From contig NZ_CP045650.1 in assembly GCF_009557235.1 (NCBI RefSeq), positions 2,160,001 to 2,192,000 on the forward strand: a DNA stretch of 32,000 nt. Direction: 5' to 3'. The DNA comes from Acinetobacter wanghuae. GTDB taxonomy: Bacteria; Pseudomonadota; Gammaproteobacteria; Pseudomonadales; Moraxellaceae. Positions 1 to 32,000 of the stretch are shown in pieces (the first letter of the stretch is position 1; the number at the start of each line of letters is the position of its first letter). The position numbers were made by a program, and so were the translations under genes. The notes beneath the pieces are model-generated. The model saw only the letters and a program-made list of their open reading frames with translations. It ran no database searches and was not told the DNA's origin.

Positions 1-2132
1 TCGCTGTCAGAGTCAGAATCGCTGTCGCTATCAGAGTCGGAATCGCTGTCGCTATCAGAGTCAGAATCGCTATCGGAGTCAGAATCACTATCGCTGTCTG
101 AGTCACTGTCGCTGTCTGAGTCGGAATCACTATCGCTGTCTGAGTCAGAGTCGCTGTCGCTATCGGAGTCAGAGTCGCTGTCAGAATCAGAATCACTGTC
201 GCTATCAGAGTCGGAGTCGCTATCAGAATCGGAGTCGCTATCGCTATCAGAGTCGGAGTCGCTATCAGAATCAGAGTCGCTGTCGGAATCAGAGTCAGAA
301 TCGCTGTCGCTATCAGAATCAGAGTCGCTATCGCTATCAGAGTCGGAATCGCTGTCGCTATCAGAATCGGAGTCGCTGTCAGAGTCAGAATCGCTGTCTG
401 AGTCAGAGTCGCTGTCGCTATCAGAGTCAGAATCGCTGTCGCTATCAGAGTCAGAATCGCTGTCGCTATCAGAATCAGAGTCGCTGTCGCTATCAGAGTC
501 AGAATCGCTGTCGCTATCAGAGTCGGAATCGCTGTCGCTATCAGAGTCAGAGTCGCTGTCGCTGTCAGAATCAGAGTCGCTGTCGCTATCAGAGTCGGAA
601 TCGCTGTCGCTATCAGAATCGGAGTCGCTGTCAGAGTCAGAATCGCTGTCTGAGTCAGAGTCGCTGTCGCTATCAGAGTCAGAATCGCTGTCGCTATCAG
701 AATCAGAGTCGCTGTCGCTATCAGAGTCGGAATCGCTGTCGCTATCAGAATCGGAGTCGCTGTCAGAATCGGAGTCGCTGTCAGAGTCAGAATCGCTGTC
801 GCTATCAGAGTCGGAATCGCTATCGCTGTCAGAATCGGAGTCGCTGTCAGAGTCAGAATCACTGTCGCTGTCAGAGTCGGAATCGCTGTCACTATCAGAG
901 TCGGAATCGCTATCAGAGTCGGAATCGCTATCAGAGTCAGAATCGCTGTCGCTATCAGAGTCAGAATCGCTGTCAGAGTCAGAATCGCTGTCGCTATCAG
1001 AGTCGGAATCGCTGTCGCTATCAGAGTCAGAGTCGCTGTCGCTGTCAGAATCAGAGTCGCTGTCGCTATCAGAGTCGGAATCGCTGTCGCTATCAGAATC
1101 GGAGTCGCTGTCAGAGTCAGAATCGCTGTCTGAGTCAGAGTCGCTGTCGCTATCAGAGTCAGAATCGCTGTCGCTATCAGAATCAGAGTCGCTGTCGCTA
1201 TCAGAGTCGGAATCGCTGTCGCTATCAGAATCGGAGTCGCTGTCAGAATCGGAGTCGCTGTCAGAATCGGAGTCGCTGTCAGAATCGGAGTCGCTGTCAG
1301 AGTCAGAATCACTGTCGCTGTCAGAGTCGGAATCGCTGTCACTATCAGAGTCGGAATCGCTATCAGAGTCGGAATCGCTATCAGAGTCAGAATCGCTGTC
1401 GCTATCAGAGTCAGAATCGCTGTCAGAGTCAGAATCGCTGTCAGAATCAGAGTCACTATCGCTGTCAGAATCGGAATCGCTATCGCTGTCAGAATCGGAA
1501 TCGCTATCGCTGTCAGAGTCGGAGTCGCTGTCGCTATCAGAATCAGAGTCGCTGTCAGAGTCGCTGTCAGAGTCAGAATCGCTGTCGCTATCAGAGTCGG
1601 AATCGCTGTCGCTATCAGAGTCAGAATCGCTATCGGAGTCAGAATCACTATCGCTGTCTGAGTCACTGTCGCTGTCTGAGTCGGAATCACTATCGCTGTC
1701 TGAGTCAGAGTCGCTGTCGCTATCGGAGTCAGAGTCGCTGTCAGAATCAGAATCACTGTCGCTATCAGAGTCGGAGTCGCTATCAGAATCAGAGTCGCTG
1801 TCTGAGTCAGAGTCGCTGTCGGAATCAGAGTCAGAATCACTGTCGCTGTCAGAGTCGGAGTCGCTGTCGCTATCGCTATCAGAATCAGAGTCACTGTCGC
1901 TGTCTGAGTCGGAATCGCTGTCGCTATCAGAATCGGAATCACTGTCGCTGTCTGAGTCAGAGTCGCTGTCGCTGTCAGAATCGCTGTCAGAATCAGAGTC
2001 GGAATCGCTGTCAGAATCAGAGTCGCTATCGCTATCAGAATCAGAATCGCTGTCGCTATCAGAGTCAGAGTCGCTGTCAGAGTCAGAATCGCTGTCGCTG
2101 TCTGAGTCAGAGTCACTGTCGGAATCAGAGTC
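1..2132 (-). repeat. Coding (Asp-Ser)n dipeptide tract, >=355 dipeptides, continuing past the window edge; 6-nt period with an underlying ~24-nt unit
   Basis: In the adhesin frame every + strand codon is (a/g)tc (=GAT/GAC Asp), alternating with gct/act/aga/gga/tga (=AGC/AGT/TCT/TCC/TCA Ser). The recurring + strand 24-mer is tcagagtcagaatcgctgtcgcta = (GAT AGC GAC AGC GAT TCT GAC TCT). Confidence 0.95.
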
Positions 2133-5100
2133 GGCATCGGCATCAGCGTCGGCATCTGCGTCGGCATCCGCATCGGCATCAGCATCCGCATCGGCATCGG
2201 CATCGGCATCGGCATCGGCATCAGCATCCGCATCGGCATCGGCATCCGCGTCGGCATCAGCATCAGCATCGGCATCCGCATCCGCATCGGCATCGGCATC
2301 GGCATCGGCATCGGCATCCGCATCAGCATCCGCATCGGCATCTGCATCCGCATCCGCATCGGCATCAGCATCGGCATCAGCATCGGCATCAGCATCGGCA
2401 TCGGCATCAGCGTCGGCATCAGCATCAGCATCCGCATCCGCATCCGCGTCGGCATCCGCATCGGCATCGGCATCGGCATCGGCATCGGCATCCGCGTCGG
2501 CATCAGCATCCGCATCCGCATCCGCATCGGCATCGGCATCCGCATCCGCATCGGCATCGGCATCGGCATCAGCATCCGCATCGGCATCTGCATCTGCATC
2601 CGCATCGGCATCCGCATCGGCATCAGCATCGGCATCAGCATCGGCATCGGCATCGGCATCAGCATCGGCATCGGCATCCGCATCGGCATCAGCATCAGCA
2701 TCCGCATCCGCATCGGCATCCGCATCGGCATCAGCATCCGCATCGGCATCCGCATCAGCATCCGCATCTGCATCGGCATCCGCATCGGCATCGGCATCCG
2801 CATCGGCATCAGCATCCGCATCGGCATCCGCATCAGCATCGGCATCCGCATCCGCATCGGCATCCGCATCCGCATCCGCATCGGCATCAGCATCGGCATC
2901 CGCATCTGCATCGGCATCCGCATCGGCATCGGCATCCGCATCGGCATCAGCATCCGCATCGGCATCAGCATCCGCATCGGCATCCGCATCAGCATCGGCA
3001 TCGGCATCAGCATCGGCATCAGCATCCGCATCGGCATCAGCATCCGCATCGGCATCGGCATCAGCATCGGCATCCGCATCAGCATCCGCATCGGCATCGG
3101 CATCGGCATCCGCGTCGGCATCAGCATCCGCATCAGCATCGGCATCGGCATCCGCATCCGCATCAGCGTCGGCATCCGCATCGGCATCAGCATCCGCATC
3201 AGCATCGGCATCGGCATCCGCATCCGCATCCGCATCGGCATCGGCATCGGCATCGGCATCAGCATCGGCATCCGCATCGGCATCAGCATCGGCATCAGCA
3301 TCCGCATCCGCATCCGCATCAGCATCGGCATCGGCATCCGCATCCGCATCGGCATCGGCATCCGCATCGGCATCGGCATCAGCATCCGCATCAGCATCGG
3401 CATCCGCATCCGCATCCGCATCCGCATCGGCATCGGCATCAGCATCAGCATCGGCATCAGCATCGGCATCAGCATCAGCATCAGCATCGGCATCGGCATC
3501 AGCATCGGCATCCGCGTCGGCATCAGCATCGGCATCGGCATCGGCATCCGCATCGGCATCCGCATCGGCATCAGCATCAGCATCAGCATCAGCATCAGCA
3601 TCGGCATCCGCATCCGCATCGGCATCGGCATCGGCATCGGCATCAGCATCGGCATCGGCATCGGCATCAGCATCGGCATCGGCATCGGCATCCGCATCCG
3701 CATCGGCATCGGCATCGGCATCCGCATCGGCATCCGCATCCGCGTCGGCATCAGCATCCGCATCGGCATCAGCATCAGCATCGGCATCCGCGTCGGCATC
3801 AGCATCCGCATCGGCATCCGCATCCGCATCCGCATCGGCATCAGCATCAGCATCAGCATCAGCATCAGCATCAGCATCAGCATCAGCATCCGCATCGGCA
3901 TCGGCATCAGCATCGGCATCAGCATCAGCATCGGCATCCGCATCCGCATCCGCATCAGCATCGGCATCGGCATCGGCATCACCAAAGTCTACGATTAGAT
4001 TCGTTGGATCAGATGCATTGCCTGCTGCGTCAGTTGCTGTCACATCAATCGCATTACCATCTACTAATGGACTATCTAAGGTAACTTTAAAGTCACCATT
4101 AGCATCAGCTTGACTCGTTCCAATGGTATTACCATCCTCGTCTTTTACAGTGACAATTGAATTAGGTTCAGCTTTACCCGTCACCTCTAGACCATTTTGA
4201 CTTACCGCTACATTTGTAGGCGCATCCGGTGCTGTGGTATCTGGTGCATTAACTACTGTTGGATCAGATTCGTTGCCTGCTTCATCTTTGGCAGTGACGT
4301 TGATTTCTTCACCGTTGGTTAATGGATCTTCAAGCTCTACGCTGAAATCACCATTGGCATCGGCTGTGCCTTCACCAATTACATTGCCATCTTTGTCAGT
4401 GATCGTGATCGTTGACCCAGGCTCTCCTTTACCTGTCACAGTTGAGCCATCTTCGCTGACTACAACATCACTTGGCGCTTCTGGTGGCGTAGTGTCTGTA
4501 GAGGTATCTGCAACTGCAATCGCTGGTTCAGATTCATTACCCGCAGCATCTGTTGCAGTAACTTCAACTTCTGTGCCATCTTCAACAGGCGTATCTAAAG
4601 TAACTTTGAAATCACCATTGGCATCGGCTGTGCCTTCACCAATTACATTACCATCTTGGTCCTTAATGGTGACTTTGGCATTTGGCTCAGTTTTTACCAC
4701 GACGGTTTTACCATCAAAACCAGTGACTTCAGGTGCATTTGGTGCAGTTGTGTCTGGTGCATTAACTATTGTTGGATCTGATTCATTCCCCGCTGGATCC
4801 TTCGCTGTAACATTGATTTCTTCACCATTGGTTAATGGCTTATCAAGTTCAACACTAAAGTCACCATTTTCATCAGCAGTGCCTTCACCAATTACATTGC
4901 CATCTTTGTCAGTGATCGTTATGGTTGAGCCCGGCTCTCCTTTACCTGTCACAGTTGAGCCATCTTCGCTGACTACAACATCACTTGGCGCTTCTGGTGG
5001 CGTAGTGTCTGTAGAGGTATCTGCAACTGCAATCGCTGGTTCAGATTCATTACCCGCAGCATCTGTTGCAGTAACTTCAACTTCTGTGCCATCTTCAACA

Positions 5101-6731
5101 GGCGTATCTAAAGTAACTTTGAAATCACCATTGGCATCGGCTGTGCCTTCACCAATTACATTACCATCTTGGTCCTTAATGGTGACTTTGGCATTTGGCT
5201 CAGTTTTACCCACGACGGTTTTACCATCAAAACCAGTGACTTCAGGTGCATTTGGTGCAGTTGTGTCTGGTGCATTAACTATTGTTGGATCTGATTCATT
5301 CCCCGCTGGATCCTTCGCTGTAACATTGATTTCTTCACCATTGGTTAATGGCTTATCAAGTTCAACACTAAAGTCACCATTTTCATCAGCAGTGCCTTCA
5401 CCAATTACATTGCCATCTTTGTCAGTGATCGTTATGGTTGAGCCCGGCTCTCCTTTACCTGTCACAGTTGAGCCATCTTCGCTGACTACAACATCACTTG
5501 GCGCTTCTGGTGGCGTAGTGTCTGTAGAGGTATCTGCAACTGCAATCGCTGGTTCAGATTCATTACCCGCAGCATCTGTTGCAGTAACTTCAACTTCTGT
5601 GCCATCTTCAACAGGCGTATCTAAAGTAACTTTGAAATCACCATTGGCATCGGCTGTGCCTTCACCAATTACATTACCATCTTGGTCCTTAATGGTGACT
5701 TTGGCATTTGGCTCAGTTTTACCCACGACGGTTTTACCATCAAAACCAGTGACTTCAGGTGCATTTGGTGCAGTTGTGTCTGGTGCATTAACTATTGTTG
5801 GATCTGATTCATTCCCCGCTGGATCCTTCGCTGTAACATTGATTTCTTCACCATTGGTTAATGGCTTATCAAGTTCAACACTAAAGTCACCATTTTCATC
5901 AGCAGTGCCTTCACCAATTACATTGCCATCTTTGTCAGTGATCGTTATGGTTGAGCCCGGCTCTCCTTTACCTGTCACAGTTGAGCCATCTTCGCTCACT
6001 ACAACATCGCTTGGTGCATCTGGAGCTTTGCCATCTACAGTAGATGTCGTTTCAGCAGATGGATTACCCGCAGGATCTGTAGCAATGACTTTAATTACAT
6101 CGCCATCTTCTAGTCCTGGATTTGGTACTGACCATTTACCATCAGGACCTGCTGTTGTTTCCGCTTTTGAACCGTCTGGGAACGTTACTGTAACTTTAGA
6201 ACCAGGTTCTGCTGTACCTGTGATCGGATCTGTTTGATTGATTGGGTTAACAATAGGTGCTGCTGGAGGAGTTTTATCGCCTTGCCAATTATTATTATCT
6301 GAACTATTATGAGCAGCCGCTGCGACTACTCCAACACCCAATAGACCACCCAGTATTGCACCCCATGGTAAAGCGGCACTTGCACTAGTGCCCAACAATG
6401 CAACCAAATCACCCTCTAACGGATGATAGGTAATTGTCGTTAAAAGTTGATCTGCACCGTCGACAAACTCTGCCCAGTACAGCTTCCCTTCACTTTCGAA
6501 TACAAGCAGATTGGCATTTGGATTATCTACAAAAAAATTATCTACAATAATTTGTTCGCCATTTTTGAGTGTAACAACAGCCGCATTACCTTGGCGTGTA
6601 ATACTTTCCACATCCTCAATATTGGCTTTAATTTTTACAACCGACTCCTGATTAAGGGTAATATTTTTATTCGAGGTGGTACTTTCGAGTACCCCCCCAT
6701 TATTTTTGGATATTATGTCTACCTGCGTCAT
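1..6731 (-). CDS. Giant BapA/Bap-family surface adhesin (presumed T1SS substrate), N-terminal 2243 codons only; C-terminus lies beyond the left window edge. N->C: BapA prefix-like domain, hydrophobic segment, ~9 Ig-like domains, (Asp-Ala)x308, (Asp-Ser)x>=355
   Basis: ATG at 6731-6729 is preceded by GGAG 8 nt upstream (revcomp of 6732-6743 = GGAGTTTTCCCT). The minus-strand frame (codons on + coordinates 3k..3k+2) has no stop down to position 3. I checked codon by codon at 6731-5990, 4260-3960, 2140-2100 and 1-20, and every 60-nt line in 1-3961 starts in the same phase ('tc'). The N-terminus is [68 protein letters not shown]...[15 protein letters not shown]...[22 protein letters not shown]. 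It parallels the Salmonella BapA prefix pattern (RQGN..., GE..I.NF, LV.E..G.L.W, PW.LGG hydrophobic stretch). Repeated ~85-aa modules have the form G[KT][GAT]EPGS.[IV]T[IV]....G...G..TAD.NGDF.V.L...L..GE...VTA.D.AGNES, typical of bacterial Ig-like adhesin repeats. The gene is not in the ORF track because it is open at the window edge. Confidence 0.88.
2133..3980 (-). repeat. Coding (Asp-Ala)n dipeptide tract, 308 dipeptides (616 codons)
   Basis: + strand codons alternate atc/gtc (Asp) with ggc/cgc/agc/tgc (GCC/GCG/GCT/GCA Ala). It is in frame with the Ig region at 3981 (reads ...[13 protein letters not shown]) and with the DS tract at 2132. It includes perfect hexamer runs, e.g. (tcagca)x8 at 3841-3888. 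Confidence 0.95.
4228..5996 (-). repeat. 513-bp tandem repeat (171 aa = two Ig-like domains per unit), ~3.4 copies
   Basis: Unit boundaries are 4228, 4741, 5254 and 5767. 4741-5253 and 5254-5766 are identical by line-by-line comparison. The fourth partial copy stays identical to 5996 (first mismatch 5997 c vs 5484 g). Copy 1 (4228-4740) has a diverged first ~190 nt, then is near-identical. Confidence 0.95.
6692..6698 (-). repeat. G7 homopolymer (C7 on + strand) inside codons 12-14 of the adhesin CDS
   Basis: + strand 'acccccccat' at 6691-6700. Coding strand reads AAT GGG GGG GTA (N11 G12 G13 V14). Confidence 0.9.
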
Positions 6732-7195
6732 AGGGAAAACTCCGATGCTTGTTTGTTATAATGATCAAATGCTAGGCACGCATCGATTATTATTAACAGC
6801 AAGGAGTAGTCGATAAAACCCTCAGCAAACTGTGATTCATTCAACACTGTTTATTCTTATTTTGATTTTAAATACGATAACTCATTGATTTAAAAATTAA
6901 GTGAATAATTTATATAAGTATTTATAACTCTACATTTAGATGGATTATAAAATTTTTAATTTTGTATATTATTGAAATAGAACATTTTAAATATTTGTAC
7001 ACGTGGCATATATTTTTAATATTAAATTGTAATTTAAACACATAAACTTACACAAAATTAACCCATATTAACTCAAGCATTTACTATAGAAACAAACAAG
7101 GCAACACAACCAAAACAATCATTTCATTTTTTAAGTGAATAGTTAACATATTTGTATAATCATTGATAATATTTAGATACATATTCTGATTAATA

Positions 7196-7240
7196 TTTAA
7201 AAAAATTAGAGGTTATTACTATATTAATAACAACCTCTAA
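7196..7240 (-). terminator. Rho-independent terminator after the HAD hydrolase gene
   Basis: Stem ttagaggtt (7206-7214) pairs with aacctctaa (7232-7240). The A-run at 7199-7205 is a T-run on the minus strand, just downstream of the stop at 7248-7250. Confidence 0.65.
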
Positions 7241-7247
7241 AAATTTA

Positions 7248-8761
<1,514 letters not shown>

Positions 8762-8792
8762 TTTTTTTGCTCAAGTAAAGATGATCTTAATG

Positions 8793-8823
8793 AAAAAAGC
8801 CTGAATATTTTCAGGCTGTTTTA
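8793..8823. terminator. Bidirectional stem-loop terminator between thiD and the CHMI-like gene
   Basis: agcctgaa (8798-8805) pairs with ttcaggct (8810-8817), loop tatt, flanked by an A-run and a T-run. Confidence 0.75.
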
Positions 8824-8827
8824 TCTG

Positions 8828-9205
8828 TTAAATAGAATGTTTCGCGCTCAACGCTACTTTGCTATACGTTGATTTTGGCATTTCAATGATTTCAACACAG
8901 ATTTGCACATTCAGATTTTCAGGTTGTGTAAAACTTTCTTGTATCGCAGTTAACACTTCCTGCGAAATCGCAATTTTAGTAGGTTCATCACGACCACTTA
9001 AAACTGAAACTTTGGCATGTAAATACGCATCATTTTCTTCACCTAAACCAATCAGATAGTTGCTTTGTTTAATCGCACGGCTTTTCAGCTCTTTTGCCGA
9101 TTGGACAAAATGGCCTGCTAGCATTTTTTCATGGATGGCGGTTAGTAAAGGCTTGGGATCAAGTTCAGTTAAATTATCAGAATATTCTAAGTGGATATGC
9201 GGCAT
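8828..9205 (-). CDS. 5-carboxymethyl-2-hydroxymuconate isomerase (CHMI)-family tautomerase-like protein
   Basis: 125 aa. The N-terminal MPHIHLEYSDNL matches the MPH..(E/Y)S.NL signature I recall for the CHMI family, and the size fits. Confidence 0.65.
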   Translation of the reverse strand: MPHIHLEYSDNLTELDPKPLLTAIHEKMLAGHFVQSAKELKSRAIKQSNYLIGLGEENDAYLHAKVSVLSGRDEPTKIAISQEVLTAIQESFTQPENLNVQICVEIIEMPKSTYSKVALSAKHSI

Positions 9206-9295
9206 CGTGAATCTTCAGCAGAAATTTTTTATTTTTATATCATAGATAAGCAACCAAGACTGCGATTCAACATGCTGGTTCTTTATAGTTTAATC

Positions 9296-9326
9296 AAAAA
9301 AAGGAGAACCGAGGTCTCCTTTTATA
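9296..9326 (-). terminator. Rho-independent terminator after yjdM
   Basis: aggaga (9302-9307) pairs with tctcct (9315-9320). The A-run at 9296-9301 is a T-run on the minus strand. Confidence 0.7.
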
Positions 9327-9350
9327 ATCACAGGCATTTTTAGGGTGAAT

Positions 9351-9689
9351 TTAAGCTTTTTTCACATACTCTGATTTTAATTTGATTGCACCTATGCCCT
9401 CAACTTTACAATCAATATCATGACCATCCGTTGCATCAGGTAATAAACGAATACTTTTGACTTTAGTGCCTACTTTGACCACAGCAGATGACCCTTTCAG
9501 TTTGAGGTCTTTAATGACAGTCACACTATCCCCATCAGCAAGCGCATTGCCATGGGCATCTTTAATCACCACTTGTACTTCGGTGTCTTCGCCCTCTTTC
9601 CATTCATGCGCGCATTCTGGGCAAATCAATAAATCACCATCTTGATACGTGTATTCTGAAGTACATTTTGGACAGTGTGGTAAGGACAT
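9351..9689 (-). CDS. yjdM: Zinc-ribbon protein YjdM (PhnA family)
   Basis: [30 protein letters not shown]... is followed by an SH3-like C-terminal half ([19 protein letters not shown]). Size ~112 aa. I prefer the ATG at 9689 to the TTG at 9701. Confidence 0.85.
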
Positions 9690-9925
9690 AAAAATTCTCA
9701 AAAAATTAAAATAAGTACAAAGATCGACTATAACATTTTTAGATCAGTTGAATGAATGACCTAAAGTTTCGACGCGTACTAAACAGAATAAATAGGTAAA
9801 AAATGATTATCTGTACAAGAGAAATGCAGGCAAAAATTAAATGAGCGTTTTCAATCCAATCATTTAAGGTGTGAAAAGCTCGAAAAGCGAATGACATAAG
9901 TGATCAGCGGCATTCTGATCGGTAC

Positions 9926-9953
9926 AAAAAAAGCTCAGCGCACTGAGCTTTTA
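9926..9953 (-). terminator. Rho-independent terminator after the rraB-like gene
   Basis: agctcag (9932-9938) pairs with ctgagct (9943-9949). The A-run at 9926-9931 is a T-run on the minus strand. Confidence 0.75.
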
Positions 9954-9965
9954 TGATCCATCGTA

Positions 9966-10346
9966 TTAACTCGTCAAGATATCTTCATCATCAATATCGT
10001 CATAGACATACGCCATACAGCCCCAACCATCATATTCACCTTGGAAATCACTGGCAATTTTCGTGAACCATTGTTCTAAATCTACAATATCTTCATAGCA
10101 CGGTTCTAAATAAACATAAATCGTAATGACCCACTCTAAACGATCGCTCTCCTCATCTTGAAACAAGCTAATTTTTTGCTCTTCTTTGAGTAAATGTAAG
10201 GCACAACGGTCGGCATTTTCTTCGGTGGTAAATGCAATTGAAAACTCAATTTCATGTGGTTCTGTTAAATCATCACCATCTTTGTGCATTTGCCAAAGTA
10301 CTTCACCATTTTCATCTTCTGGAAACTGTTCATAATCACGAGACAT
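9966..10346 (-). CDS. rraB: RraB-family protein (regulator of ribonuclease activity B / DUF1260-like)
   Basis: Small, very acidic 126-aa protein. PHEIEF..., ...GEYDGWGC and the acidic tail resemble E. coli RraB (HHL..., VEYDGWGT, acidic C-terminus). Assignment is from memory of the family. Confidence 0.65.
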   Translation of the reverse strand: MSRDYEQFPEDENGEVLWQMHKDGDDLTEPHEIEFSIAFTTEENADRCALHLLKEEQKISLFQDEESDRLEWVITIYVYLEPCYEDIVDLEQWFTKIASDFQGEYDGWGCMAYVYDDIDDEDILTS

Positions 10347-10499
10347 GTGCGAATCCCTGTTCTATTAAAATTATAGTGCTGTTTTTTTCTACAATTCAGA
10401 TTAACGTATTTTTTTAGATTATTCGAGATAAGCCATTAAAATAATTTTGGCTTGAATACATAATGAAGTGTGAATATGCTCAATGATTGAATACAATAT

Positions 10500-11441
10500 C
10501 TATGCATGTTGTCGCTGTTTTGATCCTGTCTGTTGCTGCTGTAACTGCTTAAGAATGGCGGTGAATTTTAATTCTTCTAAACGCAAATCTAAATACGACT
10601 GCTGAATCATAGCTTGGCTTAAATCAATCCCTTTATAATTAATCAAAACAAAGTCATCTTGTAGCGCTTGCAACATCTCAGCCAAGTTATGCCCATTTAA
10701 CTGTGCTAAATATAAATCCGCTTTCGTATTAAATGCCATGCTGAGTAACTCAATGGTGCTATGACGGCGGCTATCATCAACATAATTACAGCTTGCCACT
10801 TGATTGTGATCCTGAGCAGTTTGAATCTGTGCACGAATTTGAGCCAGACGATGTGCAGCATCATGTTCACTATAATTTTCAATTAATTGATGGACTAAAG
10901 TATTTCCCGATACATTTAATACAGTCGGGTAGCCATGCACTTTATGTTCTAAAGCAGCAACAACTTCTTGTAAGCGATGTTGTTCTTCAGCTTGCTTATA
11001 ATAGCTTTGTAATTTTACTCTTGCCTGCTCATCTACATCGAATAAAGCTTGTTTTTGGTATTGATTTACGTAGTCTTTGACCCGTTCAATGTAAGCTTTA
11101 ATATCCTCGATCATAATTGAAGCATTCAGTTTGGTCACTTCAACAAAGTTGTCGGCTTGCAGTTGTCGACTCATAACGTACTGTTCAATATCGCAAATAT
11201 CTTGGTATTTTTTGAATTTATTGAGTTCAGTCTTAAGCCCGCTGCTTTGTACACGCAGTTGCGTCAATTCATAATTGAGATCATCGGTTTTCGCCTCGTA
11301 TTCGGCCAGTTTTATACGTGCGTGATCGAGATTTTCTTGTAAAACTTTATGATTAGTTCGCCAAGAATTTGTCCGAGCAAGCACCCAAACCAGTGCGATC
11401 ATCAGCACAATGACGAGAACGAATAAACCCATACTCAACAT
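10500..11441 (-). CDS. Membrane-anchored coiled-coil protein with a DUF4041-like C-terminal region (no nuclease domain)
   Basis: ATG at 11441 with AGGAA 6 nt upstream. N-terminal TM is MGLFVLVIVLMIALVWVLA, followed by a long heptad-rich helix. The C-terminal AFNTKADLYLAQL...INYKGIDLSQAMIQQSYLDLRLEELKF resembles the DUF4041 pattern AFN.E.D....IN....I...YL.LKLEEL that I recall. Confidence 0.65.
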   Translation of the reverse strand: MLSMGLFVLVIVLMIALVWVLARTNSWRTNHKVLQENLDHARIKLAEYEAKTDDLNYELTQLRVQSSGLKTELNKFKKYQDICDIEQYVMSRQLQADNFVEVTKLNASIMIEDIKAYIERVKDYVNQYQKQALFDVDEQARVKLQSYYKQAEEQHRLQEVVAALEHKVHGYPTVLNVSGNTLVHQLIENYSEHDAAHRLAQIRAQIQTAQDHNQVASCNYVDDSRRHSTIELLSMAFNTKADLYLAQLNGHNLAEMLQALQDDFVLINYKGIDLSQAMIQQSYLDLRLEELKFTAILKQLQQQQTGSKQRQHA

Positions 11442-12034
11442 GCTTCGTTCCTATTTAAAATTGAAACCCAAAAAGAAAAAAGCACCATGTAAAAATAAAG
11501 TGACATGATGAATCTTACAATTTTGACACAGTCTATGCGCTCAGCTCAAAGCCAATCATCTGATGTTTCTTTCAGTAATACATTAACATTTAAATGATTA
11601 TTCTTGTTTTTAAAGTATTACTAAAAAAGGAATAGCATCAACGTATTATTCATTCAGTGAATGCACACAATGTCTGATCTAAAAGCGGTTCACAGCGTTT
11701 AAATGAAACTAAAAACATCGAATACTCAACGTTTTCATTAAAACCAAAATAAATAGAACAAGATAAATTCACCCAAAACCTTACCTTCAGTACTCGCTAT
11801 CATTCTTACTGTTTTAATTTACACATGAGTTACACAACACAACATAAAGCAGAAATTTTGCTTATTTAAGATAAATTTATTGAAAAAAGAGTGATCTTCA
11901 TAGCAGTTTTCACCCTGTCTTTTGTAACATTTACTCACACTTAAATCGCCATTTTTGCTGCAATAACAAAAATAAAGGCTGAATGGTATCGGAGCGAACT
12001 TCAACTGTTTTTATGCAAAACTGAAGTTCACATC

Positions 12035-12700
12035 TTAAAACTCAGGATTGGCTCGAATATCAATTGCTTGTTTTAACATCGGATGTTGAAAGCTTAAAGA
12101 ACTTGCATGCAGTGCCATACGTTTTAGCTGACTTTTATAGGGTTCAGGATGATAAATCTGATCACCTGTAATGGGATGTCCAATGTGCATCATATGTACC
12201 CGCAACTGATGTGAACGTCCGGTAATGGGCGTAAGCAAAACCCGACTGATGTCATCTTCGGCATCGTATGTCAGTGGTTGATACAACGTTTTAGAGGGCT
12301 TGCCCAATTCAAAATGCACCATTTGTCGCGGACGATTCTCCCAATCCGTGATTAAAGGCACATCCACACTCCCCGACTCAATGACATGCCCTTGCACCAA
12401 TGCAATATATTGCTTAGAGACCGCGCGTGCTTGGAACATTTTACTAATCGCGACTTCTGCATCACGATGTTTGGCAAACATGAGAATGCCTGAGGTTGCC
12501 ATATCCAAACGATGGGTAATTTTGGCATTCGGATATTGAGCGAGTACGCGTAAATAAGCACTGTCATGATGTTCTGGCAAACGTCCTGGCACTGACAATA
12601 ATCCTGCAGGTTTATCAATAATCAGTAAATCATCATCTTCAAACAGAATCTTTAAGGCGCCTTGCGGTGGCGTATAAACAAAGCTTTTATCTAATGGCAT
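12035..12700 (-). CDS. rluA: RluA-family pseudouridine synthase
   Basis: LLIIDKPAGLLSVPGR and HRLDMATSGILMFAK (catalytic Asp motif) are present. ~221 aa from the ATG at 12700. The track's longer start adds a hydrophobic non-homologous leader. Confidence 0.85.
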   Translation of the reverse strand: MPLDKSFVYTPPQGALKILFEDDDLLIIDKPAGLLSVPGRLPEHHDSAYLRVLAQYPNAKITHRLDMATSGILMFAKHRDAEVAISKMFQARAVSKQYIALVQGHVIESGSVDVPLITDWENRPRQMVHFELGKPSKTLYQPLTYDAEDDISRVLLTPITGRSHQLRVHMMHIGHPITGDQIYHPEPYKSQLKRMALHASSLSFQHPMLKQAIDIRANPEF

Positions 12701-13268
12701 GGGAGATGCGCTATGGGCGAAAAAGCGCAAAATAACAAGGTGAATGCAGGCTGTCAATCGTGCTTTGAATTTTTCAGTTTTAGAGAGATGAATGACAAGA
12801 TGAAGACGATCAGGATGGGTTTTGAATGATGAACATCATAAGAAAGTGTGCATATTATTCGAAAGTCTGTTTTATTTTATTATTCTATCAAGAAATTTTT
12901 AAGGGGTTGGGAAAACTGATTATGGTTTACTTCAACTATCAATCTTGGTAAGACTTGATCTTATAGCCTATAAACTTGTGGTCTATAGCGTCCTAAGCCG
13001 AATCGAGACCTTTTGGGTTCGTACTGCACTCGCGTTTTGCGCCGCTCACAGCATGCTACTCTTTTCGATCCCATCACACCCTTGAGATCTATAGTAGCCA
13101 AAGCGCTGTGGGATTAATTTCCTTTGTTTTTTTAATTTTGACTATTTTTGAAAAATTATTTCTTAAACATAGGTGTAAATGAAAAAATACGATCAAACTG
13201 CTTTATTTAAGCTTTTTAATTTCTTAAAAAGACATCTTTTTGGAAATTTTTATCCAAAAAATGTGCCT

Positions 13269-13523
13269 TTATAAGGTCTGTAACCACTGTGCGGTAAACC
13301 ACCAACCACTTAATGCACACATCCCCGACATGATGGTTGCAAGGACTTTGTTCATTTTTGAAAGTGGCGAACTGAGTACCTTAATATTAATGACATAAGC
13401 GAGTGCAAAATAAGCTAAACCCACGACACCACAAAAAGGCACAAACAACAACGGCCATGCTGCATAGAGGTGCGAGGATTTCGTCAATGTGTTGGATTCT
13501 GCGCTTTGATGTGTCATGTCCAT
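13269..13523 (-). CDS. Small hypothetical membrane protein (2 predicted TM helices)
   Basis: 84-aa ORF with two hydrophobic stretches (AAWPLLFVPFCGVVGLAYFALAYVI; ATIMSGMCALSGWWFTAQW) and a GAGAG-like RBS. No recognisable family. Confidence 0.45.
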   Translation of the reverse strand: MDMTHQSAESNTLTKSSHLYAAWPLLFVPFCGVVGLAYFALAYVINIKVLSSPLSKMNKVLATIMSGMCALSGWWFTAQWLQTL

Positions 13524-13646
13524 GCTGCGGCTCTCTTTTAATTACTCAAATATGCACTGTGATGCATCAAAATATCCCACTGGATAAAGATCATGCTGTG
13601 CTTTAGATCTATTTAGCAATTTTTGCGCCAATGTTGCACGACGGCG

Positions 13647-14357
13647 TTATTCAAATGAAATTTCATCAAAGTCTTTAATCTTTGATAAATACATCGGTGC
13701 GATTTGAATATTCGACCATGTTTCTTTAAAGCGTTCAGGCTGCTCTGGATTCATTTTGTTAATATTGTCTTTATACAGTTTTTTGCCCGTTATGAAATTG
13801 AGACTGGTGAATGACTCGACCATAGGTCCGTAGTTGCTTGAATGGTCATAACCAATCAATCGCATATCATTGTGTTCAATACGGAATTTATAGCCCCAAT
13901 AGCCGTAGCGACCATGTCCATAATGAAGTTCTAAAATGCCGTTTTTAATTTCAGAAGATAACTCCGGCGCGAAATACACCCCACCGTCTTCTTGGTCGGA
14001 ACTAAAACAGTTTAAATTTTTGACCAGCGTTTGATATGCGATTTTATTTTTCTGCCCCAACAGCACAATGATGCCACGGCGATTACGATCTACGACTTCA
14101 TCAAAGCGATTGCGCACCACCTTTTTCGGGTCAGCTGCTTTCACAATGAGTACCGTATCTTTAAGACCATCTTTGTTTAAATCGCCATGTACAGCACTAA
14201 ATAGGCTGTAATATTTTGGAATATAACTTTGAAAACGCGCAGTGTCCTTTTGTAATTGGATTTGTTCAGCACTGAGCACTTCTTTTGCTGTTGTTGTTTG
14301 TGCCAAAAGTCCGAGCATGATCACCATCATGATGCCGCTCATTTTATTTTTCATCAT
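13647..14357 (-). CDS. Secreted/periplasmic hypothetical protein with a Sec signal peptide
   Basis: Signal peptide MMKNKMSGIMMVIMLGLLAQTTTA|KE; AAGGA RBS. An FG-GAP/EF-hand-like DLNKDGLKD motif is present; otherwise no family recognised. Confidence 0.75.
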   Translation of the reverse strand: MMKNKMSGIMMVIMLGLLAQTTTAKEVLSAEQIQLQKDTARFQSYIPKYYSLFSAVHGDLNKDGLKDTVLIVKAADPKKVVRNRFDEVVDRNRRGIIVLLGQKNKIAYQTLVKNLNCFSSDQEDGGVYFAPELSSEIKNGILELHYGHGRYGYWGYKFRIEHNDMRLIGYDHSSNYGPMVESFTSLNFITGKKLYKDNINKMNPEQPERFKETWSNIQIAPMYLSKIKDFDEISFE

Positions 14358-14439
14358 CTTGTTATTCCTTATTGATTTTTAATGGTCTTGGCACAGCTTA
14401 AGCGGCATATCAATGTTATCTTCAAGATGAGATTAATCT

Positions 14440-15018
14440 TTAGCTCACTGAATGATTGAGATTTTGTTGTTTCTTGATGCGTATCCAACGTACCGCCCAA
14501 ATCAGTGCGATGACAGCCACAATAACCACTAAAACCGGCACTAAAAAGGACAATATTGAAAGCAGCAATGCGCCCATCCATTCGCCTGTCGACACCACAG
14601 GATTGGCTAAACCGCCTGTTGTTGCCGTCGATAAACCACGAACCGCGACGGTACTCATTTGCACTGCGCCTGCTGTTCCGCCCCCGACAATAATTGCTGC
14701 TGCCCAACTGGCAAACTGAGACATTTCCCCGCTACTCACTGCCATGGTGGTTAATGTGCCTGCCACCATTGCCGCAGGTGTTGCAACCGTATCTAAGATG
14801 TTATCGACCCAAGGAACATAGTACGCAGCAATTTCACAGACTGTTGCCACCGCTAATGCGATACATACCGATGGTATCGCAAGCCATTCAAAACCTTTCA
14901 TGGGTTCAAACCAACCGACCAAGGATGCCACGCTCATGACCAGTAAAGGCACAAATACGCGAAAACCGCAGGCTGCACTCAGTCCAATACCAATACATAA
15001 ACCTAAGATTGTTTCCAT
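14440..15018 (-). CDS. DUF4126-family integral membrane protein
   Basis: METILGLCIGIGLSAACGFRVFVPLLVMS... plus several further Gly/Ala-rich TM segments. This matches my recollection of the DUF4126 N-terminal pattern. Confidence 0.75.
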   Translation of the reverse strand: METILGLCIGIGLSAACGFRVFVPLLVMSVASLVGWFEPMKGFEWLAIPSVCIALAVATVCEIAAYYVPWVDNILDTVATPAAMVAGTLTTMAVSSGEMSQFASWAAAIIVGGGTAGAVQMSTVAVRGLSTATTGGLANPVVSTGEWMGALLLSILSFLVPVLVVIVAVIALIWAVRWIRIKKQQNLNHSVS

Positions 15019-15064
15019 GCTACGCGCCCCATCATTGTTATGAATTTTATGATATTAGGCTAAC

Positions 15065-15094
15065 AAAAAAGCCCTATGGAGTAATAGGGCTTTT
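15065..15094. terminator. Stem-loop terminator downstream of the zinc-ribbon ORF
   Basis: gccctat (15071-15077) pairs with atagggc (15084-15090), flanked by A6 and T4. Confidence 0.75.
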
Positions 15095-15143
15095 GGTTAA
15101 AACAGGGGGTGTCTGTTTTAGTTGTTGTGTGGCTTAGGCAATA

Positions 15144-15278
15144 TTATTTTTTAAATTCATTGCCATGGCACTTGGTACACGGGGGTAAACGGTCTGTACC
15201 AATTTCTAAATAAGCGCGGCGTCCGCACTGAATACAAAAATAGAAGCCTGTTCCGGGTTTAGAGCCAGCTATTACCAT
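15144..15278 (-). CDS. Small zinc-ribbon protein (44 aa), not in the ORF track
   Basis: GGAGAA lies 7 nt upstream of the ATG at 15278. Translation is MVIAGSKPGTGFYFCIQCGRRAYLEIGTDRLPPCTKCHGNEFKK*, with CxxC...CxxC spaced as a zinc ribbon. A terminator follows. Confidence 0.6.
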   Translation of the reverse strand: MVIAGSKPGTGFYFCIQCGRRAYLEIGTDRLPPCTKCHGNEFKK

Positions 15279-15385
15279 TTTCGTTCTCCATGTTGTTTTA
15301 GAAATGGTTGAACGAGTATAGACAAGTCGTCTGTAACTTAGATTGACCTTTTTGTTATGGGATTGTGGCAGTTGGGCGAAAAAGA

Positions 15386-16636
15386 TTAACTATCGTTACT
15401 CGCTTTCGCAGGTGTTATAGAATCAATAACATCTTCAACCTTATTAATAATCTTTTCACTTACTTTATTTAAACCAGTTTTGTCGATAATCTCATGAGTT
15501 GGGCTACCATGATTATTTGAATCCATTAACCTTAAGGGTGCTTCTTCAAGTCTAGTAAGCGCCACATTAAATAGTCTAGCTTCAAACTCTGGATCAATTT
15601 TTGCTGCTTCTTTTTTATAGCCTTCATATGCCTTGGCAACAGATGCTTTAAAGTCATAATCCTCAGCAAGTTTAAAGCGCTGACTAATCTGTTTAGTCGC
15701 TAACCAAGCAAACCACAATGGAGCTAAAACACTAGTAAGAGATAAAATTATTTGAATCCAGATAATCCCCCAATTCAGATTTGGTTCAGTAAGTGACGTA
15801 GTTAATACTTGAATACGCTGATGACCAATCCAAGCTCCAACGCCTAATGCAAATAATAATCCACCTACCCATAAACGAATTGACCATTTTAAACTTGAAG
15901 CCCTTTGATCGAAAGCTAAAGCCAAGCCCTTTGTCGTTGTAATACGATATGCCTCTTCACAATTTTTTATCAACTGTTTAGCTTGTTCATTTAGTTCAAT
16001 AATAGATTTTAACTGAGCCTCTACAGAAGTTTTATGTTCTGTAATTTTCTTTCTATCAAAAGATGAATCCTCATGAATTTCTGTAACTTTTGCTCTTGCT
16101 TCTTTCAGATTATGTAAGTCTGTAGGTAATGATTCTGCCGCTTCTGTAGCATCCTTTATTAATTGTATTTGATCAGATAATAAATCTTTATTTGGAATTA
16201 AGTTATCTAACTCTGTTTGAATACTTCTTAAACGACTCGATAATGCTTTTGGCAGTGCTTTGTTATCTTGTAATGTTTCCCAACTCATTAAAGGTGAGAT
16301 GATTTGTCTAATCCAATCAAGTGTAGAAAAATAAACAGGGATTGCTTGCGGTCCATTGCCATTGAACATATGTGGCACAGTCTCACTGTACATCAACTGC
16401 AATCGAGATGGTAATTCCTCTAACTGTTTTTGAGTTTCTTCATCAATATTAGTTAGTTTTAACGCTCGAATACTTTCTGCTATTTTAAAAGGGATATCTG
16501 CTAAATCATGCCTTGTTAATGGAGGATGTGCCCATCCATATACATCTCTTAATACCCGATCATCATTCCAACATCCTAAAACATGTTCTGAAAGCTCATC
16601 TAAAGCATCACATAAATTTACTATCACTTCATTCAT
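15386..16636 (-). CDS. Hypothetical protein: ~270-aa helical/coiled-coil N-terminal region plus a C-terminal 2-TM module; AT-rich relative to neighbours
   Basis: ATG at 16636 preceded by GGGGGAG. TM segments are IRLWVGGLLFALGVGAWIG and WGIIWIQIILSLTSVLAPLWFAWLA, followed by an amphipathic KLAEDYDFKASVAKAYEGYKKEA. No family recognised. Confidence 0.8.
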   Translation of the reverse strand: MNEVIVNLCDALDELSEHVLGCWNDDRVLRDVYGWAHPPLTRHDLADIPFKIAESIRALKLTNIDEETQKQLEELPSRLQLMYSETVPHMFNGNGPQAIPVYFSTLDWIRQIISPLMSWETLQDNKALPKALSSRLRSIQTELDNLIPNKDLLSDQIQLIKDATEAAESLPTDLHNLKEARAKVTEIHEDSSFDRKKITEHKTSVEAQLKSIIELNEQAKQLIKNCEEAYRITTTKGLALAFDQRASSLKWSIRLWVGGLLFALGVGAWIGHQRIQVLTTSLTEPNLNWGIIWIQIILSLTSVLAPLWFAWLATKQISQRFKLAEDYDFKASVAKAYEGYKKEAAKIDPEFEARLFNVALTRLEEAPLRLMDSNNHGSPTHEIIDKTGLNKVSEKIINKVEDVIDSITPAKASNDS

Positions 16637-16703
16637 ACACTCCCCCAAATAAAAAACACTCCAATTCACATTAGAGTGTTTTTTAAACAATATCAATAAC
16701 TTT

Positions 16704-16775
16704 AATCCTCCCCAACCCTCCTTTAAAAAAGGAGGGGGTTTCCCCTCTTTCGTAAAGAGGGGTTAGGGGAGATTC
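16704..16775. repeat. REP-like nested palindromic element directly after the acnD stop codon
   Basis: Outer arms are aatcctcccc (16704-16713) and ggggagatt (16766-16774). Inner hairpins are ccctcc-tttaaaaaa-ggaggg (16716-16736) and cccctcttt-cgt-aaagagggg (16742-16762). Confidence 0.8.
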
Positions 16776-19391
16776 TTAAACATTCCCTTCCAAGAAATCC
16801 TGTGCAAAGCGTTGTAACACCCCACCCGCTTCATACACAGACACTTCTTCTTCGGTATCTAAACGACAAGTGACAGGCACTTTTACAATTTCATTCTTGC
16901 CGTCAACCGTTGAACGCTCAATGACTAAAGTTAAGGTCGAACGTGGTGCAATGTTCCCAATCACGCTATACAGCTCCGTACCATCGAGTTTTAACGTTTT
17001 ACGGTCAACACCTGCTTTAAACTCAAGCGGTAACACCCCCATACCGACCAAATTTGTACGATGAATACGCTCAAAACCTTCCGCAACAATGGCTTCCACA
17101 CCTGCAAGACGTACACCTTTAGCCGCCCAATCACGACTTGAACCCTGACCATAATCCTTCCCTGCAATCACAATCAAAGGCTGTTTACGGTTCATATAGG
17201 TTTCAATGGCTTCCCACATTCGCATCACTTCGCCTTCAGGCTCAACACGTGCTTTAGACCCTTGCTTAATCGTACCGTCAGAACGAACCACCATTTCATT
17301 AAACAATTTCGGGTTGGCAAAAGTGGCACGTTGCGTGGTCAAGTGATCGCCACGGTGCGTTGCATACGAGTTAAAGTCTTCTTCAGGCAAACCCATTTTT
17401 TTCAAATATTCACCCGATGCACTATCAAGCACAATCGCATTAGATGGTGATAAATGATCTGTAGTGATGTTGTCGCCCAAAATTGCCAATGGACGCATAT
17501 TGGCTAAAGTACGCGGTGCAGCCAATGCCCCTTCCCAATACGGCGGGCGGCGAATATAAGTACTTTGCGGACGCCAGTCATACAGTGGACTTGCTGCCTT
17601 CTCATTCACGCCCAAATCAAACATTGGAATGTAAATTTGACGGAACTGTTCAGGCTTCACTGCGACTTTTACCAGTGCATCAATTTCTTCATCAGATGGC
17701 CAAATGTCTTTGAGATAAATTGGATTGCCTGCTTTGTCTGTACCCAACGCATCAGTTTCAATGTCAAAACGAATTGTACCGGCAATGGCATAAGCGACCA
17801 CCAACGGCGGAGATGCCAAGAACGCTTGCTTCGCTTGTGGATGGATACGCCCATCGAAGTTACGGTTACCCGACAGTACCGCAGTGGCATACAAATCACG
17901 GTCAATAATTTCTTGCTGGATCTTTGGATCTAGCGCGCCCGACATACCATTACAAGTGGTACATGCATACGCCACAATACCAAAACCGAGTTGCTCTAAG
18001 TCTTTTAAAACACCTGCTTCTTCTAGGTACAATGCTGCCGCTTTAGAACCTGGTGCAAATGATGATTTCACCCACGGTTTACGCGTTAAACCCAATTCAA
18101 GGGCTTTACGTGCAAGTAAGCCTGCCGCAACCGTATTACGCGGGTTGGAAGTATTGGTACATGAGGTAATCGCTGCGATAATCACTGCGCCATCGGGCAT
18201 TAAACCTTCAGCTTCTTGCGCACGTGCTGCCTCTAAATTGCCTGCAATACCTTTCGCTTTTAAGTCCGATGTTGACACACGTGCATGTGGATTTGACGGT
18301 CCTGCAATGTTACGGGTCACAGTCGATAAATCAAAACGAAGCACACGCGGATACTGTGCCGCTGTCATATCACTTGCCCAAAGCCCAATTTCTTTGGCGT
18401 AGGTTTCAACCAATTTTACTTGTTCAGGCTCACGACCTGTCAGTGTTAAATAATCAATGGTGTTTTGATCAATATAGAACATTGCAGCCGTTGCGCCATA
18501 TTCAGGGGTCATGTTGGAGATGGTCGCACGATCCCCCACCGACATGCTGTCTGCACCTTCACCAAAGAATTCAAGATAAGCACCAACCACACGTTCTTTA
18601 CGCAAGAATTCGGTTAAAGCCAATACGATATCGGTTGCGGTAATGCCCGGCTTGCGTTGTCCAACGAGTTCAACCCCAATAATATCGGGTAGACGCATCC
18701 ATGATGCACGACCGAGCATGACGTTTTCAGCTTCCAAGCCACCGACACCAATCGAAATCACGCCCAATGCATCGGTATGTGGTGTGTGTGAATCTGTACC
18801 CACACAGGTATCAGGGAACGCAATACCACCACGGTTTTGAATGACAGGAGACATTTTCTCTAAGTTAATTTGATGCATGATGCCGTTGCCCGCAGGAATC
18901 ACATCGACATTTTCAAACGCGGTTTTCGTCCATTCAATAAAGTGAAAACGATCTTCATTACGACGGTCTTCAATAGCACGGTTTTTTGCAAAGGCATCGG
19001 GGTCGAAACCACCGAATTCAACTGCGAGCGAGTGGTCAACAATGAGCTGTGTCGGCACCACAGGATTGACTTTAGATGGATCGCCACCTTGTTCAGCAAT
19101 GGCATCACGTAAACCCGCAAGGTCAACCAAGGCCGTTTGACCTAGGATGTCATGACAGACCACACGTGCTGGATACCACGGAAAATCATGCTCTTGTTTG
19201 ACTTCAATTAATTGACGTAATGACTGCTCTAGAATAGCAGGGTCACAACGGCGTACCAACTGTTCTGCAAGCACTTTTGAGGTATATGGAAGTTTCGCAT
19301 ACGCGCCTGACTGAATATCTTCAACGGCTTGACGCACATCAAAATATTCAAGCTCGGTTCCTTGGAGTGGTTTACGGTAGTTATTGTTCAT
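16776..19391 (-). CDS. acnD: Aconitase-family Fe/S dehydratase, AcnD (2-methylisocitrate dehydratase)-like
   Basis: 871 aa from the ATG at 19391 (AGGAA RBS). MNNNYRKPLQGTELEYFDVRQAVEDIQSGAYAKLPYTSKVLAEQLVRRCDP...DFPWYPARVVCHDILGQTALVDLAGLRDAIA... closely follows the AcnD sequences I recall. Cys ligand contexts ITSCTNTSNP and CTTCNG are present. Confidence 0.8.
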   Translation of the reverse strand: MNNNYRKPLQGTELEYFDVRQAVEDIQSGAYAKLPYTSKVLAEQLVRRCDPAILEQSLRQLIEVKQEHDFPWYPARVVCHDILGQTALVDLAGLRDAIAEQGGDPSKVNPVVPTQLIVDHSLAVEFGGFDPDAFAKNRAIEDRRNEDRFHFIEWTKTAFENVDVIPAGNGIMHQINLEKMSPVIQNRGGIAFPDTCVGTDSHTPHTDALGVISIGVGGLEAENVMLGRASWMRLPDIIGVELVGQRKPGITATDIVLALTEFLRKERVVGAYLEFFGEGADSMSVGDRATISNMTPEYGATAAMFYIDQNTIDYLTLTGREPEQVKLVETYAKEIGLWASDMTAAQYPRVLRFDLSTVTRNIAGPSNPHARVSTSDLKAKGIAGNLEAARAQEAEGLMPDGAVIIAAITSCTNTSNPRNTVAAGLLARKALELGLTRKPWVKSSFAPGSKAAALYLEEAGVLKDLEQLGFGIVAYACTTCNGMSGALDPKIQQEIIDRDLYATAVLSGNRNFDGRIHPQAKQAFLASPPLVVAYAIAGTIRFDIETDALGTDKAGNPIYLKDIWPSDEEIDALVKVAVKPEQFRQIYIPMFDLGVNEKAASPLYDWRPQSTYIRRPPYWEGALAAPRTLANMRPLAILGDNITTDHLSPSNAIVLDSASGEYLKKMGLPEEDFNSYATHRGDHLTTQRATFANPKLFNEMVVRSDGTIKQGSKARVEPEGEVMRMWEAIETYMNRKQPLIVIAGKDYGQGSSRDWAAKGVRLAGVEAIVAEGFERIHRTNLVGMGVLPLEFKAGVDRKTLKLDGTELYSVIGNIAPRSTLTLVIERSTVDGKNEIVKVPVTCRLDTEEEVSVYEAGGVLQRFAQDFLEGNV

Positions 19392-19655
19392 AGCGTTCCT
19401 GCCTGAGTCATTCAATTTGTTCTTTGTCGCTGTTTTTTATGGATGTTTCACCCTGTTTGTTCAGGCATAGTACACTGTCAAAACACCATTTCCCAAATCT
19501 TTTATTTATCATATGGTTACTAGTGTATTTGAATTTTTTTAGCCTATTTTGTTGTTCATTGGGATAATTTGGGCTGCAAAATGTGATTTTTTTTGAAAAA
19601 TAGCGCAAAATTGATCTCATTCTTTAGTCTTAAAACATATACGAATAGGTCATTC

Positions 19656-20381
19656 ATGAGCGAATTAGCTTTCTCCTCTTTTACGCTAAACGGTGTAGAC
19701 GCACAGAAATTTTTACAAGGTCAAGTAACACTTCATGTGGAACGACTTGCTGAAAATACAACACGTTATACTGCGATTTGTAATTTGAAAGGTCGCATTT
19801 TGTTTGGCTTATGGCTGACCAAAATCAATAGCGAAAGCTTTGAGATTGTGACCACAAGCGATCAAGCAGAAGACTTTGCCAAACATATGAAAAAGTTTGG
19901 TGCATTTTCAAAAATGAAGCTTGAAGATACAGGTACGGTATATCCAAATATTGATGGTCATCAAACGACATTTAGTGCTAAAGCAACCGATATTCATGCA
20001 TGGAGTTTGGCTGCCATTGCGTCTGGTCAAGCCTTTATTCAAGCAGCAAGTTCAAAATTGTTCCAACCACAAGAACTGCGATTACATCAACGTGAAGGCA
20101 TTCACTACGACAAAGGGTGCTACTTGGGTCAAGAAGTCATTGCACGTTTATGGTTTAAAGCAAAACCAAAAGCATGGTTACATGTGATTCAAGGCTCAGA
20201 TGCTGCACCAAATGTTGGCGCACAACTCCATAATAATGTGCAAGTCGTCAATAGCATTGCGATTGAGGGCGGCTATAAAGCCTTGGTGGTTGCAAAACCT
20301 GAAGCGCTAGAGGAAATTGGCGTGACTGTGCTTGCCTTGCCTGAAGCATTAAGCGGTGATGTCGCGCGTCCACAGTCTTAA
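19656..20381 (+). CDS. ygfZ: Folate-binding Fe/S-cluster repair/tRNA-modification protein YgfZ (GcvT-like)
   Basis: The KGCYLGQEVIARL signature (KGCY.GQE) is present, with an N-terminal DAQKFLQGQVT. Start chosen at ATG 19656 (MSELAF...). Confidence 0.8.
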   Translation: MSELAFSSFTLNGVDAQKFLQGQVTLHVERLAENTTRYTAICNLKGRILFGLWLTKINSESFEIVTTSDQAEDFAKHMKKFGAFSKMKLEDTGTVYPNIDGHQTTFSAKATDIHAWSLAAIASGQAFIQAASSKLFQPQELRLHQREGIHYDKGCYLGQEVIARLWFKAKPKAWLHVIQGSDAAPNVGAQLHNNVQVVNSIAIEGGYKALVVAKPEALEEIGVTVLALPEALSGDVARPQS

Positions 20382-20397
20382 AAAATAAAAGATTCAT

Positions 20398-20425
20398 AAA
20401 AAGCCTCCAAAATTGGAGGCTTTTT
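20398..20425. terminator. Bidirectional terminator between ygfZ and the 83-aa gene
   Basis: agcctcca (20402-20409) pairs with tggaggct (20414-20421), flanked by A and T runs. Confidence 0.8.
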
Positions 20426-20428
20426 AAA

Positions 20429-20680
20429 TTACAAATTAAAATCGTGAAAGAGTTTGTTCATATCTTTAATCACGTAATCTTTAAAATGAAAAGCGCGTGC
20501 ATGTTTGGCATCAATGCGTGCTGTTTTTCCTTCATGTTCAAAGATATAAACGCGATCTTCATTGCTTACCAAAAAGTTTTTGCCCAATTCCATTAACAAT
20601 GCATCAAATTTATCTTCATCAGGAATGCTGTCATCCTGACTAATTTGATTGTATGCACGTTTAATGCCTTTAATAAACAT
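20429..20680 (-). CDS. Hypothetical 83-aa cytoplasmic protein
   Basis: ORF ends 4 nt from a strong terminator. No TM or signal peptide and no family recognised. RBS is weak. Confidence 0.5.
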   Translation of the reverse strand: MFIKGIKRAYNQISQDDSIPDEDKFDALLMELGKNFLVSNEDRVYIFEHEGKTARIDAKHARAFHFKDYVIKDMNKLFHDFNL

Positions 20681-20885
20681 GGCTCAAGCTTCACTGAAAA
20701 CAAAAATGCGATTAAATCAGAGAAACGTCGCGAAGCAAAGTGTTGTATTCGCTTTCATAACACGACCTTTGATGATTTGGAGTTAAGCAATGTTGACTGA
20801 GCGCTGCATCGGTCACAAAATGGATATTTACAAAGTCTAAAATCGTTTTATGATGTAATGGACTCTGATTTAAACAATAGACTCA

Positions 20886-20912
20886 AACAACACCATGGAA
20901 TCAGGTGTTGTT
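20886..20912 (+). promoter_or_regulatory. Perfect 9-bp inverted repeat about 20 nt upstream of the Sel1-repeat gene start
   Basis: aacaacacc (20886-20894) and ggtgttgtt (20904-20912), 9-nt spacer. Could be an operator or a 5'-UTR hairpin. Confidence 0.3.
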
Positions 20913-20931
20913 CATAATAGGTTTTGGAACC

Positions 20932-21738
20932 ATGAAAAAAATAATCATTGCTGCACTTCTTGCTGCTTCAACCCAGATCACACTTGCAGCACCTGCTGAT
21001 GTTGACCCACAGTTTGCTAAAATTGAGCAATTGGTGACCCAGAAAAATTTTAAAGGCGCGTATGATGCTTTAGATAAACTGGCGCAACAAGGCAATGCAC
21101 AAGCGATATATAACTTAGGCTATTTGATGCAAACCGGTCAAGGGACAGCCAAAAATGAAAAGAAAGCCATCGAGCTTTATGAAAAAGCAGCCAAACTGGG
21201 TTATCCCGTTGCAAACTATGTTTTAGGTAAAAACTACACCGCAGGCTCACTAGGGCTTCCGCAGGATTTAACCAAAGCAAAACAATATTTGGAACGTGCC
21301 TCTGCTGCGAACTTCGATGATGCAACCGTTGATTTAGCTGTCTTATTATTTGCTGAGTCAAAGCCTGAATCTGACAAGTTGGCACTCAGAAAAATTGAGC
21401 CTTTGATTAAAAAAGGCAACTATCAAGCGATGCATGTTAAAGCCTTATATGACATTAGTTTAGGCTTCAAAAATAAAGATGAAAAAAGCGTACAAAAAGG
21501 CTTAAATGGCATTCAAGATTTAGCGAAGAAAGGCTATACCCCTGCCCTGATGGCCATTGGGAATATCTTTGCCAATGGCAACATCGTGCCGCAAAACTTA
21601 CCTGAAGCGAAAAAAATCTTTGCAGCTTTAGCGAAAGAAAACGTGCCTCAAGCGCGAGAATCTTTAGCAGCTGTCGATAAAATGATCGCAGAACAAGCCA
21701 AAGCACCTAGTCGTACAGCAGCACAGAAAAAGAGTTAG
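20932..21738 (+). CDS. Secreted Sel1-like (SLR/TPR-type) repeat protein
   Basis: Signal peptide MKKIIIAALLAASTQITLA|AP. Repeated A..YNLG....G.G..K....A...Y.KAA..G...A motifs are present. Confidence 0.85.
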   Translation: MKKIIIAALLAASTQITLAAPADVDPQFAKIEQLVTQKNFKGAYDALDKLAQQGNAQAIYNLGYLMQTGQGTAKNEKKAIELYEKAAKLGYPVANYVLGKNYTAGSLGLPQDLTKAKQYLERASAANFDDATVDLAVLLFAESKPESDKLALRKIEPLIKKGNYQAMHVKALYDISLGFKNKDEKSVQKGLNGIQDLAKKGYTPALMAIGNIFANGNIVPQNLPEAKKIFAALAKENVPQARESLAAVDKMIAEQAKAPSRTAAQKKS

Positions 21739-21761
21739 TTCAAAAGCAAATCATACAGCCT

Positions 21762-21788
21762 AAAAAGCCCCATCTCTGGGGCTTTTTA
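21762..21788. terminator. Bidirectional terminator between the Sel1 gene and the AEC transporter gene
   Basis: aagcccca (21765-21772) pairs with tggggctt (21777-21784), followed by a T-run. Confidence 0.8.
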
Positions 21789-21799
21789 TATGAAATCAT

Positions 21800-22732
21800 T
21801 TATAGATAATGCACTGATTGCATCAACCAAATCGCTGTTACCACAAATCCAAACACGGTACTCATCACCAAAGGCGCGAGGGCTTTGCCATGCACACCAT
21901 AATGCTGGGCAAAAATTCCAAAAGCGATCGGCATCGGTAAAGCTGCAATGAGCGTTCCCACGTACAAGGTTTCGTTATTTACGCCAAAGCTCCACAACAA
22001 TATAAATATGACCGCAGGCATCAGCAGTCCTTTGATCAGCACCAAAACCCAACTATGTGTATTAACCGACTTGACGGTCATACCCATTAAGCTAGCCCCA
22101 ATCACAAACAATGCCAAGGGTGAGGCCGTTTGCCCAAGGATCGTCAAGGTATGTGCAAGGACTTTCGGCAGTTGTACATCCAATAATACACACGCCATTC
22201 CTAACACGATCGCTAAAATCAGCGGATTCTTAATAATTCGGACTAGGGTGTCACGCAGTATCGGTGATGTTTGCGCTGAACCTGTTTGCAGACCACGTTC
22301 AGCAAGTACCATCATTAAAGTCACAATGAGTAAATTTTCAATAATCAAGGTTAACGATAAATAAACCGCGGCATGTGATCCAATCAGTAAAGTTAAAACA
22401 GCGGTTCCAATAAAGCCCGTATTGGACATGGACGCACCAACTGCCAAAACACTCGCTTCAGTCAAATTGGATTTAAAGTAGCGACGACAAATGAAAAACG
22501 CCAAGGCATACAACAGCAATGAGCCGAGTGCATAGGCCATAAAATAGCGGGGATGCCAAATCTCACTGAGATTTTTCGATGCCAATGCCTGTAATAAAAA
22601 AGCAGGCAAAGCCACTTTAATCACAAATTGGCTCATGCCTGTAATGAGGCTTGGCTGAATAAAACCTGTCCTTGCTGCCAAGAACCCGAGTAAAACAATG
22701 GCACAAATGGGAAATAATATACTGAGTAGCAT
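21800..22732 (-). CDS. AEC (auxin efflux carrier)-family membrane transporter
   Basis: 310 aa, about 10 TM segments. The N-terminus MLLSILFPICAIVLLGFLAAR and overall organisation are typical of the family. Confidence 0.75.
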   Translation of the reverse strand: MLLSILFPICAIVLLGFLAARTGFIQPSLITGMSQFVIKVALPAFLLQALASKNLSEIWHPRYFMAYALGSLLLYALAFFICRRYFKSNLTEASVLAVGASMSNTGFIGTAVLTLLIGSHAAVYLSLTLIIENLLIVTLMMVLAERGLQTGSAQTSPILRDTLVRIIKNPLILAIVLGMACVLLDVQLPKVLAHTLTILGQTASPLALFVIGASLMGMTVKSVNTHSWVLVLIKGLLMPAVIFILLWSFGVNNETLYVGTLIAALPMPIAFGIFAQHYGVHGKALAPLVMSTVFGFVVTAIWLMQSVHYL

Positions 22733-22808
22733 CGAAATTAATGCCCTTGAGCCGATGTCATCGCACTATCCTTGACTATTTTTGGCATAGCTTTCGCTCT
22801 GCATGGCT

Positions 22809-23921
22809 TTAAGAAAATGGCTGTAATAAGTTTTTCAACTCATGTGGCTCACAGCGTAAATATTGCGGGGCAACGCGAATCTGCTCGCCTAATTTTGCTG
22901 CAGCATGCCAAGGCCAACGTGGGTTAAATAAAATGGCACGCGCAAGCCCAATGGCATCTGCTTGCTGACTTTGCAAAATACCTTCAGCCTGATTTGGCTC
23001 TGTAATCAGACCTACAGCAATTACAGGAATATTCACTGCTTTTTTAATTGCGGCTGCATAAGCAACCTGATAGCTCGCGCCAACCTTAATCTGCTGATCT
23101 GGGTGTAAACCCGCAGTTGAGACATGAATATAGGCAATATCCAACGCTTCTAAAGCTTTTGACAATTGAATTGAAGATTCTAAATCCCAGCTCGCTTGAT
23201 CATCCATCCAGTCTGTTGCAGAAATACGAATCCCGACTGGATAACCTTGTGGCACAACTTTCTTGATCGCTTCAACCACTTGCAGCACCAAACGCATACG
23301 GTTTTCAAGTGATCCACCATATTCATCTTCACGCAAATTCGATAGTGGTGATAAAAATTGATGTAGTAAATAACCGTGTGCTGCATGAATTTCAATGAGT
23401 TCAAAGCCTGCTTCCACCGCACGTTTTGCACTGGCTGCAAAGTCTTGAATGAGCTGCTGAATCTCATCTAAGCTCAATGCATGTGGTGGCTGTTCTTCAG
23501 GCTTAAAGGCTTGATCACTGGCTGACACGGTTTGCCAACCCTTTGCGTCACTTGATGAAATTTGCCCACCGCCTGCCCACGGTTTTTCTACAGAAGCTTT
23601 ACGACCGGCATGCGCCAGTTGGACTGCAAAAGGCATCGGTGAAATGGTTTTTATTTTATTGAGTAGGTTTTTGATTTTTTCAGCCTGATGATCATTCCAA
23701 AGCCCTAAATCCGCATAGCTAATACGTCCATTGGCTTGAACGGCGGTAGCTTCAACGATACAGAGACCTGCACCAGAGAGCGCATAATTTGCCCATTGCT
23801 GCTGATGCCAATAGGTCACTTCACCTTCATCTGTTGCCGAATACTGACACATCGGTGCAATAATAATGCGGTTGCTCAGCGTTAATGAGGCGAAATGAAT
23901 CGGTTTGAATAATAAAGCCAT
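22809..23921 (-). CDS. NADH:flavin oxidoreductase, Old Yellow Enzyme family (YqjM-like)
   Basis: LTLSNRIIIAPMCQYSA, QLAHAGRK, IEIHAAHGYLLHQFLSP..N.R.DEYGGS and GLARA...NPRWP are present. GAGGGA RBS. Confidence 0.85.
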   Translation of the reverse strand: MALLFKPIHFASLTLSNRIIIAPMCQYSATDEGEVTYWHQQQWANYALSGAGLCIVEATAVQANGRISYADLGLWNDHQAEKIKNLLNKIKTISPMPFAVQLAHAGRKASVEKPWAGGGQISSSDAKGWQTVSASDQAFKPEEQPPHALSLDEIQQLIQDFAASAKRAVEAGFELIEIHAAHGYLLHQFLSPLSNLREDEYGGSLENRMRLVLQVVEAIKKVVPQGYPVGIRISATDWMDDQASWDLESSIQLSKALEALDIAYIHVSTAGLHPDQQIKVGASYQVAYAAAIKKAVNIPVIAVGLITEPNQAEGILQSQQADAIGLARAILFNPRWPWHAAAKLGEQIRVAPQYLRCEPHELKNLLQPFS

Positions 23922-23961
23922 CTGTCGTCCCTCGAATCAAATAAGTCCGTTAATGTGACAC

Positions 23962-23990
23962 AAAAAACAGGCCTTTTCAGCCTGTTTTTT
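23962..23990. terminator. Bidirectional terminator between the OYE gene and oprB
   Basis: acaggc (23967-23972) pairs with gcctgt (23980-23985), flanked by A6 and T6. Confidence 0.75.
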
Positions 23991-24010
23991 ATTACCAGAA
24001 TGTCTTTAAT

Positions 24011-25270
24011 TTAGAAGACAATTCGACTGGTTAAACCAAGGACGAAAGCATCATCTACACGGTTGGTTGAACCTGGATTCACCACATATTGTACATTTGG
24101 ACGAAGCATGAGCCATGGTGTCGCATTATAGCTATAGTTCAACTCCACGTTATATTCAGCGCTTGCATCGAACGTGTTTTGATTCAAACGATTATTCACA
24201 TGTACGCGGTTTGCAGCCAAACCTAAAATATCATTTGGATGACCAGCGACTAAACCAATATATTTCACACCAATTTGTTGAGAATTATCGACTTTGGTGG
24301 TCACACGATCATGCCATGTAAAGTTGGCAAAGCCATGTAGACCTTGACGCCCCGTACCTGTTGATGTCAATTGTTGCTCTACTGCAATCCAACCACCAAA
24401 TGTACGATCTTCTGGCGCGCCTGTGGCAATATCTTTTTGGTTTTCAGGTTTATCTGCGGTGTTATACATTCCACCTACACGATAGCTACCCGGCAAACCA
24501 TTTACAGCTTGTTTTGGTGACCAAATTACTTCAACAGGAATGCTTACACCATCAGCATTGTCGGTATCTAAGCTCCAACCTTGACCTTCAGCATTGCCAC
24601 GACCATTATCAGGATTGTATTCATACACCCCAACTTGAGCAGCAAGTTCAGGATTCATTTGGTATTTTACCCGTCCGCCCCATTGCGCAACAGGTGTGTT
24701 CATCCAAATCGTACCCTGCCATTTACCCATTTGTGCGGCACAAAATGCTGTACTGGCAAAGTCACACGCCATTACGTTGAAGTCCATACCTAGACCTAAA
24801 CGACCTGCTTTTACACTGATGCCTTGTTCTTTAAAATTCTTTTCGATTGATAATTCGCTTAAACGACTGTCTTGATTACCACGACCAAAAGTACCCTGGA
24901 CATTGGCAAGTTGAGGTGCAGTCGGATCTTGTAAATCACGAATTGAGGTACTTTGACCTTGACGCGCTGTCATCACTGCACGAACAGTCACATCATTCCA
25001 GCCGACAAGTTTACCCATATCTAACTGAGTACCTAACCATAGTTGTGCAGATGTCAACGGATCTTGACCATCATCGCGACCACCGTGCGCTAAATACGCA
25101 GTATCTGACATCAGGTTTGCTTCAAACTTGATCCCTTGATTTGCAAGCTCTGTACGTTTGCCATTCCAATCCCCAAAAAGATATTGTCCTTGAGGATCAA
25201 ATGCTGATTCAGCATGAATTTGAGTGGAGCCAGTAATTAAAGCCAATAAAGCCAGATGCAAATTTTTCAT
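24011..25270 (-). CDS. oprB: Carbohydrate-selective porin, OprB family
   Basis: Signal peptide MKNLHLALLALITGSTQIHA. YLFGDWNGKRTELANQGIKFE is a typical OprB N-terminus. C-terminal beta-barrel ends ...GLTSRIVF. Confidence 0.85.
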   Translation of the reverse strand: MKNLHLALLALITGSTQIHAESAFDPQGQYLFGDWNGKRTELANQGIKFEANLMSDTAYLAHGGRDDGQDPLTSAQLWLGTQLDMGKLVGWNDVTVRAVMTARQGQSTSIRDLQDPTAPQLANVQGTFGRGNQDSRLSELSIEKNFKEQGISVKAGRLGLGMDFNVMACDFASTAFCAAQMGKWQGTIWMNTPVAQWGGRVKYQMNPELAAQVGVYEYNPDNGRGNAEGQGWSLDTDNADGVSIPVEVIWSPKQAVNGLPGSYRVGGMYNTADKPENQKDIATGAPEDRTFGGWIAVEQQLTSTGTGRQGLHGFANFTWHDRVTTKVDNSQQIGVKYIGLVAGHPNDILGLAANRVHVNNRLNQNTFDASAEYNVELNYSYNATPWLMLRPNVQYVVNPGSTNRVDDAFVLGLTSRIVF

Positions 25271-25635
25271 AAGAAACCTAAATGCAGAATAAGACGTGAA
25301 ACCAATTTTTTTGATTTACATTTAGCTTAATAAATTACATAAATTTTCATACATCATGTCGGTCTATTTTTTATCATTCATTAAACTTTAAGTTATATAA
25401 AATTATTTTATCTACACTTTTTATTATTTATAATATTTTAAGATTATGATTATTATAAATTTATTTTTAAGATAAAAATTCGTTTAGTTTATTCAAACAA
25501 TAATGAAATAAGACTAAAGTTTGGTCATCGATCGGCTAGATATAATAAAATAAACCGAGATGAAACGAGGCTACATACTTGTATTGAAGATCATCTTCCC
25601 CCATATATGCATCATCCTTACTATATCTTTTTTCT

Positions 25636-26496
25636 ATGCCTGAATTACCCGAAGTTGAGACGACAAAAACCAGTTTATTACCTTTAATTGATCAGCAGGT
25701 ATTAAAAGTCACTGTTTATCAATCAAGTTTACGCTGGGCAATTCCAGATGATATTACCAAAATTAAAGGTCAACGTCTGGTGAAGCTGACACGCCGCTCA
25801 AAATATATTTTGGCAGAATTTGAACAAGACACAATGCTGTGGCATTTAGGGATGTCAGGTAGTTTTCGCTTATGTCAATCCAATGAGCCTTTACGCAAAC
25901 ATGATCATTTGGTCATTGCCTTTGAAGATATTGAGCTGCGTTATCATGACCCTCGCCGTTTTGGCTGTATTCTCTGGTTAGATGCACAATCTCAAAGCAA
26001 ATTACTCGATACGCTCGGCCCTGAGCCCTTGAGCGAACAGTTTAATGCAGAGTATCTGTTTGATAAATTGAAGAATAAATCGGTTGGCACTAAAGTTGCT
26101 ATTATGGATAACCATGTCGTGGTTGGTGTGGGTAATATTTATGCGACTGAAAGTTTATTTAATTTAGGTATTCATCCCGCACAACCGGCATCAGATTTAA
26201 GCTTTGCTCAAATTCAACAATTGGTGGTTGAGATTAAGCGAATCTTAAAGCAAGCCATTGATTTAGGTGGGTCAACTTTACGCGACTACACCAATGCTAT
26301 GGGGGAAAATGGCTATTTTCAACAAACCTTACTTGCCTATGGTCGTGCAGGTGAAATGTGCGTGAACTGTGAAACTACTTTGCAAAATCTTAAATTGGGA
26401 CAACGTGCATCGGTGTTTTGTCCGGAATGCCAACCATTGAAAAAATCAGCATTAACTGTGAAAAAATTAGCTAAAACGCGAGGCAAAAAATCATGA
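25636..26496 (+). CDS. mutM: Formamidopyrimidine-DNA glycosylase
   Basis: MPELPEVETTK catalytic N-terminus, H2TH region, and a C-terminal zinc finger CVNCET...CPECQ. It has an extra Lys-rich ~20-aa tail. Confidence 0.95.
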   Translation: MPELPEVETTKTSLLPLIDQQVLKVTVYQSSLRWAIPDDITKIKGQRLVKLTRRSKYILAEFEQDTMLWHLGMSGSFRLCQSNEPLRKHDHLVIAFEDIELRYHDPRRFGCILWLDAQSQSKLLDTLGPEPLSEQFNAEYLFDKLKNKSVGTKVAIMDNHVVVGVGNIYATESLFNLGIHPAQPASDLSFAQIQQLVVEIKRILKQAIDLGGSTLRDYTNAMGENGYFQQTLLAYGRAGEMCVNCETTLQNLKLGQRASVFCPECQPLKKSALTVKKLAKTRGKKS

Positions 26497-26774
26497 AATC
26501 TGCGATCGTCCGTCACATTTTAGTTAAAGATAAAGAGACTTGTGAACAGCTTAAAAGAAAGATCCAAGCTGGCGCTGACTTTGCCAAAATAGCCAAACAA
26601 TTTTCGACCTGTAACTCTGCTAAACGCGGTGGAGAACTTGGCGAAGTAAAAAAAGGGCAACTTGTTCCTGTCATTGATAAATTAGTGTTTACTGCTGCTG
26701 AACGTGTTTTGCATGGACCTGTGAAAAGTCAGTTTGGTTTTCATTTGGTGGAAATTAAATTTCGGATGGATTAA
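26493..26774 (+). CDS. ppiC: Parvulin-type peptidyl-prolyl cis-trans isomerase C
   Basis: 93 aa. RHILVK...ADFAKIAKQFS.C.SAKRGGELGE...GQLVP..D..VF...GP..SQFGFHLVE parallels E. coli PpiC. Its ATG overlaps the mutM stop (ATGA at 26493-26496). Confidence 0.9.
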   Translation: MKSAIVRHILVKDKETCEQLKRKIQAGADFAKIAKQFSTCNSAKRGGELGEVKKGQLVPVIDKLVFTAAERVLHGPVKSQFGFHLVEIKFRMD

Positions 26775-26775
26775 T

Positions 26776-26911
26776 AATCCCCCTAAGTCCCCCTTTACTA
26801 AAGGAGGACTTCTCCTCCTTTAGTAAAGGGAGGTTATTTTTAAATAGCTTAACCTCTCCCCTTGCGAAGCAGTGCTTCTCATCTCCTATAAGGAGAGGGA
26901 ACTTCAGGATT
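26776..26911. repeat. REP-like composite palindromic element (same family as 16704-16775)
   Basis: Starts aatccccc and ends ggatt. Internal hairpins are cccctttactaaaggagg, cctcctttagtaaagggagg and tctcctataaggaga. It lies between ppiC and the mscL terminator. Confidence 0.75.
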
Positions 26912-26942
26912 AAAAAAAACGGCGCATATAGCGCCGTTTTTT
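26912..26942. terminator. Bidirectional terminator between ppiC and mscL
   Basis: cggcgc (26920-26925) pairs with gcgccg (26931-26936), flanked by A8 and T6. Confidence 0.8.
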
Positions 26943-26953
26943 AATAAGAAGAA

Positions 26954-27385
26954 TTAACCTTTACGTTTTAATTCATCACGAATTTCGCGAAGCAATTCAA
27001 TATCTTCAGGTGTTGCTTCTGGTGCTGGTTCTTCTGGTGCATTACGGCGTAGTTTGTTCATGACTTTAACTAGCAAGAATACTACCCATGCCAATAACAA
27101 GAAGTTAATTAAAATGGTGAGGAAATTACCATAAGCAAAGACGTTTAAGCCTGCTTCTTGTGCAGCAGCCAATTGAGTCACATTGTTTGGGTTATCGCCA
27201 AGAACTAAGAACCAATTTGAATAATCAACTTCACCGCCTAAAATCCAGCTAATCAATGGCATGATGATGTCTTTCACCATTGAATCAATGATTTTACCAA
27301 AAGCACCACCGATGATGACACCGATTGCTAAATCCATAACATTGCCTTTAACAGCAAATTCTTTAAATTCTTGAATAATACTCAT
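26954..27385 (-). CDS. mscL: Large-conductance mechanosensitive channel
   Basis: [44 protein letters not shown] is the canonical MscL N-terminus. GAGGAA RBS. Confidence 0.95.
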
Positions 27386-27508
27386 GGGTTTCCTCGTATT
27401 TATTTTTCCAAAATATGTGACGAATTATACATTATTTATTAGGGATATCATTTCGTTCTAATTTACGCTTTTTAAAATATTTTCCAATATTATTGCGCAT
27501 TTTTGATA

Positions 27509-27545
27509 CAAAAAAACCGCAATCTTCGAAAAGATTGCGGTTTTT
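27509..27545 (-). terminator. Rho-independent terminator after typA
   Basis: ccgcaatctt (27517-27526) pairs with aagattgcgg (27531-27540). The A-run at 27509-27516 is a T-run on the minus strand. Confidence 0.85.
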
Positions 27546-27570
27546 CATTCACCTATAAATAATTTAAAAA

Positions 27571-29406
27571 TTATTTACCACGGTTACGTTTACGTTCGTT
27601 TTCAGTCAACCAACGTTTACGGATACGGATTGATTTAGGTGTTACTTCAACTAATTCATCATCTTCGATGAATTCAAGCGCTTGTTCAAGCGTATATTCA
27701 ATTGCAGGAACAAGTGTTAACGCTTCGTCAGTACCAGATGCACGTACGTTTGTTAACTGTTTTGCTTTAGTTGGGTTTACAGCCATGTCGTCTGAACGTG
27801 AGTTAATACCAACGATCATACCTTCATATACTTCTAACTGTGGTTTCGCAAATAGACGACCACGGTCTTGAAGTGTGAATAACGCATAGCCAAGACATAC
27901 GCCTTGAACCATAGAAATCAATACACCGTTTTGACGTTTCGCAACAGTACCTTGTTTCATTGGACCGTAATGCGAGAAGCTAGACGTCATGATCCCTGTA
28001 CCAGAAGTCATGGTCAAGAATTCAGAACGGAAACCGATTAAGCCACGTGAAGGAACAGTTGCTTCAATACGGATACGGCCTTTACCGTCAACTTCCATAT
28101 TGGTCATTTCGCCTTTACGGAAGCCCAATTGTTCCATTACAGAACCTTGGTGTTGTTCTTCAACGTCAAAGGTTACGTTTTCATACGGTTCTTGCATTTG
28201 ACCGTCGATTTCTTTCAAGATTACTTGTGGACGAGATACGCCCATTTCGAAACCTTCACGACGCATGTTTTCGATCAATACTGAAAGGTGAAGTTCACCA
28301 CGACCAGATACTTTGAAACGGTCTGGACTATCAGTATCTTCAACACGTAATGCAACGTTATGAATTAATTCGCGATCTAGACGTTCACGGATATTACGTG
28401 AAGTTACGAACTTACCTTCTTTACCAGCAAACGGTGAGTTGTTTACTTGGAATGTCATCGATACAGTTGGTTCATCTACAGACAATGCAGGTAGTGCTTC
28501 AACATTTTTCGGATCACAAATTGTGTCAGAGATATGAAGTTCATCAATACCTGTTACACAAACGATATCGCCTGCATTTGCTTCTTCGATGTCAACACGA
28601 TCAAGACCATGGTAACCCATGATTTTTAAGATACGGCCGTTACGAGTCTTACCGTCTTTATCGATAACAGTCACTTGTGTGTTCAATTTTACTGAACCAC
28701 GTTGAATACGACCAACACCGATAACACCTACGAAGCTGTTATAGTCAAGTGAAGACACTTGCATTTGGAATGGACCGTCAACGTCAACTGCTGGTGGCTC
28801 AACGATGTCTACGATTGTTTGGAACAATGGTGTCATGTCATCAGCAAGTTCTTCTGGAGAAGGACCGGCAACACCACGAAGACCAGATGCATAAACAACT
28901 GGGAAGTCTAACTGTTCGTCAGTACCGCCTAAGTTATCGAACAAATCGAATACTTGGTCAATCACCCAATCAGGACGCGCGCTTGGTTTATCAACTTTGT
29001 TGATAATTACGATTGGTTTCAAACCACGTGCGAACGCTTTTTGCGTTACGAAACGAGTTTGTGGCATTGGACCTTCTTGTGAATCGACAAGAAGCAATAC
29101 GCAGTCAACCATAGAAAGTACACGTTCAACTTCACCACCGAAGTCGGCGTGTCCCGGGGTGTCCACGATGTTGATACGGTATTCAGTATTTGTACGAGCA
29201 TCAGTCCATTTAATTGCAGTGTTTTTTGCAAGAATGGTAATACCACGTTCAGACTCAATAGCGCCCGAATCCATCACACGTTCGATCTCGCCCGCGCGAT
29301 CGCCAAGAGCACCTGATTGCTGTAAAAGTTTGTCTACAAGAGTCGTTTTACCATGATCGACGTGCGCAATAATGGCAATGTTACGGAGAGTTTTAATATC
29401 TGACAT
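27571..29406 (-). CDS. typA: Translational GTPase TypA/BipA
   Basis: LRNIAIIAHVDHGKTTLVDKLLQQSG, DTPGHADFGGEVER and NKVD are present; length is 611 aa from the ATG at 29406. Confidence 0.95.
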   Translation of the reverse strand: MSDIKTLRNIAIIAHVDHGKTTLVDKLLQQSGALGDRAGEIERVMDSGAIESERGITILAKNTAIKWTDARTNTEYRINIVDTPGHADFGGEVERVLSMVDCVLLLVDSQEGPMPQTRFVTQKAFARGLKPIVIINKVDKPSARPDWVIDQVFDLFDNLGGTDEQLDFPVVYASGLRGVAGPSPEELADDMTPLFQTIVDIVEPPAVDVDGPFQMQVSSLDYNSFVGVIGVGRIQRGSVKLNTQVTVIDKDGKTRNGRILKIMGYHGLDRVDIEEANAGDIVCVTGIDELHISDTICDPKNVEALPALSVDEPTVSMTFQVNNSPFAGKEGKFVTSRNIRERLDRELIHNVALRVEDTDSPDRFKVSGRGELHLSVLIENMRREGFEMGVSRPQVILKEIDGQMQEPYENVTFDVEEQHQGSVMEQLGFRKGEMTNMEVDGKGRIRIEATVPSRGLIGFRSEFLTMTSGTGIMTSSFSHYGPMKQGTVAKRQNGVLISMVQGVCLGYALFTLQDRGRLFAKPQLEVYEGMIVGINSRSDDMAVNPTKAKQLTNVRASGTDEALTLVPAIEYTLEQALEFIEDDELVEVTPKSIRIRKRWLTENERKRNRGK

Positions 29407-29580
29407 GTATAATTCAATACGCTTTAAATTTGAGGGCAAATTATACAGAAAAATACAAAGTTTGGACAGTGACAGTTTGTGGTGATTGTCGATTTTTTTT
29501 CATGAATGCTTGCTTTTGCTTTTGTAATGGCGTGTAAACAGATTAGAATAGCGCCACCCAGCCTTAATTTGCATGCACAC

Positions 29581-30951
29581 ATGTCTGATTTTAATCAATC
29601 TCCTCAGTCAAAAGATGAACTCGATTTGGTCTATGGACTCGAAGATCGTCCAAAACCGTTGGTCGCTTTTTTAGCTGCATTCCAACATTTACTTGCCATT
29701 ATTGTACCTATTGTTACACCCGGGCTACTTATTTGCCTCGCATTGGGCGTCTCTAAAGAAGACACCAACATGATTTTATCCATGTCATTGGTGATCTCAG
29801 GTATCGCAACTTTCCTGCAATGTAAAAAAGTCGGACCGTTTGGCGCAGGTCTTCTTATTGTTCAAGGCACAAGTTTTAACTTTATCGGTCCCATCATCGG
29901 GATTGGTTCAGCGATGGTTGCCGCAGGTACCCCTGTTGAAGCAGTAATGGCCTCTATTTTTGGCGTGGTGATTGCAGGTGCTTTCATTGAAATGGGCGTT
30001 TCGCGTATTTTGCCTTGGGTAAAAAAACTGATTACACCATTGGTGACAGGCATTGTTGTGCTCCTCATTGGTTTGACGCTCATTAAGGAAGGTCTTATTT
30101 CAATGGGCGGTGGTTATCAAGCCATGGGCGATAAAACTTTCGCCAATGCCGACAACCTCATCATGTCATGTACTGTTTTAGCCCTGATTATTATTTTAAA
30201 TCGTGTGCGTGTAACTTGGGTAAAAAGCTCTGCGATTTTAATTGCTTTACTATGTGGTTATATTCTTGCTGGTTTCATGGGGCATTTAGACTTTTCGGGT
30301 TTAAACGAAGCAGCGATCGTACAAATTCCAACTCCGATGCATTTTGGTCTTAGCTTCTCATGGAGCTTATTTATTCCAATGGCATTTATCTACTTAGTGA
30401 CATCTTTAGAAGCGATTGGTGATATTACTGCGACTTCTAAGCTATCGAATCAACCGGTAGATGGTCAAACATGGATGCAACGTATTAAAGGTGGTGTATT
30501 GGTAAATGGTGCCAATTCATTCCTTGCTGGTATTTTCAATACTTTCCCAAGTTCAGTGTTTGCACAAAATAATGGTGTCATTCAATTGACCGGTGTTGCA
30601 AGTCGTTATGTGGGTATTTGGATTTCGGCATTGTTGGTGATTTTAGGCTTGATGCCTGTGGTTGCTGGTGTGATTCAAGCCGTGCCTCAAGCCGTGCTTG
30701 GTGGTGCTGTTATGGTGATGTTCGGTGCAGTCGCTGCATCAGGCATTAACATCTTGTCAGGTGTACATCTTGACCGCCGTGCCCTACTCATTATTGCCAT
30801 CTCTTTGGCATTGGGTTTAGGCGTTGCTCAAGTGCCACAAATTTTGGAACATCTTCCAGAATTATTCCGTAATATCTTTAGCTCTGGTGTTGCCACCGGT
30901 GGTATTGCTGCCCTTATTTTGAATATCGTTCTTCCTGAAGCGAAGAAGTAA
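29581..30951 (+). CDS. NCS2-family nucleobase (xanthine/uracil-type) permease
   Basis: About 456 aa from the ATG at 29581, multi-TM. Family-typical segments include LAAFQHLLAIIVPIVTPGL, ...EAIGDITAT... and FAQNNGVIQLTGVASR. Confidence 0.88.
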   Translation: MSDFNQSPQSKDELDLVYGLEDRPKPLVAFLAAFQHLLAIIVPIVTPGLLICLALGVSKEDTNMILSMSLVISGIATFLQCKKVGPFGAGLLIVQGTSFNFIGPIIGIGSAMVAAGTPVEAVMASIFGVVIAGAFIEMGVSRILPWVKKLITPLVTGIVVLLIGLTLIKEGLISMGGGYQAMGDKTFANADNLIMSCTVLALIIILNRVRVTWVKSSAILIALLCGYILAGFMGHLDFSGLNEAAIVQIPTPMHFGLSFSWSLFIPMAFIYLVTSLEAIGDITATSKLSNQPVDGQTWMQRIKGGVLVNGANSFLAGIFNTFPSSVFAQNNGVIQLTGVASRYVGIWISALLVILGLMPVVAGVIQAVPQAVLGGAVMVMFGAVAASGINILSGVHLDRRALLIIAISLALGLGVAQVPQILEHLPELFRNIFSSGVATGGIAALILNIVLPEAKK

Positions 30952-30964
30952 TTTCATTTCCCTA

Positions 30965-30999
30965 AAACACTGTTCGGGCATTGCTTGGACAGTGTTTTT
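30965..30999 (+). terminator. Rho-independent terminator after the permease gene
   Basis: acactgt (30967-30973) pairs with acagtgt (30989-30995), followed by TTTT. Confidence 0.65.
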
Positions 31000-31016
31000 G
31001 CAATGGAGAGATAAAA

Positions 31017-32000
31017 ATGGTTCCTCAAAGCGAAGTTCTGATTCGACAATACAATTATTTATCGGGTCGTGTGTTGTTTATCAATGCACCCACAGATGAC
31101 CTCTTAAGTCATTTAGAAGACAACATTGATCCGTCTGTGTGGACATGGAATTTTAACGACTTACAATATTTCCAGTCTCAACAAGCCAATGTTCATTTTG
31201 GTGTTGAATTCCCTGAAGGTGAATTTGACCAAGCTGTTATTTTTGTACCTAAATCAAAAGAAATGCTGAATTACTTGCTGCACAATGTGGCAAGTCATTT
31301 GGCAAAAGGCGCCTCTGTCTTCTTGGTGGGTGAAAAGAAAGGCGGCATCGAACGTGCTGCAAAACAATTATTGCCATTTGGTCAAAGTTTAAAGTTAGAC
31401 AGTGCGCGTCATTGTCAACTGTGGCAAATGACATTAGATGCAACCATTGCGAAAAAAGCGCTAAAAGATTGGGCGCAGCGTTATACTGTCGAAACACCAA
31501 ATGGTGAATTAAAGATTTGTGCCCTTCCCGGTGTATTCAGTCAAAATCGTTTGGATATTGGGACTGCAACGTTATTACCTTATTTGTCTCAAGTGACATC
31601 GGGTAAAATTGCGGACTTCGGTTGTGGTGCTGGGGTGATCAGTGCTTATTTGGCAAAACTCAATCCGAAAAATCGTATTTTCGCGATGGATGTTGATGCC
31701 TTTGCTTTAGCATCAACGCAAATGACGTTTGAAGAAAATCAGCTCACTCCTGAACAGATTGAAATCAAAGCCGTGACAGGGATTGCTGATGCCCCATTGT
31801 TCTTACATGCCATTGTCAGTAATCCCCCATTCCATATGGGCATCGAAACTGATTACAATGCCAGTGAAACATTGTGTAAAACATCACGTCGTCATTTAAA
31901 ATCGGGTGGCGAACTGTGGATTGTTGCCAATCGTTTCTTGAATTATCCAACTTTGATCGAACAAAACTTTGGTCGTTGTACGGTAAAAGCAGATCAACAA
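31017..32000 (+). CDS. rsmC: 16S rRNA (guanine1207-N2)-methyltransferase RsmC, 3'-truncated by the window edge
   Basis: GGAGAG RBS then the ATG at 31017, open in frame to 32000 (328 codons). [28 protein letters not shown] (SAM motif), SNPPFH and [16 protein letters not shown] parallel E. coli RsmC. It is not in the ORF track because it has no stop in the window. Confidence 0.9.

Follow-up and report, generated by a model that had tools for sequence, protein, structure and literature searches.

An Acinetobacter wanghuae BapA-prefix adhesin with a probable internal extender of Asp-Ala and Asp-Ser dipeptides

The window—the whole stretch of 32,000 nucleotides of Acinetobacter wanghuae DNA that was analysed—opens on the minus-strand reading frame of an adhesin of at least 2,243 codons, whose 3' end lies beyond the window. 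We consider it probable that this protein is a type I secretion system (T1SS) adhesin of the BapA/Bap/LapF family, in which a region made of Asp-Ala (DA) and Asp-Ser (DS) pairs would act as an internal disordered polyanionic extender, variable in length by unequal recombination. The protein is built of a BapA prefix, a hydrophobic segment and nine Big_6 repeats (917 aa up to this point), then (Asp-Ala)308 and (Asp-Ser)355, as follows:

1..6731, minus strand: adhesin open reading frame, 3'-incomplete; ATG at 6731-6729, in-frame stop upstream at 6758
6740..6743, minus strand: GGAG ribosome-binding site, read from the sequence; lies 9-12 nt before the ATG
6363..6731, minus strand: BapA prefix-like N-terminal domain, residues 1-123; PF22783 98.1 bits (cutoff 27), NF033677 73.4 bits (cutoff 35)
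6312..6377, minus strand: conserved hydrophobic segment (PW, then Gly/Ala-rich), residues ~119-140; maximum Kyte-Doolittle 19-residue mean 1.84
3981..6260, minus strand: nine Big_6/Ca2+-stabilised Ig-like extender repeats, residues ~158-917; PF17936 E = 2e-221, 9 stretches
2133..3980, minus strand: (Asp-Ala)308 tract, residues 918-1533; TRF period 12/18, 87% matches; longest exact internal repeat 71 nt
3..2132, minus strand: (Asp-Ser)355 tract, residues 1534-2243, open at the window edge; codon read-out and TRF

After the stop at 6758 the frame stays open, and its first ATG, at 6731, lines up with M1 of the homologues in an N-terminal alignment. The intergenic region upstream (6732-7205, ~475 nt, AT-rich) contains the GGAG motif; promoter-like matches in this region showed no excess over the shuffle expectation. 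The dipeptide tracts continue the frame of the Ig-repeat region, and two bases remain after the last DS codon at position 3, no stop being met before the window edge. The reading frame and codon read-out thus reproduce exactly the coordinates and repeat counts of the original prediction; its “about nine” Ig-like domains are nine Big_6 copies in Pfam, and the identity it proposed, a Gram-negative adhesin with BapA prefix and Ig repeats, is supported by Pfam and NCBIfam matches above cutoff.

The BapA-prefix domain is predicted to be all-beta (AlphaFold2 pLDDT 85-86). Its isolated fold matched none of the solved retention modules in Foldseek (best E-value 0.11); adding the Ig domain to the query brought up MpIBP (5irb), but weakly (rmsd 19 Å), and the LapA retention module NF033682 had no match in the N-terminus of the protein. 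The fold therefore does not establish which end of the protein is cell-proximal: anchoring by the N-terminus is the orientation we infer, and De Gregorio et al. took the opposite one (PMC4647330). The hydrophobic segment, kept in 57 homologues (mean 1.67 on the Kyte-Doolittle scale) and modelled by AlphaFold2 with low confidence, might be a pore-threading linker or a membrane-associated segment. The Ig array matches NF033510 (Ca_tandemer, a Ca2+-stabilised repeat family) with 308.7 bits (cutoff 50) and holds 513-nt two-domain tandem units of 95-97% nucleotide identity by self-BLAST.

The two tracts together comprise 663 Asp in 1,326 residues, without any interrupting codon. In the DA block Asp is encoded by GAT (297) or GAC (11), and Ala by GCC (138), GCG (90), GCT (74) or GCA (6); in the DS block Asp is GAC (206) or GAT (149), and Ser uses both AGY and TCN codons: AGC (143), TCT (136), TCC (46), AGT (17) and TCA (13). 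This variation is synonymous throughout, with 0 non-synonymous changes and 0 frameshifts over 1,326 codons; any indel in the 3,978 nt would alter the dipeptide read-out, and none does so. That the DNA is so varied and the protein invariant points to selection acting on the dipeptides of the protein; chance cannot credibly account for the tracts. Within the DS tract, segments of 293, 230 and 170 nt are duplicated exactly and in frame, i.e. recent segmental duplications. Because these exact copies reach 293 nt, the exact tract lengths are as reliable as the source assembly; the contour length calculated earlier from them (0.4-0.5 um at ~0.35 nm per residue) is correct as an upper bound. An assembly artefact, be it in the tracts themselves or in their lengths and junctions, is very improbable. 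Short reads indeed cannot resolve such repeats, but the source is a complete 2.77-Mb A. wanghuae chromosome, frame and strict alternation are kept over the whole 3,978 nt and both junctions, and the codon heterogeneity offers long reads enough unique anchors. Moreover, in independent contigs a DS tract of the same kind leads in frame into a C-terminal domain, the upstream junction is the same in another contig, L008, as in the window, and equivalent tracts occur at 120 or more loci of other genomes.

The tracts had been described as the tail of the protein, and this is not supported. The commonest 36-mer of the DS tract matched exactly one metagenome contig, L131, whose (SD)~99 tract has exact stretches of up to 61 nt in common with that of the window. 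The L131 tract runs in frame into a region matching NF045618 (145 bits), NF045619 (121.9 bits) and TIGR03661 (55 bits), that is, a C-terminal domain of ~270 aa with a T1SS target signal. An independent contig (L132/P0286) is 99.5% identical to this region and has an intact end, '...TTLQDLLDNNQLLF'. The homologues of this C-terminus all belong to Acinetobacter; L131 and L132 being unbinned metagenome contigs, they are assigned to this genus by homology and their link to the window gene is circumstantial. That the window cuts the reading frame and the L131 tract continues into such a domain argues for an internal spacer, the position that tracts of this kind also have in related adhesins; among the matches listed, proteins with a DA tract have a median non-repeat C-terminus of 246 aa beyond it. 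Very probably, the look of a tail is due to the window edge, and a ~270-aa domain with a T1SS signal follows.

T1SS secretion, on the other hand, is supported for the family. TIGR03661 is present in the full-length proteins nearest to it by N-terminal homology, which all come from Acinetobacter (P0140, 48.6 bits; P0166, 40.4 bits; cutoff 17.6); full-length homologues end in '...SIDRDG...TTLDELL.N.QII'; the contig with the matching DS tract ends in a T1SS signal; and several DA-tract proteins adjoin TolC-like, ABC/C39, LapD or LapG genes. The search past the end of the DS tract yielded a candidate C-terminus. It counts against this explanation that T1SS genes were absent from the 25 kb upstream of the adhesin gene and from L133, the 3' flank of an Acinetobacter homologue. 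Glycosyltransferase genes were likewise absent from the 25 kb covered.

The original prediction could place the DA block in no described family and implied that the combination was new. The architecture is already described in Acinetobacter: De Gregorio et al. (2015) reported beta-BAPs with up to 701 SD pairs (ABSDF2314 of A. baumannii SDF; ABSDF785 has 501), and Ig/dipeptide hybrids, with 148 AD pairs in A. haemolyticus TG19602 (PMC4647330). An NCBIfam model, NF045618, is named “ABSDF2314 family large adhesin”, and long DA tracts are common, often in BapA-prefix proteins. Like the window protein, the beta-type and the type-8 hybrid alpha/beta BAPs of this genus combine a BAP-like N-terminal motif, long central SD/AD tracts with or without Ig-like repeats, and a C-terminal region resembling T1SS substrates; the candidate C-terminus matches NF045618 at positions 445-671. 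The window protein differs from them by carrying a pure DA and a pure DS block together, downstream of nine Ig repeats, and by a candidate C-terminal region of only ~270 aa, with 145 bits against a NF045618 cutoff of 975. Besides, lapEBC genes flank the beta-BAPs (PMC4647330), whereas none is seen on the covered side of the window gene.

By its N-terminus and Ig repeats the protein is closer to Blp2 of A. baumannii (NF040520) than to BAP. Both start with a BapA prefix, and the Ig-like “T” repeats that come after it are of one type (614.5 bits over profile positions 1-413, below the equivalog cutoff of 750). Blp2, however, is 728 aa long, with four repeats, a 207-aa C-terminal region and no dipeptide tract, and it has no match in the candidate C-terminus. 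Knocking out Blp2 lowered biofilm and adherence in strain AYE (PMC4647330). The window protein may serve adhesion or biofilm formation. The closest architectural twin among the matches listed is found in Zobellella sp. DQSA1, an Aeromonadaceae (NZ_CP169531, 1712001-1720000): BapA prefix, hydrophobic segment, (DA)63, ~9 Big_6 and at least (DA)598, with 47% identity across 764 non-repeat residues. It differs by the extra (DA)63 before the Ig repeats and by having no DS block within the 8-kb locus.

The general plan is that of RTX/LapA-type adhesins (LapA, MpIBP, SiiE, FrhA): retention module, long extender with Ca2+-dependent Ig-like domains, distal ligand-binding region and C-terminal T1SS signal (PMC5550230; bioRxiv 10.1101/2025.09.30.679566). 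A true LapA retention module (NF033682) occurs in three enterobacterial relatives that carry DA/DS tracts (L036, L106, L127), with LapD, LapG, TolC-like and ABC genes as neighbours. In the window protein a BapA prefix stands in place of the LapA/MpIBP module, and the greater part of the extender consists not of folded Ig domains but of a dipeptide polymer predicted to be disordered; current surveys of RTX adhesins lack this type.

The comparison drawn earlier with the SD stalks of staphylococci is reasonable as a functional analogy. Region R of Clf/Sdr proteins is also an SD polymer of short units with mixed AGY/TCN Ser codons, and forms an extended, charge-stiffened spacer projecting the binding domains; in measurements such repeats were disordered stalks that charge repulsion keeps highly extended and resistant to compaction (PMC10367597). 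The two differ in envelope, in polarity, in export by Sec/sortase instead of T1SS, in a tract set beside the LPXTG anchor, and in having 70-85 glycosylated pairs in SdrC-F. Judging from sequence, the likeness is convergence and not membership, because homology outside the repeat is absent. It is very unlikely that the DS block works as a protease-resistant, glycosylated stalk in the manner of staphylococcal Clf/Sdr proteins, whose SD repeats receive GlcNAc from SdgA/SdgB. Its mixed Ser codons in 18-24-nt units do recall region R, and glycosylation of SD repeats is established for staphylococci (cited in PMC10367597); but the host is Gram-negative, the family leaves the cell unfolded through the T1SS, the DA half is not O-glycosylatable, glycosyltransferase genes are lacking in the 25 kb covered, an SdrD_B domain scores below cutoff (19.2 against 29.7 bits), and the candidate C-terminus has a T1SS signal instead of LPXTG.

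Scanning species-representative genomes for tracts of at least 25 DA pairs gave at least 120 loci. The BapA prefix is present in 26 of the 83 DA-tract proteins among the matches listed, and two of these loci (L012, L072) combine it with a DA tract and an NF045619 C-terminus above cutoff. Staphylococcus simulans, Enterococcus and Listeria also have LPXTG proteins with DA variants. From one relative to another the tract lies before or after the Ig repeats, is DA, DS or mixed, and counts 25 to more than 900 pairs. As far as sequence comparison tells, the acidic-dipeptide design is widespread in bacteria and not peculiar to this gene.

At the equivalent locus of a close strain (L001, ~95% nucleotide identity) the gene is missing and an IS-like fragment marks the breakpoint; the gene is therefore dispensable. 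Several metagenome contigs end just 5' of it, and in L131 an Rhs fragment disrupts the 3' end of the homologous gene. Together with the 170-293-nt duplications, which denote very recent growth, and the frequent gain, loss and frameshifting of RTX adhesins (bioRxiv 10.1101/2025.09.30.679566), this could mean that the extreme length is a neutral, runaway expansion in an accessory gene requiring just some acidic linker, possibly poorly expressed or heading for loss in this strain. We hold this to be improbable: not one of the abundant nucleotide changes is non-synonymous or shifts the frame, start codon, ribosome-binding site and N-terminal domains are all intact, and tracts as long as 300-900 pairs are also present in unrelated genera and, with 701 SD pairs, in A. 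baumannii SDF (PMC4647330).

Another reading gives the tract an active role as a polyanion instead of that of a passive spacer: a high-capacity binder of Ca2+/Mg2+, or of metal or mineral, that would cross-link the biofilm matrix, bind cationic polymers or surfaces, sequester cationic peptides or act as a Ca2+-driven T1SS ratchet. The original prediction had suggested that the tract may be a brush, a mineral binder, a charge shield or a secretion ratchet. The 663 carboxylates at i,i+2 spacing, the adjoining repeats of the Ca2+-stabilised family NF033510, the prevention of back-sliding by extracellular Ca2+ binding in T1SS substrates generally (bioRxiv 10.1101/2025.09.30.679566) and the possible binding of a cationic matrix polysaccharide to SD stalks (PMC10367597) speak for it. 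On the other hand, position, length and dipeptide type are free to vary in relatives, which suits a spacer of length and charge better, so that we find it rather unlikely as the main explanation. It is nonetheless compatible with an extender, the two not being mutually exclusive.

Under the extender explanation, the protein would be exported by type I secretion, C-terminus first, with the extender flanked on one side by the N-terminal module and the nine Ca2+-stabilised Ig repeats, and on the other by a short C-terminal region (~270 aa) in which a VCBS-like domain is combined with the T1SS target signal. Because a negative charge at every second residue would prevent folding in the cytoplasm, the tract would be intrinsically secretion-competent. 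Outside the cell, by analogy with the staphylococcal SD data, it would be a disordered, self-repelling and strongly extended chain, probably binding Ca2+/Mg2+, that lengthens the reach of the adhesin by tens to hundreds of nanometres and makes it densely negative. It would thus do the job of the Ig-like extenders in RTX-type adhesins and of the SD stalks in staphylococcal wall proteins, while unequal recombination between its own repeats would lengthen or shorten it, so that its length may differ from strain to strain.

The frame of the adhesin is open on the minus strand after a stop at 6758, and its first ATG, at 6731, is preceded by GGAG at 6743-6740. The 917 non-repeat residues run directly into Asp-Ala (DA) pairs and these into Asp-Ser (DS) pairs; translation gave no stop and no pattern-breaking codon in either tract up to the window edge. 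Minus-strand reading of 1-4500, with its translation, confirmed to the base the tract of the original prediction. Within the window the ORF amounts to at least 2,243 aa, with nine repeats and 663 dipeptides. The features discussed below are:

6731 to the window edge, minus strand: adhesin ORF
6312-6377, minus strand: "PW + Gly/Ala-rich" hydrophobic segment of about 20 residues (residues ~119-140), between the BapA prefix and the first Ig repeat
3980-2133, minus strand: (Asp-Ala)308
2132-3, minus strand: (Asp-Ser)355
4234-6237, plus strand: 667-aa ORF starting with GTG, antisense to the Ig-repeat region
10500-11441, minus strand: 313-aa protein
15386-16696, minus strand: 436-aa ORF

The two blocks are not written with a single pair of codons. 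The DA block uses GAT 297 and GAC 11 times for Asp, and GCC (138), GCG (90), GCT (74) and GCA (6) for Ala; the DS block uses GAC 206 and GAT 149 times, with AGC (143), TCT (136), TCC (46), AGT (17) and TCA (13) for Ser. The codons have diverged while the protein remains unchanged, which indicates selection on the dipeptides themselves. Within the DS tract a k-mer script found exact duplications that keep the frame, 293, 230 and 170 nt long, and the Ig region is made of 513-nt two-domain units with 95–97% nucleotide identity. The duplications and the near-identical units point to recent unequal recombination; they also mean that the exact lengths of the tract and of the Ig region are only as good as the source assembly. 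Other frames of the tracts are open as well (MPMP..., and on the plus strand SASA... and HQHQ...), but the DA/DS frame is the only one continuous with a region of overwhelming domain support. The antisense GTG ORF and the open alternative frames were rejected as genes: they are shadow ORFs made by the repeats, which could mislead gene callers.

The N-terminal part places the protein in a known family. Residues 1–123 match the BapA prefix-like domain (PF22783, 98.1 bits for a cutoff of 27; NF033677, 73.4 bits for a cutoff of 35), and the 917-aa part contains nine Ig-like repeats of the Big_6 type (E = 2e-221), for which the Ca2+-stabilised "Ca_tandemer" model NF033510 gives a match too (308.7 bits, cutoff 50). 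Two features of the BapA/Bap/LapF family, the prefix domain and the tandem Ca2+-stabilised Ig-like extender repeats, are thus present, and the assignment to BapA-prefix Ig-repeat adhesins made in the original prediction stands, PF22783, NF033677 and Big_6 all scoring over their cutoffs. The prefix is predicted as a confident all-beta domain (pLDDT 85-86). Foldseek retrieved no solved retention-module fold for the isolated prefix (best E-value 0.11, 5irb absent), and a search of the N-terminus against PDB sequences returned only a spurious gyrase match. The window protein has no match to the LapA/MpIBP retention module NF033682, versus 119 bits for the enterobacterial tract locus L036. The hydrophobic segment, modelled with low confidence, is followed by a Ser/Gly/Asp-rich linker and is conserved family-wide (N-terminal homologues P0137-P0159; tract loci L012, L056, L088, L104 and L122); in many relatives a DA tract begins immediately past it.

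Nor is the design new for the genus. In the "beta-type" BAPs of De Gregorio et al. (2015), alternating Ser/Asp stand in for the Ig repeats, as in ABSDF785 and ABSDF2314 of A. baumannii SDF with 501 and 701 Ser/Asp pairs. The same authors reported A. haemolyticus BAPs of a "type-8 hybrid alpha/beta" kind, whose tracts have 79 SD or 148 AD pairs, and a BAP N-terminus with a DA-repeat insertion; lapEBC flanks the beta-BAP genes, which lie on a genomic island, and SD-rich adhesins with lap genes were found in Klebsiella and Enterobacter (PMC4647330). By the definition of these authors (PMC4647330) the window protein resembles the beta-BAPs and ABSDF2314, having a BAP-like N-terminus and, after it, a central stretch with hundreds of alternating Ser-Asp/Ala-Asp pairs. 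NCBIfam holds a model for the "ABSDF2314 family large adhesin" (NF045618). Two other assignments were rejected. For a Blp2 orthologue, the model NF040520 gives 614.5 bits, below its cutoff of 750, the best stretch covering profile positions 1–413 of 730; Blp2 is a protein of ~728 aa with four T repeats and no dipeptide tract (PMC4647330), a size and composition which fit neither the nine repeats nor the 663 dipeptides found here, and its 207-aa C-terminal region is left uncovered, the candidate C-terminus of the metagenome contig L131 having no Blp2 match. Membership of the staphylococcal Sdr/Clf proteins would have to accommodate an SdrD_B score of 19.2 bits (cutoff 29.7), the lack of shared domains, an Acinetobacter host and a candidate end that is a type I secretion (T1SS) signal and not LPXTG. 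The SD repeats of the staphylococcal proteins are glycosylated by SdgA/SdgB-type glycosyltransferases encoded next to them, and the window holds no glycosyltransferase gene. From its sequence, we consider the window protein to be a very long Acinetobacter dipeptide-tract BAP-like adhesin, within the BapA/Bap/LapF family.

Whether the DA block can be placed was tested by a scan for encoded (DA)25 in 185,579 species, each represented by a single genome. At least 120 loci came up, and those listed are spread over Alpha-, Beta- and Gammaproteobacteria, Firmicutes, Actinobacteria and other groups. Together with the AD tracts of De Gregorio et al. (PMC4647330), they give a place to the DA block, which the original prediction could not assign to any described family. 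With at least 663 pairs the window tract ranks with the longest of the listed loci without being unique:

Dipeptide tracts of five loci of the census (organism, locus, pairs)
Sphingobium sp. AP50, L070, at least 902 DA pairs
Zobellella, L104, 661 DA pairs
Bacillus chungangensis, L034, 580 DA pairs
Phyllobacterium, L016, 522 DA pairs
Silvania hatchlandensis, L106, 254 DA and 53 DS pairs (mixed)

Several of the listed proteins combine the BapA prefix with Ig repeats and DA tracts. In Sphingomonas (L012) the prefix and hydrophobic segment precede (DA)80, Ig repeats and a C-terminus matching NF045619 (181.6 bits); in Ectorhizobium (L072) the prefix and two Ig domains precede (DA)359 and NF045619 (279 bits); the Zobellella protein, 47% identical to that of the window over 764 aa, has the prefix, (DA)63, about nine Ig domains and at least 598 further DA pairs. 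The enterobacterial proteins (L036, L127 and L106) carry the LapA retention module in place of the prefix. Among neighbours of these tract genes are a TolC-like OEP gene and an ABC/C39 transporter (L036), OEP genes (L056, L122, L127), LapD (L127, L106) and LapG (L106).

The closest N-terminal relatives behave differently. When the 165-aa N-terminal module was searched exhaustively with HMMER, 377 homologues came up. Acinetobacter species (A. schindleri, A. cumulans, A. terrestris, A. indicus, A. bereziniae) account for all of the closest ones. The best 150 of the 377 contain no dipeptide tract, so the nearest N-terminal relatives lack this feature; tract-bearing relatives surfaced only via the DNA-pattern census. 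The search with the whole 917 aa was dominated by Ig-repeat proteins of P. aeruginosa (43% identity), none with dipeptide runs. In the census, 26 of the 83 listed tract proteins with an N-terminus within the locus carry the BapA prefix. The association of prefix, hydrophobic segment and DA tract, as read from these sequences, suggests a recurrent arrangement.

Other architectures appeared in the same census. Among the listed loci, six Gram-positive tract proteins end in LPXTG, with (DA)n and occasional DS at the position of the SD region of Clf/Sdr: Staphylococcus simulans (L091, Sdr-like, DA replacing SD), Enterococcus phoeniculicola (L020), Listeria rocourtiae (L047), Salinicoccus (L093) and Microbacterium (L042 and L062). 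By sequence, these wall proteins appear as the DA version of the classical SD stalk. In Pseudomonas sp. MYb185 (L088) and Vreelandella malpeensis (L122) the prefix is followed by (DA)89 and (DA)107 respectively without Ig domains after them, but by more than 1,000 residues of leucine/glycine-rich "LLGxxGLL(G/S/D)" repeats, a putative extender or effector region, then a TolC-like gene. In Listeria monocytogenes (L040, CAUYTK010000002.1 56001-64000) and Erwinia sp. JUb26 (L021) the DA frame is flanked by "MPMRMRM/TPMP", the same repeat read off-frame; this pattern points to frameshifts inside the tracts, by phase variation, pseudogene formation or assembly error.

The DA/DS region had been taken for a free terminal tail, and two lines of evidence argue against it. 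The commonest 36-mer of the DS tract, searched in metagenome contigs, returned a single contig, L131, which starts inside an (SD)~99 tract having exact DNA stretches of up to 61 nt in common with that of the window. This tract runs in the same frame into ~265 residues that match the C-terminal target domain of type I secretion TIGR03661 (55 bits, cutoff 17.6), the BapA/Bap/LapF C-terminal model NF045619 (121.9 bits, under the cutoff of 180) and NF045618 (145 bits). The latter match covers only positions 445–671 of a 681-position domain (cutoff 975), which L131 cannot hold entirely since its post-tract region is just ~270 aa. An independent JGI contig, L132, is 99.5% identical and its protein (P0286) has an intact end, "...ISIDRDGTASTSYNPTELLTLQNTNTTLQDLLDNNQLLF"; all homologues of this C-terminus are from Acinetobacter. 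Second, true tails are found in 4 of the 72 listed tract proteins with a stop codon inside the locus, none of the four being a BapA-prefix HMM match, and the non-repeat C-terminus of the 72 has a median of 246 aa. The "tail" is thus probably internal rather than terminal. L131/L132 offer a well-supported candidate for the continuation of the window gene, their link to A. wanghuae being circumstantial. We would expect the DS tract to end in "...KLYAQQDAGQYRF..." or a homologue of it, over ~270 aa, terminating in "...ISIDRDG...TTLxxLLxNNxLxF".

L131 itself diverges at nt 1092, where a fragment of Rhs core / YD-repeat toxin C-terminus (1092-3737; RHS_core 73 bits, Rhs_assc_core 61 bits) takes the place of the final ~20 adhesin codons. 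Two small ORFs without family matches, which may be immunity genes, come after it. Either an orphan Rhs module was inserted, or a rearrangement occurred, at the 3' end of the adhesin gene, or the junction is a chimera of low coverage (4.7x).

Full-length N-terminal homologues also end in a "...SIDRDG...TTLDELL.N.QII" motif, and two close ones match TIGR03661 (P0140, 48.6 bits; P0166, 40.4 bits). To judge from these matches the family of the adhesin is type I-secreted, and the secretion context originally proposed holds, supported as well by the transporter and Lap genes beside tract relatives.

At the locus itself, the 25 kb upstream of the adhesin are housekeeping (HAD phosphatase, ThiD, YjdM, RraB, aconitase, OprB, Fpg, MscL, BipA), with neither secretion genes (ABC/MFP/TolC-like, lap) nor glycosyltransferases, and no ABC/MFP/TolC-like genes were found beside the Acinetobacter locus L133. 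Neighbour proteins match A. wanghuae QGA11731, QGA11733 and QGA11738 exactly. The strain L001, with nucleotide identity of about 95%, is collinear with the window up to 7167, 436 nt upstream of the adhesin start; past this breakpoint come an IS-like fragment, then OprB, a PQQ dehydrogenase and a TonB receptor, and no adhesin. In L001 this region (13179-13952) carries a short ORF that resembles the N-terminus of an IS transposase (MKYVDSKKLSETQFKRYTGISWSAF...). The junction suggests that the adhesin locus was lost or rearranged through an IS. L003 and L009 have the L001-type junction; L008, a metagenome contig, agrees exactly with the upstream region of the window type through to its end, so that the junction of the window is present in independent data. 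None of the syntenic contigs retrieved by RraB reads through the adhesin: they end at it or short of it, or have no adhesin. A promoter scan gave no signal over background, and the window has no tRNA or Rfam feature.

Two other ORFs deserve mention. The 436-aa ORF, without Pfam match, lies between aconitase and DUF1451/DUF4126 genes; L001 has in its place a DarT / NADAR (DarTG-like) pair (3626-4961), and the position looks like a variable defence-island slot, PADLOC giving only a 15.5-bit LmuB match on the variable ORFs. The 313-aa protein, whose sole match is weak (PF13250, DUF4041; "SNIPE" in contig annotations), adjoins RraB in all A. wanghuae-like contigs and has no PADLOC match.

What would the tract do? 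RTX adhesins are laid out as an N-terminal module, an extender, a distal C-terminal region and a T1SS signal (PMC5550230; bioRxiv 10.1101/2025.09.30.679566). Staphylococcal SD repeats have been measured as intrinsically disordered, highly extended and compaction-resistant via charge repulsion (PMC10367597). Half of the residues of the DA/DS tract are charged (fraction 0.5), all negatively, and by composition it would belong to the same extended-disorder regime; in this respect the analogy with the SD stalk drawn originally holds. The best-supported picture, by analogy, would be an RTX-adhesin-like layout in which a disordered polyanion makes up most of the extender. Such a tract would be unable to misfold before export and cheap to lengthen through recombination. 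Once exported, it would contribute reach, with an upper bound of ~460 nm of contour versus ~40 nm for the nine Ig domains, and dense, cation-binding negative charge.

The protein is thus not the new Gram-negative/Gram-positive chimera with a free polyanionic tail that an over-reading of the sequence had made of it: it is a further, very long example of a design that was catalogued in Acinetobacter in 2015 (PMC4647330) and is common across bacteria. A. wanghuae is an obscure animal-associated species, so that the direct medical or ecological weight of the finding is small. Current surveys of RTX adhesins that require Ig-like extenders omit dipeptide extenders, and since the tracts break short-read assemblies such adhesins are systematically under-annotated. 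We hold it a serious possibility, although somewhat short of probable, that (DA)n/(DS)n tracts of 25 to more than 900 pairs form a distinct and widespread class of "soft" extenders in the type I-secreted adhesins of Proteobacteria, often on a BapA prefix and hydrophobic segment. If so, soft extenders would give these adhesins, unlike rigid Ig extenders, a reach tunable by Ca2+ and ionic strength, lengths that vary rapidly and a polyelectrolyte brush. A natural test case would then be the protein of A. wanghuae, whose nine Ig domains are followed by pure DA and pure DS blocks, so that the two chemistries can be compared within a single molecule.
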